From NCBI GenBank assembly GCA_031430855.1, contig JANPCG010000002.1, positions 1-61,502 of the forward strand: a stretch of 61,502 nucleotides of DNA. The letters are read 5' to 3'. The notes beneath the pieces are model-generated. The model was not told where the DNA came from. It searched no databases and saw only the letters and a program-made list of their open reading frames with translations. Numbering within the stretch: the stretch's first letter is position 1; each line of letters opens with the position of its first letter. Shown here one piece after another: positions 1 through 61,502 of the stretch. Origin of the DNA: Candidatus Kaiserbacteria bacterium. GTDB lineage: Bacteria; Patescibacteriota; Minisyncoccia; Phycocordibacterales; UBA918. A program made the translations under genes and the position numbers.

Positions 1-1229
1 GTACCCGTCACGCCGAGGTTAAGGGTAGCAAGACGTGTTCCATCAAACGTGAAGTTCGCCGAGTCAGTGAGACGTCCACCGGTCGTCGAGAAGAGCGCGC
101 GTCCTGAGGTGAGAGAAGAGACCGCAAGTTGGGTCGTGGTGGCGTTTGTGGTGGTGGCGTTGGTTGAACTTGAGTTCGCGAAGATTGCCGTGCCGGTAAA
201 CGTCGGACTGTTTGAGAACACGAGGAGTCCACCACCAACTGAGCCGGTTTCGTCGTTGACGAGGGCGGCGAGTTCAGCGGAGTTGGTGAAGCTGTTTGAA
301 AAACCAAGGGTTGAGGTGGCGGTCCAGGTTGGTACGCCACCGACAACCGAAAGAACATTACCGGTTGAGCCAATAGTTCGCTTGGCCAAAGTGTTGACGC
401 CTGAGGCGTAGATAAAATCACCTGTAGCGTAGGTATTAAAACCAGTACCACCAGAGAGTGGAGCAAGGGCATTAGTGAGGTTAAGCGTACCGATAGTAGA
501 GGACGCCATCGTGGTAGTTGAAAATGTTGAAGTACCGGTCACCGCGAGCGTACCAGTAGCAGTGAGGTTCCCACCAATAAATGCATTTCCACCCACGCTC
601 AGACGTGCAAACGGTGACGTAGTACCAATACCGACATTACCACCATCCAATACGGTGAATACTTCAGTTCCCCCATCAAACAAATTTAAAATATCACCCG
701 TACCGTTTTGGGTAACTGTTAAGAGTGGCGAAGCAGAAGTCGCGGCAAGGGTACCTGACTGATCATTACGGAGGAATGAGGTCGACGCGACACCACCCAC
801 TGTCTGCGCATTTTTGGCTTCAAAGGCAGCTGGCACCGTTCCAAAAATTTTCCGTGGTGACATTTCAGCGTCAGCTTCAATGGTGACACCGAGGTAGAGA
901 GTTTGATTAAAGTTAATGTTCGCGAGAGATGTCGTTGAACCCAACATAACGGAGAAGAGGCCATTTTGTACCGTCACCCGATTCGCGCCACTTAAGGTCT
1001 CGGTCCAAATTGCAGCGCCACTCGTAGCGACCGTGTAAAGCCTAAACACCATTTGGTAGGTTCCGTCTGGTACCGCAATCCCGGTAGGAGCCACCAATTT
1101 ACCCTGGTAGTTAATTTGTTGATTGAACTGGGTCTGCGCAGATACTGTTGGCACCACGTATGCTACAAGCATCAAAGCCACCATGAGGAGGGTTAGGAAT
1201 TTTTGAATTGTCGTACGAAGAGATTTCAT
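1..1229 (-). CDS. Secreted Thr/Ser/Gly-rich cell-surface protein, N-terminal 409 codons; ORF continues beyond the left window edge
   Basis: Manual minus-strand translation from ATG 1229 (MKSLRTTIQKFLTLLMVALMLVAYVVPTVSAQTQFNQQINYQGKL...) stays open to nt 3 (checked triplet by triplet: no TTA/CTA/TCA in frame). N-terminus looks like a signal peptide, followed by T/S/G/N-rich repeats (GGNVGIGTTSPFARLSVGGNAFIGGNLTATGTLAVTG; LSGGTGFNTYATGDFIYAS). Absent from the ORF track because no stop lies in the window. Confidence 0.6.
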   Translation of the reverse strand, partial: MKSLRTTIQKFLTLLMVALMLVAYVVPTVSAQTQFNQQINYQGKLVAPTGIAVPDGTYQMVFRLYTVATSGAAIWTETLSGANRVTVQNGLFSVMLGSTTSLANINFNQTLYLGVTIEADAEMSPRKIFGTVPAAFEAKNAQTVGGVASTSFLRNDQSGTLAATSASPLLTVTQNGTGDILNLFDGGTEVFTVLDGGNVGIGTTSPFARLSVGGNAFIGGNLTATGTLAVTGTSTFSTTTMASSTIGTLNLTNALAPLSGGTGFNTYATGDFIYASGVNTLAKRTIGSTGNVLSVVGGVPTWTATSTLGFSNSFTNSAELAALVNDETGSVGGGLLVFSNSPTFTGTAIFANSSSTNATTTNATTTQLAVSSLTSGRALFSTTGGRLTDSANFTFDGTRLATLNLGVTG

Positions 1230-1234
1230 ATCAG

Positions 1235-1984
1235 TTATGGAATCTCGACGTTAGACACGGGTTCGGTAATCTTTGCTTGTGCACCATCGGGAATCCGTAC
1301 AAACGACATTTCAGTAACGGTGTCGCCTTGGACTGAGCGGATGACTCCCGTTGTCGTACTCACCATAGCAATCGTTACCTCGTCAGAAAATAATTCAGCT
1401 GTCGCGGTAGCAGACACACCACCTGAAATAGGTAGCAGGACAATTCCACCTTTAAGCGAAAGTGGTTCTGTTACTTCAGAAAGGTTTGATTCCTCTACCC
1501 AGTCTTTCACATCATGAACCTCCAGGGTGAGTTGATCTACAGAATCATCAGTGAGACTCTGTGCTACTTGGGCTGGCGTTGCAACTGAGAGCTGTGCGAG
1601 ATATCCCGCTCCTGAAGAAATAAATACCCCAGCACCAAGACCACACACCACAACGAGCGCCGCCTGGAGGACGGTGTATTGTTGCTTTTTTGTACGAGTA
1701 TGCGCAATCGCTTCAAGTCGCTCACGGTAGACTTCCTTTACTTCGAGTTCCGCTTTTCGCATCAAGCTGAGATGTCGTTTTCTGACCTCATCCTCAATCA
1801 CCGACTGATCATAAAATTTCTTGAGTGACTCACCGTCAACGAACCACTGCCGATCAGTTTGCACGGCAACGACCTTCCCCTCGCGGGCGAGACGCGCAAC
1901 ATAGTCACGAGAATACGGGACGAGTTCAGCTGCCGTTTTTATGGGCAGCAATTTTGTTTTATCGAGAACAATTTCTGTAGGCAT
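1235..1984 (-). CDS. Membrane-anchored helix-turn-helix protein (N-terminal excisionase/MerR-like HTH, coiled segment, one TM helix, ~120-aa C-terminal outside domain)
   Basis: Track ORF of 249 aa. The segment KTAAELVPYSRDYVARLAREGKVVAVQTDRQWFVDGESL resembles an HTH_17-type motif. Hydrophobic helix YTVLQAALVVVCGLGAGVFISSGAGYL. Stop lies 5 nt before the surface-protein ATG, so probably one operon. Confidence 0.5.
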   Translation of the reverse strand: MPTEIVLDKTKLLPIKTAAELVPYSRDYVARLAREGKVVAVQTDRQWFVDGESLKKFYDQSVIEDEVRKRHLSLMRKAELEVKEVYRERLEAIAHTRTKKQQYTVLQAALVVVCGLGAGVFISSGAGYLAQLSVATPAQVAQSLTDDSVDQLTLEVHDVKDWVEESNLSEVTEPLSLKGGIVLLPISGGVSATATAELFSDEVTIAMVSTTTGVIRSVQGDTVTEMSFVRIPDGAQAKITEPVSNVEIP

Positions 1985-1992
1985 ACCTAACG

Positions 1993-1998
1993 CGTATA
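1993..1998 (-). promoter_or_regulatory. -10-like box TATACG (ggTATACG) 8 nt upstream of ATG 1984
   Basis: Reverse complement of 1985-2000 reads GGTATACGcgttaggt followed by ATG. Same layout as about a dozen other unit-first genes in the window. Confidence 0.35.
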
Positions 1999-2070
1999 CC
2001 TATCATTTTATATGTATATCGGCTTTAATAAGAGCCCCTCCTGTGTACAACTCAAGGTGAAAAAGTAACT

Positions 2071-3039
2071 CTAAAACGTACTGAAAACAGAGAGAGCACT
2101 GATGGCCTGGGCAACACTAAAGCGCAGAGACTGATTGAAGAACACCCCGTCAGATTCGACGTATGATGAAAGCGAAAGCATGAGGACGGTCACCGTCAAG
2201 GAAACAGCAAATACCACCGGCACAAAAAACGGAATACCACGATCAGTCGACTTTGGAACTACTGAAGTCGGAGAAAAGGATACTGGTCGAGACATACGCG
2301 CTACCACAGTTCTTGATTGTGCTGAATCAACAGTAGGAGGGATAATTTTAGCTACCGGAACAGGAATACGTGGAGTGATCAGTTTTGGAGTAGTAGCAGT
2401 GACTTCCTCAAGGGTAACGGGAGTACTTGGTGCATAACTACCTTCCGCATCAAGATTTTGAATTTTTAACGATCCCGACAATGATACCTCGGCTAAAGGC
2501 TCAAAATATAGCTTCTTCGGTCGAGCAGTTTCATTTCTGACGGAGATTTTTTGGGTGGGAACAGGAACCTCTACTAAATCCTCTACATGCTCATCAACCA
2601 CTGTTACCTGCTTAAGGTAATGAAAGTCTGGGTGGAGTACATGAGTATCAGAGTCATAGCGTGTTGCTACTGAAGGCAGACTCGAAATAGTTTCAAGGAC
2701 TTTGATTTCTGGAGTTAACGTGGATTGGTAGTCATAATTACGGTGAAGGTGCTTTGAAACTCGAGGAAAGACCTGAACCTTATCAGTTGTGTGAACCGGG
2801 ACCACATACGTAAATGCACTGTCTTTACTTAATATCTCGGCTGGACGAACTGACTTGTAACGATCAGCTTTGTGGCTGGTGAGCGTATCTTCACGCACAA
2901 ACCACGCTCGACCAACAAGCTTTGCCTCTACCTTACCAGCACGACAAAGCTGACCAATGTAGTCAGTAGTGTAGTTAAGACGTTTTGCCAAGACAGTTGC
3001 CTTGGTAAAAATTGCTCCGTTGTGCTCGAGCGTTTCCAT
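2071..3039 (-). CDS. Membrane-anchored helix-turn-helix protein, paralogue of 1235..1984 (N-terminal HTH, long linker, C-terminal TM helix)
   Basis: Track ORF of 322 aa. TKATVLAKRLNYTTDYIGQLCRAGKVEAKLVGRAWFVREDTL is the same HTH type as the neighbouring gene. TM helix IPFFVPVVFAVSLTVTVLMLSL lies near the C-terminus. Confidence 0.5.
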   Translation of the reverse strand: METLEHNGAIFTKATVLAKRLNYTTDYIGQLCRAGKVEAKLVGRAWFVREDTLTSHKADRYKSVRPAEILSKDSAFTYVVPVHTTDKVQVFPRVSKHLHRNYDYQSTLTPEIKVLETISSLPSVATRYDSDTHVLHPDFHYLKQVTVVDEHVEDLVEVPVPTQKISVRNETARPKKLYFEPLAEVSLSGSLKIQNLDAEGSYAPSTPVTLEEVTATTPKLITPRIPVPVAKIIPPTVDSAQSRTVVARMSRPVSFSPTSVVPKSTDRGIPFFVPVVFAVSLTVTVLMLSLSSYVESDGVFFNQSLRFSVAQAISALSVFSTF

Positions 3040-3047
3040 GTAGAGGA

Positions 3048-3053
3048 AGTATA
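3048..3053 (-). promoter_or_regulatory. -10 box GGTATACT, 8 nt upstream of ATG 3039
   Basis: Reverse complement of 3040-3055 reads GGTATACTtcctctac followed by ATG. Confidence 0.4.
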
Positions 3054-3101
3054 CCAGAACAAAACACCTGTTGACTACGTTTAAGTAATCAACAGGTGTT
3101 T
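3052..3101 (-). terminator. Rho-independent terminator after gatB
   Basis: 12-bp stem (3063-3074 pairs with 3089-3100, AACACCTGTTGA/TCAACAGGTGTT) with a 14-nt loop. On the minus strand it is followed by TTGTTCTGG. Lies 20 nt after the gatB stop. Confidence 0.5.
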
Positions 3102-3120
3102 ATAAACAATCTCTTCTCGC

Positions 3121-4527
3121 CTAGGCTAGCTCGGTTTCAAAGAGCTTTTTGAGGAGACCAGGATCAGCGGCACCTTTGGTTTGCTTCATCGCCTGGCCCA
3201 AAAGGAATTGAAGTGAGGCAATTTTACCGGCTTTATATTCAGCCACTACCGCCGCATGGGCCAAAATAATATCTCGGACCATCTGAGTTAAATCGGCTTC
3301 ACTCAGGGTCGAAATAAGCGACGCATTCGTAGCGTACACCAGAGGGTCGGCATCAGCGAGCGCGAGGGCAATAATGATATCCTTGGCTACCCGTGACGTT
3401 ACTTTCTTCTCCGCTAAAAGCTTCATTAATTGCAAGAAATGCTCTGGCGAAAAAACGACATCCTCACCCATACGTTCTGTTACACGGGGAGATAGGTCAG
3501 TAACAAGGTAATTAGCAGCAGACACAAGCAACCCAGGTTCTCCACTGACTAAGGTAACGAGTTCACTAAAATAACTATCGATGAATTGATTCTGGATGAT
3601 AATTTCAATTTGGGCTGAAGATAACCCGAGATTCTCATATTTTAAACGCTTCTCGGCAGGTAATACAGGTGTTATCTCGGCTAGGCGAGATGTACTATAG
3701 TCCTTAATTTCTGAAATCTTGAGTTTCGGAAGGTCTGGATCAGGAAAATATCGGTAATCTTTTGCAGTTTCTTTGGAGCGCTGAGTAAACGTTTTTAGAT
3801 TAACCTCATCCCAACCTCGAGTTTCTTGACTGAGTACTTCTCCATTTTCAAGTGCTGCAATATGTCTCGCAATTTCAAATTCTATCGCTCCTTCAACTGA
3901 GCGAAACGAGTTGAGATTTTTGACCTCGACCTTCGTCCCTAGCTCATCAGTTTTACTGACGGAAATATTCACCTCAACACGCATTTCTCCTCGCTCCATA
4001 TTAGCGTCCGAAATTCCTAACGTGCGCAGGATGAGCTGCAGCTCGCGCGCAAAGTTACCGGCAGTTTTGGCATCATGAATCACTGGCTCGGTCACGAGCT
4101 CCATCAGCGGTACCCCGGCCCGATTGAAGTCAACTGAACTTCGGTCACCTTTGTCATGTTGACTGCGAGCAGTGTCTTCTTCGAGATGAACTCGAGTGAG
4201 CTCAACTCCAGCAACCACTCCTCCTCGTACAAACGGAAATGCGTACTGACTGATTTGGTAGGCCTTCGGAATATCGGGATAAAAATAATTTTTTCGGTCA
4301 AACTCACTATAGTCAGCAATCGTACCTTCAATCGCGTTTCCAAATAAGAGAACAAATTTTACTGCCTCACTATTGGCGACCGGTAGAGTGCCCGGATGTG
4401 CCAGACAGATCGGGCAAATGTTCGTGTTTGGTTCGCTTCCGTGTGGGTCATTCGCGCAACCACAAAACATTTTACTTTTTGTTTTTAATTCAGCATGAAC
4501 TTCAAGTCCAATCGTTGGTGTATACAT
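3121..4527 (-). CDS. gatB: Asp-tRNA(Asn)/Glu-tRNA(Gln) amidotransferase subunit B
   Basis: 468 aa. MYTPTIGLEVHAELKTKSKMFCGC...NICPICLAHPGTLP and a full-length GatB-like sequence including the C-terminal helical tail. Confidence 0.95.
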   Translation of the reverse strand: MYTPTIGLEVHAELKTKSKMFCGCANDPHGSEPNTNICPICLAHPGTLPVANSEAVKFVLLFGNAIEGTIADYSEFDRKNYFYPDIPKAYQISQYAFPFVRGGVVAGVELTRVHLEEDTARSQHDKGDRSSVDFNRAGVPLMELVTEPVIHDAKTAGNFARELQLILRTLGISDANMERGEMRVEVNISVSKTDELGTKVEVKNLNSFRSVEGAIEFEIARHIAALENGEVLSQETRGWDEVNLKTFTQRSKETAKDYRYFPDPDLPKLKISEIKDYSTSRLAEITPVLPAEKRLKYENLGLSSAQIEIIIQNQFIDSYFSELVTLVSGEPGLLVSAANYLVTDLSPRVTERMGEDVVFSPEHFLQLMKLLAEKKVTSRVAKDIIIALALADADPLVYATNASLISTLSEADLTQMVRDIILAHAAVVAEYKAGKIASLQFLLGQAMKQTKGAADPGLLKKLFETELA

Positions 4528-4554
4528 GACAATTTATTTAATTCAACAGTCATT

Positions 4555-5523
4555 TTACTGCCCTCGTAGATGCTGCACAAGAGAATCTTGGAGCTCTTTC
4601 ATTCCCTCTCCGGTTTCTGAAGACGTTATAAAGACACGTTTCTTAGTGTTGTCAATAAACGACTGTATGGTGTCTAATTGTTCTTTATTTGCAAGGTCTT
4701 TTTTAGTAAAAATAATCCATTCTTCCTTCTCGGTTAGTGATGAGTGATACGAAGAAAGCTCTTTTAAAATGGTATGGTAGGCATTTAGCGGGTCTTCGTG
4801 CTCGAGCGAAACAAGGTGGAGGAGCATTTTGGTGCGGGTAACATGGCGCAAGAAGGTATGGCCAAGACCTTTACCGAGAGCGGCTCCTTCGATTAGTCCT
4901 GGAATGTCAGCAATCACAAACCCGAATAGGTCACCCAGGTGCGGCTGAAGCGTCGTAAACGGGTAGGCGCCAACGGCACTCTTGGCATTGGTGAAGGTAT
5001 TTAACAAAGTTGACTTCCCGGCGTTTGGCATCCCAATCAACCCTACATCTACGACAAGAGTAAGTTCGATTTTAAGAGTACTCATTTCACCCGGCTTCCC
5101 TTTCGTCGTTTCTTTCGGAGTACGGTTGGTAGATGATTTAAAATGTTCATTTCCAAATCCCCCCTGCCCCCCTTTGAGTACGCGCTCCTTCATTCCTTCG
5201 GTAAAGAATTCGTACACTCGTCCACGGTCGGTATCAGTCACGACTGAACCAACCGGAACCTTGATGGTAAGATCAGTACCGTTTTTACCGTGTTTACTAT
5301 CGTTATGCCCAGCTTCACCCTGACCGGCTTCAAACTCTGGACTACCGGTATATTTGGCTAAAAGACCCAAATCACGAACTGCCTCGATATAGATATCGCC
5401 ACCGTTTCCTCCATCTCCACCAGCAGGACCAGCGTTTGGCACGAATTTCTCGTGCCGCCAGCGCTCGACGCCGTCGCCACCATTTCCGGCCTGAGCAGTT
5501 ATAAGTATTTGATCAACAAACAT
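4555..5523 (-). CDS. obg: GTPase Obg/CgtA
   Basis: 322 aa. Gly-rich Obg fold (AGNGGDGVERWRHEKFVPNAGPAGGDGGNGGDIY), G1 motif GMPNAGKST, G3 motif DIPGLIEGA. Confidence 0.95.
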   Translation of the reverse strand: MFVDQILITAQAGNGGDGVERWRHEKFVPNAGPAGGDGGNGGDIYIEAVRDLGLLAKYTGSPEFEAGQGEAGHNDSKHGKNGTDLTIKVPVGSVVTDTDRGRVYEFFTEGMKERVLKGGQGGFGNEHFKSSTNRTPKETTKGKPGEMSTLKIELTLVVDVGLIGMPNAGKSTLLNTFTNAKSAVGAYPFTTLQPHLGDLFGFVIADIPGLIEGAALGKGLGHTFLRHVTRTKMLLHLVSLEHEDPLNAYHTILKELSSYHSSLTEKEEWIIFTKKDLANKEQLDTIQSFIDNTKKRVFITSSETGEGMKELQDSLVQHLRGQ

Positions 5524-5738
5524 GGCTTACAGTAATACCATAGAATCATTGATAAGTACACCGAAATAACCCGTTGCAATTTATCGATAGAGTTCGAAAC
5601 GTCTTGTGGTAGATACTCAGAACGTAACTCTGAGCTGTACAGGATCATCAAACCTTCGCTGTACTCCAAGACCTTCTGCCATGCATCCCACAGAAATACC
5701 TTACGCTACGTCACCTATACAAAACGGCAACAGGATTT

Positions 5739-5758
5739 CACTATCATATATGATAGTG
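5739..5758. repeat. Perfect 20-bp palindrome CACTATCATATATGATAGTG, copy 1; partial half-site GTGATAGTGAC follows at 5771-5781
   Basis: Read directly; the sequence equals its own reverse complement. Confidence 0.95.
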
Positions 5759-5836
5759 CTTTATTTAAGTGTGATAGTGACTTTAACGTTACGTATGACA
5801 CCTACGTCATTATCTTAGTGCAAACAATTTATAGTC

Positions 5837-5856
5837 CACTATCATATATGCTAGTG
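5837..5856. repeat. Palindrome copy 2, CACTATCATATATGCTAGTG (one mismatch)
   Basis: Read directly. Shares the extra flank AGTC with copy 4. Confidence 0.9.
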
Positions 5857-6001
5857 AACTTTCTAACTACGATAATGACTTAATCATCACTTATGAGTAC
5901 CAGGTTTTAGTACCACCACATGAATTTGTTTCAGTACACGATTTAGTATCAGCTCTTAAGATAAATAGTCATGTGAGATTGTTCGGTAACAAGCCGAAAT
6001 A

Positions 6002-6021
6002 CACTATCATATATGATAGTG
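6002..6021. repeat. Palindrome copy 3 (perfect); shortened relic CACTATTTGATAGT at 6032-6045
   Basis: Read directly. Confidence 0.95.
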
Positions 6022-6099
6022 TATATTTTTACACTATTTGATAGTTACTCTCTTTTAAACTTATTACTACAATTTATTTGAACTATTGAAAACGAAACT

Positions 6100-6133
6100 A
6101 AAAGTCCACTATCATATATGATAGTGGACTTTT
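6100..6133. repeat. Palindrome copy 4, extended to a perfect 34-bp palindrome AAAAGTCCACTATCATATATGATAGTGGACTTTT (core 6107-6126)
   Basis: Read directly. The A-run/stem/T-run layout could also act as a bidirectional terminator. Confidence 0.95.
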
Positions 6134-6206
6134 AACAGTTAGAAAAAAGCTCTTTTGTTGTTATTTATTTTATAAATGCTTTATATGAAAGCTTGTCTCG
6201 TGAAAT

Positions 6207-6242
6207 AACGAAACCGCAATCATCTATTATAGCGGTTTCGTT
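6207..6242 (-). terminator. Possible terminator hairpin after the holin-like gene
   Basis: 11-bp stem AACGAAACCGC/GCGGTTTCGTT (6207-6217 with 6232-6242) and a 14-nt loop. The T tract on the minus strand is weak. Confidence 0.3.
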
Positions 6243-6259
6243 GCAATAGATTTCTTGAG

Positions 6260-6598
6260 CTAATTAATGAAGCGGTTGCCGATACTACTCACAACTGAAA
6301 CGAGAATTGATCCGATAACGGCTGCCAAAAATCCATCGACGTCAAAGCCTGGAACAAACGAAGCCGCAAGCGCAAAAAGTGTCGCGTTAATCACAAAAAT
6401 AAATAATCCCAGGGTGACAATCGTAATTGGGATAGTAAGGATGACGAGCAAGGGACGAATAAACGCATTGAGGGCACCTAATACAATGGCGGCAATAATC
6501 GCAGCACTAAGGCTTACGATCGTCATACCGTTGTAAAAGTAGTCCACCAACAGAAGGGCAAAAGTGCCAACTGCAATTCGGCTCAAAATGTATATCAT
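6260..6598 (-). CDS. Small 4-TM membrane protein, phage-holin-family-IV-like (DUF360 type)
   Basis: 112 aa, four hydrophobic helices. The sequence ...GALNAFIRPLLVILTIPITIVTLGLFIFVINATLF... resembles the YvlD/DUF360 family. Confidence 0.5.
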   Translation of the reverse strand: MIYILSRIAVGTFALLLVDYFYNGMTIVSLSAAIIAAIVLGALNAFIRPLLVILTIPITIVTLGLFIFVINATLFALAASFVPGFDVDGFLAAVIGSILVSVVSSIGNRFIN

Positions 6599-6745
6599 AG
6601 TATTACTCTAACATATTTGAATATACCTACACATCTGTATCTTTGCGTTCACATAAGGTTTTTATCTTCCGAGGTTTACAGGAAGCGCACTCGGGTGCCG
6701 TATCTACACTCTCCGATGGAATTAAAACTAACACTTTCTAATAAC

Positions 6746-6775
6746 AAAACACCACCCTGAAAGGGGTGGTGTTTT
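6746..6775 (-). terminator. Terminator hairpin after secA
   Basis: 12-bp stem AAAACACCACCC/GGGTGGTGTTTT with a 6-nt loop, 25 nt after the secA stop. The stem ends in a U-run on the minus strand. Confidence 0.55.
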
Positions 6776-6800
6776 GTTCGTTTATTCATTCAATTAGAAT

Positions 6801-9317
6801 CTACAGGAGCTGCCAGCCTGCCCCCAAGAGAGGTTCCGCTTTTTTGAATTTTACCTGTTTGGTTTCAGTACCGTTTGTAATTGTAACCATGTCATTACGT
6901 CCCGGCATTTGCTCGGCAACCCGCGGTGCAGCCTTGACTCCACCCACATCAGGCTTTCCTTCGCTACTGCGGAGAGCAGCAGCAGCCTGCTGTTTCAGCT
7001 CCTCGTCTTCTTTATCAATAATTGCCGGCATAAGACGCGGAATAATCTCTGCAATACGAGTTCTCACGATAGTTTGCATTTCGCTAAATAACCGCGTTCC
7101 TTCTTTACGGTATTCTACGAGCGGGTCTCGTTGGCCGTACGCGCGAAGATTCACACTCGAGCGCGTATAGTTCATCACCTCGAGATGCTCTACCCATAAG
7201 GTATCAATCATTTGAAGCGACAGACGCCTAAAGAGATTCGTGAATTCTGCCTCACCCAATTCAGCTCGCTTGGCTGCAATGGCCGCTACGGTGTCAGGAC
7301 CAAGCGCTTCAACTTCACTCAATACCGCAGCGACTTCTGCTTCGTCACCCTGAAGCAATTTATGACGCCGGTCATAGATAATCATGCGCTGTTGATTGAG
7401 AACATCATCGTACGCGAGAACCTGTTTACGTGAATCAAAATGGAATCCTTCAATCCGTGTTTGCGCAGACTCTAGCTGCCGCGAAATGAGTTTCATCTCA
7501 ATCGGCTGATCAGCCGGAATACCAAACGTCCCCATGAGGTTCTTGACCCGCTCACCACCAAAGATCCGCATCAGCGAATCTTCCATCGAAACAAAGAATT
7601 GGGTGGCTCCCCGATCCCCTTGGCGACCAGCGCGACCCCGCAGCTGATTATCAATGCGACGGGCTTCATGACGCTCTGTTCCGAGTACAAACAAACCACC
7701 TAAACTCCTAACTTCATCAGCTTCTTCAGGAGTAGCTTGTGGCCCACCGAGCTTGATGTCGACACCGCGCCCTGCCATATTGGTAGCCAACGTGACCGCC
7801 CCCTTCTTTCCAGCGGCAGCAATGATTTCACCTTCCCTCTCGTGGTTCTTGGCATTAAGCATTTCATGTGCCACTCCCGCACTCGTGAGTGCTGTTGAGA
7901 GGCGTTCATTTGATTCAATTGACGCAGTACCAATCAGAATCGGCTGACCGGTCGTATTGATGTCTTTTACCTGTTTGATAATAGCCGTAAATTTTCCGGC
8001 TTCGTTTTGGAAAATGAGATCATTCTGGTCAACACGCTTCGTCTCGCGGTGTGTTGGTACCGGTACCACATCGAGTTTATACACTGTGTAAAACTCTTCT
8101 TGTGACGTTAAGGCTGTCCCCGTCATACCAGCGAGCTTTTCATACATACGGAAATAGTTCTGATACGTAATAGACGCATAGGTACGTGACTCACGTTGCA
8201 CAGACACCCCTTCTTTGGCTTCAACTGCCTGATGGAGTCCATCTGACCAGCGCCGACCTGGTTGCATACGGCCCGTAAACTCATCAACAATCACGACTTC
8301 GTTATCACGAACTACATACTCTTTATTATTAGTATAGAGCGCCTTAGCTTTTACGGCAGTCTCAAGATGATGAACATATTTGATACCTTTGTCGGTATAA
8401 ATATTTTCAATTCCAAGCATGCGCTCAGCCGCCTCTACTCCCGCATCGGTTAAGGTTGCACTCTTCATCTTTTCGTCTACCGCATAGTGTTCTTCGACCT
8501 TAAGGTTGCGCGCAATATTTGCAAACACACTATAAAGGTCTTCGGAATCAGAGGCCGGGGCCGAAATAATCAATGGCGTACGTGCCTCATCAATTAAAAT
8601 GGAGTCAATCTCGTCCACAATCGCAAACGCATGGCCTCGCTGCCTAAGGTTATCAACTTCGAATTCAATATTATCGCGCAGATAGTCAAAACCGAATTCA
8701 CTATTGGTACCGTAGGTAATATCAGCCGCATACGCTTCTCGTCTCGTACACGGGCGCAGAAAATCATACATTACCTTATATGAGCCTAGAGCATCACGCG
8801 TCGCGTCATTCTCCGTGTGTGATTCATCATAGAGGTATGACCCACCACCATTAATGATACCGACCGAAAGACCAAGACCCGCATAGATTTGCCCCATCCA
8901 GACTCCGTCACGACGAGCAAGATAATCGTTCACGGTTACCACGTGTACACCTTTACCCGTAAGTGCATTTAAATATGCCGGCAGTGTCCCTACCAAAGTC
9001 TTCCCTTCACCGGTGCGCATCTCAGTAATTTTACCGCGGTGCAAGAGTACACCTCCAACCAACTGCACATCGAAGTGTCGATGACCAAGGGTCCGCTTGC
9101 TCGATTCACGAGTCAGAGCAAACGCTTCAACCAATACATCGTCGAGACTGTCGCCTCCTTGCACTCGTGCTTGTAGTGCAATACTTCGCTCTACCAGGGC
9201 TTCATTTGATAAAGCTGATAACTCTTCCTCGAGTATGTTTATAGCCGAAACTAATGGCGAAATGGCCTTTAATTCCTTGGTGTAACTTGGACCAAAAAAC
9301 TTGTCTAAAAATTGCAT
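6801..9317 (-). CDS. secA: Preprotein translocase ATPase SecA
   Basis: 838 aa. MQFLDKFFG..., DEAD-like motor motifs (MRTGEGKTL, VDEIDSILIDEARTPLIIS), full-length SecA architecture. Confidence 0.97.
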   Translation of the reverse strand: MQFLDKFFGPSYTKELKAISPLVSAINILEEELSALSNEALVERSIALQARVQGGDSLDDVLVEAFALTRESSKRTLGHRHFDVQLVGGVLLHRGKITEMRTGEGKTLVGTLPAYLNALTGKGVHVVTVNDYLARRDGVWMGQIYAGLGLSVGIINGGGSYLYDESHTENDATRDALGSYKVMYDFLRPCTRREAYAADITYGTNSEFGFDYLRDNIEFEVDNLRQRGHAFAIVDEIDSILIDEARTPLIISAPASDSEDLYSVFANIARNLKVEEHYAVDEKMKSATLTDAGVEAAERMLGIENIYTDKGIKYVHHLETAVKAKALYTNNKEYVVRDNEVVIVDEFTGRMQPGRRWSDGLHQAVEAKEGVSVQRESRTYASITYQNYFRMYEKLAGMTGTALTSQEEFYTVYKLDVVPVPTHRETKRVDQNDLIFQNEAGKFTAIIKQVKDINTTGQPILIGTASIESNERLSTALTSAGVAHEMLNAKNHEREGEIIAAAGKKGAVTLATNMAGRGVDIKLGGPQATPEEADEVRSLGGLFVLGTERHEARRIDNQLRGRAGRQGDRGATQFFVSMEDSLMRIFGGERVKNLMGTFGIPADQPIEMKLISRQLESAQTRIEGFHFDSRKQVLAYDDVLNQQRMIIYDRRHKLLQGDEAEVAAVLSEVEALGPDTVAAIAAKRAELGEAEFTNLFRRLSLQMIDTLWVEHLEVMNYTRSSVNLRAYGQRDPLVEYRKEGTRLFSEMQTIVRTRIAEIIPRLMPAIIDKEDEELKQQAAAALRSSEGKPDVGGVKAAPRVAEQMPGRNDMVTITNGTETKQVKFKKAEPLLGAGWQLL

Positions 9318-9326
9318 AATTGGCCT

Positions 9327-9332
9327 AGTATA
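9327..9332 (-). promoter_or_regulatory. -10 box TATACT, 9 nt upstream of the secA ATG
   Basis: Reverse complement of 9318-9334 reads GCTATACTaggccaatt followed by ATG. Confidence 0.4.
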
Positions 9333-9344
9333 GCGGTAATTTTA

Positions 9345-9389
9345 AATAAACACAAAAAAGCATAAATCGCCTTTACAGGCGATTTATGC
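9345..9389 (-). terminator. Rho-independent terminator after the Lys-rich gene
   Basis: 12-bp stem GCATAAATCGCC/GGCGATTTATGC (9360-9371 with 9378-9389) and a 6-nt loop. On the minus strand it is followed by TTTTTTGTGTTTATT. Confidence 0.65.
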
Positions 9390-9412
9390 AATCAGTCGCA
9401 CGCGAAGATGAT

Positions 9413-9586
9413 TTACTTCTTGCGTGCTGGAGCTTTTTTTGCTGCCTTCTTCACTACCTTCTTTGTTGCCTTCTTTGCAACTTTCTTCACTACTTTCTTT
9501 ACAACCTTCTTTGCTACCTTCTTTACTACCTTCTTCACAACTTTCTTAACTGCCTTCTTAGCAACCTTCTTTTTTGCTACTGCCAT
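9413..9586 (-). CDS. 58-aa Lys/Ala/Val-rich histone-H1-like basic protein (likely nucleoid/DNA-binding)
   Basis: MAVAKKKVAKKAVKKVVKKVVKKVAKKVVKKVVKKVAKKATKKVVKKAAKKAPARKK. I chose the internal ATG at 9586 rather than the track start at 9634. Strand was chosen because the terminator at 9345-9389 works only for the minus strand; the two plus-strand ORFs are mirror artefacts. Confidence 0.55.
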   Translation of the reverse strand: MAVAKKKVAKKAVKKVVKKVVKKVAKKVVKKVVKKVAKKATKKVVKKAAKKAPARKK

Positions 9587-9813
9587 AAAAATGTGTGTGG
9601 TGAGATTAGTGAATAAATTTCGACCGCATGACACCCTCGATTTTCAAAGAACAAGTCGATGAGAAATGTCTGCATGTATATATTATGGCGCGTAAAAAAT
9701 ATTCGCACAATTTTTTTTAAAAATTATTTGGGGATAAGTATTTTTATTTATTTTAATTTTTATTTAAAATATTTTTTATTTTTTGAAATAAAAAAATAAA
9801 ATTGTCGGTAAAT

Positions 9814-10857
9814 TTAATTTTTTGATAGTGAAGAAAAAATTTTTGTTACTTCACATTCAATTTCAATATTCGTTTTTTGTTTTACGATGTCAACGATATC
9901 GGAGGCGAAGGAAAGAATCTCTGCGGTCGTCGCACCAACGTCAGCCACTAATACTAATGCTTGCGCTTCATATAATCGTATATTACCTTTCCTAAAACCC
10001 TTGAGATTACAGACTTTATCGAGGATATACCCGAGCGACACTTTCACATAGCCACTACGCACGGGATACACGGGTAGTGATGGATATAACATAGTCAGCC
10101 TCTCCTTCTCGGCTTCAGTGATGATTGGATTTTTAAAAAATGATCCTGCTGTGCCAACAGTATGCCAATCAGGAAACTTTTTCGCCCGGATAGCAATAAT
10201 AGTGTCACGAATAAGTGACTGCGTTATTGAGTGTCCCATAACTGCTGCTTGTATATCAGCATACAGAATTTTTGGTTGTGGTATCTGTGATAGTAAAAAC
10301 GAAACTGCAACAACTATGTAATGACGATGTGTCTCGTGTTTAAAAACCGAATCGCGATACGCAAATACACACTCACGCGGTGTCATGACGCAAACAGTAT
10401 TTGTCATCGTGTCGTAGACCGTGACAGAAGAAATAAGGTCACTCACCTCCACCCCATAGGCGCCTACATTTTGAATTGGCGTTGCACCAATCGTTCCAGG
10501 AACATGAGAAAGATTTTCCAATCCCCAATACCCATGCGTCACCGTTTCAGCAATCACCTCATCAAGGACCTCCCCTGCTCCATATGTTACTTCAACCAGC
10601 TCCTCATTCTCAACCCTACGATATACCCGACCCATTATGTGCATAAGGATTACCACCCCAGCAAACCCCGCATCATCTATGAGTACATTCGAGCCGCCAC
10701 CTAACACCAAAAGCGGCAGGTTGTTTGCCTGCGCAAACAACACTGCCGCTGTTAGTTCATCTACAGTCGTAACCGTGATGAGAAAATCTGCTGATCCTCC
10801 AGTTTTAAGTGTCGTATATTCGCTCAGAACTACCTGCTCCCGCTTCAGCAGATTCAT
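9814..10857 (-). CDS. murB: UDP-N-acetylenolpyruvoylglucosamine reductase
   Basis: 347 aa. FAD-binding N-terminus (LKTGGSADFLI...LLVLGGGSNVLIDD) and a MurB C-terminal domain. Confidence 0.9.
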   Translation of the reverse strand: MNLLKREQVVLSEYTTLKTGGSADFLITVTTVDELTAAVLFAQANNLPLLVLGGGSNVLIDDAGFAGVVILMHIMGRVYRRVENEELVEVTYGAGEVLDEVIAETVTHGYWGLENLSHVPGTIGATPIQNVGAYGVEVSDLISSVTVYDTMTNTVCVMTPRECVFAYRDSVFKHETHRHYIVVAVSFLLSQIPQPKILYADIQAAVMGHSITQSLIRDTIIAIRAKKFPDWHTVGTAGSFFKNPIITEAEKERLTMLYPSLPVYPVRSGYVKVSLGYILDKVCNLKGFRKGNIRLYEAQALVLVADVGATTAEILSFASDIVDIVKQKTNIEIECEVTKIFSSLSKN

Positions 10858-10864
10858 ATACTAA

Positions 10865-13051
10865 CTACTGACAGCCTATCTGTGGTTCACGACCAGCCTG
10901 CAGGTTCCCGATGAGACACTGTGCTGTCGGCGCAAATGATGGTACTGCGGCACTCGCCCGCGTAAGTGTATCAATGGCTTTATTTTGTTCTTTTATTTGG
11001 TAGTACAAGAACGCGAGACTGGCCCAGTTCTGAGCATTCGAAGTATCGTTAACAACCCGAACCTCGTAGAGTTCTGCCATATAATCCATTTCACCAGCAG
11101 TGTTTACCGCCGAAACAACAAAGTCACTGAGGGCAAGACGCTTCTTAAACTCATCAGATGATTCGGCAATCATGGCTTTTGCTCCGACCACATCACGAGT
11201 GTAAAAGAGTGAGGCGATGTAGTACTCTTTTGCTTCTTCATTTCTGGTATCAAGCTCGTACGCCTCCTTGAAGAAATCTCGCGCCCCTTCGTTGTTTCCG
11301 AGACTAAGTTCAATGGCTCCTTGCTGTAAAATAATTGCTTGTTTACGGGGAGAGAATTTTCGAGCTAACGCGATTTGTTCTTTCGCTTTTTCGATATCAC
11401 TTGTAGCCCGGTAGTAACTGGCCAAGAACACATGCAGTCGGGCGTCGCCCGGCTTCGATTCTGCGAGCGCGAGCAACTCCTCTTCGGCTCGGGCTTTAAA
11501 TGTATCTTTTATCTCAGTGGGGATAGTAGTGTCGTTTGAAGACGCTAGTCCCATCGCTTGCTGGGCAAATTGTTCGACGATTTCTTGCCGAGAGAATGAG
11601 CCCCGACTAAGAGCCGTTTCAAAATTAGCCAGCCGGTCTTTTATGTCACGAGACTGAAAGGCAACAATAATATCTTTCGCCGCTTGAATATTCGGCACAT
11701 TGACGACATAGACCACAGCTACCATTACAATCAACGCTACCGGCAATACAACTTGTGTTGTTATCGCTTCCGGAATTCTCATTTTCATCAGCTTAGGCAT
11801 ATCAGTCCCCACTCGACTATGAATAAGACCAAGTATCACGGCAAAGAACATGTAACTGACGATATTATCAAACACCACGAGGTTGTGTGTGACGTACCCA
11901 GCAATTAACCCAAGCAAGATACCGCGCTCAATGACACTGAAGCGCTCGTCGTTGTTACGGATAGGGAGAATAAACAAGTAATATAAAATTGCGGCAAAGA
12001 TTGAGACATAGGCCAAAAATCCAACAATTCCTCCGGCAATCAGCCAATCAAGCACAATATTGTGTGTGCGATCGAACCACTGTTCCTGGGCGTAAAGACG
12101 AGGGTCGTACTGCTCGTTAAATGCATAGTTGAAGTTACCCTGACCCCAACCAAACAGTGGCTTCTCCTTTACTCCCTCGACTGCCATTCCCCAAATAATA
12201 CTACGGATACTTAGATCACTACCGAGGTCGATACTCGCGATACGCACGAGAGCAGGAGTGTTTTGTATAAAGGCTGTATCGCGGGCAGCAATAAACGCAC
12301 CAACAAGCAAAACTACTACAGCGAGAGCGCCAAGAGCATACTTACGTACCTGTTTTGCACGAGTCGCAAACAGAGCGATATACCCGACTGAAACAAGGGC
12401 TCCGACCACCAACCCAATTGAGGTACCGCGTGTACCGGTTAATATAAGCACGTAGACAAACAGTACTATCAATAACGCATATATAATCCGGTACGGCGTC
12501 ACCTTTGTTTGCGCAAAAAGATAGGCCAAAATAAACACATGGAAAAGCATGTACACTGCCATATAAGCAGCGTTACCGAGCGTACTGTCAACACGCACGG
12601 CTTCACCCGTGAGCTGCGAAAGCCCCTTTAGCGCCACAAAACCAGCCACGACAACTGAGGTGTGGAGAAAATACGACCACATCAGAGGGGTTCGCAACAT
12701 ACTCCCCAAAACAACGAAGTAGAGAAACACATGGATGAGAGTAACGTACCCATCCATACGTTCAAAGTTACTCCAAAAGGCAGTGCTTTGGTGGACCGCA
12801 TTAAGGTTTGCCACAAACATCACAGCGATAAGGGCACCAAAAGACGCCAAGATCCACGAAAAGCGAGGACGGTACTGTGCATCATAAAATGCCAATACTA
12901 CCCAGAGTGAAAGCACCACTTCAACAATAATTCGAAAGGCAAAGTTTTTTCCGGTAATAAACGGAAAGAAATAATCATTTGCTACATAGAGTGTTAAAAA
13001 CGGCACTAGAAATAAACCTACCAAAACGGCTCCTTTTAAAATATCTTTCAT
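10865..13051 (-). CDS. O-antigen-ligase/polymerase-like (Wzy_C type) polytopic membrane protein with C-terminal TPR repeats
   Basis: 728 aa. About 12 hydrophobic helices in the first ~440 aa, then TPR-like repeats (ARLHVFLASYYRATSDIEKAKEQIALARKFSP..., NEGARDFFKEAYELDTRNEEAKEYY...). Confidence 0.65.
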   Translation of the reverse strand: MKDILKGAVLVGLFLVPFLTLYVANDYFFPFITGKNFAFRIIVEVVLSLWVVLAFYDAQYRPRFSWILASFGALIAVMFVANLNAVHQSTAFWSNFERMDGYVTLIHVFLYFVVLGSMLRTPLMWSYFLHTSVVVAGFVALKGLSQLTGEAVRVDSTLGNAAYMAVYMLFHVFILAYLFAQTKVTPYRIIYALLIVLFVYVLILTGTRGTSIGLVVGALVSVGYIALFATRAKQVRKYALGALAVVVLLVGAFIAARDTAFIQNTPALVRIASIDLGSDLSIRSIIWGMAVEGVKEKPLFGWGQGNFNYAFNEQYDPRLYAQEQWFDRTHNIVLDWLIAGGIVGFLAYVSIFAAILYYLFILPIRNNDERFSVIERGILLGLIAGYVTHNLVVFDNIVSYMFFAVILGLIHSRVGTDMPKLMKMRIPEAITTQVVLPVALIVMVAVVYVVNVPNIQAAKDIIVAFQSRDIKDRLANFETALSRGSFSRQEIVEQFAQQAMGLASSNDTTIPTEIKDTFKARAEEELLALAESKPGDARLHVFLASYYRATSDIEKAKEQIALARKFSPRKQAIILQQGAIELSLGNNEGARDFFKEAYELDTRNEEAKEYYIASLFYTRDVVGAKAMIAESSDEFKKRLALSDFVVSAVNTAGEMDYMAELYEVRVVNDTSNAQNWASLAFLYYQIKEQNKAIDTLTRASAAVPSFAPTAQCLIGNLQAGREPQIGCQ

Positions 13052-13060
13052 ATGTCGAGT

Positions 13061-13066
13061 AATATA
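13061..13066 (-). promoter_or_regulatory. -10 box GGTATATT, 9 nt upstream of ATG 13051
   Basis: Reverse complement of 13052-13068 reads GGTATATTactcgacat followed by ATG. Confidence 0.35.
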
Positions 13067-13149
13067 CCATATTACAAAACACTGCTCCCCCTAGACGAGG
13101 GAATGCTTTAGGCGCACAATCTACCCTCTGTGGCTCTACGGACTCTATT

Positions 13150-13974
13150 TTAAACGTCTTCTAAGTTCCAAAAGGCTCCCATGTTACGGTGCATAAAATT
13201 TGACAGCGGGTGTGCATCAATCGCAAAAGCCCGCTTAAAGGGAGCTAGTTCTTCGGGGCTAAAATACTTCTCAATCACATACGGTGGAGGGAAAACGGGT
13301 TGCGGTGGTTTTTCCGTTAGGTGTTTGATTTTCTTTTTAATGAACATAATCAAACGCTTTAGTTTCGACGGATTGATTGGCTCATCTGGTGGAGGTGCGT
13401 ACGCGGCTAACGTTTTTGGAATGAAGTTTGAATCAACTTCTAAAAATGCATAGAGAGCCTGCATTACCTTGAGGGGATTTTCCACTAATTCGTCATACAC
13501 AATTACCATGATTTGAAGGGATGAATAGTACGCAAAATACTCACGCAAGTGCTGACCGTAAAAACCATCTGTTTGTGCCCGCGGGACCGTAGCGAGATAC
13601 CGGGCACACGAAATTTGTGAACTTACTTGTCGTTTCGCTTTTGCATACTCATACTGCACTATCGCCCGCTCAATCGGATTACGGACAATAACAAAAATTT
13701 TAGTATCCGGATACTCGCGCACAATTCGTTCGGCCACCCCCGGTGTTGTCATATAACTTGGACAACACTCCCCCGTGAGGGTACCGGGTGCTTTTTTAGG
13801 CAAGGTGTCCTCGTACCATCCTACCCCCTTTGATTCATAAGCGTCCGTATTAAAAAACTGAAGCGCGGGAATTTGATCCACAATGGCCGGGTGACACGCG
13901 AGCAGTCTCGTCACGACACTTAAGCCCGCCTGGGGAGCTCCAATACCAATAAAGTCCGGGGTGTTACATTGCAT
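13150..13974 (-). CDS. Sulfotransferase-family protein
   Basis: 274 aa. 5'-PSB-like motif PDFIGIGAPQAGLS and 3'-PB-like motif VIVRNPIERAIVQYEY. Confidence 0.7.
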   Translation of the reverse strand: MQCNTPDFIGIGAPQAGLSVVTRLLACHPAIVDQIPALQFFNTDAYESKGVGWYEDTLPKKAPGTLTGECCPSYMTTPGVAERIVREYPDTKIFVIVRNPIERAIVQYEYAKAKRQVSSQISCARYLATVPRAQTDGFYGQHLREYFAYYSSLQIMVIVYDELVENPLKVMQALYAFLEVDSNFIPKTLAAYAPPPDEPINPSKLKRLIMFIKKKIKHLTEKPPQPVFPPPYVIEKYFSPEELAPFKRAFAIDAHPLSNFMHRNMGAFWNLEDV

Positions 13975-13981
13975 ACTAGAC

Positions 13982-13987
13982 AGTATA
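13982..13987 (-). promoter_or_regulatory. -10 box GGTATACT, 7 nt upstream of ATG 13974
   Basis: Reverse complement of 13975-13990 reads CGGTATACTgtctagt followed by ATG. Confidence 0.4.
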
Positions 13988-14009
13988 CCGTATTCTTTTT
14001 TGTAAAATA

Positions 14010-15344
14010 CTACGAATCTTCGGTTTCCGTCTCCTCCACCAATAACAGGGCTTCTTCAACACTATCGCGATAGGCCTGCCGGTAAACTGCCGGATCTTCA
14101 TGCAGTCTGGTTTCAGCGACGAGTTTTACCGCTTCAGAAAAATACCGGCGCAGACCATTATCATTTAACAAACGATTGAGTTTTTCGGCTAGGTCAGAGA
14201 TGGTATTTTCCTGATAGAAAAAAACCGATTCACCATCAATAAACAAATCCGTTCTGAGCGGCGTGGCAGCCATAATCATTGGTGTCCCTGTAGCAGCTCC
14301 CTGCATCGCCACCTCATCAGCGTCTGATGACTGGTCGGGAATTACCAAAACATCTGCCGTCTCGAAATAACGACGAATGGTATTCACTCGTTTTTCAAAC
14401 ACCACTTGGTTTTTCATTCCTAATACTTCTGCACGCTTCATAAACTCGGACCGCGCATTCCCGTCTCCAATAATCACCAGCCCCACGCGAGGATTGCGTA
14501 ATAATTCCCGAGTCGCATCAATGATCTGGTACGCAAGGCTTCCCGTGTCGAGCGATCCTACATACAAAATGATAAATGAGAATTGTCGGTACGTATCTTT
14601 AATTGATAGTAGTGGTGCCTCACCCGGCTGTCTAAAGTAATTGTGAAAACGCGGCAAAGTCGCAATGTCGGGAATCGTTGGGTACGATAATTGTAGTTTT
14701 TTTGTTAATTGATCAGTGCTCGTTCGAATACTTAAAAACTTTGGCACCACATACCCTAGGATCATACGGCGCAACCATGAACTATTAGGATTTTTGCTTG
14801 AGGTCCTTTTGGAAAAGTCTGACAAGACATGCAGCTGTGTTGCACGACCGTAACGACGCCCGGCAATTGAGGCCACCAAGGCACTCTCAAAGGGGTCACG
14901 AGCCACAATTAAGTCACTCCGGAACCCACCAGCAAAAACGAGATGACTTTTAATCAGCTCTAACGCTACATACGGTGTCCACCACCAATGTGTAGCCGAA
15001 GCCACGTACAACCACACGTTCGGAGCGACGCGCAACACTGGGTTGCGAGTACGAATACCCGGCTGCAACACAATAATGTGCACCTCATCAAAAACGTCAG
15101 ATAAATTAAGATATCCATCAAGACTTTGGGTGGTTTGGTTTAGTAGCTCAGTATCTCGCGAAATAAAAAGTAACCGAATCGTATCTCGATTAGAAACGAT
15201 ATCAAGCTGGGTTGAACCGGCTCGCGCGTCTTTAATTGATTCACGCACCACCGTCTCATTACCGTCATTCTTGAGCACATATTCAAGCACATCACGTTGC
15301 CGTGACGCTACATCATACTTAGAAAGATCAATCGGGGTTTTCAT
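14010..15344 (-). CDS. Glycosyltransferase, GT-B fold (GT4/glycos_transf_1-like)
   Basis: C-terminal half VIIGDGNARSEFMKRAEVLGMKNQVVFEKRV...ADVLVIPDQSSDADEVAMQGAATGTPMI. I use ATG 15344 rather than the track GTG at 15383, because a GGTATACT box (15361-15366) lies between the two. Confidence 0.75.
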   Translation of the reverse strand: MKTPIDLSKYDVASRQRDVLEYVLKNDGNETVVRESIKDARAGSTQLDIVSNRDTIRLLFISRDTELLNQTTQSLDGYLNLSDVFDEVHIIVLQPGIRTRNPVLRVAPNVWLYVASATHWWWTPYVALELIKSHLVFAGGFRSDLIVARDPFESALVASIAGRRYGRATQLHVLSDFSKRTSSKNPNSSWLRRMILGYVVPKFLSIRTSTDQLTKKLQLSYPTIPDIATLPRFHNYFRQPGEAPLLSIKDTYRQFSFIILYVGSLDTGSLAYQIIDATRELLRNPRVGLVIIGDGNARSEFMKRAEVLGMKNQVVFEKRVNTIRRYFETADVLVIPDQSSDADEVAMQGAATGTPMIMAATPLRTDLFIDGESVFFYQENTISDLAEKLNRLLNDNGLRRYFSEAVKLVAETRLHEDPAVYRQAYRDSVEEALLLVEETETEDS

Positions 15345-15360
15345 AACTCTATACCCCACT

Positions 15361-15366
15361 AGTATA
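15361..15366 (-). promoter_or_regulatory. -10 box GGTATACT, 16 nt upstream of ATG 15344
   Basis: Reverse complement reads GCGCGGTATACTagtggggtatagagtt followed by ATG. Confidence 0.35.
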
Positions 15367-15412
15367 CCGCGCTCACCCCTCACATACCGGGACAGCCGGC
15401 GAGAGACGGGTA

Positions 15413-16420
15413 TTACTGTATGAGTTTCATAATTACCGCAGCGAGTTTTTCTGAATCGTGGCGAATCAAACTCCGCGGGAGACTGTCGCCGCGACTCGTC
15501 GTCACCGCCTCGGTGGCAACGAGATCGTGATGGTGAAACTGCATTCCCTTGTATGGCTCTATTTCTACGGAAACAGGGTGATTTCCTTCAGCGGTATACC
15601 GGGCCACCAGATCAGCATCAAACGACGTGGCATTACACACCACATGTTGCGGTACGATACCGGCGTACTTTTCTAATTCACTCAAGTAATCACGTAGATG
15701 CATTCCTTTTGTTTGCCCCAACCGAGACATTAAATTAGCAACGTACACCGTAGTAGCAGCACTCGCCTGTGCCGCTTCTCTAAATCCCATCGTCACACAA
15801 TTTGCTAAGATACTCGTATAGAGATCGCCCGGACCAAATATAATCACATCCGCCTCACGCACGGCCGTATCAGCCGCAACCGAGAGTCTCGCTTCGGGTG
15901 TGAGCGTAAACGAGACGATACGCCGTTCAGCCCGAGACAGTGGCGGCACATCAATATAATGTTCCCCGACTACCTCCACCCCATCATCATAGAGGGCTTT
16001 GAGGTGCACATTATCGGTCGTAACTGGTATCACACGACCACACGTCTTAAGGAGCGTCCCCGTAGTCTCAATCGCCGCTGCCTGACTACCCATAATATCA
16101 GTCAGGGCCGTCAGGAGGAGATTCCCAAAGGTATGCCCCGAGAGTCCTTCGCCTTTATCAAACCGATACAAAAATAACTCGCGGACTAATTCCGCATGAC
16201 TATCGACATCCGTTGCTAAAGCAGCCAAGGCCATCCGAACGTCACCAACCGGCAACTGACCAAACTCATCACGCAGTCGCCCAGTTGAACCGCCCGAGTC
16301 GGCCATAGTAACAATCGAAGTGAGATCGACAGTATCAGTATAATGCCGTAATCCGCGCAGTATCGTATACGTTCCTGTACCTCCGCCAATCACAACAATT
16401 TTCTTTTTTAGGTGTGACAT
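15413..16420 (-). CDS. yvcK: YvcK/CofD-family protein (gluconeogenesis factor; UPF0052)
   Basis: KKIVVIGGGTGTYTILRGL...IVTMADSGGSTGRLRDEFGQLPVGDVR. ATG at 16420; the track ORF starts at a TTG at 16435. Confidence 0.85.
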   Translation of the reverse strand: MSHLKKKIVVIGGGTGTYTILRGLRHYTDTVDLTSIVTMADSGGSTGRLRDEFGQLPVGDVRMALAALATDVDSHAELVRELFLYRFDKGEGLSGHTFGNLLLTALTDIMGSQAAAIETTGTLLKTCGRVIPVTTDNVHLKALYDDGVEVVGEHYIDVPPLSRAERRIVSFTLTPEARLSVAADTAVREADVIIFGPGDLYTSILANCVTMGFREAAQASAATTVYVANLMSRLGQTKGMHLRDYLSELEKYAGIVPQHVVCNATSFDADLVARYTAEGNHPVSVEIEPYKGMQFHHHDLVATEAVTTSRGDSLPRSLIRHDSEKLAAVIMKLIQ

Positions 16421-16490
16421 ATCAGTTTTAAACAACCTTTAGATCCTAAAAGATACATGTCCTTTTATTTACCAAAACGCTCAAGTTAGT

Positions 16491-16649
16491 TTACGATTTA
16501 TTTTCAAACTGCTTTAGATTTGCCATAAACTCCTCAACAGTATTAAAAGCTGGACTAAGACCATTTTTTTCAATATCAGTTTCAACTTCCGCAATCAACT
16601 TTTCAAGTTTCGGTGATATTTTTTCTGGGGTAAAGTGTTTAGTATTCAT
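16491..16649 (-). CDS. Orphan 52-aa acidic protein (below the track cut-off), function unknown
   Basis: Manual translation: MNTKHFTPEKISPKLEKLIAEVETDIEKNGLSPAFNTVEEFMANLKQFENKS, then TAA. Has its own near-consensus promoter. Confidence 0.35.
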   Translation of the reverse strand: MNTKHFTPEKISPKLEKLIAEVETDIEKNGLSPAFNTVEEFMANLKQFENKS

Positions 16650-16655
16650 GTACTA

Positions 16656-16685
16656 AAATTATGTATTTTGTAGTTTTATTGTCAA
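16656..16685 (-). promoter_or_regulatory. Promoter TTGACA-N18-TAATTT; the -10 box ends 6 nt before ATG 16649
   Basis: Reverse complement of 16650-16688 reads cacTTGACAataaaactacaaaatacaTAATTTtagtac followed by ATG. Confidence 0.45.
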
Positions 16686-16700
16686 GTGCTCACCCTACAA

Positions 16701-17423
16701 TCACCGCACTCCCCACACCGCGACTGACGGGAACAAGAGCTCACGAGTTGGTAATGGAACATTTTTAAATACCGCTTGATGCTTCATTTCCCAAGCAAAA
16801 AGTTCTGCTATGACCGGTTCGAGGTGGGCGATTTTTTGTTTTTCTAATTTTTTATGATTTGGCATCTGATGGTACGTGCCATAAATATCACGGAGGCCCA
16901 ATTCGACATAAAGTGCCCGCACCTCAACTTCGGGTACGTAGCGCACAAACTGACGCTCCGGCAGTACCTTGGGAAAATGATTCCCCATCCACACATGGGC
17001 GCGCTCCTTCAGTGAATGCGGGTACAGTGAATGTCCGAGGTCATACCGGTGCACCATTACGCCACCCGGAGTTACATACTGCGCACCAAGGGCGAGGAAG
17101 GCCCTCAGTTGCCGCACGTGTTCGAGGACACTTTGTGAGAACACGAGATCAAACGACGCTTTGGTTTCGCCCGCCACCTCATCGTACCCGAGCTGGAGAT
17201 GCACGCGCACATTCGGGATACCGGCTAAATTTTTTAACGCATCATTATACGACGGCTCAATTGGCTCAACCCCGACATACTCAACCATGGGGAACTTTTT
17301 GAGGATGGTCGGCATATACACCGCCGTACCACACCCTAAGTCCATTACCCTGATGGTAGCTCCTGGCTTTTTCTCAACTGCCGCCCGGATAATTTCTTCT
17401 ACAAATAAAATTTTAAGTGACAT
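16701..17423 (-). CDS. Class I SAM-dependent methyltransferase
   Basis: 240 aa. Motif I VMDLGCGTAVY, plus ...VFSQSVLEHV... Confidence 0.8.
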   Translation of the reverse strand: MSLKILFVEEIIRAAVEKKPGATIRVMDLGCGTAVYMPTILKKFPMVEYVGVEPIEPSYNDALKNLAGIPNVRVHLQLGYDEVAGETKASFDLVFSQSVLEHVRQLRAFLALGAQYVTPGGVMVHRYDLGHSLYPHSLKERAHVWMGNHFPKVLPERQFVRYVPEVEVRALYVELGLRDIYGTYHQMPNHKKLEKQKIAHLEPVIAELFAWEMKHQAVFKNVPLPTRELLFPSVAVWGVR

Positions 17424-17434
17424 ATATTTTTTAC

Positions 17435-18040
17435 TTATCGTACCGCCATCACGATATTATTCATGCCAAATAAAAATCGTTTTGGACTCACGTTCTCTCT
17501 CGTAAACCCAGCCGCCACAAAGGCGTCATGGAGCATCGTCGAAGAGAAATACTGTTTATGATCAGCAATCTCATGTTTATCAATAATGCCAAGCCTGAAC
17601 GCCAAAAATTCCAACAGTGGTTTGCTGGTTGGGCCAGGCGTCGTTAAGAGGACAACCCCACCCGGTCGTACAATCCGATACAGTTCACTCAAAAATACCT
17701 CTGGCTTATCAAGGTGCTCGAGGACAGCGAGTGAAAGTGCGACATCAACCGATGCATCCGGCAGTGGAATGGGTCCGTTTAAATCAGCGGTTGAGAGTGA
17801 TAAGTTGAGCACTGATGATAATGTTGGTTTAAATTCTGTATCAACGGCAATCCCCTCTTTGGCTATACCAGTACCCAAGAGCGACACGAGCAACCGCGCA
17901 TCATACCCGGAACCAAAGTCAGCCACTACTGCTGCTCCCTTAGGAATCCGCTTCACCACCTGACGTTTACGCAATGAAAATATCAGGTTGTCTAAGAGTG
18001 AATACTTCTCTACTCCAAAGGCATATTGTCGTTGTTCCAT
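17435..18040 (-). CDS. Class I SAM-dependent methyltransferase (Methyltransf_11-like)
   Basis: VADFGSGYDARLL and LAVLEHLDKPEVFLSELYRIVRPGGVVLLTTP. ATG 18040 lies just after the upstream stop; the track start at 18094 would overlap by 53 nt. Confidence 0.8.
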   Translation of the reverse strand: MEQRQYAFGVEKYSLLDNLIFSLRKRQVVKRIPKGAAVVADFGSGYDARLLVSLLGTGIAKEGIAVDTEFKPTLSSVLNLSLSTADLNGPIPLPDASVDVALSLAVLEHLDKPEVFLSELYRIVRPGGVVLLTTPGPTSKPLLEFLAFRLGIIDKHEIADHKQYFSSTMLHDAFVAAGFTRENVSPKRFLFGMNNIVMAVR

Positions 18041-18041
18041 A

Positions 18042-18755
18042 TTATTTCTTAAACCGTTCAAGAACGAGTACCTGCATCGCTTCAATCCCATCACGCCAAT
18101 TAATCTTTTTTCCTTCGGTCACACTGCGGGGATAATATGAAATTGGGACTTCTTTAATTTTAATTCCCTGCTTCGCTACTTTCGCCGTTACTTCTGGGCA
18201 AAATTCAAACCGTTCACAGGTAAGCGGCAGAGCGGTAATCACCTCGGTCTTAAACATCTTGTAACAGGTTGGTTCATCAGTGAGTTTTTGATTATATAAA
18301 AGGTTAGTAAGGACTGTGAGAAATTGCCCACCCCAATAAAATGAAAAGCCGGCTTCTTTATTACGACCACGCTCGATACTCCTTGAACCATAGAGGACCG
18401 GCAACTCATACTCGAGCATATGTTCAAACATCCGTACTAAGTCATTAGGATCATACTCCAAATCAGCATCCTGAATCACCACATGGGTACCTGTAACATG
18501 CGAGAGACCCGTTCTAATCGCAGCTCCCTTTCCCCGATTCTCAGGATGAAACACAATGTGATGGGTATCACGGTAGCCATCAAGAATATCCCGCGTCCCA
18601 TCCCGTGATCCATCGTCAACGACAATTACTTGAATATCATACTCAGATAACGCATCTTCAATTTTCTGAAGCAGCGTCTCAATGGTAGACGCTTCATTAT
18701 AGGCCGGAATAATAACCGACAATTTCGTAGGCTGCGAAGAATTGTTAGATGCCAT
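18042..18755 (-). CDS. GT2 glycosyltransferase, polyprenol-phosphate sugar synthase type (GtrB/DPM1-like)
   Basis: LSVIIPAYNEASTIETLL...VIVVDDGSRDGT...VIQDADLEYDP. ATG at 18755 overlaps the stop of the upstream gene by 11 nt. Confidence 0.85.
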   Translation of the reverse strand: MASNNSSQPTKLSVIIPAYNEASTIETLLQKIEDALSEYDIQVIVVDDGSRDGTRDILDGYRDTHHIVFHPENRGKGAAIRTGLSHVTGTHVVIQDADLEYDPNDLVRMFEHMLEYELPVLYGSRSIERGRNKEAGFSFYWGGQFLTVLTNLLYNQKLTDEPTCYKMFKTEVITALPLTCERFEFCPEVTAKVAKQGIKIKEVPISYYPRSVTEGKKINWRDGIEAMQVLVLERFKK

Positions 18756-20301
18756 AGGTAAGAGAGTCAATGAGTGCGCGCATATCGGGTACAAAACTAA
18801 TCCATACCAAACCAAGACTCACCGCTGCGAACAATACTACCATAACGACTTGCGTGCGCACACGCGTAACGGAGAGCACTCCCACAGTCGCAAAGATAGC
18901 AGCCAGAGGGACGAGGGCGAAAAATAAACGAGAAGAAACATATCCCCATAACAAAAATCCAAAGGCCGGGATGAGCATAATTTTAATGAAAAACTGCACC
19001 GCCTGTGGCATCTCGGAGTATCTCCTCACACCCAGATAGACATAGAGCCAGCCAATACCAAGGAGTACAAAAACGCTCTTCACAACCGCCGGTACGGTAT
19101 ACATCGTCGCGTACGCCTCAGGTGCCGCCCCTATAGTCATCCAATCGAGATACGAATACTGGTAGGCAGTATAAACATGATGTTGCCAAATTGCCCACGG
19201 TACACAGATCAAAGCCGCACTCTGAATGAGCGTATGGATTTTGGACCGCACATCAACGACAGGATGAAAACAAATCAAAAGGAAAAATGTCAGACCTGCT
19301 AGTACCGCGTACTCTTTCCACATCACCCCAGCCAGTAACGTTGCACAAATAAACCATAGCCACCCGGCTGTGGGGGTTCGATACCATTTAACCATTCCGG
19401 CGAGACTTAAAAAATATAATGTCCAGGCCCCCGTCTCAGTGAGATAATCGAGTCCATATTTCACCATTGGAAACGACGTTGTAATCACAACTGCCATCAC
19501 AAACCCGGCACTGCGTGACCCAAGTAGCAGATATCCAAACCAATACACCGTAAACCCAAGAGCAAAAAATAATAAGACCGACTGCACGACGACAGCAGTA
19601 GTAGTATCAAGACCCGTAAGCGAGAGCACTGCGACGAATGCCGGTGCGAGCGGTTTGAGGTATCGTGCACCATTCACCTCGACATCGTTTCCGAGAAGCA
19701 GGTCGGCCGTTTGCGCGTACCCAACCGTGTCAGAACTAATTGAGAGTGGCATAGTACTTAAACGTATGCTGGCTGTCATAACAAGCGCTATGGCTAACAA
19801 TGAGAGCCAGAACCGGTGCTCACGAGCCAATACTGAGAGGACATTTCGGACGATTACCATGACAACTGCCAATCGACTCTCATCAGCATGAAAGGTCACG
19901 CCCGCGGTAAAGATAAAACTTACCACCGCAACAATGCCGAGCGCTAGAAATTGCGCTAAAAGTGGCCACACTCCTAATCCATCAATCATAATCTTCAGTG
20001 AGACAATAGTGAACCCTAATCCCAGTAAAGCTGACACTAAATACATACCCCCTTGAGTAGCGGTCCGTTTGCCATCAGTCGCCGTAAACGTCCACCATTT
20101 GTGCATCGAGAATGTCACTCCAAAGGCAGCAATGAATCCAATTACCGCGCCATACACGTACCAGAGGTCGTAATAGGAAACGACGAGACCAAACACAAAC
20201 AGGTTCGCCACCACTCCTGCCCCACCCGAAATCCCGTACCGCAAAAGCAGGGTCCAATTTTGTATACAGTACTGATAGATACGAGGAAGCATGACAATCA
20301 A
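18745..20301 (-). CDS. Fusion of a GtrA-like domain with a polytopic PMT/ArnT-like (GT-C) glycosyltransferase
   Basis: 518 aa. The N-terminal ~110 aa are GtrA-like (LLRYGISGGAGVVANLFVFGLVV...SMHKWWTF), followed by about 10 more TM helices. Confidence 0.6.
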   Translation of the reverse strand: MIVMLPRIYQYCIQNWTLLLRYGISGGAGVVANLFVFGLVVSYYDLWYVYGAVIGFIAAFGVTFSMHKWWTFTATDGKRTATQGGMYLVSALLGLGFTIVSLKIMIDGLGVWPLLAQFLALGIVAVVSFIFTAGVTFHADESRLAVVMVIVRNVLSVLAREHRFWLSLLAIALVMTASIRLSTMPLSISSDTVGYAQTADLLLGNDVEVNGARYLKPLAPAFVAVLSLTGLDTTTAVVVQSVLLFFALGFTVYWFGYLLLGSRSAGFVMAVVITTSFPMVKYGLDYLTETGAWTLYFLSLAGMVKWYRTPTAGWLWFICATLLAGVMWKEYAVLAGLTFFLLICFHPVVDVRSKIHTLIQSAALICVPWAIWQHHVYTAYQYSYLDWMTIGAAPEAYATMYTVPAVVKSVFVLLGIGWLYVYLGVRRYSEMPQAVQFFIKIMLIPAFGFLLWGYVSSRLFFALVPLAAIFATVGVLSVTRVRTQVVMVVLFAAVSLGLVWISFVPDMRALIDSLTYGI

Positions 20302-20306
20302 AGGAA

Positions 20307-21161
20307 TTACTTTAGAGTGGTCGATAATTTTTCATTACGCCAAGCCACAATTTTATACGAGAAACAAACCGCCTCAGTTGGAATGGTGTACGGTAATTCT
20401 ATTTGCGAATTCAGTGCGTAGGTAAACCCGGCGTTTTCAAGAACCGAGAGCATATGACCGAGCGGGTATTTCGTATGCACTCCATCAAAGTGATACTCAA
20501 TAAAAATCTGTTTAATGTGCCGCAACGTGTTACTCGTCTCCAATTCAGCGAGAACTTCCCCCTCAGCTCCTTCCACATCGAGCTTTAAAATATCAACCGG
20601 ACCAGTGATGTAGGTAGAGAGGGGTTCAATCATAACCGGAAACGAAGTGAGGTCATAGTTTTTAGTGGCGAGGTGTCCAGTTGTACTCCCGCTCTGGGAC
20701 GCGAGGTCATGAGCATCTGTATAAAACGTAGCGGTCGATTTTACCGCTCCTAACCCAACTGGATGAATCGTTACGTTTAACTTGTTTGTCGCTACGTTAG
20801 CGCCCACTATTTCGTAGGTATGGGGATTTGGTTCAAATGCAGTTATCGTAGCGTTCGGTGCCTGTGTCCGAAAATACAACAGTGACACACCAATGTTAGT
20901 TCCACAGTCGATAATAGTAAGAGGCTTGTCAGTTGGCGGAATATAGTAATTTTGATCAATAAATATTTCTCGAAACATTCCATACAAGCTCGCTCGCTTT
21001 GAGTAGGAATACGTAGCCGTAAGTAACCGAACTGAACCAGCCGCCCCTTTATCGATAAAGCGATTCATTACCAACATCTTTAGGTACGTGAAGAGTACCG
21101 CCCAGGCAGTTTTCGGGAGATAGTGTTTTTTAATTGCCTGATACTGAGGTACAAATTTCAT
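20307..21161 (-). CDS. FkbM-family methyltransferase
   Basis: IIDCGTNIGVSLLYF...AFEPNPHTYE...LKLDVEGAEGEVL. ATG 21161 is preferred; the track start at 21194 overlaps the upstream gene by 32 nt. Confidence 0.8.
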   Translation of the reverse strand: MKFVPQYQAIKKHYLPKTAWAVLFTYLKMLVMNRFIDKGAAGSVRLLTATYSYSKRASLYGMFREIFIDQNYYIPPTDKPLTIIDCGTNIGVSLLYFRTQAPNATITAFEPNPHTYEIVGANVATNKLNVTIHPVGLGAVKSTATFYTDAHDLASQSGSTTGHLATKNYDLTSFPVMIEPLSTYITGPVDILKLDVEGAEGEVLAELETSNTLRHIKQIFIEYHFDGVHTKYPLGHMLSVLENAGFTYALNSQIELPYTIPTEAVCFSYKIVAWRNEKLSTTLK

Positions 21162-21162
21162 A

Positions 21163-22230
21163 TTATTTTTTGGGTAGTATACACGACGCTGCACCCTTCA
21201 TATCGTTCACAAAATAATTTGGGCGATAGGCACCCTTAGGATAGGTTTTTTCGTCCCCAATGTAGATAGTTCTCACATTCGCAAACCGCCCCGCTTCAAT
21301 ATCGGTTTCGCTATCCCCAATAAACCACGACTTACTGAGATTAAGATTCTGCTCGGAAGCAGCTTTAGTGAGCATCCCAATCCCCGGCTTGCGACACATA
21401 CACCCATCATTAGGCCCATGTGGGCAATGGTACATTGCATCAATTACGACACCGTTTTCTTTAAAATACGCGTTCATTTTTTTATGCAGGGTATGCAGCT
21501 GTGATTCGGTATAGTACCCGCGTGCAATTCCTGACTGATTAGTCACAATAATCAGTTTGTACCCCGCCTTCATAAACTGCCGCAGACTACTCACGACGTG
21601 AGCTTTGATGGTGATATCCTCCCACTTGTACAAGTACCCATTTTTGTTTTCGTTTATCACCCCATCCCGATCGAGGAACACCGCTCGCCCAACCTGCAAG
21701 CTGTCCGAGTCAGCAATTCGCCTTAGTAACTCTGTCGTAGATTTACTCCACAGTGCAGGCTCTTCAAAATTAAACACTTTTATTTTCCCCCCATAGGCTT
21801 CGACGGTTTTTCGCTCGACACAATCGTCTCCCCATTCGCTCACATTCAAGAACACATCTGGCTGTAACGCTGCCAAGACTGCATTCGGCGTCAACTCATC
21901 AAACAAAACAATATGGGTGACATACGGAGACTGTGCGAGTGTGTAGGCGCGCTCGGTTTCGTGCAGGATAGGCTTCGCCACTCCTTTATACCTGCGTACT
22001 GATGCATCACTATTGAGAAACACAAACAACACATCACACTTTTTTGATCGCTCCTCAAGCGCCTTAAAATGGATGGCGGTCATAATATCAAACGAACCAG
22101 ACATAGCTCCGACGGTCAGGCCATGATTTTTATATCCACGAGCGAGCCGCGCGGCGGTACGTAATGTAATGACTTTTTTCTGCGGAGGGAGTGCGCGCAT
22201 AGTATTGTTATAACACCGCCAGTAATTCAT
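21163..22230 (-). CDS. Fusion: HldE-domain-II-type heptose-1-P nucleotidyltransferase (N-terminal) + D,D-heptose-1,7-bisphosphate phosphatase GmhB (C-terminal)
   Basis: N-terminal part: GSFDIMTAIHFKALEERSKKCDVLFVFLNSDASVRRYKG...KSTTELLRRI. C-terminal part: AVFLDRDGVINE...IIVTNQSGIARGYYTE...YHCPHGPNDGCMCRKPGIGML...FIGDSETDIEAG. An alternative start is at 22200. Confidence 0.75.
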   Translation of the reverse strand: MNYWRCYNNTMRALPPQKKVITLRTAARLARGYKNHGLTVGAMSGSFDIMTAIHFKALEERSKKCDVLFVFLNSDASVRRYKGVAKPILHETERAYTLAQSPYVTHIVLFDELTPNAVLAALQPDVFLNVSEWGDDCVERKTVEAYGGKIKVFNFEEPALWSKSTTELLRRIADSDSLQVGRAVFLDRDGVINENKNGYLYKWEDITIKAHVVSSLRQFMKAGYKLIIVTNQSGIARGYYTESQLHTLHKKMNAYFKENGVVIDAMYHCPHGPNDGCMCRKPGIGMLTKAASEQNLNLSKSWFIGDSETDIEAGRFANVRTIYIGDEKTYPKGAYRPNYFVNDMKGAASCILPKK

Positions 22231-23158
22231 CCATCGTCACCACCGCCGTATGTGGTTTAGAGACCGAAATCGCAGCCGCATGGTTAGCGAGCGTCACTGC
22301 CTCTTTAATCGATAAGCCCAACGCGAGCCCAATCACGGCAAACGCAATCACCGTATCTCCCGCTCCTGAAACATCTCGCACGTCGGTGGCAAAACTCGGT
22401 AAACTGAAGTTATTACCAACATCATTTGCATCAGCGTAGTAAACTCCTTTTCCGCCGAGAGTAACGAGGATATTCGATTTAGTTTTGACAGCGAGTGCGT
22501 GTGCTCGTTCTTCAATCGTACCAGTTTTGGTCATCTCGAGTAACTCGCTCTCATTTGGCGAAATCAGGGTGCAATTATAAAAAAACGATATGTTCTTTGG
22601 TTTCGTGTCAACCACCACCGGTATTTTTAAACGGTTCGCAATCGTTAAAATAATCTCCATCAAAGCAGCCGTAATAAACCCCTTGCCGTAGTCTGAGATA
22701 CAAATCACATCGACGTTTGAGAGGGCCGACTCCAGTTTTGCCACCACTTGGTACGTTACCTTTTCAGTGACCGAAGTAGTATCTTCAGTATCAATCCGCA
22801 ATAATTGCTGATTGGCTGCTACCATTCGTTTTTTCGTGACCGTTGGCTTCTTCTCATCTACGACGACAATATGCTCTTGGGTTTCTCCGGTCAGTTCACG
22901 AAGCAATGTTGTAACCGTCTCGCCAGCAGCGTCATTACCCACCGTGCTAATGAGCCTGGTCTGTACACCGACAGTAGCGAGATTTGCTAAAACATTACCC
23001 GCCCCACCGAGGACCGACATTTCTTTCACAATGTGGATAATCGGTACTGGAGCTTCGGCTGAAATCCGTTCAACCTTCCCATAGGTGTAGGTATCAAGCA
23101 TTACGTCACCAACGACAGCAACCCGGAGACTCCCTAATCGTTCTACTTTTGTACTCAT
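22208..23158 (-). CDS. hldA: D-glycero-beta-D-manno-heptose-7-phosphate kinase (PfkB family; HldE domain I / HldA type)
   Basis: LRVAVVGDVMLDTYTYGKVERISAEAPVPIIHI...LGGAGNVLANLATVG...DVSGAGDTV. ATG 23158 is preferred over the track start at 23185. Confidence 0.8.
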   Translation of the reverse strand: MSTKVERLGSLRVAVVGDVMLDTYTYGKVERISAEAPVPIIHIVKEMSVLGGAGNVLANLATVGVQTRLISTVGNDAAGETVTTLLRELTGETQEHIVVVDEKKPTVTKKRMVAANQQLLRIDTEDTTSVTEKVTYQVVAKLESALSNVDVICISDYGKGFITAALMEIILTIANRLKIPVVVDTKPKNISFFYNCTLISPNESELLEMTKTGTIEERAHALAVKTKSNILVTLGGKGVYYADANDVGNNFSLPSFATDVRDVSGAGDTVIAFAVIGLALGLSIKEAVTLANHAAAISVSKPHTAVVTMDELLAVL

Positions 23159-23165
23159 GTCGACC

Positions 23166-23756
23166 TTATCCATGAATATCGTCAACCGCTAAACACCACG
23201 AATGATAGATCTGCTGGTGTATCTCCTGGACATGAGAAGTGACATTACAAGGTACAACGAGCGAAACGTCAACAAATTCTTTGAGGAGTCCCCCGTCTCT
23301 CCCTAACAGTCCAATGATATTCATTTTTTGTTTTCGGGCTTCCGCACACGCATGAACCAGGTTAACTGAATTTCCACTGGTTGAAATTGGAATAAACAAA
23401 TCTCCCTCTCGACCGAGACCCTCGAGCTGTCGTGAGAACACGCGAACAAATCCATAATCATTACCAATGGCCGTCAGCGCCGAAGTATCAGTCGTCAAGG
23501 CAATCGCCGGGTACGAGCGACGCTCTTTTAAGAAGCGGCCCACAAATTCGGCAGCGATATGTTGTGCATCAGCCGCACTTCCACCATTCCCCGCAATAAA
23601 TACCGTATTCCCATTTTTAACCGTAGTCACAATCAGATCAATTGACTTCTGCCACGCAGTTTGAAAATCAGCGTCTCCTTGGACCGTAATCATTGCCTGC
23701 ATCAGTTCCCCCATATACTGCGTAAGTTTAGTCATATTCGTATGGTTATAGTACAC
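23166..23756 (-). CDS. gmhA: Phosphoheptose (sedoheptulose-7-P) isomerase
   Basis: 196 aa SIS domain: FIAGNGGSAADAQHIAAEFVGRF...AIALTTDTSALTAIGNDYGF...ISTSGNSVNLV. Confidence 0.85.
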   Translation of the reverse strand: MYYNHTNMTKLTQYMGELMQAMITVQGDADFQTAWQKSIDLIVTTVKNGNTVFIAGNGGSAADAQHIAAEFVGRFLKERRSYPAIALTTDTSALTAIGNDYGFVRVFSRQLEGLGREGDLFIPISTSGNSVNLVHACAEARKQKMNIIGLLGRDGGLLKEFVDVSLVVPCNVTSHVQEIHQQIYHSWCLAVDDIHG

Positions 23757-23817
23757 CGCGAGTCGAAAACCGTCCTATTTACAACATTTCTATCATCTGG
23801 TGCAATCTAACTATTAT

Positions 23818-24594
23818 TTAGGGCTTTTTTGCTACCCCAATTAATATATCTCGCATAATGGGATGGAGCGTCAAATCGAGCAGGGCGTTAAATACTTTCC
23901 GCAGCGTACTCTCTTTCGCCTTAAATACCGGAGCCGCTGCTTTATATCCCGTTTTGACGACCCCGTCTTCGATCCGTAATTTACTGAATCGGCGACCCCA
24001 ATCCATTGAAGATACTGAAATTACGTACTCTTCCTCAAACCCGTACTCCATAAACATCCGACGAAATGCCGTAATACAGTAGGGATGAATGTGGGTATAG
24101 TCATTCCAAAAATACACGGGCGAAAATGGCACAAATAATCGGGTCCAGTTTGGGGTTTCAATAAAGACTCGACCGCCACTTTTGAGTAATCCAAAACACG
24201 CATCAATCATCAGATTTGGATAGACGATATGTTCAATCACGTGTTCATTAAATATCGCATCATACGTTCCCGCCGGGAAAAATTGAGCTGCTTCCCCGGC
24301 TTCACACTTCACAAAATTGATTCCCTCAGGTAAAAACGGCCGCATGTCAGTGATATCGCACGCATCAATCTGAATATCAGGCCGAAATGCTTGAATGAGT
24401 CGAATGGTTTTCCCTTTCCCACAGCCGAGGTCGAGCACGCGGCCATTTTGCGGAATGGATTTAATAAATCCAACTAAATACTTTACCCGATACTTTGGCA
24501 ACCGACCCAAGTAGTACGCTGTGTCTCTTTTTTCTAAGTCTTTGGTGGCCGCCCCAAAGTATCGTTCCGGAAATTCACTATTCGTGGTTGTCAT
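23818..24594 (-). CDS. Class I SAM-dependent methyltransferase
   Basis: VLDLGCGKGKTIRLI and FNEHVIEHIVYPNLMIDACFGLLKSGGRVFIETP. Confidence 0.8.
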   Translation of the reverse strand: MTTTNSEFPERYFGAATKDLEKRDTAYYLGRLPKYRVKYLVGFIKSIPQNGRVLDLGCGKGKTIRLIQAFRPDIQIDACDITDMRPFLPEGINFVKCEAGEAAQFFPAGTYDAIFNEHVIEHIVYPNLMIDACFGLLKSGGRVFIETPNWTRLFVPFSPVYFWNDYTHIHPYCITAFRRMFMEYGFEEEYVISVSSMDWGRRFSKLRIEDGVVKTGYKAAAPVFKAKESTLRKVFNALLDLTLHPIMRDILIGVAKKP

Positions 24595-24604
24595 ATAAAT
24601 AATA

Positions 24605-25246
24605 TTAAATAGTCACGCGAAACATTTTTCGATGAGAACATTCAAGAATTTCTTTAAATGTAAAGTTTTTGTTTGCTCCTAAAAATTCCCGCAAGGCTTT
24701 TTGCTCACCCTCATCAATAGAAAACGAATGCCAGTCATCAAAAATTACAATTGTCCCATTTTGGAGAAGTGGTTTAATAAACGTAAGTACTTGAACTGTG
24801 GATTCATAAATATCACAGTCGATTAATACGACCGATGGTTTGTAATGAGTGAGTTCCGCCTGAAGCGAAGGAGTGAGCGATTCGGAGAAATAACCTTTAA
24901 TTAAGTGTTCGGTATAGGTAAAGGCATCGCGATTAAGCAGGTGAGTAAGAACCCGTTTGTAGGTAACTTTGAATCGCTTAAAACCAAATCCTCCCCCTTC
25001 GTTGTTATCCGGCATACCCTCAAACGAATCAAAACCAAAATGATGAATACCTGGCGACTGTTTGATTGCTTCAAAAAAAGTATATCCTTGATAAAGTCCA
25101 AATTCATAATAGTGTCCCTCAATTCGATGAGTCAGTGCGTACTTCACTGCCAGCACTGTCTGACCTCCTAGGGGCAAAAAGAAACCAAGATGATCTCGCA
25201 ACATTAGTCGTGTTTTGCCGTTTAACCGATTGAAGAAGGTACTCAT
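24605..25246 (-). CDS. TylF/MycF-like sugar O-methyltransferase
   Basis: YYEFGLYQGYTFFEA...VVLIDCDIYESTVQVLTFIKPLLQNGTIVIFDDW. Confidence 0.65.
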   Translation of the reverse strand: MSTFFNRLNGKTRLMLRDHLGFFLPLGGQTVLAVKYALTHRIEGHYYEFGLYQGYTFFEAIKQSPGIHHFGFDSFEGMPDNNEGGGFGFKRFKVTYKRVLTHLLNRDAFTYTEHLIKGYFSESLTPSLQAELTHYKPSVVLIDCDIYESTVQVLTFIKPLLQNGTIVIFDDWHSFSIDEGEQKALREFLGANKNFTFKEILECSHRKMFRVTI

Positions 25247-25253
25247 AATATTA

Positions 25254-26309
25254 TTACGTTAATGTTTTTTTTATTGCTGCTTGTATCTCAGTCTGTGGGA
25301 TACTAAACAGACATCTATAATACTTCACCCCATCCCGATATTCAAAACAATCTCCTGTTTTATCACCCTGACAGGTACAGACCGATAGATTCATCAAAAT
25401 CTTAACCTGAGGGTTATAGTATGGGAGCCAGCACGGATTGGAGTTATTTCCAATCACAACCGTTGAGACACCAACATGAGCTGCGATATGGGTCGGACCA
25501 GTATCGACCCCCACATACAATGCAGCCCGGCCAATTAATTCCATCTTGGCTAAAAAAGAATTAACAATGTCTTCACTAAAAAAGACATTGGTGAACATTG
25601 GTTTAATAAGAGACAATGCAGCAATTCGATCTGCCGGGCCACCAGAAATCACAATACTGTACTGAGGGTAGGTAGTCGTCAGCCACTGCAGTAACTCTTC
25701 CCACCGCTCCGTCGGCAGTGATCGCGACACCGATGAAGCAAAAGGGTGCACCACGATGTATGGTCGACCATCGAACATTAATAATGGTTTCGTGAGTCCA
25801 AACAGCAAATGTGGTTGAACCCGGTTTGGCACAATACCCGTCGTCGCTATCGCGTCAGCTTGGGATAAAAAAATTGACTGCGTGAGGTTGCGAGGTAGAA
25901 CCGTCGAAAAGAAAAATCGATTTGAAAATGTTTCTTCACCAAAAATGACGGATTGACTCCGCCTGCTCGGCAACGTTATCAGTCGTGTCACGATTGCATG
26001 AATTCGATTAACTTTCCCAAATGAAAGGGGGTGCAAAACAATCTGCCGCCTCCCGATAGTCCCCCACCAGATTCTAAGGAGTGCCGGTAGAGACCGCCTG
26101 CTGATAGTGACCAGTGTGATGTGCGGGTACTGTGCAATCATGTCAGCGTATATTCCTCGTTTGTCTCCATTGATCACCATATGCAATCGACCCCGCTCCG
26201 TTTTTGGTAACCCAAAGTAGGCCGCCTCGAGTGTATGGATACCGAGAAGTGTTACCCCGATACTATGTCCAACAAAAAACCAAATATCAGTAGGGGTAGC
26301 AGGTTTCAT
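25254..26309 (-). CDS. GT9 glycosyltransferase (ADP-heptose-dependent heptosyltransferase family)
   Basis: YIVVHPFASSVSRSLPTERWEELLQWL...VISGGPADR...LYVGVDTGPTHIAAHVGVSTVVI. Confidence 0.75.
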   Translation of the reverse strand: MKPATPTDIWFFVGHSIGVTLLGIHTLEAAYFGLPKTERGRLHMVINGDKRGIYADMIAQYPHITLVTISRRSLPALLRIWWGTIGRRQIVLHPLSFGKVNRIHAIVTRLITLPSRRSQSVIFGEETFSNRFFFSTVLPRNLTQSIFLSQADAIATTGIVPNRVQPHLLFGLTKPLLMFDGRPYIVVHPFASSVSRSLPTERWEELLQWLTTTYPQYSIVISGGPADRIAALSLIKPMFTNVFFSEDIVNSFLAKMELIGRAALYVGVDTGPTHIAAHVGVSTVVIGNNSNPCWLPYYNPQVKILMNLSVCTCQGDKTGDCFEYRDGVKYYRCLFSIPQTEIQAAIKKTLT

Positions 26310-26362
26310 AATGGTTGTTATATGTAACGGATTTACGGGTTATTAGGTTACAATACTGCATA

Positions 26363-27619
26363 ATGTATCACAAAACTCTCGACGCCCTAGAACGACGATT
26401 TAAAATCGATGCCCACTATTTTGTTTCAAATAGTTTTTGGGTGGCATGTAATCAGGCTATATCAATTACAGGGTCACTATTAGTCACTGTTGCCTTTGCA
26501 CACTATTTAACAGAGGAGCTATATGGTAACTATCGTTACTTGGTGGTTTTAGCTTCACTATTTGCGATTGTGTCATTAAATAGCATCGGTCAGTCTGTCC
26601 TTCAAACTGCTGCCAAGGGTTATCTCAGCTACTACGCCGCCTCTCTTCGTCTCGGTCTCTGGTCCAATCTTGGAACAACTGCCGCTGCCCTCGCAGTTGG
26701 TAGCTACTACCTGTACCGCGAAAACCAACTTCTTGGTTTTGGCTGCTTGGCAATTGCATTATTGCAACCTTTTATCAGCAATTACTTTACTGTTTTTAGT
26801 CTCCTCGCTGGACAACAAAAATTTCGGACTGTTGCGGTGTTTCAAACCATTCGCATCATCATTATCACCGTCGGAAGCATTGGCACCATTCTGATTACTC
26901 GCGATGTTTTTACCTTATTTGTTGCGTACCTCATTCTCCAACTAGGAACTAACGTCGCTGGTCATTTTCTCTTTAAACCAAAATCGCACGAAACTACCGC
27001 CCCGACTCCACCAGAAGTTGAGCAAAAATATAACCGCTTTGCGCTTCACCTCAGCATCCAAAATGGTGTCTTAGCAGCAGCCAATCGCCTTGACGCTTTG
27101 ATAGTTTTCCAGTTTCTTGGCGCGACCGCACTCGCCATGTACTCAATCGCTCTCATTGTCCCTGACCAACTCAAAAGTATGGTTAAAAACTTCTCTACTC
27201 TCTTGTTTCCAAAATACGTTAACTACACCCCACAGCAACTGATTCGGAGTATCCCGGGGCGCAGCCTGCAACTATTTATCATTCTCTTGTTACTGACGAC
27301 TCTCTACGTAGTGTTGGCACCTATCATTATCGGCACCCTCTTGCCAAAATACGAGTCAGCGATTATCTATACTCAATTACTCTCCCTCGCTATTCCCTCT
27401 TCGGTTTTATACATAGTCCAAAGTGCCATCAAATCACAGACGAACAATAGCCAGCTCTACTACATCCAATTTTCCCATTCGTGCATAAAAATTATCTTGG
27501 TATTTGTGGGGATTTATCATTTTGGTATTTGGGGTGCTGTCGGTGCGTATATTGTTAGTTCCTACGTAGAACTCTCACTCTACTATGGAGTGTACTTTAT
27601 TAAAACGTTACGTGGCTAG
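26363..27619 (+). CDS. Polysaccharide flippase (Wzx-like, MOP superfamily)
   Basis: About 12-14 TM helices and glycan-cluster context. ATG at 26363; the track ORF starts at a TTG at 26315. It is the only plus-strand gene in the island core. Confidence 0.6.
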   Translation: MYHKTLDALERRFKIDAHYFVSNSFWVACNQAISITGSLLVTVAFAHYLTEELYGNYRYLVVLASLFAIVSLNSIGQSVLQTAAKGYLSYYAASLRLGLWSNLGTTAAALAVGSYYLYRENQLLGFGCLAIALLQPFISNYFTVFSLLAGQQKFRTVAVFQTIRIIIITVGSIGTILITRDVFTLFVAYLILQLGTNVAGHFLFKPKSHETTAPTPPEVEQKYNRFALHLSIQNGVLAAANRLDALIVFQFLGATALAMYSIALIVPDQLKSMVKNFSTLLFPKYVNYTPQQLIRSIPGRSLQLFIILLLLTTLYVVLAPIIIGTLLPKYESAIIYTQLLSLAIPSSVLYIVQSAIKSQTNNSQLYYIQFSHSCIKIILVFVGIYHFGIWGAVGAYIVSSYVELSLYYGVYFIKTLRG

Positions 27620-27620
27620 C

Positions 27621-28250
27621 CTACTGCTTAACCATTACAATAAAATGTCCGAGCGGAAGACGTGAAGACAAGGTGCGGTATTTTTTTGAGAGACGATTAA
27701 AAAATCGATCCAGTCCAATCGCAGACCGCTTAAGCCAATGGCGTAAAAACTCAGTTGGCAGCGCACCAAAAATGCACTGATATCCGAGTGAGAAAAAGCC
27801 TTCTCCAATTGGCGTTACACTCAGAATCGTACACTTATTTTTTTTCGCTAAACGTCGATACGCAGATTCCGTGTACCGTAAATAATCATCTGGTGAGCCG
27901 TGAATGTGGTGCATGAATGGGGTAGCAAAAACCAACGTCCCCCCTGGTTTAACACACCGAACAATTTCGCTAAACACGAGATTGGTTTCAAATATATGTT
28001 CAAGAACATTCAAACAAATAGCATTATCAAATTGGTTATTTTCTAACGGAAATACCGTTTCAATATCATGAAATAATGACGGTTCACAACCAGGATCCAA
28101 GTTCATAACAAAGAAACTATGGTTTCCTTTTATAATCTCATGATAGCCAGATTTTGTACTTCCCCCAATATCAAGAATTGTACCTTTTAAGGTTAGCTTT
28201 TCTAATTCACGATACTCCCCTTCTCGAATAATTGATTTGATATTTGTCAT
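27621..28250 (-). CDS. Class I SAM-dependent methyltransferase
   Basis: ILDIGGSTKSGYHE and LNVLEHIFETNLVFSEIVRCVKPGGTLVFATP. Confidence 0.8.
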   Translation of the reverse strand: MTNIKSIIREGEYRELEKLTLKGTILDIGGSTKSGYHEIIKGNHSFFVMNLDPGCEPSLFHDIETVFPLENNQFDNAICLNVLEHIFETNLVFSEIVRCVKPGGTLVFATPFMHHIHGSPDDYLRYTESAYRRLAKKNKCTILSVTPIGEGFFSLGYQCIFGALPTEFLRHWLKRSAIGLDRFFNRLSKKYRTLSSRLPLGHFIVMVKQ

Positions 28251-29035
28251 TGTAACGTTGCGTTAAACAAGTAGCGGTCCGTTCGGATTTGTGTCCACTC
28301 TATATCAAATTTACTAAACCACTTTGTAAATTCTTCTTTTGAAACATTCCCCAAATCAAAATGCAGTTCACCAATATAGGAGTTTGCATACTCAGCCGGA
28401 TTGATAGATTTGAATATATCAAATTCCGCTCCCTCAACATCAAATTTAATGAGGTCAGCTTTTTCTACACCGTTTCTTTGAAGTAAATCGGCTAAGGTTA
28501 TCAAGGGTACGGTGACTGAATTTTTTGAGTCTTTCCGCGCCATGACTGAGTGACCGAGACTACTGACGCCGAGATTGAGTTCAATGGTGCCATTACTTCC
28601 CCCAACGGCGACCTGAAGTGGTTTAATGTTTGGAATGTGTTTTGTGTGCTTGGCCAAACGAGCGTAATTCTCTGGCGACGGCTCAGCCGCTAGTATGGTA
28701 GCTTCAGGAAAACGCACGTGATAATAAAGTGTTGTATCACCAAAGTGTGCGCCGAGATCAACAATTACTTTTGGATTTTCAATTGGGCACCAGGCATATT
28801 CATTATCAATAAACACTTCACGGAGCACGGCAATATCCATCGGATATTTTAAGTAAAATATAATTTTTTTATTATTGAATATACCATTTAAACTTACTTC
28901 TCCTTGTATATTTTTAAATATTTTTCTAGAAATTACAAAGCAATACAATGTGAGAGCTAAATGTAATCGTCTATACAATGAACCTCCTGACAACAGGCGC
29001 GCAAGAGCAGGAATAATACTGAATAAGGTTGTCAT
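28247..29035 (-). CDS. FkbM-family methyltransferase
   Basis: VIVDLGAHFGDTTLYY...AAEPSPENY...IKFDVEGAEFDIF. ATGA overlap with the downstream gene. Confidence 0.8.
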   Translation of the reverse strand: MTTLFSIIPALARLLSGGSLYRRLHLALTLYCFVISRKIFKNIQGEVSLNGIFNNKKIIFYLKYPMDIAVLREVFIDNEYAWCPIENPKVIVDLGAHFGDTTLYYHVRFPEATILAAEPSPENYARLAKHTKHIPNIKPLQVAVGGSNGTIELNLGVSSLGHSVMARKDSKNSVTVPLITLADLLQRNGVEKADLIKFDVEGAEFDIFKSINPAEYANSYIGELHFDLGNVSKEEFTKWFSKFDIEWTQIRTDRYLFNATLQ

Positions 29036-29041
29036 TTTGTA

Positions 29042-29806
29042 CTAGAATGGAACATCAGAACTAAAGGTATATCCTAAATTATTACCATTTGCGGATTCGT
29101 CTTCAAGGTTTCCATTTAATTTCCAGTACCCTTCAAGATTTGCTCCATTTTTTGCACTTATAGGCTTAGTGTATAACTCATTAATTTTATCAGCCTGGAG
29201 AGCCCGACTCCAAATTCGCACCTCATCTAACTTACCGTTGTAAAAATTAGTTCGAGAATCTCGACCTCCAATTACAAAGTCTGTATCCGTATTTGCAATG
29301 CTCGTAGGCATTACATTTTCAGCAGATTTACCGATCGAGACTCCATTAACAAATAATTCTGCGGTCCCACTTGCTGCGGTGTAAACCATTGCTACATGAA
29401 ACCATTCATTAGCATTTTTTCCGTGTGGCAAACGATGTATACCGTAGCCATAGCCACCATTTTGAGCATTTAATCCAATACCAACATCACCATCTTCTAA
29501 ATAAAATAAAAATGACGTTCTATCAATATCACTCCATTTTGAAACCAGGATTTGATGTCCTTCAAGAGTATGTTGCTTTACCCAAAGTGCAATAGTCATG
29601 TCACCAGTAATATCAAGGCCGGTTTGTTTATCATCGCTAATACTTACGTATGAATTGTCAGTTCCATCAAAAGCGAGAGCAGACTGGGCAGGTGCAGCAG
29701 ATACGTCATTAGATAAAATGACAAACGATGCAAAACTAATAGCAACCATAACCAATGGAGCAACTACGAAACTGTAAAAGTTTTTGGCGATAGAACTGGT
29801 ATACAT
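29042..29806 (-). CDS. Signal-anchored LamG/concanavalin-A-like lectin-fold protein
   Basis: N-terminal TM segment FYSFVVAPLVMVAISFASFVIL. Then LAFDGTDNSYVSI...TIALWVK...WFHVAMVY...LFVNGVSIG...GKLDEVRIWSRAL (Laminin_G_3-like). Confidence 0.65.
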   Translation of the reverse strand: MYTSSIAKNFYSFVVAPLVMVAISFASFVILSNDVSAAPAQSALAFDGTDNSYVSISDDKQTGLDITGDMTIALWVKQHTLEGHQILVSKWSDIDRTSFLFYLEDGDVGIGLNAQNGGYGYGIHRLPHGKNANEWFHVAMVYTAASGTAELFVNGVSIGKSAENVMPTSIANTDTDFVIGGRDSRTNFYNGKLDEVRIWSRALQADKINELYTKPISAKNGANLEGYWKLNGNLEDESANGNNLGYTFSSDVPF

Positions 29807-29814
29807 ACTATTTT

Positions 29815-29820
29815 ATTTTA
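29815..29820 (-). promoter_or_regulatory. -10-like TAAAAT, 8 nt upstream of ATG 29806
   Basis: Reverse complement of 29807-29820 reads TAAAATaaaatagt followed by ATG. Confidence 0.3.
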
Positions 29821-29865
29821 AAATTAAATAAGACTTACTTTATAACAAATATACCACAGGAAAAT

Positions 29866-30954
29866 TTACTTCAATAACTGCTTAAACTGCGCCACCACGA
29901 CCGATTTGTCGTAGCGGGTTACAACCTCTGACTCTAACTGCTGAACACGCTCATACTCAGACTGATTTTGAAGTAAACCGTTGATTTTTGAGGCCATTGT
30001 ACCTACTTCGCCAAATGGGACGACGTAGTCTGCAAGTGCCTTTGTAGCTGTCTCGCCTACCCCACCAACGGCAAACGCCACAAAAGGTACCTGGTATGCG
30101 AGTGCCTCAATTAACGAATGCGGCGAACCCTCCTCCTCAGACGGCATCAAAAATACGTCAGCCGCTTGATACAGACTCTCCACCGTACTGCGTGGGACAC
30201 TGCCGAGCAAATGTGCCCGGTTTGAAAGATCACGATCAGCAAAAGCAGCAGTAAGCTCAGCAAGGAGTGGACCGCTACCAGCTACAATCAGGTGCGTATT
30301 TTTGTCTTCTACGGCGGCGAGAATGTCGGGCAAAAAGTGGGCTCCTTTTCGCTTTGATAATTTATGTACAAACAGAAGCACTTTTGCATCATCAGGAATA
30401 CCGTACTCCCTGCGCACAAATAATCGATGGTTGGTATCTAGGTTAATTTTTGTCCGATCAATCCAATTCGGGATAACCACTAACTGTTCATCTTTTAGTC
30501 CATACATTTGTGTGTAGCCGGGAGTGAGCGCCTCGGCTCCCGTCACTAAGGTATCAATCAACCTGAATGCCAAGCGTTGATACCACTCCTCCGTTGATTT
30601 TCGTTTGTACTGCCACGGCATCCCCGCATTCCAATACAAGACCCGGCCCCCACATACCTTTGTCACTAACCCAGCGGTAATCGCTGAGAGGTACGAGTAG
30701 TGGATGTAAAATATTTTTGTCCCAGTAAGCCGAGCTCGGAGAATACAGAAAAAATTTTCAAGCACCCGCACGGGAGCAAAGCTTAACTGCTGTACAGTCA
30801 CCCATTCAGGGAAACTGCTATCATGTGGCTTCTCTAAAAGTAGCTCGAGGGGCACGCCTTCATCTTCACGCAACGTACGTGCCATTTCATAGACATAGTC
30901 CATGTGTGTGCCGGGGCTCACCTGCTGCATGATGAAGAGGATTTTCTGGTTCAT
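29866..30954 (-). CDS. GT4-family glycosyltransferase
   Basis: LLFVHKLSKRKGAHFL...LIVAGSGPL...ADVFLMPSEEEGSPHSLIEALAYQVPFVAFAVGG. Confidence 0.8.
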   Translation of the reverse strand: MNQKILFIMQQVSPGTHMDYVYEMARTLREDEGVPLELLLEKPHDSSFPEWVTVQQLSFAPVRVLENFFCILRARLTGTKIFYIHYSYLSAITAGLVTKVCGGRVLYWNAGMPWQYKRKSTEEWYQRLAFRLIDTLVTGAEALTPGYTQMYGLKDEQLVVIPNWIDRTKINLDTNHRLFVRREYGIPDDAKVLLFVHKLSKRKGAHFLPDILAAVEDKNTHLIVAGSGPLLAELTAAFADRDLSNRAHLLGSVPRSTVESLYQAADVFLMPSEEEGSPHSLIEALAYQVPFVAFAVGGVGETATKALADYVVPFGEVGTMASKINGLLQNQSEYERVQQLESEVVTRYDKSVVVAQFKQLLK

Positions 30955-31673
30955 GTAGTTAGCTGAAAAATTGGATGTTGCAGCATTGCGTTAAAATCCC
31001 GGTACGTAGCTGTCGGTTCGACCACAGTATCTTCAATCATTTTTTTAAGTTCACTTGGACGGTCAATTAAAAAAGCGAGTAACCCGAGTTTAATTGGGTT
31101 AAGAATATCGTCGTTCAATTGGTTGCCGATAACAATCACCGTATCACCAGAAGCATATCCGAGTTGTGAGAGTATCGTCTCCCAAAACCGTATGTCTTGT
31201 TTTTGAAAACCGACATCAGTTGCGGCATACACCTGACTGAAGTAGGCTGCAATGCCAGTTTTCTCAAGTATGTCCATCCGGGTCGCAACCGTGTTACCGC
31301 TTGCGACGACTAATTGAAAACCAGCCGCCCGGAGAGTTTCAAGACACAGAACTGCATCTGGAAACAATTGTGGTTCACTATGTGAATCAGCGTACGCTTG
31401 TGTCCACCGCTCCGCAAGCAAAACGGCCTCCTCCGTCGTAACTGGTCGACTGAGTTGATCGCCCATCATTTGCATATATACCGGAATATTATTTTTGATG
31501 GCTGGATTTTCTTTAGCAGCATAATCATTTACCGCGAAAAAGGCATAGAGAGTAGCCTGCATTTCTGCCAAGGTAGCACCAAAGTGATGAGAAACCACTT
31601 TGGTCTGGGCCAACAACCGTGAGGACTCGACAACCAGAGTACCGTCAACATCAAAAATAATCGTAGGCGGCAT
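30951..31673 (-). CDS. HAD-superfamily hydrolase/phosphatase
   Basis: MPPTIIFDVDGTLV (motif I) and ...VIVIGNQLNDDI (motif IV-like). Confidence 0.75.
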   Translation of the reverse strand: MPPTIIFDVDGTLVVESSRLLAQTKVVSHHFGATLAEMQATLYAFFAVNDYAAKENPAIKNNIPVYMQMMGDQLSRPVTTEEAVLLAERWTQAYADSHSEPQLFPDAVLCLETLRAAGFQLVVASGNTVATRMDILEKTGIAAYFSQVYAATDVGFQKQDIRFWETILSQLGYASGDTVIVIGNQLNDDILNPIKLGLLAFLIDRPSELKKMIEDTVVEPTATYRDFNAMLQHPIFQLTT

Positions 31674-31688
31674 AAAATAACAATAGAA

Positions 31689-32315
31689 TTATGTCTCCAA
31701 AAACCGGAACGTGGCAAACCCTTCGGCGTACTCGACGTGCGACTGGTAGCCGCGGTAGAGATTGAGTCCTTCAATTGATTTCGCCTTCAGAATTTCTTTA
31801 TGGCCCTGGCTCACGTGCGCCCGTATCGCATCCATCTTTTTTTCAATAAACGGGGTGACATCAATCCAATAAGTAGCGTTAAATGAGTTATAACTCGACG
31901 GCTCTTCGTACTCAAGAATTTGTTTCACCTTACGGCAAGCTGACTTGGCGACATGCGAGGTAATACGATGGTCCTGGTGTGTATCATTACCGTACGGCAG
32001 ATACACGCGGTCCGGCTTGAATTCTCGCACCACTTTTTCAATCCGATTAATCAAATCAACCGTTTCAGGAATTTCACCATCATGGTAATCCCAACACTCG
32101 ACCGAAACGTCCATGATAGCGGCACCAGCATGCGCTTCGATACAGCGGGTACCAGCCAGCTGTTCATCCATATCAAAGTCAGTGTCACCTCCCCGGCCAC
32201 CACCAGTTAATACAATGGTATGGACCGTGTCCCCTGCGGCTCGATGTTTAATGAGTGACCCACCACACCCAATCTCAATATCGTCCGGATGTGAACCAAT
32301 GGCTAAAATTTTCAT
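31689..32315 (-). CDS. PIG-L/LmbE-family N-acetylglucosaminyl deacetylase
   Basis: MKILAIGSHPDDIEIGCGGSLIKH...HQDH. Confidence 0.8.
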   Translation of the reverse strand: MKILAIGSHPDDIEIGCGGSLIKHRAAGDTVHTIVLTGGGRGGDTDFDMDEQLAGTRCIEAHAGAAIMDVSVECWDYHDGEIPETVDLINRIEKVVREFKPDRVYLPYGNDTHQDHRITSHVAKSACRKVKQILEYEEPSSYNSFNATYWIDVTPFIEKKMDAIRAHVSQGHKEILKAKSIEGLNLYRGYQSHVEYAEGFATFRFLET

Positions 32316-32326
32316 AGTGATTAGAA

Positions 32327-33274
32327 TTATAGCTGCTTATATTCAAAATGCCCAACTACCGTCACTTCATTCCACGAAACAGGCTCGAGGGTCTCCCCCG
32401 CTACTTCATGCAAAATGAGATCAATCGGGTTCGCTCCAGCGGCGACAGTTATCGGCAATCCACCAGATAACCTCGGATTGATTTCAATTAATCGCGGCGT
32501 ACCCTCCGCGTCTGCCCGCAATTGAATACAGACAGGACCGCGGCAGCCGAGAGCGAGCGCGACATCAGATGCCAATGCCTCGATTTGTGGATGACGTACC
32601 GTGCGACCTTTAATGGAAATTCCGCCGGCGAGTCCAATGCGTTCGCGCGGTACGGCATAGATAACGGTGCCCTCGCGCGAAACATAGACATCAACTGTCC
32701 ACTCTGTTCCCATCATATATTTCATGACGAGTGTATCTTCGGAGAGATACGCTTGCTCCCGGATGAGCTCAGCTTTGGTAATGGTGCGACACCCTCGTGC
32801 ACCACGGCCCTGGGTCGGTTTGATAAATTGGACAGCATCCTCGAGCCAGTCCGGAGTCCAGGCACTAATCGGCGTCCAAATAATCGCATGCTTGGAATAG
32901 TTTTTTTCCACCCACGAGTAAAACGCTTGTTTGTTATCACCAACAACTAAAGACTCCGGACCAGAGAGAACTACCGTACAGGTTTCTGGCGCAGTAAAAT
33001 CACGGAGCACAATTAATTCTTCGTGGACCGTTGGAACAACCAAGGTAACTCCTTCGCACTCAATCAGATCCTGCAACCACGTGAGGTATAGCGGATCTGA
33101 TACCCGTGGCGAAATCACAAATGTCTCAACATACGACTGTCCCGCTGCGAGGGCATCGATGTCACAACCAATTATTCGGTGCTGTGGATACGCTGAAAGT
33201 AGCCGGACCGTATTTACCCCCGCTGGACCACCAACGCCAGTAACTAAAATTGTCTGCTGTTTATTCTTGTCCAT
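32327..33274 (-). CDS. ATP-grasp domain ligase
   Basis: ILVTGVGGPAGVNTVRLL..., ...FIKPTQGRGARG..., ...VCIQLRADAEGTPRLIEINPRLSGG. ATG at 33274 (track start is 33310). Confidence 0.65.
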   Translation of the reverse strand: MDKNKQQTILVTGVGGPAGVNTVRLLSAYPQHRIIGCDIDALAAGQSYVETFVISPRVSDPLYLTWLQDLIECEGVTLVVPTVHEELIVLRDFTAPETCTVVLSGPESLVVGDNKQAFYSWVEKNYSKHAIIWTPISAWTPDWLEDAVQFIKPTQGRGARGCRTITKAELIREQAYLSEDTLVMKYMMGTEWTVDVYVSREGTVIYAVPRERIGLAGGISIKGRTVRHPQIEALASDVALALGCRGPVCIQLRADAEGTPRLIEINPRLSGGLPITVAAGANPIDLILHEVAGETLEPVSWNEVTVVGHFEYKQL

Positions 33275-34367
33275 ACCACTGCATAAGCTTTTCTGATAAC
33301 GCAACCGCACTCCACGTATGTGCCTCGATCCTTCCTGCCATTACAATCCGTTCCCATAATAATGGGTCACCAAGGAGCTCGTTTACTGCAGCAACGAGTG
33401 CATCCGTATCCCCCACGGGAGTGACGAGTCCCGTTTCTAAATTTCGAATTGCCTCACCCGCACAACCAGAGTCAGTCGTCACGACCGGACAACCAGCCGC
33501 CATTGATTCAATCATCGGCATTCCCCAACCTTCCCAGCCAGCTGTATGCACGTAACAAAATGATGCAGCATAAATTGGTGCCAAGGTTTTTTGATCTATC
33601 GCACCATAGAATGTCACGCGACTGCTCAGACCATGTGTTTCAAAATACGTTTCTAAAGCTTCACGCAAAACCCCATCACCAGCAATACCAACCGTGAAAT
33701 CAGTGTGCGACATAAGCAACCTTGTCGCCACTTCGGCAAATAGGAGTGGCTCTTTCTCCGGCAGTAGTCGTCCAACAAAAAGTATTTGTTTGGTACGAGT
33801 ACTTACAGGTGCAGTAGCAAAAATTGAAAGATCAGTTCCAATTGGAATCGAAACGATTCGTTCGCTTGGGATACCAAACTTGTTTTCAAGTTCGAGTTTC
33901 AGACGTCCACTTACCGCACGTACCGCTGTGGCACGCTTTAAAATAAATTTTCCGACGACATTCATCATCCGATTGAAATACCCAACCTTGCTCGCAAACC
34001 ATTTTGGATTATCGAGGTAGTCACCATGGAGCTGCACATAGAGAGGTAGATTACACCACCGTGAAATCAGATACCCAGCCAACCCGGCATACAACACATC
34101 TTGCGTGGTAACGAGTGTATGAGGGGTGGTACGTGCGTGTGCTCGAGCAGAAAATAACGCTCGAAAAAAGGCATCAACAAACGTATACCCACCCAGGGTC
34201 GTAACGGTACTTTGACCAATCATAATAGTATTGGCTTTACCGGTCGCCATTACAATATGAGTAAAGGTGTGGGTTTTATCATACTCGACAAAGCGCGCAG
34301 TAAGAGGTGAGCCGGGATTAAAAATAGTCAGGTCTCGTCCAATTGAAAGTATTCGATTTCGTTTCAT
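33261..34367 (-). CDS. GT4-family glycosyltransferase
   Basis: ILFVGRLLPEKEP...GIAGDGVLRE...CYVHTAGWEGWGMPMIESMAAGCPVVTTDSG. ATG at 34367; the track start at 34517 would run through the NYN gene's 3' end. Confidence 0.8.
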   Translation of the reverse strand: MKRNRILSIGRDLTIFNPGSPLTARFVEYDKTHTFTHIVMATGKANTIMIGQSTVTTLGGYTFVDAFFRALFSARAHARTTPHTLVTTQDVLYAGLAGYLISRWCNLPLYVQLHGDYLDNPKWFASKVGYFNRMMNVVGKFILKRATAVRAVSGRLKLELENKFGIPSERIVSIPIGTDLSIFATAPVSTRTKQILFVGRLLPEKEPLLFAEVATRLLMSHTDFTVGIAGDGVLREALETYFETHGLSSRVTFYGAIDQKTLAPIYAASFCYVHTAGWEGWGMPMIESMAAGCPVVTTDSGCAGEAIRNLETGLVTPVGDTDALVAAVNELLGDPLLWERIVMAGRIEAHTWSAVALSEKLMQWYGQE

Positions 34368-34420
34368 AATGTCTATAACTATACAGTAAATATAAAAGTA
34401 ATACGTAGCGGAACAAAATC

Positions 34421-34448
34421 TTGACTTATTGCGTGTATAACCTATAAT
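34421..34448 (+). promoter_or_regulatory. Near-consensus sigma70-type promoter TTGACT-N16-TATAAT pointing antisense into the NYN gene
   Basis: 34421-34426 is TTGACT, followed by a 16-nt spacer, and 34443-34448 is TATAAT. Confidence 0.5.
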
Positions 34449-34454
34449 ACAAAT

Positions 34455-34509
34455 ATCATCACGATCAGTCCCCCGTAGGGTTCCGTCCCTGCGGGGTCCT
34501 TTTCTTTTT
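34455..34509 (+). ncRNA. Candidate ~50-nt cis-antisense RNA (promoter-to-terminator unit) overlapping the last codons of the NYN gene
   Basis: Starts about 7 nt after the -10 box. 10-bp G+C-rich stem (34471-34480 with 34487-34496, CCCCGTAGGG/CCCTGCGGGG), 6-nt loop, then TCCTTTTCTTTTTA. Confidence 0.35.
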
Positions 34510-34992
34510 ATACTCAAGCTTTGTTCTCAAATCATCCATAAACGTTATCTGTTTTTTGCCAAAACGTTTTAAAAGTGCTGAGTACTTTTTTGAACTTGGC
34601 ACCAATACCCGCTCTAGCTTCTCTTGTTCAATCAAATATTTAACAAGACAATAAAAATCACCATCTCCTGTTACAATCACTGCTTTATCATAACGAGAAA
34701 ACTCAATCATCGCTTGAAGCACCAATTCTGCATCACAATTTCCTTTGGTTGTTCCATCACGATAAGTCAAAGTGGGTTTAAACACACAAATAAAACCAGC
34801 CGACTGTAATTGTGTATACAAATCATTATTTCCTTCAATATACCCAATAAACAGAAAGGCTTTTGTGATTCCGTATTTCTCTTTCAAATAAACCCGAAAT
34901 CGTGACCATTCTAATTTCCAACCTTGATCGCGAATTGCCAAATTTACATTTTGACTATCAATAAATGCGTAGTTATTAGACGGCTTGTACAT
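34465..34992 (-). CDS. NYN-domain (LabA/PIN-like) ribonuclease
   Basis: 175 aa. YAFIDSQNVNLAI...GNCDAELVLQAM...AVIVTGDGDFYCLVKYL. Markedly A+T-rich (38% G+C at 34701-34800 by hand count). Confidence 0.8.
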   Translation of the reverse strand: MYKPSNNYAFIDSQNVNLAIRDQGWKLEWSRFRVYLKEKYGITKAFLFIGYIEGNNDLYTQLQSAGFICVFKPTLTYRDGTTKGNCDAELVLQAMIEFSRYDKAVIVTGDGDFYCLVKYLIEQEKLERVLVPSSKKYSALLKRFGKKQITFMDDLRTKLEYKKKRTPQGRNPTGD

Positions 34993-35120
34993 GCAATTTA
35001 TCCTACCACGACCACTTGGCTATTTACAGAAAAAATTTAAAGATGTTCGGTATGACTATACAAAACCGAAAAATGAAGTATAGTTCCGTCAGAACTGAAC
35101 CCTCAATTGTGGAGCCTGTG

Positions 35121-35825
35121 ATGCCCCGAATCGTTCTCCCCGAAGATACACTGCGTGATGTGGCTCCCGACAGCCGGTGGCTGCAACACCTGGAGTTTAT
35201 GATTCCTGAGGTTCCATTTCCCCAGGAAATCGTGCGCCGACGGAACGGCACGTACCTCGCGAACAAAGTGTTGCCGTTGATTGTTCCGGAAAGCATGGCC
35301 GATCTATTTCCTCGACATGGCCACGACCTCAAGACCATCTTGAGCATCCTCAACTCTTTCAACAACAACTATGCGTGTTCGACCGTTTTTCTCCACCAGA
35401 AGCGGCCGGTCACGTACTTGCCATGGCCGGATGATGGCACCGAAACCGAACTCAAGTTCAACGTCCAAGTTGAACTGCCTGGTGGTATCATCGAAGCCGG
35501 TGAACTCTCGAAGATCGCGGCGAGCCGTGAACTGATGGAAGAAACGGGACTCAAGCGAGTAGTGGCAAGTGCCCCGCTGTTCCCCGGCTACATCGGCAAC
35601 GATGCCGGTACGCACCAGGAACGCTACGGCTTCTGGCTCGCAATCTGTACGGGTAGCCCGCAGACAACGCTCGAACAAAGAGCCGAGGGAATCGTTCGGG
35701 CCGAAGTGATTGATTTGCCTCAGGCAGTCGCTCACCTCACCTCCCGGATGTCCGAGGGATATTTGATTGAATGGGCAGCCATGCTTGGTCATACCCATCT
35801 TCAATCCTTGCTGCAAAGAATCTAG
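35121..35825 (+). CDS. NUDIX hydrolase with a ~130-aa N-terminal extension of unknown function
   Basis: Nudix box GGIIEAGELSKIAASRELMEETGL. Start is uncertain: the track has a TTG at 35016, with ATGs at 35043, 35052 and 35073. I prefer ATG 35121 because GGAG lies 6 nt upstream and the G+C shift begins near 35090. Confidence 0.7.
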   Translation: MPRIVLPEDTLRDVAPDSRWLQHLEFMIPEVPFPQEIVRRRNGTYLANKVLPLIVPESMADLFPRHGHDLKTILSILNSFNNNYACSTVFLHQKRPVTYLPWPDDGTETELKFNVQVELPGGIIEAGELSKIAASRELMEETGLKRVVASAPLFPGYIGNDAGTHQERYGFWLAICTGSPQTTLEQRAEGIVRAEVIDLPQAVAHLTSRMSEGYLIEWAAMLGHTHLQSLLQRI

Positions 35826-35831
35826 AGCACA

Positions 35832-35877
35832 CGGACGCCATCCTCTACGGGTGGCGTCCGATTTCTATATATTTTTT
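35832..35877. terminator. G+C-rich terminator between the convergent NUDIX and GT4 genes
   Basis: 9-bp stem CGGACGCCA/TGGCGTCCG (35832-35840 with 35852-35860), followed by ATTTCTATATATTTTTT. Confidence 0.6.
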
Positions 35878-36977
35878 AATGTCGCAACAATTTTTTCTAC
35901 TGCTGCACTAGCCGAAAAACTTTCGGACCGACTTCGGGCAGCCGTCACATAATCACGCTGCATTTTTTCGTCTGCTAACAGAGTGGAAATAGCCGCATCA
36001 AATGCTACCGTATCATTAACATCAACCAACCGACCCTCGACCCCATCAGTAATTAATTCTGGATTACCACCGACCGGAGTAGTAATAATAGGTATCCCAA
36101 TCGACATTACTTCAAGCAACTGATGAGACAGTCCCTCGTACGCAGTATTAAGTACAAATACATCAGCCGCCTTAATCACGGCAAAAAGGGCATCTTGCGT
36201 GAGTGCCCCCACAAACCGGACCTCGTCGTTTACGCCTTTAGATTCTGCGTAGGTTTTAAGCACAGCCTCTTCGGGACCACTCCCGGCGATGACCAGTGTC
36301 GTATTCTCTCCTCGCGCTTTACGCAGTGCAACCACATCAATCACGGTCCGGAATCCCTTCCACGGAGTGAGTCGTCCGACCGATACAATCGTTGGGTTTG
36401 TAAAATTAAAATCCTCCCGGAGAGTCGTGCGATCAGCCGAAACTGTTATTGGTTCTACCGCACTATAGAGCACAGAAATATTTTTTACGGGAACCCCCCA
36501 GGTCGCCACAATTGATTTGAGGTATTCGCTCGGTACAATTACCCGCTTTGCTCCTCGAGTCACCCAACCCTGTACGGCAGCCAAAACCCGGACAGCAAGC
36601 GGCCGGGCACACGTACGATTCGTATATTCATCGAGCGTACCCAGAACGCCAAATCGTTGTACGCCCTGCTCCCAGGCATAGTCACCCCCGAGACGAACCA
36701 CCAAGGGCACTCGCCTAAACATAGCCACCAAACGCGCCGGCAGCCCCACACTCATGGGATCAAGCGCATAAATGAGATTCACGTCGTGACTATGCTGCCA
36801 TAACCGAAACGTATAGACCAGATGTCGCCCCAGTTTATGGACGTGCCGCACGGTACCGTACGGCAAAACAACCACTTCGATTCCTTCCTGTGGTAGCTCG
36901 CGCGACAACATACTGGCGTACGTCGCCGGACCGCCAATATCAGGTAGATAGAGGCCAGCCGCCAAGAGAATTTTCAT
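35865..36977 (-). CDS. GT4-family glycosyltransferase
   Basis: MKILLAAGLYLPDIGGPATY...VSVGRLTPWKGF...VIAGSGPEE...ADVFVLNTAYEGLSHQLLEVMSIGIPIITTPVGG. Confidence 0.8.
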   Translation of the reverse strand: MKILLAAGLYLPDIGGPATYASMLSRELPQEGIEVVVLPYGTVRHVHKLGRHLVYTFRLWQHSHDVNLIYALDPMSVGLPARLVAMFRRVPLVVRLGGDYAWEQGVQRFGVLGTLDEYTNRTCARPLAVRVLAAVQGWVTRGAKRVIVPSEYLKSIVATWGVPVKNISVLYSAVEPITVSADRTTLREDFNFTNPTIVSVGRLTPWKGFRTVIDVVALRKARGENTTLVIAGSGPEEAVLKTYAESKGVNDEVRFVGALTQDALFAVIKAADVFVLNTAYEGLSHQLLEVMSIGIPIITTPVGGNPELITDGVEGRLVDVNDTVAFDAAISTLLADEKMQRDYVTAARSRSESFSASAAVEKIVATLKNI

Positions 36978-36985
36978 AGTACTGT

Positions 36986-36991
36986 AGTATA
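36986..36991 (-). promoter_or_regulatory. -10 box GGTATACT, 8 nt upstream of ATG 36977
   Basis: Reverse complement of 36978-36993 reads GGTATACTacagtact followed by ATG. Confidence 0.45.
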
Positions 36992-37052
36992 CCGCGCCTG
37001 ACCGGAGTGGTAAATTTGTGACCTTTTTTAATTACCCTTAGTTATGGTACGG

Positions 37053-37058
37053 TATACT
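37053..37058 (+). promoter_or_regulatory. -10 box GGTATACT, 8 nt upstream of ATG 37067
   Basis: 37051-37069 reads GGTATACTttcaccatATG. Confidence 0.45.
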
Positions 37059-37066
37059 TTCACCAT

Positions 37067-37609
37067 ATGAGACTCTCCTTTGTAACCCCCCTATTCCCAC
37101 CCGACGTACATGCCGTCGCTCTCTACCACAAGGCATTGGTGGGTGAACTCGCCAAAACCCACAACACAACGGCTCTTATATACGGGAAATATCCAGAAGC
37201 GGTCGAGCGAGTAACGTTTGTAGCTATCGACAAACAAGAACATAAGCGGGCCCGCGTAATTAAAATGCTCCTAGCTTTACTAAAAGCACGTTCGACCACT
37301 GACGTCTATCTTATTACTAACGGCCCCTCTACGGAACTGCCTGCCTTAGTCCTTTCTTACCTCACGAGGAAACCTATCATCCTTTTACAGTCAGACTGGA
37401 TTATGTATAGTCGATTTAATGGATTTTTTAGTAACCGATTAATTAAACGGATTGAACACACTATAAACGTAATGGTTATTTCCGATCTGATTAAACCAGA
37501 GATTCACCCACTGTTACCGTACCCCACCGAAGCTATAACTCGTTATGAAAAAGAATGGGATGAACACACTTCAGCAATTTCTCAACTCGTCTACTATGTC
37601 GGCACCTAA
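37067..37609 (+). CDS. Stand-alone GT-B N-terminal-half-like protein (180 aa); split or relic glycosyltransferase
   Basis: MRLSFVTPLFPPDVHAVALYHKALVGELAKTHNTTALIYG parallels the N-terminus of the divergent GT4 gene (MKILLAAGLYLPDIGGPATYASMLSRELPQEG). No C-terminal donor-binding half is present. Confidence 0.4.
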   Translation: MRLSFVTPLFPPDVHAVALYHKALVGELAKTHNTTALIYGKYPEAVERVTFVAIDKQEHKRARVIKMLLALLKARSTTDVYLITNGPSTELPALVLSYLTRKPIILLQSDWIMYSRFNGFFSNRLIKRIEHTINVMVISDLIKPEIHPLLPYPTEAITRYEKEWDEHTSAISQLVYYVGT

Positions 37610-38678
37610 TACTACAGAAACTGAAGTTACAAATATAACCGTCCTCTTGCGTGAGCACGGCTATACTCTTGCAGCTGAACAACCGCACCTCTTAGGCGAA
37701 CGGTATCTCATGCAGGCGGTCACAACGGTCGGTGGATTTAAATATATTTTGAAAGGTACCACCACAGGGGGCGAACCGGTTATTATCAAAGTGAGCCGTG
37801 ACGCCGTGGGTCGCGCCGAAATTGAACATGAGCGATTGTGTCGCTCCCTCATTAACACCTTGGAATTTGCGTATGATGTATTTGCTGCCCCAACTGAAGT
37901 CGCCCATTTTACCACGGGCATTTACCTCATCAATATTCAAGCCTACATTCCCCAGACGATCAGTTTTCTTGAGCGACCACTTTTGGAGCAATTTAATTTT
38001 GCGCTCGCTGCCTTTAAAGCCCAGGAAGGTGCGCGCGCAACAACCGGAGAACACACCACCCTCATCAGTCGCACCTTTGGCTACAAGCGAGCACCCGACT
38101 ATCTAACATTACTACGTGAATTTATTGTGGTGGTTAGCACTCAAAACTCCGCTGCATTCGCCCTCCCTGAAATGACCACCGCCCTTAGGGAACTTGAGCA
38201 AAATCAAATTACCATTGAACAATATGGCGGATTTTTAACCCATACCGATTTTGTCCCCCATAATTTCCGTATCCATAACGACCACCTCTACCTCCTCGAT
38301 TTCTCCGCTATCAGGTTCGGCAACAAACATGAAGGCTGGGCGCGCTTTTTAAATTTTATGACCCTCTATGAACCTCAGCTCGAACACCATCTCATTACCT
38401 ACATCAATCAAAATCGCGCACCCGAAGAACGTCGCTCGCTCCAATTGATGCGACTATTCAGACTTTGTGAACTTATTACTTACTACACCAAAACCCTGGA
38501 CCGGAGTGAGGGTGATTTACTCTCACTTAATGAAGTGCGGATTACGTATTGGCACGAAGTCTTAAAAGCTGAACTTGATAACAAACGAGTATCTCCCACT
38601 ATTACCAGCATGTACAAAACGAGGCGAGATGAACTCCGGAGTGAATCAGAAAAAATCCGCCAACACGGACTCCACTAA
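37596..38678 (+). CDS. Aminoglycoside/choline-kinase-like phosphotransferase (APH fold)
   Basis: FLTHTDFVPHNFRIHNDHLYLLDFSAIRFGNKHEGWARF (HxDxxxxN...D catalytic pattern). ATG 37596 overlaps the upstream stop; the track start is 37545. Confidence 0.65.
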   Translation: MSAPNTTETEVTNITVLLREHGYTLAAEQPHLLGERYLMQAVTTVGGFKYILKGTTTGGEPVIIKVSRDAVGRAEIEHERLCRSLINTLEFAYDVFAAPTEVAHFTTGIYLINIQAYIPQTISFLERPLLEQFNFALAAFKAQEGARATTGEHTTLISRTFGYKRAPDYLTLLREFIVVVSTQNSAAFALPEMTTALRELEQNQITIEQYGGFLTHTDFVPHNFRIHNDHLYLLDFSAIRFGNKHEGWARFLNFMTLYEPQLEHHLITYINQNRAPEERRSLQLMRLFRLCELITYYTKTLDRSEGDLLSLNEVRITYWHEVLKAELDNKRVSPTITSMYKTRRDELRSESEKIRQHGLH

Positions 38679-39214
38679 GCAGTCGCTTCTATTTGCGTGA
38701 GAATACCATCGTAGGTATCGAGGAGTGGATGTGTCCAGACCGCCTTAAGTTCCGTATACAGCAAACGCTCAAACCACAATTTTTCCGCGCGACCACGATT
38801 AAAATAATTCCACGTGGACTCACCTTCAGCTTTGAGGATAGCGAGCAAATTAGTTGCGTTGTGGATTTTATCGGCGACTGATACCGCCCAGGTTTCTTCA
38901 CCTGCGGCTACCACAGTCTTTACATAGAGCGCCTTTCGCTCTTCCCACACTAAGGCTTTATCCTCACTCACATTTTGTACAATTTTGAGGGCGTCGTTTC
39001 CAATCACCTCTAATAATTGACTGACTGCAACTTCAGTATCTTCAAGCACATCATGCGTTAACGCAGCCGCTACTACGACCTCAGGAAATCCGGCTGACTC
39101 GACAATACGGGCTACCATAATCGGATGGACTATATATGGTGAATTATCGTGTTTTCGCACTTGTCCCGCATGGGCAGTTACAGCAAGCTGCAGCGCTTTT
39201 TCATAGAGTATCAT
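38675..39214 (-). CDS. HD-domain small alarmone hydrolase-like protein (SpoT/Mesh1-type (p)ppGpp hydrolase fold)
   Basis: AHAGQVRKHDNSPYIVHPIMVARIV...VVAAALTHDVLEDT. Confidence 0.7.
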   Translation of the reverse strand: MILYEKALQLAVTAHAGQVRKHDNSPYIVHPIMVARIVESAGFPEVVVAAALTHDVLEDTEVAVSQLLEVIGNDALKIVQNVSEDKALVWEERKALYVKTVVAAGEETWAVSVADKIHNATNLLAILKAEGESTWNYFNRGRAEKLWFERLLYTELKAVWTHPLLDTYDGILTQIEATA

Positions 39215-39220
39215 AGAGAT

Positions 39221-40402
39221 TTACAAAGTTACCGGATTAAAAATTTCTGTCTGCATTTGTTTCGCTATCTTGTCCCAATCGTATAATTCCTCAACCATAT
39301 GCCTTGCGTTCCCTGCCACTCGTGCTGCTTCATCGGGATTCGCTAAAATATTTACTACCGCCGCGGCAATCGCTTCACTATTATCAACCGGGACAATCCA
39401 GGCAGTACGCCCATACTTACTCACGTAATCAGTACCAAAGGAATATTCCTCGAGTCCACCGACCCCTGTAGTAATAAACGGAAGGCGTGACGCAAGGGCT
39501 GAAAGTCCTGCATTCCCCAATCCTTCTGAACGACTCGGCATCACAAAGATATCGGAAATCAAGCGATACTTCGTGACCAGCGTCCGATCAATTTGACCAG
39601 TAAAAATCACACGATTAGTAAGATTCAGTTCAGTCGTAAGCGCACGCAACATGCCCTCCTCCTCGCCCGCTCCCACTATCAAAAACTTTATATGTGCAGG
39701 CATATTCACGAGCGACCTTATGACCACATCAAAGGCTTTCTGATGAACCAACCGCGCCGTGTTTACGAGCCAGATTTCTCCTGGTTGCTTACCAAGCTCA
39801 ACTTTAAGCGTCTCGATATCGGCCGCGGTGTATGAATCCTCTTTCAGCGCAGCTGGATTAGCACCGTTATAAATTTTCACTACCAGACCTTGGTAGCCAC
39901 GCAGCGCAGGCCACGTACCCAGGTAATCCGAAATCACCTGAAACTTTGCCGCATTTCTAAATCCCCGGTCAATGAGTGGCACGAAAGGCATAATTGCTAA
40001 TCGCCCGAAAACCTTATCGTACGGATCTCCATCCTGGAGTGTCATCACGTACGGCGCTCGCACCCCGAGGAGTCGCAACAACATGATTGGAATACTCATG
40101 TAGGTCATCATTCCCCAGAACGCAGTAAATGACTCATTGCGGTGGAGCTGTTTGGCTTTTAAGGAGGCTTGAAATAAAAAGAAAATCTTCGCAAATTTTG
40201 AACCGCTGTTTCCTACTCGATGTACGAGCACGTTTCCAATCTGTTCGACCGGGAGCGCATCAGGCGCAAACCGCAAGGTAATCATCTGAAATGAAATCTC
40301 TTCTGGCTTAATTCGTTCGGTAATTTCTTTAATCGCCGCCTCAGCGCCTGAGACGTTACTCGGGTAGTAGGCCAGCGAAAATATGAGAATCTTTTTTTGC
40401 AT
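39221..40402 (-). CDS. GT4-family glycosyltransferase
   Basis: LVNTARLVHQKAFD...LIVGAGEEE...SDIFVMPSRSEGLGNAGLSALASRLPFITTGVGG. Confidence 0.8.
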   Translation of the reverse strand: MQKKILIFSLAYYPSNVSGAEAAIKEITERIKPEEISFQMITLRFAPDALPVEQIGNVLVHRVGNSGSKFAKIFFLFQASLKAKQLHRNESFTAFWGMMTYMSIPIMLLRLLGVRAPYVMTLQDGDPYDKVFGRLAIMPFVPLIDRGFRNAAKFQVISDYLGTWPALRGYQGLVVKIYNGANPAALKEDSYTAADIETLKVELGKQPGEIWLVNTARLVHQKAFDVVIRSLVNMPAHIKFLIVGAGEEEGMLRALTTELNLTNRVIFTGQIDRTLVTKYRLISDIFVMPSRSEGLGNAGLSALASRLPFITTGVGGLEEYSFGTDYVSKYGRTAWIVPVDNSEAIAAAVVNILANPDEAARVAGNARHMVEELYDWDKIAKQMQTEIFNPVTL

Positions 40403-40408
40403 GGCCGC

Positions 40409-40414
40409 AGTATA
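40409..40414 (-). promoter_or_regulatory. -10 box TATACT, 6 nt upstream of ATG 40402
   Basis: Reverse complement of 40403-40416 reads GCTATACTgcggcc followed by ATG. Confidence 0.4.
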
Positions 40415-40415
40415 G

Positions 40416-40456
40416 CAAATAAAAGAATGCCCCGCGCCATTCTGGTGGCGCGGGGC
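40416..40456 (-). terminator. G+C-rich rho-independent terminator after the cupin gene
   Basis: 11-bp stem GCCCCGCGCCA/TGGCGCGGGGC (40429-40439 with 40446-40456). On the minus strand it is followed by ATTCTTTTATTTGC. Confidence 0.7.
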
Positions 40457-40463
40457 TATCCAA

Positions 40464-40922
40464 TTAAAATCGGATCATAGTGTCATACAGTTCCTGCATC
40501 ACCTCGACAACTCCCACCGGAATATTAGGCCAGACATCCCGGTCACGCTCGACATCAACGTCGGCAAGGGCGACCTGAATGGTGACGAATTCCGTTCCCG
40601 AACCGGTCAGGATGTCATGCCAGACGCCTGAACTGAAGCAAAAGCTCTCACCTTCACGATAGATTTTCCCACCTATCTCATCACCATCAAGCCACACCGC
40701 AGCAAGTGCACCGGACACGACCACATACCGTTCCTGTTGATGATGATGGCAGTGGAAGCTACCTTGCCATGCGAACTCTTTGGCTTTTGTCGCATGAATG
40801 GCTTTCGTCTTCATTCCGAGATGTTTCCCTGGCCGCAGCCTGGTGCGGATTTCACCTGCTCCAACCACTTTGAATGTGGCTTCCAGGTGGTAACCCTCTA
40901 GATTTTCTCGTGTATTGTCCAT
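40464..40922 (-). CDS. Cupin-domain protein (possibly a sugar-nucleotide isomerase/epimerase-type cupin)
   Basis: 152 aa. ...FHCHHHQQERYVVVSGALAAVWLDGDE...GVWHDI... (two-His cupin motifs). G+C-rich (55% at 40561-40660). AGGGAG lies 5 nt upstream of the ATG. Confidence 0.6.
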   Translation of the reverse strand: MDNTRENLEGYHLEATFKVVGAGEIRTRLRPGKHLGMKTKAIHATKAKEFAWQGSFHCHHHQQERYVVVSGALAAVWLDGDEIGGKIYREGESFCFSSGVWHDILTGSGTEFVTIQVALADVDVERDRDVWPNIPVGVVEVMQELYDTMIRF

Positions 40923-40981
40923 TCTTTCTCCCTCGCGCCCTAAGCGCAGTTGCAGAATCCTCCCAAAACTATATCACGATT

Positions 40982-41869
40982 TTAAATATTTTCAAGGGTA
41001 TTAGCGATGTAGTCAGTAAGTTTCAACTGCTGCAGCCAGCCGAGAGCTTCTAAGTTTGTCGTATCATCAGCACCAGACGAGCGAGTGGAAAGTGTGGTTG
41101 GAGCGTATGTTTTTTCTATTCCGAAGAGATCAGCCAGTTCGTTAAGTGAGTAGACCTCTTTAGCTGAAATAGCGTACTCTTCCCGTCCCCCCTTCTCTCC
41201 AATCAGTACCAGAGCTGCAACCGTATCAAATACATGAGTAAAGGCGCGAGTCTGCATGCCATCACCATTTATGGTAGCAGGCGTTTTTGCGTACACACTC
41301 TGCCTGAACGTTTCTACTACCGTCCCATACGCTCCGTTACTCTGCCCCGCTCGCTCGCGCGGACCATACACATTATAGAAATACGCAATCGAGTACTCGA
41401 GATCATACCAGCGCCCGTAGTTATGCACGAGTTCCGAATTCATCGCCTTGGCAAAATTATAAGGTGCACGGTCACGACCTGCCACCTCCCCACTTCGCGC
41501 GTCGTCCACAAATTTCGTTGACGACCCCGCGTAGATGAGTTTACATTTTTTGGCCCGCCAGTATTCAAGTACCGAAAGGGTGCCGAGGACATTTAAATCC
41601 CACACGACTGCTGGCTCTGCCAGACTGGGTAAAATCCTTGAATACTCACCAAGGTGATACACCACATCAGGTGTTTCGGGAATAAGCATCGCGATGTCTT
41701 TGGTATGACCAGTACGGTACTCAACACCAGTCACATGATTATCAGTCGTGCCGGTAAAATAGTTATCAAGCGAAATGACGCGATGACCGTCATTAACTAA
41801 TCGCTCACAGAGATGTGACCCAACAAACCCCGCGCCACCAGTAACCACAATCGTTTTTTGCATATTCAC
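40982..41869 (-). CDS. NAD-dependent sugar-nucleotide epimerase/dehydratase (extended SDR; UDP-glucuronate-decarboxylase-like)
   Basis: IVVTGGAGFVGSHLCERLVNDGHRVISLDNYFTG and the catalytic motif YNFAK. Confidence 0.8.
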   Translation of the reverse strand: MNMQKTIVVTGGAGFVGSHLCERLVNDGHRVISLDNYFTGTTDNHVTGVEYRTGHTKDIAMLIPETPDVVYHLGEYSRILPSLAEPAVVWDLNVLGTLSVLEYWRAKKCKLIYAGSSTKFVDDARSGEVAGRDRAPYNFAKAMNSELVHNYGRWYDLEYSIAYFYNVYGPRERAGQSNGAYGTVVETFRQSVYAKTPATINGDGMQTRAFTHVFDTVAALVLIGEKGGREEYAISAKEVYSLNELADLFGIEKTYAPTTLSTRSSGADDTTNLEALGWLQQLKLTDYIANTLENI

Positions 41870-41914
41870 TACAATACTACTAAATCAGGGAATTAAAAGT
41901 AACTACAAACAGAT

Positions 41915-44233
41915 TTACGGCCGAAAGGGTGATTTCTCGTTTTTTGATTGACGAAGTAGCTTGGCAACGCGCTTAAGATCAAGCGGGTCATCAGAGACTG
42001 GCAGCGGCGTAACTTCATGGGGAGACGGTGACATCTCTGACTGCACGAGAGGTGTAACTGATGACATCACACCGTCTTTAACATGCTGTGGGGTAAATGA
42101 CATTGGTTCAGGTGTTGGAATACTCGGTGGCGCCAGTTGTGGAATTTGAGCTAAAACAGCTTCTGCCTCAGCCGTGAGTTCAGCCAGTTCCTTCTGCTCA
42201 GCAGCCGACATTGTATGACTCTGAATTTCTTTAAACGAAACTGGACGAGGTGGCAAAATTCGTGGTTCAGTGTTAGCAGTTGAAGACAGTGCTTGGAGTG
42301 CGTCTTTTAGGGGCGAAATAGCTTCTCTCGATGGCGAGAGTGGCGCGCGCATTGGTTTAGTAATCTCCTTTTCGTCATCAGCTTTTTTGTTACCATTATT
42401 TGGTTCCGCAGCAATGCGAGCCAGGATTGATTTTAAATCACCCACGGTTGTAGCCGGCTTAACCTTGGGTGACGTAGCGGCCACTGACATATGTGATTTC
42501 CCCAGCCGTCGTTCCCCGCGCTCATTTCCTCCTGAACGTTCAGTACGTTCCGGTTGTACTGGTCGCCCTGATTGTTCTAATCGTTCTGGGCGTTCCTTAC
42601 GTTCGCTGCGCAGAGTACGTTCAGTACGTGAGTTGTTCTGCACCCTTGAAGGTTGAGCTGGTTTTGGAGCAGGACGATTCTCTCGTGACGTTGTTTGTTC
42701 TACCGGAGGCACCGCATCGACAACGGACACAATTTTCACAGGCGCCACATCGACGACTGACTGAGTTATTACGGGAGCAACGCTCGGCTGTTCACTAGCG
42801 ATCACGACGGGACTCGAGACTATCGAAGACGTCGTCTCGTTCATCGTTTTTTTTTCTGGAGCTGACTCCGTAGTCGTACGCGTAGCCGCTTTTGACGCGA
42901 CTTTCTTCTCGACCTTAACGACCGGGGTTGGGGTATGGAGTGCCGTTACTACCACTTCAACTTCAGCTCGTGGTTTAGTGTAGTTTTTACGTGACGCAGC
43001 AATTACCATATCGCGACACGAGACGGGCGGTGGATCAATCGGCGGCAAGGTAACTGCTGAAAATGGTTGGGACCCAATACCATCAATCATCAAAGTTAGG
43101 TAGATCTGCGCGAACCCGAGGTTCACCAAATCAGCTGCTAGGAACCGTGGCGTAAATACGGTTTCGAGTGTCTCTGCGTCAAATGGTCCAACTCGAAACG
43201 CAACAGTTGTTCCGACGTTACCAAACACCGCATCACGCACTTCTTCTTCCATCTGTTCAATGTACTGGTGCGCGATAATTAAATTAAGGTGGTATTTCCG
43301 TGCTTCGGAGAGAATATTGGCGAATGTAGCATTCGCAAACGATTGAAACTCGTCGACGTAGAAATAAAAGTTGGGCATCTTCTTCATCTCTGCCACGGGT
43401 AAATTAGCTCGACTCATCGCTGCCAGATAAATCCGCGTCGTGAGCATTGAACCAAGTAAGTTCGCGTTCGTTTCACCAATCAATCCTTTTGAAAGGTTCA
43501 TGATGACAATTTTCTTTTGGTCCATCATTTCACGAAAATCAAAACTGGAGTGTGGTTGCCCAATGATATTTCGAATCAGTGGATTACCCGTAAACTGCCC
43601 AATTTTGTTTTGAATCGCCGGCAGAGCTTCGGCTGCAAAACGCTCGGTGTAGTTCGCAAACTCATCAGTCCAAAAAGATTTCACTGCCGGATCAGTACAA
43701 TAATCAACCACCTTCAGTCGGAACGCTTTATCATTAAATAGTCGATTTACCGACAGGAGGGTCGTGTCGGGATATTCAATCAAAACCAAAAGTGCGTTCG
43801 TGAGAATATACTCCATACGTGCACTCCAGGCGTCTACCCAAATTTTCTTGAAGGTCGACATCAATCCCGAAACGACGAGGTGCCGCTTCTCAAAACCCAC
43901 ATCTTCCATCACATTAAACGAAATCGGATTCTCGAGATCAAATGGCGCAAAATACACCACATCATTTACCCGGTGCTCAGGGATATAATCCAGGAGAAGT
44001 TCGGCAGCTGAACCGTGCGGATCAATAAACGCCATTCCTTCTCCATTTTGGATATCCTGTACCGCCATGTTTTCCAAGAGGGTCGACTTACCCATCCCCG
44101 TCTTCCCCACCACATACATGTGGCGTTGGCGGTCCTTGGCTCTGATACCAAACGGTGTCTGAGCACCCCGGGCATCAGTTTTAGCAAAAAAGGTAATTTT
44201 TTCAGGATCAAAACTCATGTCACTAGTATACAT
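41915..44233 (-). CDS. VirD4/TraD-like (type IV coupling protein-like) P-loop ATPase with a ~330-aa low-complexity C-terminal tail
   Basis: Walker A VVGKTGMGKSTLL and Walker B FYFYVDEFQ. The tail is P/S/T/E/R-rich (..RTERTLRSERKERPERLEQSGRPVQPERTERSGGNERGERR..). Confidence 0.65.
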   Translation of the reverse strand: MYTSDMSFDPEKITFFAKTDARGAQTPFGIRAKDRQRHMYVVGKTGMGKSTLLENMAVQDIQNGEGMAFIDPHGSAAELLLDYIPEHRVNDVVYFAPFDLENPISFNVMEDVGFEKRHLVVSGLMSTFKKIWVDAWSARMEYILTNALLVLIEYPDTTLLSVNRLFNDKAFRLKVVDYCTDPAVKSFWTDEFANYTERFAAEALPAIQNKIGQFTGNPLIRNIIGQPHSSFDFREMMDQKKIVIMNLSKGLIGETNANLLGSMLTTRIYLAAMSRANLPVAEMKKMPNFYFYVDEFQSFANATFANILSEARKYHLNLIIAHQYIEQMEEEVRDAVFGNVGTTVAFRVGPFDAETLETVFTPRFLAADLVNLGFAQIYLTLMIDGIGSQPFSAVTLPPIDPPPVSCRDMVIAASRKNYTKPRAEVEVVVTALHTPTPVVKVEKKVASKAATRTTTESAPEKKTMNETTSSIVSSPVVIASEQPSVAPVITQSVVDVAPVKIVSVVDAVPPVEQTTSRENRPAPKPAQPSRVQNNSRTERTLRSERKERPERLEQSGRPVQPERTERSGGNERGERRLGKSHMSVAATSPKVKPATTVGDLKSILARIAAEPNNGNKKADDEKEITKPMRAPLSPSREAISPLKDALQALSSTANTEPRILPPRPVSFKEIQSHTMSAAEQKELAELTAEAEAVLAQIPQLAPPSIPTPEPMSFTPQHVKDGVMSSVTPLVQSEMSPSPHEVTPLPVSDDPLDLKRVAKLLRQSKNEKSPFRP

Positions 44234-45792
44234 TAGTACCCAAAACGTGCTTCGGCATAGCCTAATAATTCTCGTACATCAGCGTTTCGACTATCAGAAC
44301 CTAAGAGGACAATAGCGAGGACCCGCTCTTGACCTTTAACCGTCAAACGATGAAGTGTAATTGAAGTTTGTCCCGCCACTGCCGTCTCGCCCACTTTTCC
44401 GCCAATAAAGTTTTCCAGCTCACTTACTTTGTTAAAGTTACTCAATTGTCCGAATTCCCCACTGACATACGCGGATGGGAGGTCCTGATTTGCCGTGAGT
44501 TCAATAATGAATCGCCGATTGTTGTAGATATATCGAGTCAGTCCAAGCAAGTCGCCGACACTTGAAACATTCTGTGAACTTAGTCCTGACGGATCAGCAA
44601 AGGTAGTCTCGGTCAACCCAAGCGCTTTCGCCTTTTCGTTCATATGGTCAATGAATTGTTCACGCCCAACTTGAGCCGCTATTACTTCAGCCGCTTCGTT
44701 TGATGATTCAACTAACAAAAGCTGCAGCAGACTATACATCGACACTTTCGTCCGATCCCCTAAACGTGGAATCAGCGATTGCACAAACGTTGGCTGGTCG
44801 ACATAGACTGAACTATCAAGATTGATGTACTCTGCTGCAACGAGTGCTGTCATGAGTTTGGTCAGAGACGCGATCGCAGCCTTGTCATCCAACTTACTAC
44901 TCGCTAACACCGTACTACTCTCCACATCAGCAATGAGATAGTGCGGGGTATCGAGCTCAGGGATTTTTGGCTCATAGACAAAGCTGTCCGGCTCGATTGG
45001 TTCTTCATGAACCAAGATTGGTGTTCCTGCAGCAACTAATGTATACACCTTTTCGGCGTCACTATCACTCAACCGCACACAACCGCCCACATAATCCTCA
45101 GGAACCGGCTTCCCATCAGGAAATTCTGGCAAACCATGAATAAAGAAATTTCCTTGGAACATTAAATTCCACGGGGTATACACCTGACCAAAAGAAGAGA
45201 AATGTCGTTCCTTTTTAGACTCTACTTTATAGAGTCCGGCCGGTGTCTCCCACCATGAGCCCTTTTCACCTTTAGAAAGGATGGGCATTTGTTCGAGCAA
45301 TACACCACCTTTAAAATAGCGGAGCTCCATTGACGTTAAGTCTACTTCAATAAATGTCTTTTCTGACGCTATAAATGATTCACGAGTCTCGAGAAAAAAA
45401 CTCGGTTCAGTAAACGTCATCTGAACACCATAATTAAGTGGCGTCTCTTCATTCGTATACGGATTTTGCACAATGACCGGTACGGTCGTCGCCGTTTCTA
45501 CACCAATCAAGTTAGCCACAAATTGAGTACTACTCGCTTTGAGATAAGACGAGGAAGCCACACCCACAAAAGCCAGCACTGCTACTGCGAGGATAATCGT
45601 GACGACACGTATTTTTGCATATGGTGTTGGTATCCCTGATTGCGCCACAGCCTTCGGAGTAAATCCAGCTACACTTGCGCGGTCATCCGGATTTATTTTG
45701 CGCGGAATAAGCATTCCCAATGAAATGGTAGGCTCATCATCGGCATAACTTACGGCATAAAAGCGCCGAGCATTTGGCTCTTCGTTGTACAT
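44233..45792 (-). CDS. Fusion of an L,D-transpeptidase (YkuD) domain and a serine D,D-carboxypeptidase (S11 PBP) domain, N-terminally membrane-anchored
   Basis: YkuD motif FFIHGLPEF...YVGGCVRLSDSDAEKVY. PBP motifs ASLTKLMT (SxxK), ESSNEAA (SxN) and GGKVGET (KTG-like). Confidence 0.7.
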   Translation of the reverse strand: MYNEEPNARRFYAVSYADDEPTISLGMLIPRKINPDDRASVAGFTPKAVAQSGIPTPYAKIRVVTIILAVAVLAFVGVASSSYLKASSTQFVANLIGVETATTVPVIVQNPYTNEETPLNYGVQMTFTEPSFFLETRESFIASEKTFIEVDLTSMELRYFKGGVLLEQMPILSKGEKGSWWETPAGLYKVESKKERHFSSFGQVYTPWNLMFQGNFFIHGLPEFPDGKPVPEDYVGGCVRLSDSDAEKVYTLVAAGTPILVHEEPIEPDSFVYEPKIPELDTPHYLIADVESSTVLASSKLDDKAAIASLTKLMTALVAAEYINLDSSVYVDQPTFVQSLIPRLGDRTKVSMYSLLQLLLVESSNEAAEVIAAQVGREQFIDHMNEKAKALGLTETTFADPSGLSSQNVSSVGDLLGLTRYIYNNRRFIIELTANQDLPSAYVSGEFGQLSNFNKVSELENFIGGKVGETAVAGQTSITLHRLTVKGQERVLAIVLLGSDSRNADVRELLGYAEARFGY

Positions 45793-45799
45793 AATAGTT

Positions 45800-45805
45800 A
45801 GTATA
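45800..45805 (-). promoter_or_regulatory. -10 box GGTATACT, 7 nt upstream of ATG 45792
   Basis: Reverse complement of 45793-45807 reads GGTATACTaactatt followed by ATG. Confidence 0.45.
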
Positions 45806-45846
45806 CCGTACAGAAAACTGCAAAAACGCCTGTTGTGTACAGGATT

Positions 45847-47508
45847 TTAGACTCCCGGTATCAAATCAAGCAGATATATGATAATTTCCCGCAACATCAC
45901 TATGATTTTTGTTGATTCTTCCGGCGTTAATTCGTCAAGCTTATCTTCATTTTTGGTAATTTGGTCAACCAAGGTACGGACTGACTTAAGGAATGACGAT
46001 TCAGTTCCTTCGGCAGGAGTAGAGCTCGTCGTCGTAGTAGATAAGCGGTCTTTCATACGATAGCCGACACGGGTACCAGTACTACCACCAGACGATGACT
46101 CAAGCACCTCTTCTTCCGCGCACTCTGACGTTACTCCACCGTCAGTAATTACCCAAGTTTTATCAATAGTGAGGGTATCACGCGCAGCTTGGGCAGTCTC
46201 GCAATACAAAGAATTAGTACCAAAATTTACATCTGCTTGCACAGGAAGTAGAGACCAACTCGTTAAAAGTGTTGAATAATTTACGGAAGATAGTGCAGAA
46301 TCAATAAACATATCCTCCATCGTCGTAACGTTAGAAATATTCCACATCGAAAGGTCTTGATTAAATGTTGTAGCACCTTTAAAAAGATCTTCCATTCCTG
46401 TAACTCTCGACACATCCCAATTGTTTAGTGGTTGGTTAAATGAGGTGGCACCTGAAAACATACCCACATATCCCTCTTCAGAAATTCCCAAAATTTCAAC
46501 ATTTGAAACGTCCCAATTGTTTAATGGTTGATTAAAAGCAGTGGCATTACTAAACATTCCATTCATATTAGTAACATTAGAGACATCCCAATTGTTTAAT
46601 GGTTGATTAAATGAAGCAGCTCCACCAAATGTTCCATTCATCGAAGTAACATTAAATACGTCCCACGAATCTAATGGTTGATTGAAAGTAAGTGCGTAAT
46701 TAAACAGATAACTAAAATTAGTAACATTAGACAGATTCCAATTATCGAGAGGCTGATTAAACAGTTCTGCACCACTAAATATTCCGACGATGCTAGTTAC
46801 ACTTGAGACATCCCAATTGTTGAGTGACTGATTAAACGCCGTAGCACCGGTAAACATCCCACTGATATCAGTAACATTAGAAACATCCCAGGAATCTAGC
46901 GACTGGTTAAATGTACTGGTTTGCGAAAACATTCCACTCATATTAGTAACGTTAGAGACATCCCAATGATTAATTGGCTCATTTATCATTGTTGCCTCAT
47001 AAAACATATACCTCAAAATAGTAACCGTACTTAAGTCAGGAGCGTCAATAGCAGGAATTGTTAAATTTGGTGTCCGGGCAAATGCCTGTTCCATAGAACT
47101 CCACACTATGGCCCCCCACTGTTCAATAGTAAGAAGTTTTTCTCTATCAGTAGTTCCTGAAAAATTTCCTAAAAAAATCCTTGGGAAATTACCGGTAATA
47201 TCAACGCGATAAATACCAGCGCTTGGAAACGTAATAGTCACATCTCCAGTATTGCCAGTACTTGAACCATTGTTACCTGGAGTACTCACTTCCTCCCAAT
47301 AAACATCATAGTTGTACCCCCCTCCTATTGTTGGAATAGTAATTTGATTATCGTTTGACGGACCTTGATTATCTGTTTTCCATGTAGTTGAAAATGACCC
47401 GGGGGTAATTGACGAAGCCAAAGCACTACTGAAAAAAAGTGCTGAGAAACCAATTACTACAAATAGCACTGTCGAGCACTTTTTTAAATAATAGATTTGA
47501 TTATTCAT
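45847..47508 (-). CDS. BspA-type / DUF285 leucine-rich-repeat surface protein
   Basis: 553 aa. Signal peptide, then about 10 repeats of FNQPLNNWDVSNVTNMNGMFSNATAFNQ. Confidence 0.75.
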   Translation of the reverse strand: MNNQIYYLKKCSTVLFVVIGFSALFFSSALASSITPGSFSTTWKTDNQGPSNDNQITIPTIGGGYNYDVYWEEVSTPGNNGSSTGNTGDVTITFPSAGIYRVDITGNFPRIFLGNFSGTTDREKLLTIEQWGAIVWSSMEQAFARTPNLTIPAIDAPDLSTVTILRYMFYEATMINEPINHWDVSNVTNMSGMFSQTSTFNQSLDSWDVSNVTDISGMFTGATAFNQSLNNWDVSSVTSIVGIFSGAELFNQPLDNWNLSNVTNFSYLFNYALTFNQPLDSWDVFNVTSMNGTFGGAASFNQPLNNWDVSNVTNMNGMFSNATAFNQPLNNWDVSNVEILGISEEGYVGMFSGATSFNQPLNNWDVSRVTGMEDLFKGATTFNQDLSMWNISNVTTMEDMFIDSALSSVNYSTLLTSWSLLPVQADVNFGTNSLYCETAQAARDTLTIDKTWVITDGGVTSECAEEEVLESSSGGSTGTRVGYRMKDRLSTTTTSSTPAEGTESSFLKSVRTLVDQITKNEDKLDELTPEESTKIIVMLREIIIYLLDLIPGV

Positions 47509-49261
47509 AAATTGGTAGTAACGTTAACAAATACACAATAATATCACGCATCAGGAGTATGACTTTCTTTGACTCCTCTGGTGGTAAGGTAGCGAGCTGT
47601 TCTTCGTTAATCAATAGGTACGTAATAAATTTCTTGAGTGAGGTAACTATTGACTCACCCAGAATAATTGATTCGGTCGAACTGGTTACACTATTTGCTA
47701 ACTTGTGCTGGAGACGATCACCAACACGTGTTCCGGAATTACCACCACCAATAGGACCAACCTCAAGGAGAGCTGCAACTGAAAAATCAGCAGTGATATT
47801 CGTATCCGAACGGGGATTATCCATCCGTCCATCTGACCAGCTCACAAACCGGTATCCAGCGTTCGGAATCACTTCTACACTGATACCATCTTCCCCATCA
47901 ACCACATTTTGTGAAGCCAGACCTATAAGTGTCGCGTTCGACCCTACCGTATACACGAGATTAAAGCAGTCAGCTGAACCGTTATCTGAAATCAACCAAC
48001 TATAGTTATTAGTGAGCACGTCTCGTGCACTTTGAGCAGTCGTACAATATTCGATATCAGCATCAAGATACACATCAGACTGAAGCGACGGTCGGGCTGC
48101 CCAACTGGTCAGCATATTTGAATAATTACTTGTCGACAGGGACGTACCTGGAAACATCCCATCCATGTTCTCCACGTTCGTGACATCCCAACTGTCGAGC
48201 GACTGATTAAAATCAAACGCCCCCGCGAACATACTTTCCATAGTGGTCACATTTGATACATCCCAGCTACCTATAGATTGGTTAAAAACACGAGCCCCAG
48301 AAAACATCGACTCCATTGTCGTGACATTGGAAACACTCCAGGTATTTAATGGCTGATTGAAGGCTTCTGCAGCATTAAATATAAAAGCCATCGTGGTGGC
48401 ATTTGAAACGTTCCAAGTACCTAACGGTTGATTAAAAGCGGTGGCATTTTGAAAGAGGTACGAGAAGTCAGTAACATTAGATACGTCCCAGTTATCGAGC
48501 GGTTGATTGAATGCAGTCGCACCGCCAAAAATTGCACGAGCTTTGTTGCCATTACTCATCACCGTTACACTCGATACATCCCAGCTATTGAGCGGTTGAT
48601 TGAACCCTTGGGCATTGCCAAACGTACCACTCATATCAGTCACATTAGATACATCCCAGCTATTGAGCGGTTGATTAAATATCGCCGCATTATAAAACAT
48701 ACCGTTTATAGAAGTAATAGTACTGACATCCCAGTGGTCGATTGACTGATTAAACGAGGTTGCCCCGTAAAACATTTGTCTTAAGTCCGTTGCTTGTGAT
48801 AAGTCAGGCGCATCTACCGCTGGCACGGTGAGATTCGAGGCTAAGTAAAAAGCCGCTTCCAGAGTGGCCCATTCATTATCACCCCACTGCTCGACCGTCA
48901 AAATCTTTTGCTCATCACCAGCCAAACTAATATTAAAAGTCGGAAAATCTCCACTAATATCTACGCGATACATACCAGCTGACGGAAATGTAATTGTTTC
49001 AGGATTACAAGGACTGTCTAATGTAGTTGAACCATTATTACTCTGATTGCCGAGTTCTTCCCAGTACAGAGTACCGAGACATGACTCACCATCATTACCG
49101 GTACCGAGATGAAAACTAACTTGATCACTATTGGATGACCCTGAATTATCAGTTTTCCAGGTGGTCGAAAAAGACCCAGATGCTATTGGTGCAGCTAAAA
49201 CATCCACTGGTGACACGAAGGCAATAATAAAAAAGGCAATGAGGATTCCCCACGTTTTCAT
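47501..49261 (-). CDS. BspA-type / DUF285 leucine-rich-repeat surface protein, tandem paralogue
   Basis: 586 aa. Same repeat type (FNQPLNSWDVSNVTDMSGTFGNAQGFNQ). 8-nt overlap with the downstream paralogue. Confidence 0.75.
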   Translation of the reverse strand: MKTWGILIAFFIIAFVSPVDVLAAPIASGSFSTTWKTDNSGSSNSDQVSFHLGTGNDGESCLGTLYWEELGNQSNNGSTTLDSPCNPETITFPSAGMYRVDISGDFPTFNISLAGDEQKILTVEQWGDNEWATLEAAFYLASNLTVPAVDAPDLSQATDLRQMFYGATSFNQSIDHWDVSTITSINGMFYNAAIFNQPLNSWDVSNVTDMSGTFGNAQGFNQPLNSWDVSSVTVMSNGNKARAIFGGATAFNQPLDNWDVSNVTDFSYLFQNATAFNQPLGTWNVSNATTMAFIFNAAEAFNQPLNTWSVSNVTTMESMFSGARVFNQSIGSWDVSNVTTMESMFAGAFDFNQSLDSWDVTNVENMDGMFPGTSLSTSNYSNMLTSWAARPSLQSDVYLDADIEYCTTAQSARDVLTNNYSWLISDNGSADCFNLVYTVGSNATLIGLASQNVVDGEDGISVEVIPNAGYRFVSWSDGRMDNPRSDTNITADFSVAALLEVGPIGGGNSGTRVGDRLQHKLANSVTSSTESIILGESIVTSLKKFITYLLINEEQLATLPPEESKKVILLMRDIIVYLLTLLPIYE

Positions 49262-49267
49262 TGAATT

Positions 49268-49273
49268 ATTATA
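49268..49273 (-). promoter_or_regulatory. -10 box GGTATAAT, 6 nt upstream of ATG 49261
   Basis: Reverse complement of 49262-49275 reads GGTATAATaattca followed by ATG. Confidence 0.45.
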
Positions 49274-49356
49274 CCAGTCACCGACCCCTTGATGTGGTAG
49301 TAATCCAGTACAAAAAATATCTTACACCAAAAATAACGTCTACTAATCACCTAAAA

Positions 49357-49596
49357 TTAAAGTTTCGTTTCAGCAAAAAGATTTTGAGTGGTCTCTACAA
49401 ACGTCTCTCCGCCACGCTCACCGTTACCTAAATCAATTTCTTGGAGGTATTGGGCGCGTCTGATTGCGTACCCCATCAGTAGTAATAAGATGCCGAGACC
49501 GACATACATATACTGCTTCCACAGTGAGGGAATACCAAGATACGGGATCAAGATTAAGAGAATCCCGAGAAGAAAAACGAAAGTACCTTTGCTCAT
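49357..49596 (-). CDS. 79-aa two-TM membrane protein, function unknown
   Basis: FVFLLGILLILIPYLGI and YVGLGILLLLMGYAI. Has its own GGTATACT box. Confidence 0.45.
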   Translation of the reverse strand: MSKGTFVFLLGILLILIPYLGIPSLWKQYMYVGLGILLLLMGYAIRRAQYLQEIDLGNGERGGETFVETTQNLFAETKL

Positions 49597-49604
49597 TACG
49601 CGCT

Positions 49605-49610
49605 AGTATA
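49605..49610 (-). promoter_or_regulatory. -10 box GGTATACT, 8 nt upstream of ATG 49596
   Basis: Reverse complement of 49597-49612 reads GGTATACTagcgcgta followed by ATG. Confidence 0.45.
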
Positions 49611-49848
49611 CCCTACTCACGGCCCAGAGACAAAAAGCAAAACAACAACCGCAAGATTGTATGATTTTGCTTTGTTCCGAATTTGCCCCTTTACCTTACA
49701 GGAACAGTACACCATTTGGATAGTTCTCATACTTCAAACTACCTCAAATGGTTTTTCTAAGTGACATTTAGTCACTTCTCAACCTAGGGCAAACCCCTCT
49801 AACGTTAACTCTAAAACCTGAATTTACTCCGTGTAATCTAGACGTTTT

Positions 49849-50550
49849 TTAACTCTGACTCAATATAATTACAAATTCCCCTTTTTGCTTGACTGCATTT
49901 TTAACCAAAATATCAAGAACTTCTGTTGGTGTACCAACGAGCATTTCTTCGTAGATCTTTGTTAACTCTCTCCCCAAATAGACAGTCGACTTAGGGTAAA
50001 GGGTCGCAAGACTCTCAAGGGTTTTGAGGATTCGGTGTGTTGCCTCCAAAAACACCACCGGATGATCATAGAGCTCCAAATCTGTAAAGAATGTCTCGCG
50101 GCCTTTTTTACTCGGCACAAATCCGAGGAAACTAAATTGGTTCCCCGAGATGCCAGCGATTGAAATGGCGGCGGTAATAGATGATGCTCCCGGAATAGCA
50201 TCAATCCGGATACCGTCAGCGCGCGCCATCCGCACCAGCATCACCCCAGGATCAGACACACCAGGTGTACCGGCATCAGACACCAAAGCGACATTCTGCC
50301 CAGCTTCTAAATCGGCAATAATTGAAGCATGTACTGCCTCACTCGCATGCGCGTCATACCGTTTCAATTTCGCCTTGATACCGTGGTGCTTAGTAAGATT
50401 CCCCGTTGTGCGAGTATCTTCACACAGCACATAATCCACTTCACGAAAAATCCGCAGCGCGCGCAGGGTAATATCTTCAAGGTTTCCAATCGGGGTCGCC
50501 ACAATATATAAGACACCAGGTTTTTGCATATCACCTAACCTACCACTCAT
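49849..50550 (-). CDS. rsmI: 16S rRNA (cytidine1402-2'-O)-methyltransferase
   Basis: LYIVATPIGNLEDITLRALRIFREVDYVLCEDTRTTGNL (tetrapyrrole-methylase fold). An alternative ATG is at 50529. Confidence 0.85.
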   Translation of the reverse strand: MSGRLGDMQKPGVLYIVATPIGNLEDITLRALRIFREVDYVLCEDTRTTGNLTKHHGIKAKLKRYDAHASEAVHASIIADLEAGQNVALVSDAGTPGVSDPGVMLVRMARADGIRIDAIPGASSITAAISIAGISGNQFSFLGFVPSKKGRETFFTDLELYDHPVVFLEATHRILKTLESLATLYPKSTVYLGRELTKIYEEMLVGTPTEVLDILVKNAVKQKGEFVIILSQS

Positions 50551-50728
50551 GCTGACAAAAGAAAAGCCAAAGAGAAAAATCCCTAGCTTTTCTCACGCAA
50601 GCTATCCTAGAATTAATTTAAACTTTCAGATACGAGGCGTGCGAAGAAAATTATTTGAGCCGTACTAATTGTACGGTGAATATGATTTTACTGAAGCACA
50701 ACAAAGTAGGTGAATGTTTAAATTAATT

Positions 50729-51676
50729 CTAGCGCCAAGTAAACCCGCGACCAAAGTGCCCCCATGAAGCAGTGTCTCTATAAATCGGAGCCTCAAGACC
50801 GAGGAAAGACTTAATACCTTTTGGAGTCAGATCATATCCGACGATTTGCTCTGGCACTCCATCAACAGAAGCAACCGCCATTAAGGCTTCAGGATGACCA
50901 ATGGCATACGCGAGTTTTACCAACACCACCTGCGCATCTGGTCTCGCTTCGAGATAATCAACCGCAATCCGCCTCGCCATGTACGCAGCCGAGCGATCAA
51001 CCTTACTGGGGTCTTTTCCCGAAAATGCACCGCCTCCCACAGCCACCTCTGGACCGTAATTATCAACGATAATCTTGCGTCCTGTCAGTCCCGCATCAGC
51101 GTCAAACCCACCCTGATTCCAATCACCAGCGGGATTAATATGATATTCGGCAGCATTAGGAATAACTGACTGAACGAGCGGCAATAATTGAGCCGTCGGA
51201 GCATTCTGAAAACTACACACCACCGACAAAACAGTACCCGTTTCGTCTACCGTCACCTGTGTTTTACCATCATAGGGATATACCTCATACACTTTTTGAC
51301 ACAAGGTACGCGCGAGCTCGTATTCTCGTGGCATATAGGTAGCCGTCTCGCGTGTGGCATAGCCAGTCATAATTCCCTGATCCCCTGCACCACCCGTATC
51401 AACTCCTTGAGCAATTTCTGGACTTTGCGCCACGACATGCGTTCGAATAGCCAGTCCTGGACCGGCAATCTCGGTAACTATCGCTTCAATATTGATACCG
51501 GCTGCGGTCGTCGTAACTTCACCAGTGACCCATACCTGTCCATGACTCCCGACTGATTCTATCGCCACCCGACTCTTTGGGTCTTGTGTTAAATACGCAT
51601 CGAGGATAGCGTCTGAGATTCGGTCACACATTTTGTCTGGATGTCCAGGTGATACACATTCAGCTGTTTTAATCAT
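50729..51676 (-). CDS. metK: S-adenosylmethionine synthetase, compact form (315 aa)
   Basis: GHPDKMCDRISDAILD, GAGDQGIMTGYA, GLTGRKIIVDNYG, GGGAFSGKDPSKVDRSAAY. It is shorter than the ~384-aa E. coli enzyme as I recall it. Confidence 0.85.
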   Translation of the reverse strand: MIKTAECVSPGHPDKMCDRISDAILDAYLTQDPKSRVAIESVGSHGQVWVTGEVTTTAAGINIEAIVTEIAGPGLAIRTHVVAQSPEIAQGVDTGGAGDQGIMTGYATRETATYMPREYELARTLCQKVYEVYPYDGKTQVTVDETGTVLSVVCSFQNAPTAQLLPLVQSVIPNAAEYHINPAGDWNQGGFDADAGLTGRKIIVDNYGPEVAVGGGAFSGKDPSKVDRSAAYMARRIAVDYLEARPDAQVVLVKLAYAIGHPEALMAVASVDGVPEQIVGYDLTPKGIKSFLGLEAPIYRDTASWGHFGRGFTWR

Positions 51677-51705
51677 ACATTTAATTTTTTAGTTTATTAA
51701 CAACA

Positions 51706-51735
51706 ACAAAAAACAACGTTTACACATAAACGTTG
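51706..51735 (-). terminator. Intrinsic terminator forming the expression platform of the SAM riboswitch
   Basis: Minus strand reads CAACGTTTA-TGTG-TAAACGTTG followed by TTTTTTG (hairpin 51714-51735). Its 5' arm overlaps the 3' strand of aptamer helix P1. Confidence 0.6.
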
Positions 51736-51882
51736 TATCCAGGAGTCAGATATCTTTCACTGTCTTAAAAACAGTGTTGAAATTCGCACCTTGTTTTCAC
51801 AAAAAACAGGTTGCGGATGAAGTATTAAATGTCTGTAAAAACATTCTACGGGTCAATTCCCTTCTTCATGCTCTGGATACAA
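51731..51882 (-). promoter_or_regulatory. SAM-I-like riboswitch aptamer in the metK leader
   Basis: 10-bp P1 (TTGTATCCAG ... CTGGATACAA). In order: AGAG, AGGGA-AUUGACCC, GUAGA (k-turn-like), CAUCCGCAACC, a P3 hairpin, GGUGCGAAUUUC, P4 CACUGU/ACAGUG, GAAAGAU. Compared by eye with the SAM-I consensus. Confidence 0.65.
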
Positions 51883-51883
51883 A

Positions 51884-51913
51884 TATTTAGTTGTCCGTAT
51901 ATAAACTTAGCAA
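51884..51913 (-). promoter_or_regulatory. Possible promoter of the riboswitch-metK unit (TTGCTA-N18-TAAATA)
   Basis: Reverse complement of 51884-51913. The -10 box ends 1 nt before P1. Confidence 0.3.
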
Positions 51914-51924
51914 GTATAAAGAAA

Positions 51925-51963
51925 GTGACAAAAGAAAAGCAGGGTGCGAATGTCGCGCCCTGC
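51925..51963 (-). terminator. G+C-rich terminator after the DUF218 gene
   Basis: Hairpin at 51939-51963 (minus strand GCAGGGCGCG-ACATT-CGCACCCTGC, one G-U pair), followed by TTTTCTTTTGTCAC. Lies 6 nt after the stop. Confidence 0.6.
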
Positions 51964-51969
51964 CCAACC

Positions 51970-52548
51970 TCAATATGACGTTCGGCGCGAAATGTATCTT
52001 CGCCAAAACGTAATCGCCCTGATTTGCCACTGTCGCGGCAAAATCAGTTTCAGCCACTTGAATGGCTCGATCATCAGATCGAAGGCACTCATTCCGCCCG
52101 GAATGGAGACAAGCCTTAGCTTCGCCGCCCACTCAGGACTGACGCTCCAAGCTTCACACCCGGCACGTCGTAGGTGCCAACGCTGACCAAAGACCTCGTA
52201 CTCGTCAATTCCCCGCTCCTCACAGTAGCGGTAAAGGGCAGACAACTCACCGAAGGTACTGAAGTGATCAGCCTGGAGTATTTCTACCCTACCCACACCA
52301 AGCGCCTTGAGATGATCAGCCATCATCTGCGCGTAGCTTTTCGGCTGGTCTGGAAAGTTCGGATTATGTCCTGGCGCAACCACGAGGACTACACCTGAAC
52401 CGCGCTGATACGCTACAGCAGCCTCGAGTATCTGTGCAATTTTGGGACCAATGTCAGTCCCAACATCATTCATGTCTCGTCCGAGGACAAGTGTGGCAGT
52501 GAGAGTGTGATCCAAATTAGCCCCCCGACCAATTTTGGCATCCAACAA
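51970..52548 (-). CDS. DUF218/YdcF-family protein
   Basis: 192 aa. ...VVLVVAPGHNPNF...ADHFSTFGELSALYRYC... resembles the YdcF/SanA-type fold. The start (TTG 52548 versus ATG 52473) is uncertain. G+C-rich (54% at 52201-52300). Confidence 0.55.
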   Translation of the reverse strand: MLDAKIGRGANLDHTLTATLVLGRDMNDVGTDIGPKIAQILEAAVAYQRGSGVVLVVAPGHNPNFPDQPKSYAQMMADHLKALGVGRVEILQADHFSTFGELSALYRYCEERGIDEYEVFGQRWHLRRAGCEAWSVSPEWAAKLRLVSIPGGMSAFDLMIEPFKWLKLILPRQWQIRAITFWRRYISRRTSY

Positions 52549-52587
52549 TCAGGATGCCATTCCGAGTATAATTATGCACTCATAAAT

Positions 52588-53898
52588 CTATTCTGTCAAC
52601 ATAGTAGCGACACCCGTCACATCTCCCGCCCCCATGATGAGTATGGCTGTTGGTTCAGATTCATTTAAAGTCTCCCGAATCATCTCTGCAATCCCGGCTG
52701 CTGTTTGCATTACCACCGCCTCGGTTCCTTTTTCTATAATCCCTTCGGCCAATTGTTCGCTCGTTACACCAAACGTGTTTTCCTCGCGCGCTGCATAAAT
52801 GGGAAGCAAATAAACGACATCAGCCGCCGCATAGGCGGCCACAAAATCATCAAATAGTTCAGCGGTACGTGAATAAGTATGAGTCTGCGTTACCACAATT
52901 AATTTTCGATTCGGATACAATTCTCGGGCTCCAGCCATTGAAGCGCGAATTTCTGTCGGATGATGGGCGTAGTCATCGTAGACCGGAGCATTACGTACAT
53001 CCCCTTTATATTCAAACCGCCGCCAGGTACCAGCAAAATTTTCAAGCGCCTCGGTAATGACCGCATGTTCAATAGTTAAAAACTCCCCTACTGCCGTAGC
53101 GGCAGCAGCGTTCATACGATTATGAAGCCCTGGTTGTCGGAGCTTCATGGTTACACTAATAGACGTCCGATAGTCAATTATTTTCGCCGAAACATGTTTC
53201 AGCACAGGAGCCACATTCGGATCGGTTAGATTTACAATAATTGCACCACTCTCTGGTACCACCTCTGCAAGCTCAGCAAAGGCACTTTGGACATCAGCCA
53301 GATTTTTATAGTAATCAACATGTTCGTAGTCGATGTTCGTGATTACGAGGACGTCCGGTTTTAGATGCAAAAAATCACGCTTGTACTCACAGGCTTCAAC
53401 CACTGCATACTTACTCTTCCCGGCTCTAAAATTACTTTTGGTTTTACTGCGCAGCGTCCCGACGACTACGGTCGGATCAAGCCCAGCCTCCTCGAGCACA
53501 TCAGCTATCATTGCGGTCGTCGTTGACTTCCCATGTGAACCCGCGACCGCAATGAGGTAATACTCGTTGGCAACCTGCCCCAGCGCTTCAAAGTAATTCA
53601 TCATCGGGACCCCAAGGGCTCGCGCTGCCACCATCTCCTCCTGATCTGGCGCCATCGCCTCGGTATACACCACCACATCTGGCTTCACCCCATCTGCAGG
53701 GTCGGACCCCGCAGATATATTGGAAGCAGATTGGGTAGGGAAAAATTGCACCCCTTCACTCACGAGTGCTTCGGTAATCGGGGTAACGGCTCGGTCACTG
53801 CCGGAAACCGTTTTGCCTTCATGAAGAAAAAACCGAGCGAGTGCCGACATCCCAATCCCCCCAATCCCAATAAAATGAATGTGTCGCTTAGAGTCCAT
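52588..53898 (-). CDS. murC: UDP-N-acetylmuramate--L-alanine ligase
   Basis: IHFIGIGGIGMSALARFFLHEGKTVSGSD and AVAGSHGKSTTTAMI. Confidence 0.92.
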   Translation of the reverse strand: MDSKRHIHFIGIGGIGMSALARFFLHEGKTVSGSDRAVTPITEALVSEGVQFFPTQSASNISAGSDPADGVKPDVVVYTEAMAPDQEEMVAARALGVPMMNYFEALGQVANEYYLIAVAGSHGKSTTTAMIADVLEEAGLDPTVVVGTLRSKTKSNFRAGKSKYAVVEACEYKRDFLHLKPDVLVITNIDYEHVDYYKNLADVQSAFAELAEVVPESGAIIVNLTDPNVAPVLKHVSAKIIDYRTSISVTMKLRQPGLHNRMNAAAATAVGEFLTIEHAVITEALENFAGTWRRFEYKGDVRNAPVYDDYAHHPTEIRASMAGARELYPNRKLIVVTQTHTYSRTAELFDDFVAAYAAADVVYLLPIYAAREENTFGVTSEQLAEGIIEKGTEAVVMQTAAGIAEMIRETLNESEPTAILIMGAGDVTGVATMLTE

Positions 53899-54418
53899 AC
53901 GCAGTCATAAAACGTCTAATAATTTCAGTCTCATTAAGCTCTGGGCGGTCAGTCATAGCAGCTTGTTTTTCGTACATCGATAATAAATCCACAGCCGAGT
54001 ACCATTCCATTTTTGATCGACTTTCAGCGTCAATATCAGGGCGGTCTCCGAGCTCTATCAGTCGTACCGCATGATACACCGTGAGCTTTTCAAATTGTCT
54101 CTCTGGAGTTGTGACCATACACACCTGGCTACCTAAATATTTTTCAATCGTGCCGGTTGCGCCAAATTCCTCATACAATCCACGATGAACAGCCGTTTGT
54201 AATGACTCATCACCTTCAAGCGATTCCCGCATAAGATGATACCCTTCGGATAATCCACCGAGCAAAAAAAGTAAGTTTGCTGAAACCTCCGTTGCATAAA
54301 AGTGATGGGTGCAAATTTCCGTTTGGTCATTAAACAGAAGTGCTCCCGCTGAAATATGGAATGGTTGCGGTAATCCATGTTGGTAAAAATTATTAGGACT
54401 AGGGGCAGTGGTTGACAT
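53888..54418 (-). CDS. NUDIX-like protein with a degenerate Nudix box
   Basis: ...ESLQTAVHRGLYEEFGATG (RGLYEEFGA instead of REUxEExGU). Overlaps the murC start by 11 nt. Confidence 0.4.
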   Translation of the reverse strand: MSTTAPSPNNFYQHGLPQPFHISAGALLFNDQTEICTHHFYATEVSANLLFLLGGLSEGYHLMRESLEGDESLQTAVHRGLYEEFGATGTIEKYLGSQVCMVTTPERQFEKLTVYHAVRLIELGDRPDIDAESRSKMEWYSAVDLLSMYEKQAAMTDRPELNETEIIRRFMTAYGL

Positions 54419-54474
54419 AAATTATAATTCCCATAGTATCAAAAACAGACAAAAACAGCGAGCGAGGCTTAGCT

Positions 54475-55158
54475 ATGATCTTTCATTTTCCGACCGAAGC
54501 CCCAAACGCTACCGTTGTACTGTTTGGGGGAAGACACCATGACCCGGCTCCATCAGCCTTAGAATACTCCCTCAGTCGAGGCTACCGTATACACTACACG
54601 GTTCTCCCTCCAAGCAATCAGCATGGAAAGGGATACCAGGTGGTAGCATCGCCAACTGAGCACGGCAACGTCTACAGCGACGGCATCCTGTTGGCACCTG
54701 GCACAACCGCTACCATTCGGTCGAAAGACTGCGCGATTGTGTTTATCAAAAACACAGTGACGGGTTACGGTGTATTGCTTCACGCTGGCAGACCAGCCAT
54801 GACGCCAAATGAGAGAGGTCGGAACATCATTGACATCGCTCTCAGTATGATACAAAGAGAACGCGACGACCCTCTTCGCGTATACATCCGAGGAAGCATC
54901 TGTCAGCGTTGTTTTGTACACAAAACCCCTGAGGGCCGCACCCTGATTGAACCCTTTGCAGACCGCTACTCTGGCGCAATCAACCACACCGATGGCGGCC
55001 TCGACATTCCCGCCATCATCGTTACCCAACTGCGACAGTCCGGGGTGAAACCACAACAGATTGATTTCGACAGCCTGTGCACCTATGAGCACGCTGGACT
55101 GAGTAGTCATCGGAGACGAGACCCAATTAGCAACTTGGTTTTGGTCATCAACCACTAA
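54475..55158 (+). CDS. pgeF: Peptidoglycan editing factor PgeF / YfiH (DUF152, laccase-domain) family protein
   Basis: SKDCAIVFI...GVLLHAGRPAM...CTYEHAGLSSHRRRD matches the DC..HAGW..CT..SxRR pattern. G+C-rich (57% at 54601-54700). GAGG lies 7 nt upstream of the ATG. Confidence 0.7.
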   Translation: MIFHFPTEAPNATVVLFGGRHHDPAPSALEYSLSRGYRIHYTVLPPSNQHGKGYQVVASPTEHGNVYSDGILLAPGTTATIRSKDCAIVFIKNTVTGYGVLLHAGRPAMTPNERGRNIIDIALSMIQRERDDPLRVYIRGSICQRCFVHKTPEGRTLIEPFADRYSGAINHTDGGLDIPAIIVTQLRQSGVKPQQIDFDSLCTYEHAGLSSHRRRDPISNLVLVINH

Positions 55159-55159
55159 T

Positions 55160-55200
55160 CAGCCGGGACGCGCATTGCGCGTCCCGGCTGAATCTTTTTT
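55160..55200 (+). terminator. Strong G+C-rich rho-independent terminator after pgeF
   Basis: 14-bp stem CAGCCGGGACGCGC/GCGCGTCCCGGCTG (55160-55173 with 55177-55190), loop ATT, then AATCTTTTTT. Confidence 0.8.
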
Positions 55201-56584
55201 ACTCCAACTCCTTCATATCGCTCTCCACGTATGCATCAACCAATGCAATAAACTCATCGTTTCGCTCATACTCATTTTTGTACTGGGCGAAACTGGCGAA
55301 TGCTGGTGAGAACAAAATGATATCTCCGGCAGTAGCGAGACGAGTCGCTTCGGTAAACGCTAGTTTTAAATCGCCCATTATGGATACTCCTAAATCTCCC
55401 CCATCGAGGTAGCCGAGTAAATTGTCCGTCCCCGAACCGGGAATCAAAAATACATTTTTGCAGTGCGAAGTTATAGCGTACGCAAGTTTAGTGATATCAA
55501 TATTTTTATCAGCACCGCCAGCAATTAAAATAATGTTTTTATTCCCCACATCAAGTGATTCAAGTGCGACGGTTGTCGCTTGAGGCGTCGTGGCATTATT
55601 GTCATTATAGATACGTACATTCCGAACAGTAGCGACAAGTTGTAGCCGTCCCTCTACCCCTGGAAATGTCGCGAGGCCGTTAAAAATTTCTTCTTCGGTC
55701 AATCCCGTGGCGCGCAACGCTTCAAACGCCAAAGCAGCATTCAAGCGATTGTGTTCACCTGGCATGGAGAGGAGCATGTCTTCAGGCAACACTGATGTAT
55801 CGGCCAAAACAATTTCTTGTCCCAAGGTTTCTTTGGGTAGAACTTTCTTTACCCACTCAAACACCGCGGGAGTGGTGATAAAAACACCACTCTCCTCTTG
55901 GTGTAGAAATATTTGCGCTTTGTCGGTAAAGTACGCCACCATCGCTTCGTCATGAGTCCGATCATTTCGTTCATAGTAATTGAGATGATCCTCCATAAAA
56001 GTCGTAAAGACCGCAACTGTGGGTGAAATACTAGCCCAGCCAAATCCCTGTAGTTGCCACGAGTCGAGCTCCATCACACACAGTGATTCAGGGGTCACCT
56101 GGTTGAGTAACTGAAGATTTGAAACCCCACGGATGTTTCCGCCAAGTAAAATTGATTCACCAGTTGTATACGAGAGCACATGGTGAATCATATGAGTCAC
56201 GGTCGACTTACCCCGTGTGCCCGTAACTCCAATAATCGGAATTCGTGACAGTTCCGCAAATAAGGCGGCACTTTGTTTGAGAGGTACTCCATCTTCCTGA
56301 CATTTTACTAACACCGATTCATCATACGGAGCACCAGCGCCTACTAACACAAAGTCAGCATCCTTAAAATCATTAAAGTCATACGGACCGAACTTAAAAG
56401 AAATAGAAGAATATTGAACGAGTGCGTCAACCGCTGGTTGCATGACTTCTTGAGGAGCGCTATCGACAACCAAAACTTCTGCCCCCGCTTCAGCTAGATA
56501 CGCAGCATCCCCAATTCCTCGACCAAGCAACCCAATCCTCATGACGGTCACCTTCTTTCCTTTAAAATACTGAGTAAAATCCAT
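55199..56584 (-). CDS. murD: UDP-N-acetylmuramoylalanine--D-glutamate ligase
   Basis: GVTGTRGKSTVTHMI and GLLGRGIGDAAYLAEAGAEVLVVD. ATG at 56584 (track start is 56614). Confidence 0.9.
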   Translation of the reverse strand: MDFTQYFKGKKVTVMRIGLLGRGIGDAAYLAEAGAEVLVVDSAPQEVMQPAVDALVQYSSISFKFGPYDFNDFKDADFVLVGAGAPYDESVLVKCQEDGVPLKQSAALFAELSRIPIIGVTGTRGKSTVTHMIHHVLSYTTGESILLGGNIRGVSNLQLLNQVTPESLCVMELDSWQLQGFGWASISPTVAVFTTFMEDHLNYYERNDRTHDEAMVAYFTDKAQIFLHQEESGVFITTPAVFEWVKKVLPKETLGQEIVLADTSVLPEDMLLSMPGEHNRLNAALAFEALRATGLTEEEIFNGLATFPGVEGRLQLVATVRNVRIYNDNNATTPQATTVALESLDVGNKNIILIAGGADKNIDITKLAYAITSHCKNVFLIPGSGTDNLLGYLDGGDLGVSIMGDLKLAFTEATRLATAGDIILFSPAFASFAQYKNEYERNDEFIALVDAYVESDMKELE

Positions 56585-56633
56585 ATATTCACTATCATAG
56601 GTAAAAAAAACCATTTACGCTAGTTCTGCCTGC

Positions 56634-56639
56634 TATACT
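56634..56639 (+). promoter_or_regulatory. -10 box TATACT, 8 nt upstream of ATG 56648
   Basis: 56632-56650 reads GCTATACTttacacatATG. Confidence 0.4.
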
Positions 56640-56647
56640 TTACACAT

Positions 56648-56851
56648 ATGCAAAAATTCGTATTAGAGAAATCAAAGTTTTTTCCAATGATTGCCTGGGG
56701 TACAATTGTCTGTTTTTCAGTATTTGTTTTTGGGTTAGTTGTAAATCTCCGACTCGTCGCTGAAGATTTACGCCAGTCGACCGAAAATCTTGAGACACTT
56801 GTGCAACAGTCCGATACCGCTCAAGCGATTGACGTAGAACCTGTCGAATAA
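56648..56851 (+). CDS. 67-aa bitopic membrane protein with a coiled C-terminal part, function unknown
   Basis: TM helix FFPMIAWGTIVCFSVFVFGLVV, then LRLVAEDLRQSTENLETLVQQ. Divergent from murD. Confidence 0.4.
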   Translation: MQKFVLEKSKFFPMIAWGTIVCFSVFVFGLVVNLRLVAEDLRQSTENLETLVQQSDTAQAIDVEPVE

Positions 56852-56872
56852 CCACCCCCTAGAGTGACATGG

Positions 56873-56878
56873 TAGACT
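56873..56878 (+). promoter_or_regulatory. -10-like GGTAGACT, 6 nt upstream of ATG 56885
   Basis: 56871-56887 reads GGTAGACTagtaccATG. Confidence 0.35.
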
Positions 56879-56884
56879 AGTACC

Positions 56885-57457
56885 ATGTCACGAACCTCAA
56901 AGGTAGTGTCAAGCAGTCTTGCACTGTTACTCTTTCTATTTTTAGTTTCTCTCGCCCTCTTTGCAGCGTCTTACCTTGAACACCATCCCGCCCTACAATC
57001 TACCGTCCTTCAATTAGGATATCCAGGCATTCTCGCCATTGCTACTATCGCCGGTTTAAATATCTTTGTACCGGTACCAGCCGCAAGTTTAGTACCACTT
57101 TTTACTACCGCTGGATTATATCTCCCCTTCATCGTTATCTGTTTGACTATCGGTACTGTATTGGCAGATTTTATTGGGTATCGTTTTGGCCGCTGGAGCA
57201 GTAGCTATGTTCATACATCGTATCCAAAACAAATAAAAAAACTGGAGTACCTCCACACGAAGCACAAAATGTGGCTCGTTCCGATGGTATTTTTGTATGC
57301 TGCGTTTGCTCCCTTTCCGAACGAAGCAATTATTTTGCCGCTTGCTATTATCGGTGTACGTTTCCGAGTGCTGATTTTACCGCTCTTGCTTGGTAATCTG
57401 ATAAATCAAACAATCTATGCCATTGGAATCCAGAACGTCTTTTGGTGGTTGTTTTAG
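56885..57457 (+). CDS. Polytopic membrane protein, DedA/YqaA (VTT/SNARE-associated)-like
   Basis: 190 aa with 5-6 TM helices. ...GYPGILAIATIAGLNIFVPVPAASLVPLF...VLADFIGYRFGR... Confidence 0.4.
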   Translation: MSRTSKVVSSSLALLLFLFLVSLALFAASYLEHHPALQSTVLQLGYPGILAIATIAGLNIFVPVPAASLVPLFTTAGLYLPFIVICLTIGTVLADFIGYRFGRWSSSYVHTSYPKQIKKLEYLHTKHKMWLVPMVFLYAAFAPFPNEAIILPLAIIGVRFRVLILPLLLGNLINQTIYAIGIQNVFWWLF

Positions 57458-57521
57458 TATAAAAAAAGCTTTTGCGTGTTTTGTGGTAACAAATAATTTC
57501 TTTCAGAAATTTCCGCGACCC

Positions 57522-57549
57522 GAGAAACAGTGTCTAAACACTGTTTCTC
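57522..57549. repeat. Hairpin family member Ha: GAGAAACAGTGT-CTAA-ACACTGTTTCTC (12-bp stem)
   Basis: Read directly. It sits inside the loop of the stem CCGCG...CGCGG, which in the duplicate copy (58071-58095) has no insert. Confidence 0.9.
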
Positions 57550-57569
57550 CGCGGTTCACAAGCTCACAG

Positions 57570-57668
57570 CGCTCCGTCTCGCACAAAGGCCGTATCTGCC
57601 GCAGGGCAGATACTAATAACGTAAAACACCATTCTTACGAATGGTGTTTTACGTTATTTCCTTTGTGC
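57570..57668. repeat. 99-nt direct repeat, copy 1 (partner 58106-58204; offset 536 nt)
   Basis: Identical to copy 2 except for the 4-nt loop 57635-57638 (TTAC versus GTAA). Contains a 9-bp hairpin (57592-57613) and a 17-bp hairpin (57618-57655). Confidence 0.95.
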
Positions 57669-57724
57669 ACGCGATAGGTTGAAAACGTTTGGGAAACGTT
57701 TTCAAGACCTAGGACCTTTCGAGT
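57662..57724 (-). pseudogene. Degenerate tRNA-Ile 3' half (acceptor 3' strand, T stem, variable loop, anticodon-stem 3' strand) with the T loop replaced by a hairpin
   Basis: 57707-57724 equals 58221-58238 (18 of 18). 57662-57678 TTTGTGCACGCGATAGG compares with TTTGTGCGCGCTCTAGG in the real gene. Hairpin Hb occupies the T-loop position and hairpin Hc follows the anticodon-stem remnant. Confidence 0.55.
57679..57705. repeat. Hairpin family member Hb: TTGAAAACGTTT-GGG-AAACGTTTTCAA, then AGACCT
   Basis: Read directly; 12-bp stem. Confidence 0.9.
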
Positions 57725-57749
57725 GAAAAGTGGCCTAAGCCACTTTTCA
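57724..57749. repeat. Hairpin family member Hc: TGAAAAGTGGC-CTAA-GCCACTTTTCA, then AGACTC
   Basis: Read directly; 11-bp stem. Confidence 0.9.
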
Positions 57750-57845
57750 AGACTCATCCAGTATCTTTGTGAGTTAGCAAACAAAAGAGACGAATGAGTG
57801 GGCAGCTTCTGTAAGAAGAGCAGTGGGTGGGACCCGCTGCGTAAA

Positions 57846-57893
57846 ACCTTTTGTGATATTTCGTTGTTTGCGTAATTTGTGCGCGCTCTAGGG
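57846..57893. repeat. Inverted copy of the tRNA-Ile leader plus acceptor strand (57846-57887), fused to a copy of the tRNA 3' end (57876-57893)
   Basis: 57846-57887 aligns with the reverse complement of 58269-58306 (36 of 38 nt, two small indels). 57876-57893 TTTGTGCGCGCTCTAGGG equals 58198-58215 (18 of 18). Confidence 0.85.
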
Positions 57894-57919
57894 TGAGAAA
57901 GTGCCTAAGCACTTTCTCA
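57894..57919. repeat. Hairpin family member Hd: TGAGAAAGTGC-CTAA-GCACTTTCTCA, then AGACCT
   Basis: Read directly; 11-bp stem. Replaces the T-stem 5' strand and T loop of the tRNA fragment. Confidence 0.9.
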
Positions 57920-58105
57920 AGACCTTGCCTGCTAATTTTTGAGGTACGAAAATAATTAGTGACAAGGTATACCGATGCTGTAAGCAGAGAACCTGATGCT
58001 CTAGTCAATCTGGTAGTGGTCACAAATCACTAAGTATATTATTTCACTTCGTTCATAATCTACTAAGTGTTTGCGACCCCGACTCGCGACTCACTTCGTT
58101 CGTAA

Positions 58106-58204
58106 CGCTCCGTCTCGCACAAAGGCCGTATCTGCCGCAGGGCAGATACTAATAACGTAAAACACCATTCGTAAGAATGGTGTTTTACGTTATTTCCTTT
58201 GTGC
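58106..58204. repeat. 99-nt direct repeat, copy 2, abutting the 3' end of tRNA-Ile
   Basis: See copy 1. The 17-bp hairpin at 58154-58191 lies 11 nt downstream of the tRNA on the minus strand. Confidence 0.95.
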
Positions 58205-58275
58205 GCGCTCTAGGGGTCGAACCTAGGACCTTTCGAGTATCAGTCGAATGCTCTAGCCAACTGAGCTAAGCGCGC
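58202..58275 (-). tRNA. tRNA-Ile(GAU): tRNA-Ile, anticodon GAU, 74 nt, no encoded CCA
   Basis: Hand-folded cloverleaf: GCGCGCT TA GCTC AGTTGGCTA GAGC A TTCGA CTGATAC TCGAA AGGTC CTAGG TTCGACC CCTAG AGCGCGC A. All stems are Watson-Crick paired. Confidence 0.9.
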
Positions 58276-58325
58276 ACAAATTAAACAAACAAAATATCCA
58301 AAAGGTGTACAGCTCCTGTAAGGAG

Positions 58326-58345
58326 TCAGTCGAATGCTCTAGCCA
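58326..58345. repeat. 20-nt duplicate of the tRNA-Ile D-arm/anticodon-stem segment (equals 58240-58259), 51 nt upstream of the gene
   Basis: TCAGTCGAATGCTCTAGCCA is identical in both places. Confidence 0.9.
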
Positions 58346-58387
58346 CCCTATTGCCTCATAAATATCGGCAATTCGCTTCGCGACCGG

Positions 58388-58410
58388 GAAAATTGCTATC
58401 CGCAATTTTC
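58388..58410. repeat. Hairpin family member He (more divergent): GAAAATTGC-TATCC-GCAATTTTC
   Basis: Read directly; 9-bp stem. It lies next to a fourth, degenerate acceptor-like site GCGCGCACTATGG (58416-58428). Confidence 0.8.
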
Positions 58411-58487
58411 AGCCCGCGCGCACTATGGCATCTACACTTTCCCTTCGTGCTCGGTACTATAGCAAATTATGTTTAAAAATGTAAGGG

Positions 58488-58527
58488 GTAATAAGAAAGG
58501 GCGCACAAACGTAGTGTTGCGCGCCCC
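58488..58527 (-). terminator. G+C-rich terminator after the 71-aa ORF
   Basis: Stem GGGCGCACAA/TTGCGCGCCC (58499-58508 with 58517-58526, one mismatch). On the minus strand it is followed by TTTCTTATT. Confidence 0.55.
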
Positions 58528-58548
58528 ATAACTGTCGGTTAACCTGAC

Positions 58549-58764
58549 TCAGAACCACGGACGATCGAGGAAGAGATTGACGGCTGCAATAGCGACTCCA
58601 ATCATTCCGACCCAGCAGATGGCGATGACGATTTTCCCAGCGCGGGAGTTGTCGAAGCGCGCGAGCCTTGCGAGCATGCCGTTCTTGAAGTCCTGTTTGA
58701 GGCCACCATCCTGTTTGGCCATAGTATCAAAGCCCGGATGGTGATCAAAATCACGATTGTCCAT
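58549..58764 (-). CDS. 71-aa protein with a C-terminal TM helix, G+C-rich, function unknown
   Basis: ...KIVIAICWVGMIGVAIAAVNLFL... 60% G+C at 58561-58660 by hand count. GAGG lies 10 nt upstream of the ATG. Has its own terminator. Confidence 0.45.
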   Translation of the reverse strand: MDNRDFDHHPGFDTMAKQDGGLKQDFKNGMLARLARFDNSRAGKIVIAICWVGMIGVAIAAVNLFLDRPWF

Positions 58765-58913
58765 TGTGCTCTTTCCTCAATTGCGACATCAACCTCTCGG
58801 GACTGAGTGTCGATTTTAGAATGACGGTTGTCATCCCACTGACCAAAATATTAGCATGAAATAGCACTTTTGTCAATTGTCTATACCCTGCGTTTTACTG
58901 TCTTTAATACAGT

Positions 58914-60086
58914 ATGATTACAGATATGAATTATATTATCGCTGCCCTACTACTTTTATTACCGAGCGTTACGTTTGCTCAATCAGTTCAAGGAATGATT
59001 ACCGGACTTGGCGACCTTGTAAATAACTACCTGATTCCGTTTGTTCTCGCTTTAGCCTTTTTCATTTTTGTCTACAATGCATTTCGGTTTTTTATTCTTG
59101 AAGGAAGCAACGAGGACGGTCGTGAGAATGCAAAAAACCTCGCTATCTACAGCGTCATGGCGTTTACCTTTTTTGTTCTCTTCTGGGGCCTTATCAACTT
59201 CTTTAGTGAAGAAATTGGACTAGATAACGAGCCCTGTAGTAATGATACGGTTTCAGATTATGTGATCAGTAATTTAGCCCCCTGTACTTCACCAAGGCCG
59301 CGTCCACGCCCTCCAGTAACTGACACTACCGCTCCAGTTCTTGGTGGCAGTGGCAATAATACTGACAGTCCAATTATCATTCCTGGTAACGGTGGCGCCC
59401 AACCTATAACACCAACGACCCCTGGACTTCCCGCGCCTGGCGGTACCGCCTCATACGCCGCAGTACAGGCAGCCCAGACCAGTATTCGCACTACTGCAGC
59501 TCCTTTTTTTACCACTCAATTTAATACCGATTTTGGCTATAATCGTGATATTGTCGCTCCACTATTTACTGACCTAGGGAGTACCTACTCAAACTCGGTT
59601 ACTGAATTGAATCGCTTACGAGCAGCGGTCCGACTGAACGAACTTGGGGTCATTTCTGACACCCAGGTTACCACCTACCTCAATGCCTATAATACCTACG
59701 CGACTGCAGCAGGAACCCTTTCATCTGGACCAATTACGCTCGCGAACATACAAAGTAGTCTCAGCATAAACCCCCCAGCAGCGCTACAAAGTCGAGAAAA
59801 CCAAACGCGACAACTCTTAATTGATACTCTGACTCTGTACAACATGAACAGTAGTACTGATGTCGATATCACTGCTGCAATAGCAAATGCCTACAGCGCT
59901 ACCAGTGATACAAATACCCGATATGAGATGATGCTTGAGATATTTTATCCACCCGCGGCGCCGGGAGGTGGTTCGGCCACTCAGCTCCCGATTAATACTC
60001 AAGCAAAAAATGCTTTTATTGAACGATTTGTATCAGATATTAATACCGAAAAAATTTATGCCGGAGACTTCGATTTAGTTGAATAA
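58914..60086 (+). CDS. Secreted/membrane protein with a T4SS-pilin-like N-terminus (signal peptide + two TM helices) and a ~270-aa Thr/Ala/Pro-rich C-terminal extension
   Basis: IIAALLLLLPSVTFAQ; TM1 LIPFVLALAFFIFVYNAFRFFIL; charged loop EGSNEDGRENAKN; TM2 LAIYSVMAFTFFVLFWGLINFF; then PRPRPRPP and T/A-rich sequence. Confidence 0.45.
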   Translation: MITDMNYIIAALLLLLPSVTFAQSVQGMITGLGDLVNNYLIPFVLALAFFIFVYNAFRFFILEGSNEDGRENAKNLAIYSVMAFTFFVLFWGLINFFSEEIGLDNEPCSNDTVSDYVISNLAPCTSPRPRPRPPVTDTTAPVLGGSGNNTDSPIIIPGNGGAQPITPTTPGLPAPGGTASYAAVQAAQTSIRTTAAPFFTTQFNTDFGYNRDIVAPLFTDLGSTYSNSVTELNRLRAAVRLNELGVISDTQVTTYLNAYNTYATAAGTLSSGPITLANIQSSLSINPPAALQSRENQTRQLLIDTLTLYNMNSSTDVDITAAIANAYSATSDTNTRYEMMLEIFYPPAAPGGGSATQLPINTQAKNAFIERFVSDINTEKIYAGDFDLVE

Positions 60087-60433
60087 TCTAAACCTTCACA
60101 TAAACCATCCTCAAGGGGGTCGGTCTTTCTTGTATTAAAAATTACTTCCTGTGCGACACGTAAAAAACGTATATTTGTGAACGTGTAGGACGACTTTTTA
60201 GAGGGCGGCACAAACAAATAAAAAGCCCACGTATTTCTCGTGCGGTGCAACGTTTAAACAAAATCTAGACAATCTTCTTTTGTCTTATCCTTTTGGATTT
60301 AGTCTTTCCTAAAAGTCCAATACCACTTCAGAGTGTCTGTATTGTCTACTCATTAGGTAGTCAATTGAGCTACCTAATATCGACCAATTAGCCGTTATGT
60401 GATCGGAGTCACCTCCTTTCAACGACGTGTCCA

Positions 60434-61502
60434 ATTGGAATTAATCCACGACCAGCTTCCGCTAGCCGTGCCTTGTTACGACTTAGTCCTTGTTATCGAG
60501 CTTACCGTAAGACCACGCGAGGTGGTATTTCGGGCACTCCCGACTCCCCTGACTTGACGGGCGGTGAGTACAAGGCTCGGGAACGTATTCACCGTGACGT
60601 TGCTGATTCACGATTACTAGCGATTCCGACTTCATGAGGTCGAGTTGCAGACCTCAATCCGAACTGAGGATGGTTTTATAAGGATTTGCTCCACGTTACC
60701 GTATTGCGTCCCGTTGTACCACCCATTGTATCACGTGTGCAGCCCAAGGCATCAAGGGACATGCTGACCTGGCGTCATCCTCACCTTCCTCTCCCGTGAG
60801 GGAGCAGTCTCGCCTGACACTTATAACAGGCAACGAGGGTTGCGTTCGTTTCCCCACTTAAGGGAACAGCTCAAGCCACGAACTGACGACGGCCATGCAT
60901 CACCTGTCCTACACCCTCGAAGGCTTCCCCGGTTTCCCGGGGTGTGCAGTAGGATTTCTAACCTTGGTAAGGTTCTTCGCTTAGCTACGAATTAAGCCAC
61001 ATGATCCACCGCTTGTGCGAGCCCCCGTCTATTCCTTTGAGTTTTAATCTTGCGATCGTACTACCCAGGCGGTCTGTTTAACGCGTTAGCTTCGTCTCTA
61101 AGAGGGTCGATACTCCTAAAAACCAACAGACAGCGTTTAGGGCGTGGACTACGCGGGTATCTAATCCGCTTCGCTACCCACGCTTTCGTGCCTCAGCGTC
61201 AAGAGAGTCCCAGCAAGCTGCCTTCGCATTTGGTATTCCCCACGATATCAACGGATTTCACCCCTACACCGTGAGTTCTGCTTGCCTCTAACTTCTTCTA
61301 GTTATACCGTTTCAAATGCGATTTTTGGGTTGAGCCCAAAGATTTAACACCTGACTAATATAACCGCCTACGCACCCTTTACGCCCAGTAAATCCGGATA
61401 ATGCTTGGGGCCTCTGTATTACCGCTCCTGCTGGCACAGAGTTGGGAGCCCCTTATTCATGGAGTAACATCAATAAACTTTCTCCTCCATAAAAGGTGTT
61501 TA
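60434..61502 (-). rRNA. rrs: 16S rRNA gene, 3' ~1.07 kb (from about E. coli position 440 to the 3' end); 5' part lies beyond the right window edge
   Basis: Reverse complement contains GTGCCAGCAGGAGCGGTAATAC (515 region, near 61430), GAATACGTTCCCGAGCCTTGTACTCACCGCCCGTCA, AAGTCGTAACAAGG and helix 45 with a GGAA loop. The length from the 515 region to the end is about 1000 nt, so there is no large insertion. The 3' end is placed by alignment to the E. coli terminus. Confidence 0.95.

Follow-up and report, generated by a model that had tools for sequence, protein, structure and literature searches.

How does a working bacterial tRNA gene come to lie within a kilobase of non-coding DNA that is rich in pieces of itself? 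The question is raised by the window analysed here, a 61,502-nt stretch from a Candidatus Kaiserbacteria bacterium, whose sole tRNA, called tRNA-Ile(GAT) by ARAGORN, is a functional tRNA-Ile(GAU) on the minus strand (58201-58275; Rfam score 70.4 bits) with no encoded CCA. A sequence-only reading had claimed one intact tRNA, on which ARAGORN and Rfam agree, surrounded by tRNA-derived fragments, and these are indeed present: 57707-57724 is an exact 18-mer of 58221-58238, 57876-57893 an exact 18-mer of 58198-58215, and 58326-58345 an exact 20-mer of 58240-58259, accompanied by a stretch resembling the tRNA 3' end and its flank (57662-57679, 78% match), a D-arm-like piece (57996-58008, 12 of 13 bases) and an acceptor-like piece that reads GCGCGCG on the tRNA strand (58415-58421). 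The 214- and 322-nt spacings given for the acceptor-like sites were correct on recomputation, and the reported hairpin and leader remnants mirror the flanks of the real tRNA gene. The 99-nt block at 57570-57668 repeats 58106-58204 with differences at 57635 and 57638 only, the 4-nt loops of the two copies, TTAC and GTAA, being exact reverse complements. Two elements of that description gave way on inspection. The locus is not scrambled, as its pieces lie in tRNA order and direct orientation, and the proposed 536-bp tandem duplication is not clean, near-identity being limited to about 109 nt at the two ends composed of the tRNA 3' end plus a double-hairpin block that we call Z.

These repeats did not arise by chance, since 66 repeated 18-mers occur in the region and only 25 of 500 shuffles contained even one repeated 12-mer. 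Nine of the roughly 19 perfect hairpins in the 61.5-kb window (stem of at least 9 bp) fall within 57522-58410, and the RNA fold z-score of the region is -14.7. A known structured RNA spanning the whole region, which would have accounted for the pattern differently, did not emerge from scans against Rfam 15 at the gathering score and at E<=10, which returned the tRNA only, plus spurious miRNA-type matches to the 20-bp hairpin that score far below threshold.

Comparison with orthologous loci showed that this layout is shared: dozens of related genomes and metagenome contigs have it at their syntenic tRNA-Ile(GAU) locus. Seventeen sequences, those of the window and of 16 related loci, were examined nucleotide by nucleotide in the tRNA sense. 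Synteny extends over about 60 genomes in the order 16S, pilin-like ORF, tRNA-Ile unit, VTT-domain (DedA-like) ORF and MurD-like gene, with the tRNA-Ile unit inverted in about one third of relatives and its orientation varying even between close ones. Near-identical strains differ from each other at the locus, an intact tRNA-Ile is present in every locus examined, and the tRNA-Leu of relative L003 is nested in the same manner. Extra exact tRNA pieces occur at 37 of 69 loci, always in direct orientation (65 direct, 0 inverted), and match the tRNA of their own genome, for example in L060 and L041. Internal piece boundaries fall in hairpin loops in 80 of 104 cases, against 35% expected. The fragments are exon-like: each belongs to an outer tRNA-Ile-like copy that conserved hairpin elements interrupt at or next to its D-, anticodon and T-loops. 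These elements are two recurrent motifs, X and Y, and Y-derived hairpins. The arrangement is ordered and clade-wide in Patescibacteria, and is neither random debris nor an att-site scar. As a separate matter, a single inversion between flanking inverted repeats was considered for the difference between L007 and L003 and rejected, since the breakpoints fit no single inverted-repeat pair.

We tentatively favor, at somewhat less than an even chance, a lineage-wide composite tRNA-Ile locus served by a single promoter, in which the working gene is nested in older copies of itself whose loops are filled by modules. On the minus strand of the window, this locus runs from the promoter through an outer, 5'-defective tRNA-Ile copy, interrupted at three places, to block Z. 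The D-loop of the outer copy is filled by motif X, its T-loop is replaced by a Y-type hairpin, and its anticodon loop hosts two Y repeats. In the first of these, Y_a, the central stem is capped by the genuine tRNA-Ile, and Y_a thereby provides the tRNA with its leader-trailer helix. In this genome an extra segment, made up of Z1, the spacer behind it and a third tRNA-like copy, lies between the real tRNA and the trailer, and because of it the tRNA 3' end plus Z is met twice, 536 nt apart.

Read along the minus strand, the unit begins with a conserved sigma-70-type promoter (58456-58485; CTTACA, 18-nt spacer, TG-TATAGT), followed by motif X (58330-58427), which is supported by a covariance-model match of 101.6 bits and by alignment and covariation. 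X opens with the 5' strand GCGCGCG (58421->58415), which is acceptor-like; three hairpins that covary come next, and then AGGG-TGGCTAGAGC, corresponding to the tRNA D-loop and D-stem. The next part is an outer tRNA-like piece that copies the D-arm with the 5' anticodon stem and loop exactly (58326-58345, linear positions 17-36). The leader of the real tRNA is the 5' half of Y_a (58276-58324), comprising a CTCC-TTACA-GGAG hairpin and the 5' strand of the central stem; it matches the Y HMM over 58324->58289 (model positions 1-36) and is complementary to 57864-57887. Beyond the tRNA lies Z1 (58106-58201), a 20-bp perfect hairpin and a 9-bp hairpin inside CAAAGG/CCTTTG, for which homologous blocks in L003 and L005 carry changes in both arms. 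Read on the plus strand, Z1 is terminator-like. A spacer conserved with L003, L005, L008 and L017 (58012-58105) leads to the third tRNA-like copy (57879-58011), which has a homologous module in L010 and is composed of the D-arm-like piece at 57996-58008, a Y repeat, Y_c (57894-57985), at its T-loop site, and an exact copy of tRNA positions 61-75 (57879-57893).

The trailer that follows (57847-57878) is the 3' strand of the Y_a central stem; it is complementary to the leader at 58276-58305 (24 nt, 92% complementary) and is paired with it in the minimum free energy fold. The 3' terminal hairpin of Y_a (57821-57839) was assigned by sequence reading and comparison with L059. It is succeeded by Y_b (57725-57820), a complete Y without a tRNA, within the anticodon loop of the outer copy, and then by the remainder of that copy: an exact copy of tRNA positions 38-55 (57707-57724), a 12-bp Y-H3-type hairpin in place of the T-loop (57679-57705), and a diverged T-stem and acceptor 3' strand (57662-57678), in which CGCGTGC (57673->57667) can pair 7/7 with the GCGCGCG 5' strand of X. 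Strain L137 has CGCGCGC at this outer 3' strand, a perfect match to the X 5' strand. The second Z copy, Z2 (57570-57661), has a flipped loop, which in strain L135 lies in the opposite orientation, and is followed by a diverged paralogue of the spacer behind Z1 (57462-57569) that includes a 12-bp hairpin (57522-57549).

Motif X, for which no Rfam match was obtained, is represented by 93 copies in 75 sources. Of these, 87 have tRNA-Ile on their contig, and every one of the 87 is on the tRNA strand, at most 446 nt away. Compensatory changes are seen in 16 of its 17 stem pairs; 95.9% of cells are paired, compared with 34-50% when the partner column is slid, none of 500 shuffles reaches the observed score, and RNAalifold independently recovers the same hairpins. 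Sequence is conserved in the loops GATRTTTAYGA and C-GNA-G even as the stems turn over, and because of this loop conservation X would be expected to undergo sequence-specific recognition as a folded element. Its 5' strand follows lineage-specific acceptor changes. X is absent from 27 of 88 loci and is found on either side of the tRNA. The ratio of G.U to A.C pairs is 21:8 in an alignment fitted to the model and about 6:5 in an unfitted one. Both the shared architecture in dozens of genomes and this strongly covarying motif lay beyond the view of the sequence-only reading.

Y, in comparison, is a dispersed repeat of about 95 nt with three hairpins, found in 56 copies in about 1.5 Mb, and 26 of its 28 predicted pairs covary. 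Stand-alone intergenic copies occur in L006, L062, L093 and L125 and, as a Y HMM match, on the plus strand of the window at 49690-49785, 8 kb from the tRNA locus. Near tRNA-Ile, 27 copies lie on the tRNA strand and 15 antisense. Antisense Y copies are located in the variable loop. Alternating triplets of Y are present in L007 and L120, half-Y matches flank the real tRNA in the window and L059, and lone matches to the Y 5' half adjoin it in L041 and L046; in Y_a the genuine tRNA stands at the apex of the central stem. Neither a target duplication nor a conserved target motif was found beside Y at 31 junctions. As a short, non-coding hairpin element that is intergenic, clustered and present in both orientations, Y resembles REP/BIME/REPIN- or MITE-like elements, and it also resembles Rickettsia palindromic elements and organelle palindromic repeats (e.g. 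PMC2670323) in being hairpin-rich and dispersed, in forming alternating clusters and in its ability to reside within RNA-gene sequence. Unlike these, it has three hairpins, a conserved TTACA loop and a central stem that is a tRNA leader-trailer helix, can carry a whole tRNA, and shows no target duplication. Y is not known to have a transposase. Block Z ends both the real tRNA, as the tRNA 3' end plus Z, and the outer copy.

A promoter pattern, TT[AT]CA-N16-20-TATA[GA]T, is found upstream in the tRNA sense at 65 of 94 related loci and never antisense, and its distance from the tRNA is bimodal, being 13-51 nt or, with X in between, 138-197 nt. The leader-trailer helix adds a median of 8.5 bp to the acceptor stem, compared with 0.7 bp in shuffles, and favors G.U over A.C (30:9). 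This strand asymmetry of wobble pairs is suggestive of action at the RNA level for the leader-trailer helix only, with a transcription-linked C>T bias as the alternative. For the hairpins the indications are ambiguous, in that perfect stems, rare G.U pairs, d(GCGAAGC)-type loops and the TTAC/GTAA flip hint at DNA, and the G.U excess in the leader-trailer helix and in the model-fitted X alignment hints at RNA. The whole array may be a single transcript from which tRNA-Ile would be freed by RNase P and 3' processing; RNase III may also cleave the acceptor-plus-leader/trailer helix of about 20 bp.

As to how the locus arose, we propose that modules with hairpin ends were inserted, with no target duplication, into single-stranded loops of earlier tRNA copies, Y being dispersed in the genome whereas X is bound to the tRNA-Ile locus. 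Each insertion would have left one intact inner gene, gene conversion would hold the pieces identical to the resident tRNA, and recombination among the repeats would yield the duplications, deletions and inversions that distinguish relatives and strains. The searches turned up no enzyme that would carry out structure-directed insertion. Tandem duplications followed by deletions might instead account for part of the pattern, as the base-by-base reading of relatives shows the trailer and the start of X recurring after outer copies, which is expected for tandem duplication. More generally, it is conceivable, though we regard it as doubtful, that Patescibacteria have a structure-directed insertion process without target duplication, in which hairpin-ended cassettes, some with a whole tRNA gene, enter loops of the same resident tRNA gene; this would give self-nested ("Russian-doll") tRNA genes and make X a new class of tRNA-linked structured element, recognized as folded RNA or as single-stranded DNA.

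The composite, self-nested locus that we favor has to be weighed against several other origins. A functional RNA operon, which we consider possible but not probable, would pair tRNA-Ile with a stable, tRNA-scaffolded non-coding RNA in which a tRNA-Ile mimic carries X in its D-loop as the effector domain. The tRNA-like portion would attract RNase P, 3' trimming and CCA addition in the manner of tmRNA, YrlA and mascRNA, and the need of the outer RNA to retain its fold would restrict insertions to loops. The conserved loops and junctions of X beside compensated stem turnover argue for this, as do its strict placement on the tRNA strand behind a shared predicted promoter, the tracking of acceptor changes by its 5' strand, the 7/7 pairing that a G7-C66 double change allows, both in the window and in L137, between that strand and the outer 3' strand, the X-bearing copy of L037, whose fold is closed by an acceptor-like helix of 8 bp (z = -4.1), and the retention of a kilobase of non-coding DNA in very small genomes. 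However, most outer copies are cut short or interrupted at the anticodon or T-loop, with mismatches at G7.A66 and 1-72, X would have to function from either side of the tRNA and be dispensable at the loci that lack it, GNRA and UNCG loops are absent, and the unfitted X alignment shows no G.U excess. A Pfam scan of ORFs at 44-61.5 kb found no partner protein gene nearby, smpB and rsr included, and there was no tmRNA or YrlA model match. Neutral duplication and decay, in which tandem duplications by slippage or unequal crossing-over are followed by deletions and quasi-palindrome correction with no special insertion and no function, would explain the two identical 151-nt units of L073, the reappearance of the trailer and X start after each tRNA-like 3' end, and the perfect stems and flipped loops expected of template switching. 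It is nonetheless unlikely, as it leaves unexplained the concentration of boundaries in all four loops, conserved loops beside fast-evolving stems, the 65:0 ratio of direct to inverted pieces, persistence over a clade with 55-85% MurD identity, and the stand-alone Y copies elsewhere.

Relics of serial site-specific integration and excision, the fragments then being attL/attR scars of phages or integrative elements later deleted, would fit the several downstream, directly oriented 3' pieces that begin in the anticodon or T-loop and reach the 3' end, these loops being sublocations preferred by tyrosine integrases (Williams 2002, as cited in PMC9897764). Yet no recombinase domain, integrase or transposase was found in ORFs at 44-61.5 kb or in the 10 additional genes that adjoin tRNA-Ile in relatives, in agreement with the earlier judgment that this is not a simple att-site duplication; the gaps of 50-600 nt are ORF-free and not the size of a kb-scale mobile element, pieces occur on the 5' side (58326-58345, 58415-58421), and the insertions lack a duplicated overlap. 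The X pattern was absent from 2.9 M viral contigs, and only the tRNA itself matched in the phages and plasmids searched, X and Y being missing there. This origin is very unlikely. The multi-intron tRNA genes of Thermoproteales carry inserts in the D-, anticodon, variable and T-loops, as here, but archaeal-style splicing of an interrupted copy into a second functional tRNA-Ile is highly improbable: the folded outer anticodon arm of L003 has no bulge-helix-bulge, its anticodon stem instead closing a three-hairpin multiloop, removal of X leaves a 5' part without positions 13-14, with a single nucleotide at 8-9 and with acceptor mismatches, and an intact tRNA-Ile is always present anyway. An assembly artefact, chimeric or expanded at a repeat, might be suspected since, among other assemblies of the same population, L135 breaks inside Z2 and L136 joins Z straight to the real tRNA, and since many MAG contigs terminate at this locus. 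It too is extremely unlikely, given that neither the loop nor the flanks of Z are the same in its two copies, that 57462-57856 is confirmed by the independent assembly of L137, a 98.7%-identical strain, and that the same module order recurs across many independent assemblies.

Among known systems, partial tRNA genes at the attR/attL sites of integrative elements (Reiter 1989; Williams 2002; PMC9897764) share direct 3'-part repeats downstream of an intact gene and breakpoints in the anticodon and T-loops, whereas the present locus has no integrase, kb-scale cargo or duplicated core, and does have 5'-side and hairpin-interrupted pieces. Disrupted archaeal tRNA genes (multi-intron, split or permuted) are likewise interrupted in the D-, anticodon, variable and T-loops by related inserts at differing positions, but here the host is bacterial, the BHB motif is missing, and defective interrupted copies stand alongside an intact gene nested inside them. 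When considered as a candidate, an archaeal-type intron was rejected, as insert removal restores no canonical tRNA, the 5' part being GCGAGCT rather than GCTTAGCTC and pairs 1-72 and 7-66 being mismatched. The tRNA-like domain of tmRNA, YrlA and mascRNA offer the parallel of a tRNA mimic fused to a structured non-tRNA domain, with predicted co-transcription and presumed processing by tRNA enzymes, and differ in that the locus has no Rfam match of this kind and no smpB or rsr partner gene, and X is not always on a complete mimic.

A working tRNA-Ile inside its own older copies, with conserved hairpin modules in the loops, is undescribed for bacterial tRNA genes, and a literature search found no description of such a locus or motif. 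tRNA genes are classic landing sites of mobile DNA; here target, cargo and scars are versions of one tRNA, with breakpoints that follow the cloverleaf. Should insertion be structure-directed, it would represent a new route by which copies of a bacterial gene overwrite that gene; should X be a functional RNA, a new conserved motif would be added to those of a major uncultivated lineage whose genomes are very small. For annotation, such tRNA-like fragments should not default to att sites or pseudogenes. The locus also accounts for the many Paceibacteria MAG contigs that end between 16S and murD.

Hairpin-loop flip-flop inversions are known from chloroplast DNA, and the inverted 4-nt loop of the 20-bp Z hairpin, TTAC in one copy or strain and GTAA in another, resembles them. 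The Z loop inversion is a side feature that leaves the locus itself unexplained.

The tRNA-Ile locus is a composite of nested modules whose architecture is conserved among relatives. Both ARAGORN and Rfam call a single tRNA in the window, an intact tRNA-Ile(GAU) at 58202-58275 on the minus strand, and every repeat described around it in the sequence-only reading was recovered in place. Copies of a 109-nt repeat (57570-57678 and 58106-58214) are 95% identical and, within their first 99 nt, mismatch solely at 57635 and 57638, changes that convert the loop TTAC to GTAA, its reverse complement. Exact copies of tRNA sequence, two of 18 nt (57707-57724 and 57876-57893) and one of 20 nt (58326-58345), are likewise present. 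Of some 19 perfect hairpins with stems of at least 9 bp in the whole window, 9 are concentrated in this 0.9-kb region, which folds much more stably than its shuffles (z = -14.7).

These observations are confirmed, and their interpretation was right in part. The window and 16 related loci, read in the tRNA sense, are made of recurring modules. On the minus strand, a promoter (58485-58456) is followed by X, a locus-bound three-hairpin motif (58427-58346), a tRNA piece covering linear tRNA positions 17-36 (58345-58326), and the 5' half plus leader (58324-58276) of Y_a, the copy of a dispersed ~95-nt repeat, Y, that carries the genuine tRNA-Ile (58275-58202). The next stretch, 58201-57879, comprises Z1 (a copy of Z, a double-hairpin block), then a spacer, then a third tRNA-like copy, which has its own Y (Y_c) and closes in piece 61-75. 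Then come a trailer (57878-57847), the Y_a 3' hairpin (57839-57821), Y_b, a complete Y without a tRNA (57820-57725), tRNA piece 38-55 (57724-57707), a hairpin replacing the T-loop (57705-57679), a diverged 3' end (57678-57662) and, after it, Z2. Given this order, the 536-nt periodicity that had been read as a tandem duplication reflects two termini, each a 3' end plus Z, and not one unit present twice.

Upstream lies a partial 16S rRNA gene (60434-61502, minus strand) that is unlinked, no 23S gene having been found after it, including in the 60 kb downstream within the window. The interval between 16S and tRNA-Ile (58549-60086) holds a T4SS-pilin-like ORF (58914-60086, opposite strand to 16S; PF18895) and a 71-aa ORF. 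Using the MurD-like neighbour as query, we collected 80 loci, all from Patescibacteria MAGs (labelled Paceibacteria, Kaiserbacteria, Parcubacteria or Nomurabacteria), and the gene order 16S, pilin-like ORF, tRNA-Ile, VTT-domain ORF, MurD-like gene is common to about 60 of them. Each scanned locus has exactly one intact tRNA-Ile, whose orientation relative to the fixed flanks matches the window in about 35 loci and is opposite in about 19. In these ~19 of ~55 relatives the promoter-X-tRNA unit is flipped as a whole, patchily even among very close relatives; between L007 and L003, for example, a ~390-nt unit (promoter, X, tRNA, Y) is inverted en bloc. The 16S matches in L010, L025, L030, L050 and L078 are interrupted by insertions of <0.1 kb to ~1.1 kb, and insertions in CPR rRNA genes are known.

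The promoter, CCCTTACA-N-TGCTATAGT, lies upstream of the tRNA in 65 of 94 loci and on the antisense strand in none, its end being either 13-51 nt or 138-197 nt from the tRNA. X reads GYGCGAGCU, hairpin 1, CCCGN, hairpin 2, hairpin 3, AGGG-UUGGCUA; it amounts to the 5' acceptor strand and D-stem of the tRNA, separated from the D-loop by an inserted structure of ~70 nt. Its stems covary: in a 29-copy MAFFT alignment, both partners have changed in 16 of 17 stem pairs, and 95.9% of cells are paired, a share that drops to 34-50% on sliding the partner column; no shuffle reached the observed score, and RNAalifold predicts the same hairpins. The stems turn over and the loops are kept, hairpin 2 mostly as C-GNA-G and hairpin 3 as GATRTTTAYGA with internal R-Y covariation. 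A covariance model recovered 47 + 45 copies of X among the collected loci, and an HMM census counted 93 from 75 sources. Wherever tRNA-Ile is on the contig too (87 copies), X has the strand of the tRNA and is at most 446 nt away (47 upstream, 40 downstream). A degenerate pattern returned 54 metagenome stretches, 38 of which the HMM identified as true X and 16 as chance; where such true-X contigs have a called tRNA, X is always beside tRNA-Ile.

Y occurs in 56 copies, in either orientation and often clustered in alternation, some of them solitary and distant from any tRNA-Ile. Its ~95-nt, three-hairpin consensus runs CTCC-TTACA-GGAG, CTGTMCAC, a long central stem, CTTGC, AAA-GTTT-CCC-AAAC-TTT, then TCAC, and 26 of 28 predicted pairs covary. 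A stand-alone copy lies at 49690-49785 (plus strand), intergenic and upstream of a TP_methylase gene; over ~30 nt at its start it is closely similar to the tRNA-Ile leader (58324-58289). Block Z, in which a closing stem encloses two hairpins of 20 bp and 9 bp, is shared by the window with L003 and L005; in those two loci the arms have changed jointly. A further ~57-nt insert (AATTAAGGAG...CGACTATAA...GGAAAT...CTTGTGG) was seen by eye, in both orientations, in L010, L035, L056, L059, L063, L046 and L055, either in the T-loop of tRNA-like copies or between their D-arm and anticodon loop.

Extra tRNA pieces, counted as exact matches of at least 13 nt to the resident tRNA at most 800 nt away, occur in 37 of 69 distinct loci. 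All 65 are direct and 58 are downstream, and the D-, anticodon and T-loops account for 80 of 104 internal boundaries (35% expected); antisense Y copies are located in the variable loop. In the three arrangements seen, the tRNA precedes the X-bearing copy (L010, L013, L037, L063, L073), lies with its leader-trailer helix within the D-arm of that copy (L003), or lies within a Y that itself sits in the anticodon loop of that copy (window, L059, L041, L051). For the window and L059, placement within Y is documented by half-Y matches on either side of the real tRNA; in L041 and L046, lone Y 5' halves adjoin it. Such nesting is not specific to tRNA-Ile, as a neighbouring tRNA-Leu(CAG) in L003 is nested likewise, with pieces 7-22, 30-62 and 64-75 around the real gene, Y-type hairpins at the junctions and a Y frame antisense to the tRNA. 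Its host is an outer tRNA-Leu-like copy, in whose T-loop the gene lies (L003:7176-7457; also L005 and L007).

As the sequence-only reading had it, no integrase or transposase is nearby: no such domain was found in ORFs from 44 to 61.5 kb of the window, nor among the 10 extra genes adjoining tRNA-Ile in relatives, whose products include LtrA-family proteins alongside other membrane proteins or enzymes. X was not found in viral contigs, phage and plasmid collections gave no match beyond the tRNA itself, and Y junctions displayed neither a target duplication nor a conserved target motif. tRNA fragments are known to come from kb-scale elements that separate a whole gene from a partial one (PMC9897764), an origin that does not fit this locus. 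The pieces are identical to each genome's own tRNA, even across genomes with differing tRNAs (L060, L041), which points to gene conversion or recent origin. The locus appears to have arisen through insertions directed at loops, together with gene conversion and recombination.

On whether folding acts at the RNA or the DNA level, the stems and loops point both ways. The leader-trailer helix, formed by the tRNA flanks, adds a median of 8.5 bp, and at most 18, to the acceptor stem (shuffles 0.7 bp), and its non-Watson-Crick cells comprise 30 G.U and 9 A.C; this length and G.U excess fit an RNA processing stem, although we infer that a transcription-linked C>T bias could mimic the latter. The G.U:A.C ratio is 26:17 in Y and, in X, 21:8 on alignments fitted to the model and ~6:5 on an unfitted one. 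Single-stranded DNA folding fits stems that are perfect and have few wobble pairs, the loop flip and the C-GNA-G triloops, d(GCGAAGC) being a famously stable DNA mini-hairpin. The modules are inferred to be co-transcribed and processed.

Near-identical strains differ from the window across 57462-58230. An NCBI contig from the same population (L135, 99.8% identical) ends within Z2 with the loop flipped, a Logan contig (L136) joins Z to the 3' end of the real tRNA, and an ENA scaffold (L137, 98.7%) confirms 57462-57856, followed by a different trailer, and has an outer acceptor strand, CGCGCGC, that is perfectly complementary to the X 5' strand. These comparisons indicate that the locus is real but strain-variable. 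It is a frequent contig break point among MAGs: many contigs stop inside it or at 16S, which places their ends ~1.1 kb or ~3.5 kb upstream of the MurD-like gene.

Elsewhere in the window, a SAM riboswitch scoring exactly at the Rfam gathering threshold (51747-51883, minus strand) lies upstream of an S-adenosylmethionine synthetase gene (50729-51676), and two neighbouring DUF285 proteins (45847-49261, minus strand) are built of 75-nt (25-aa) repeats, with 17 copies. Immediately past an 838-aa ORF, there is a 12-nt periodic run (TTCTTYNCNNCC-like; 9423-9584), whose minus strand may code for a Lys-rich repeat. A single intergenic region (5739-6126) carries four copies of the 20-bp palindrome CACTATCATATATGATAGTG, which look like operators.
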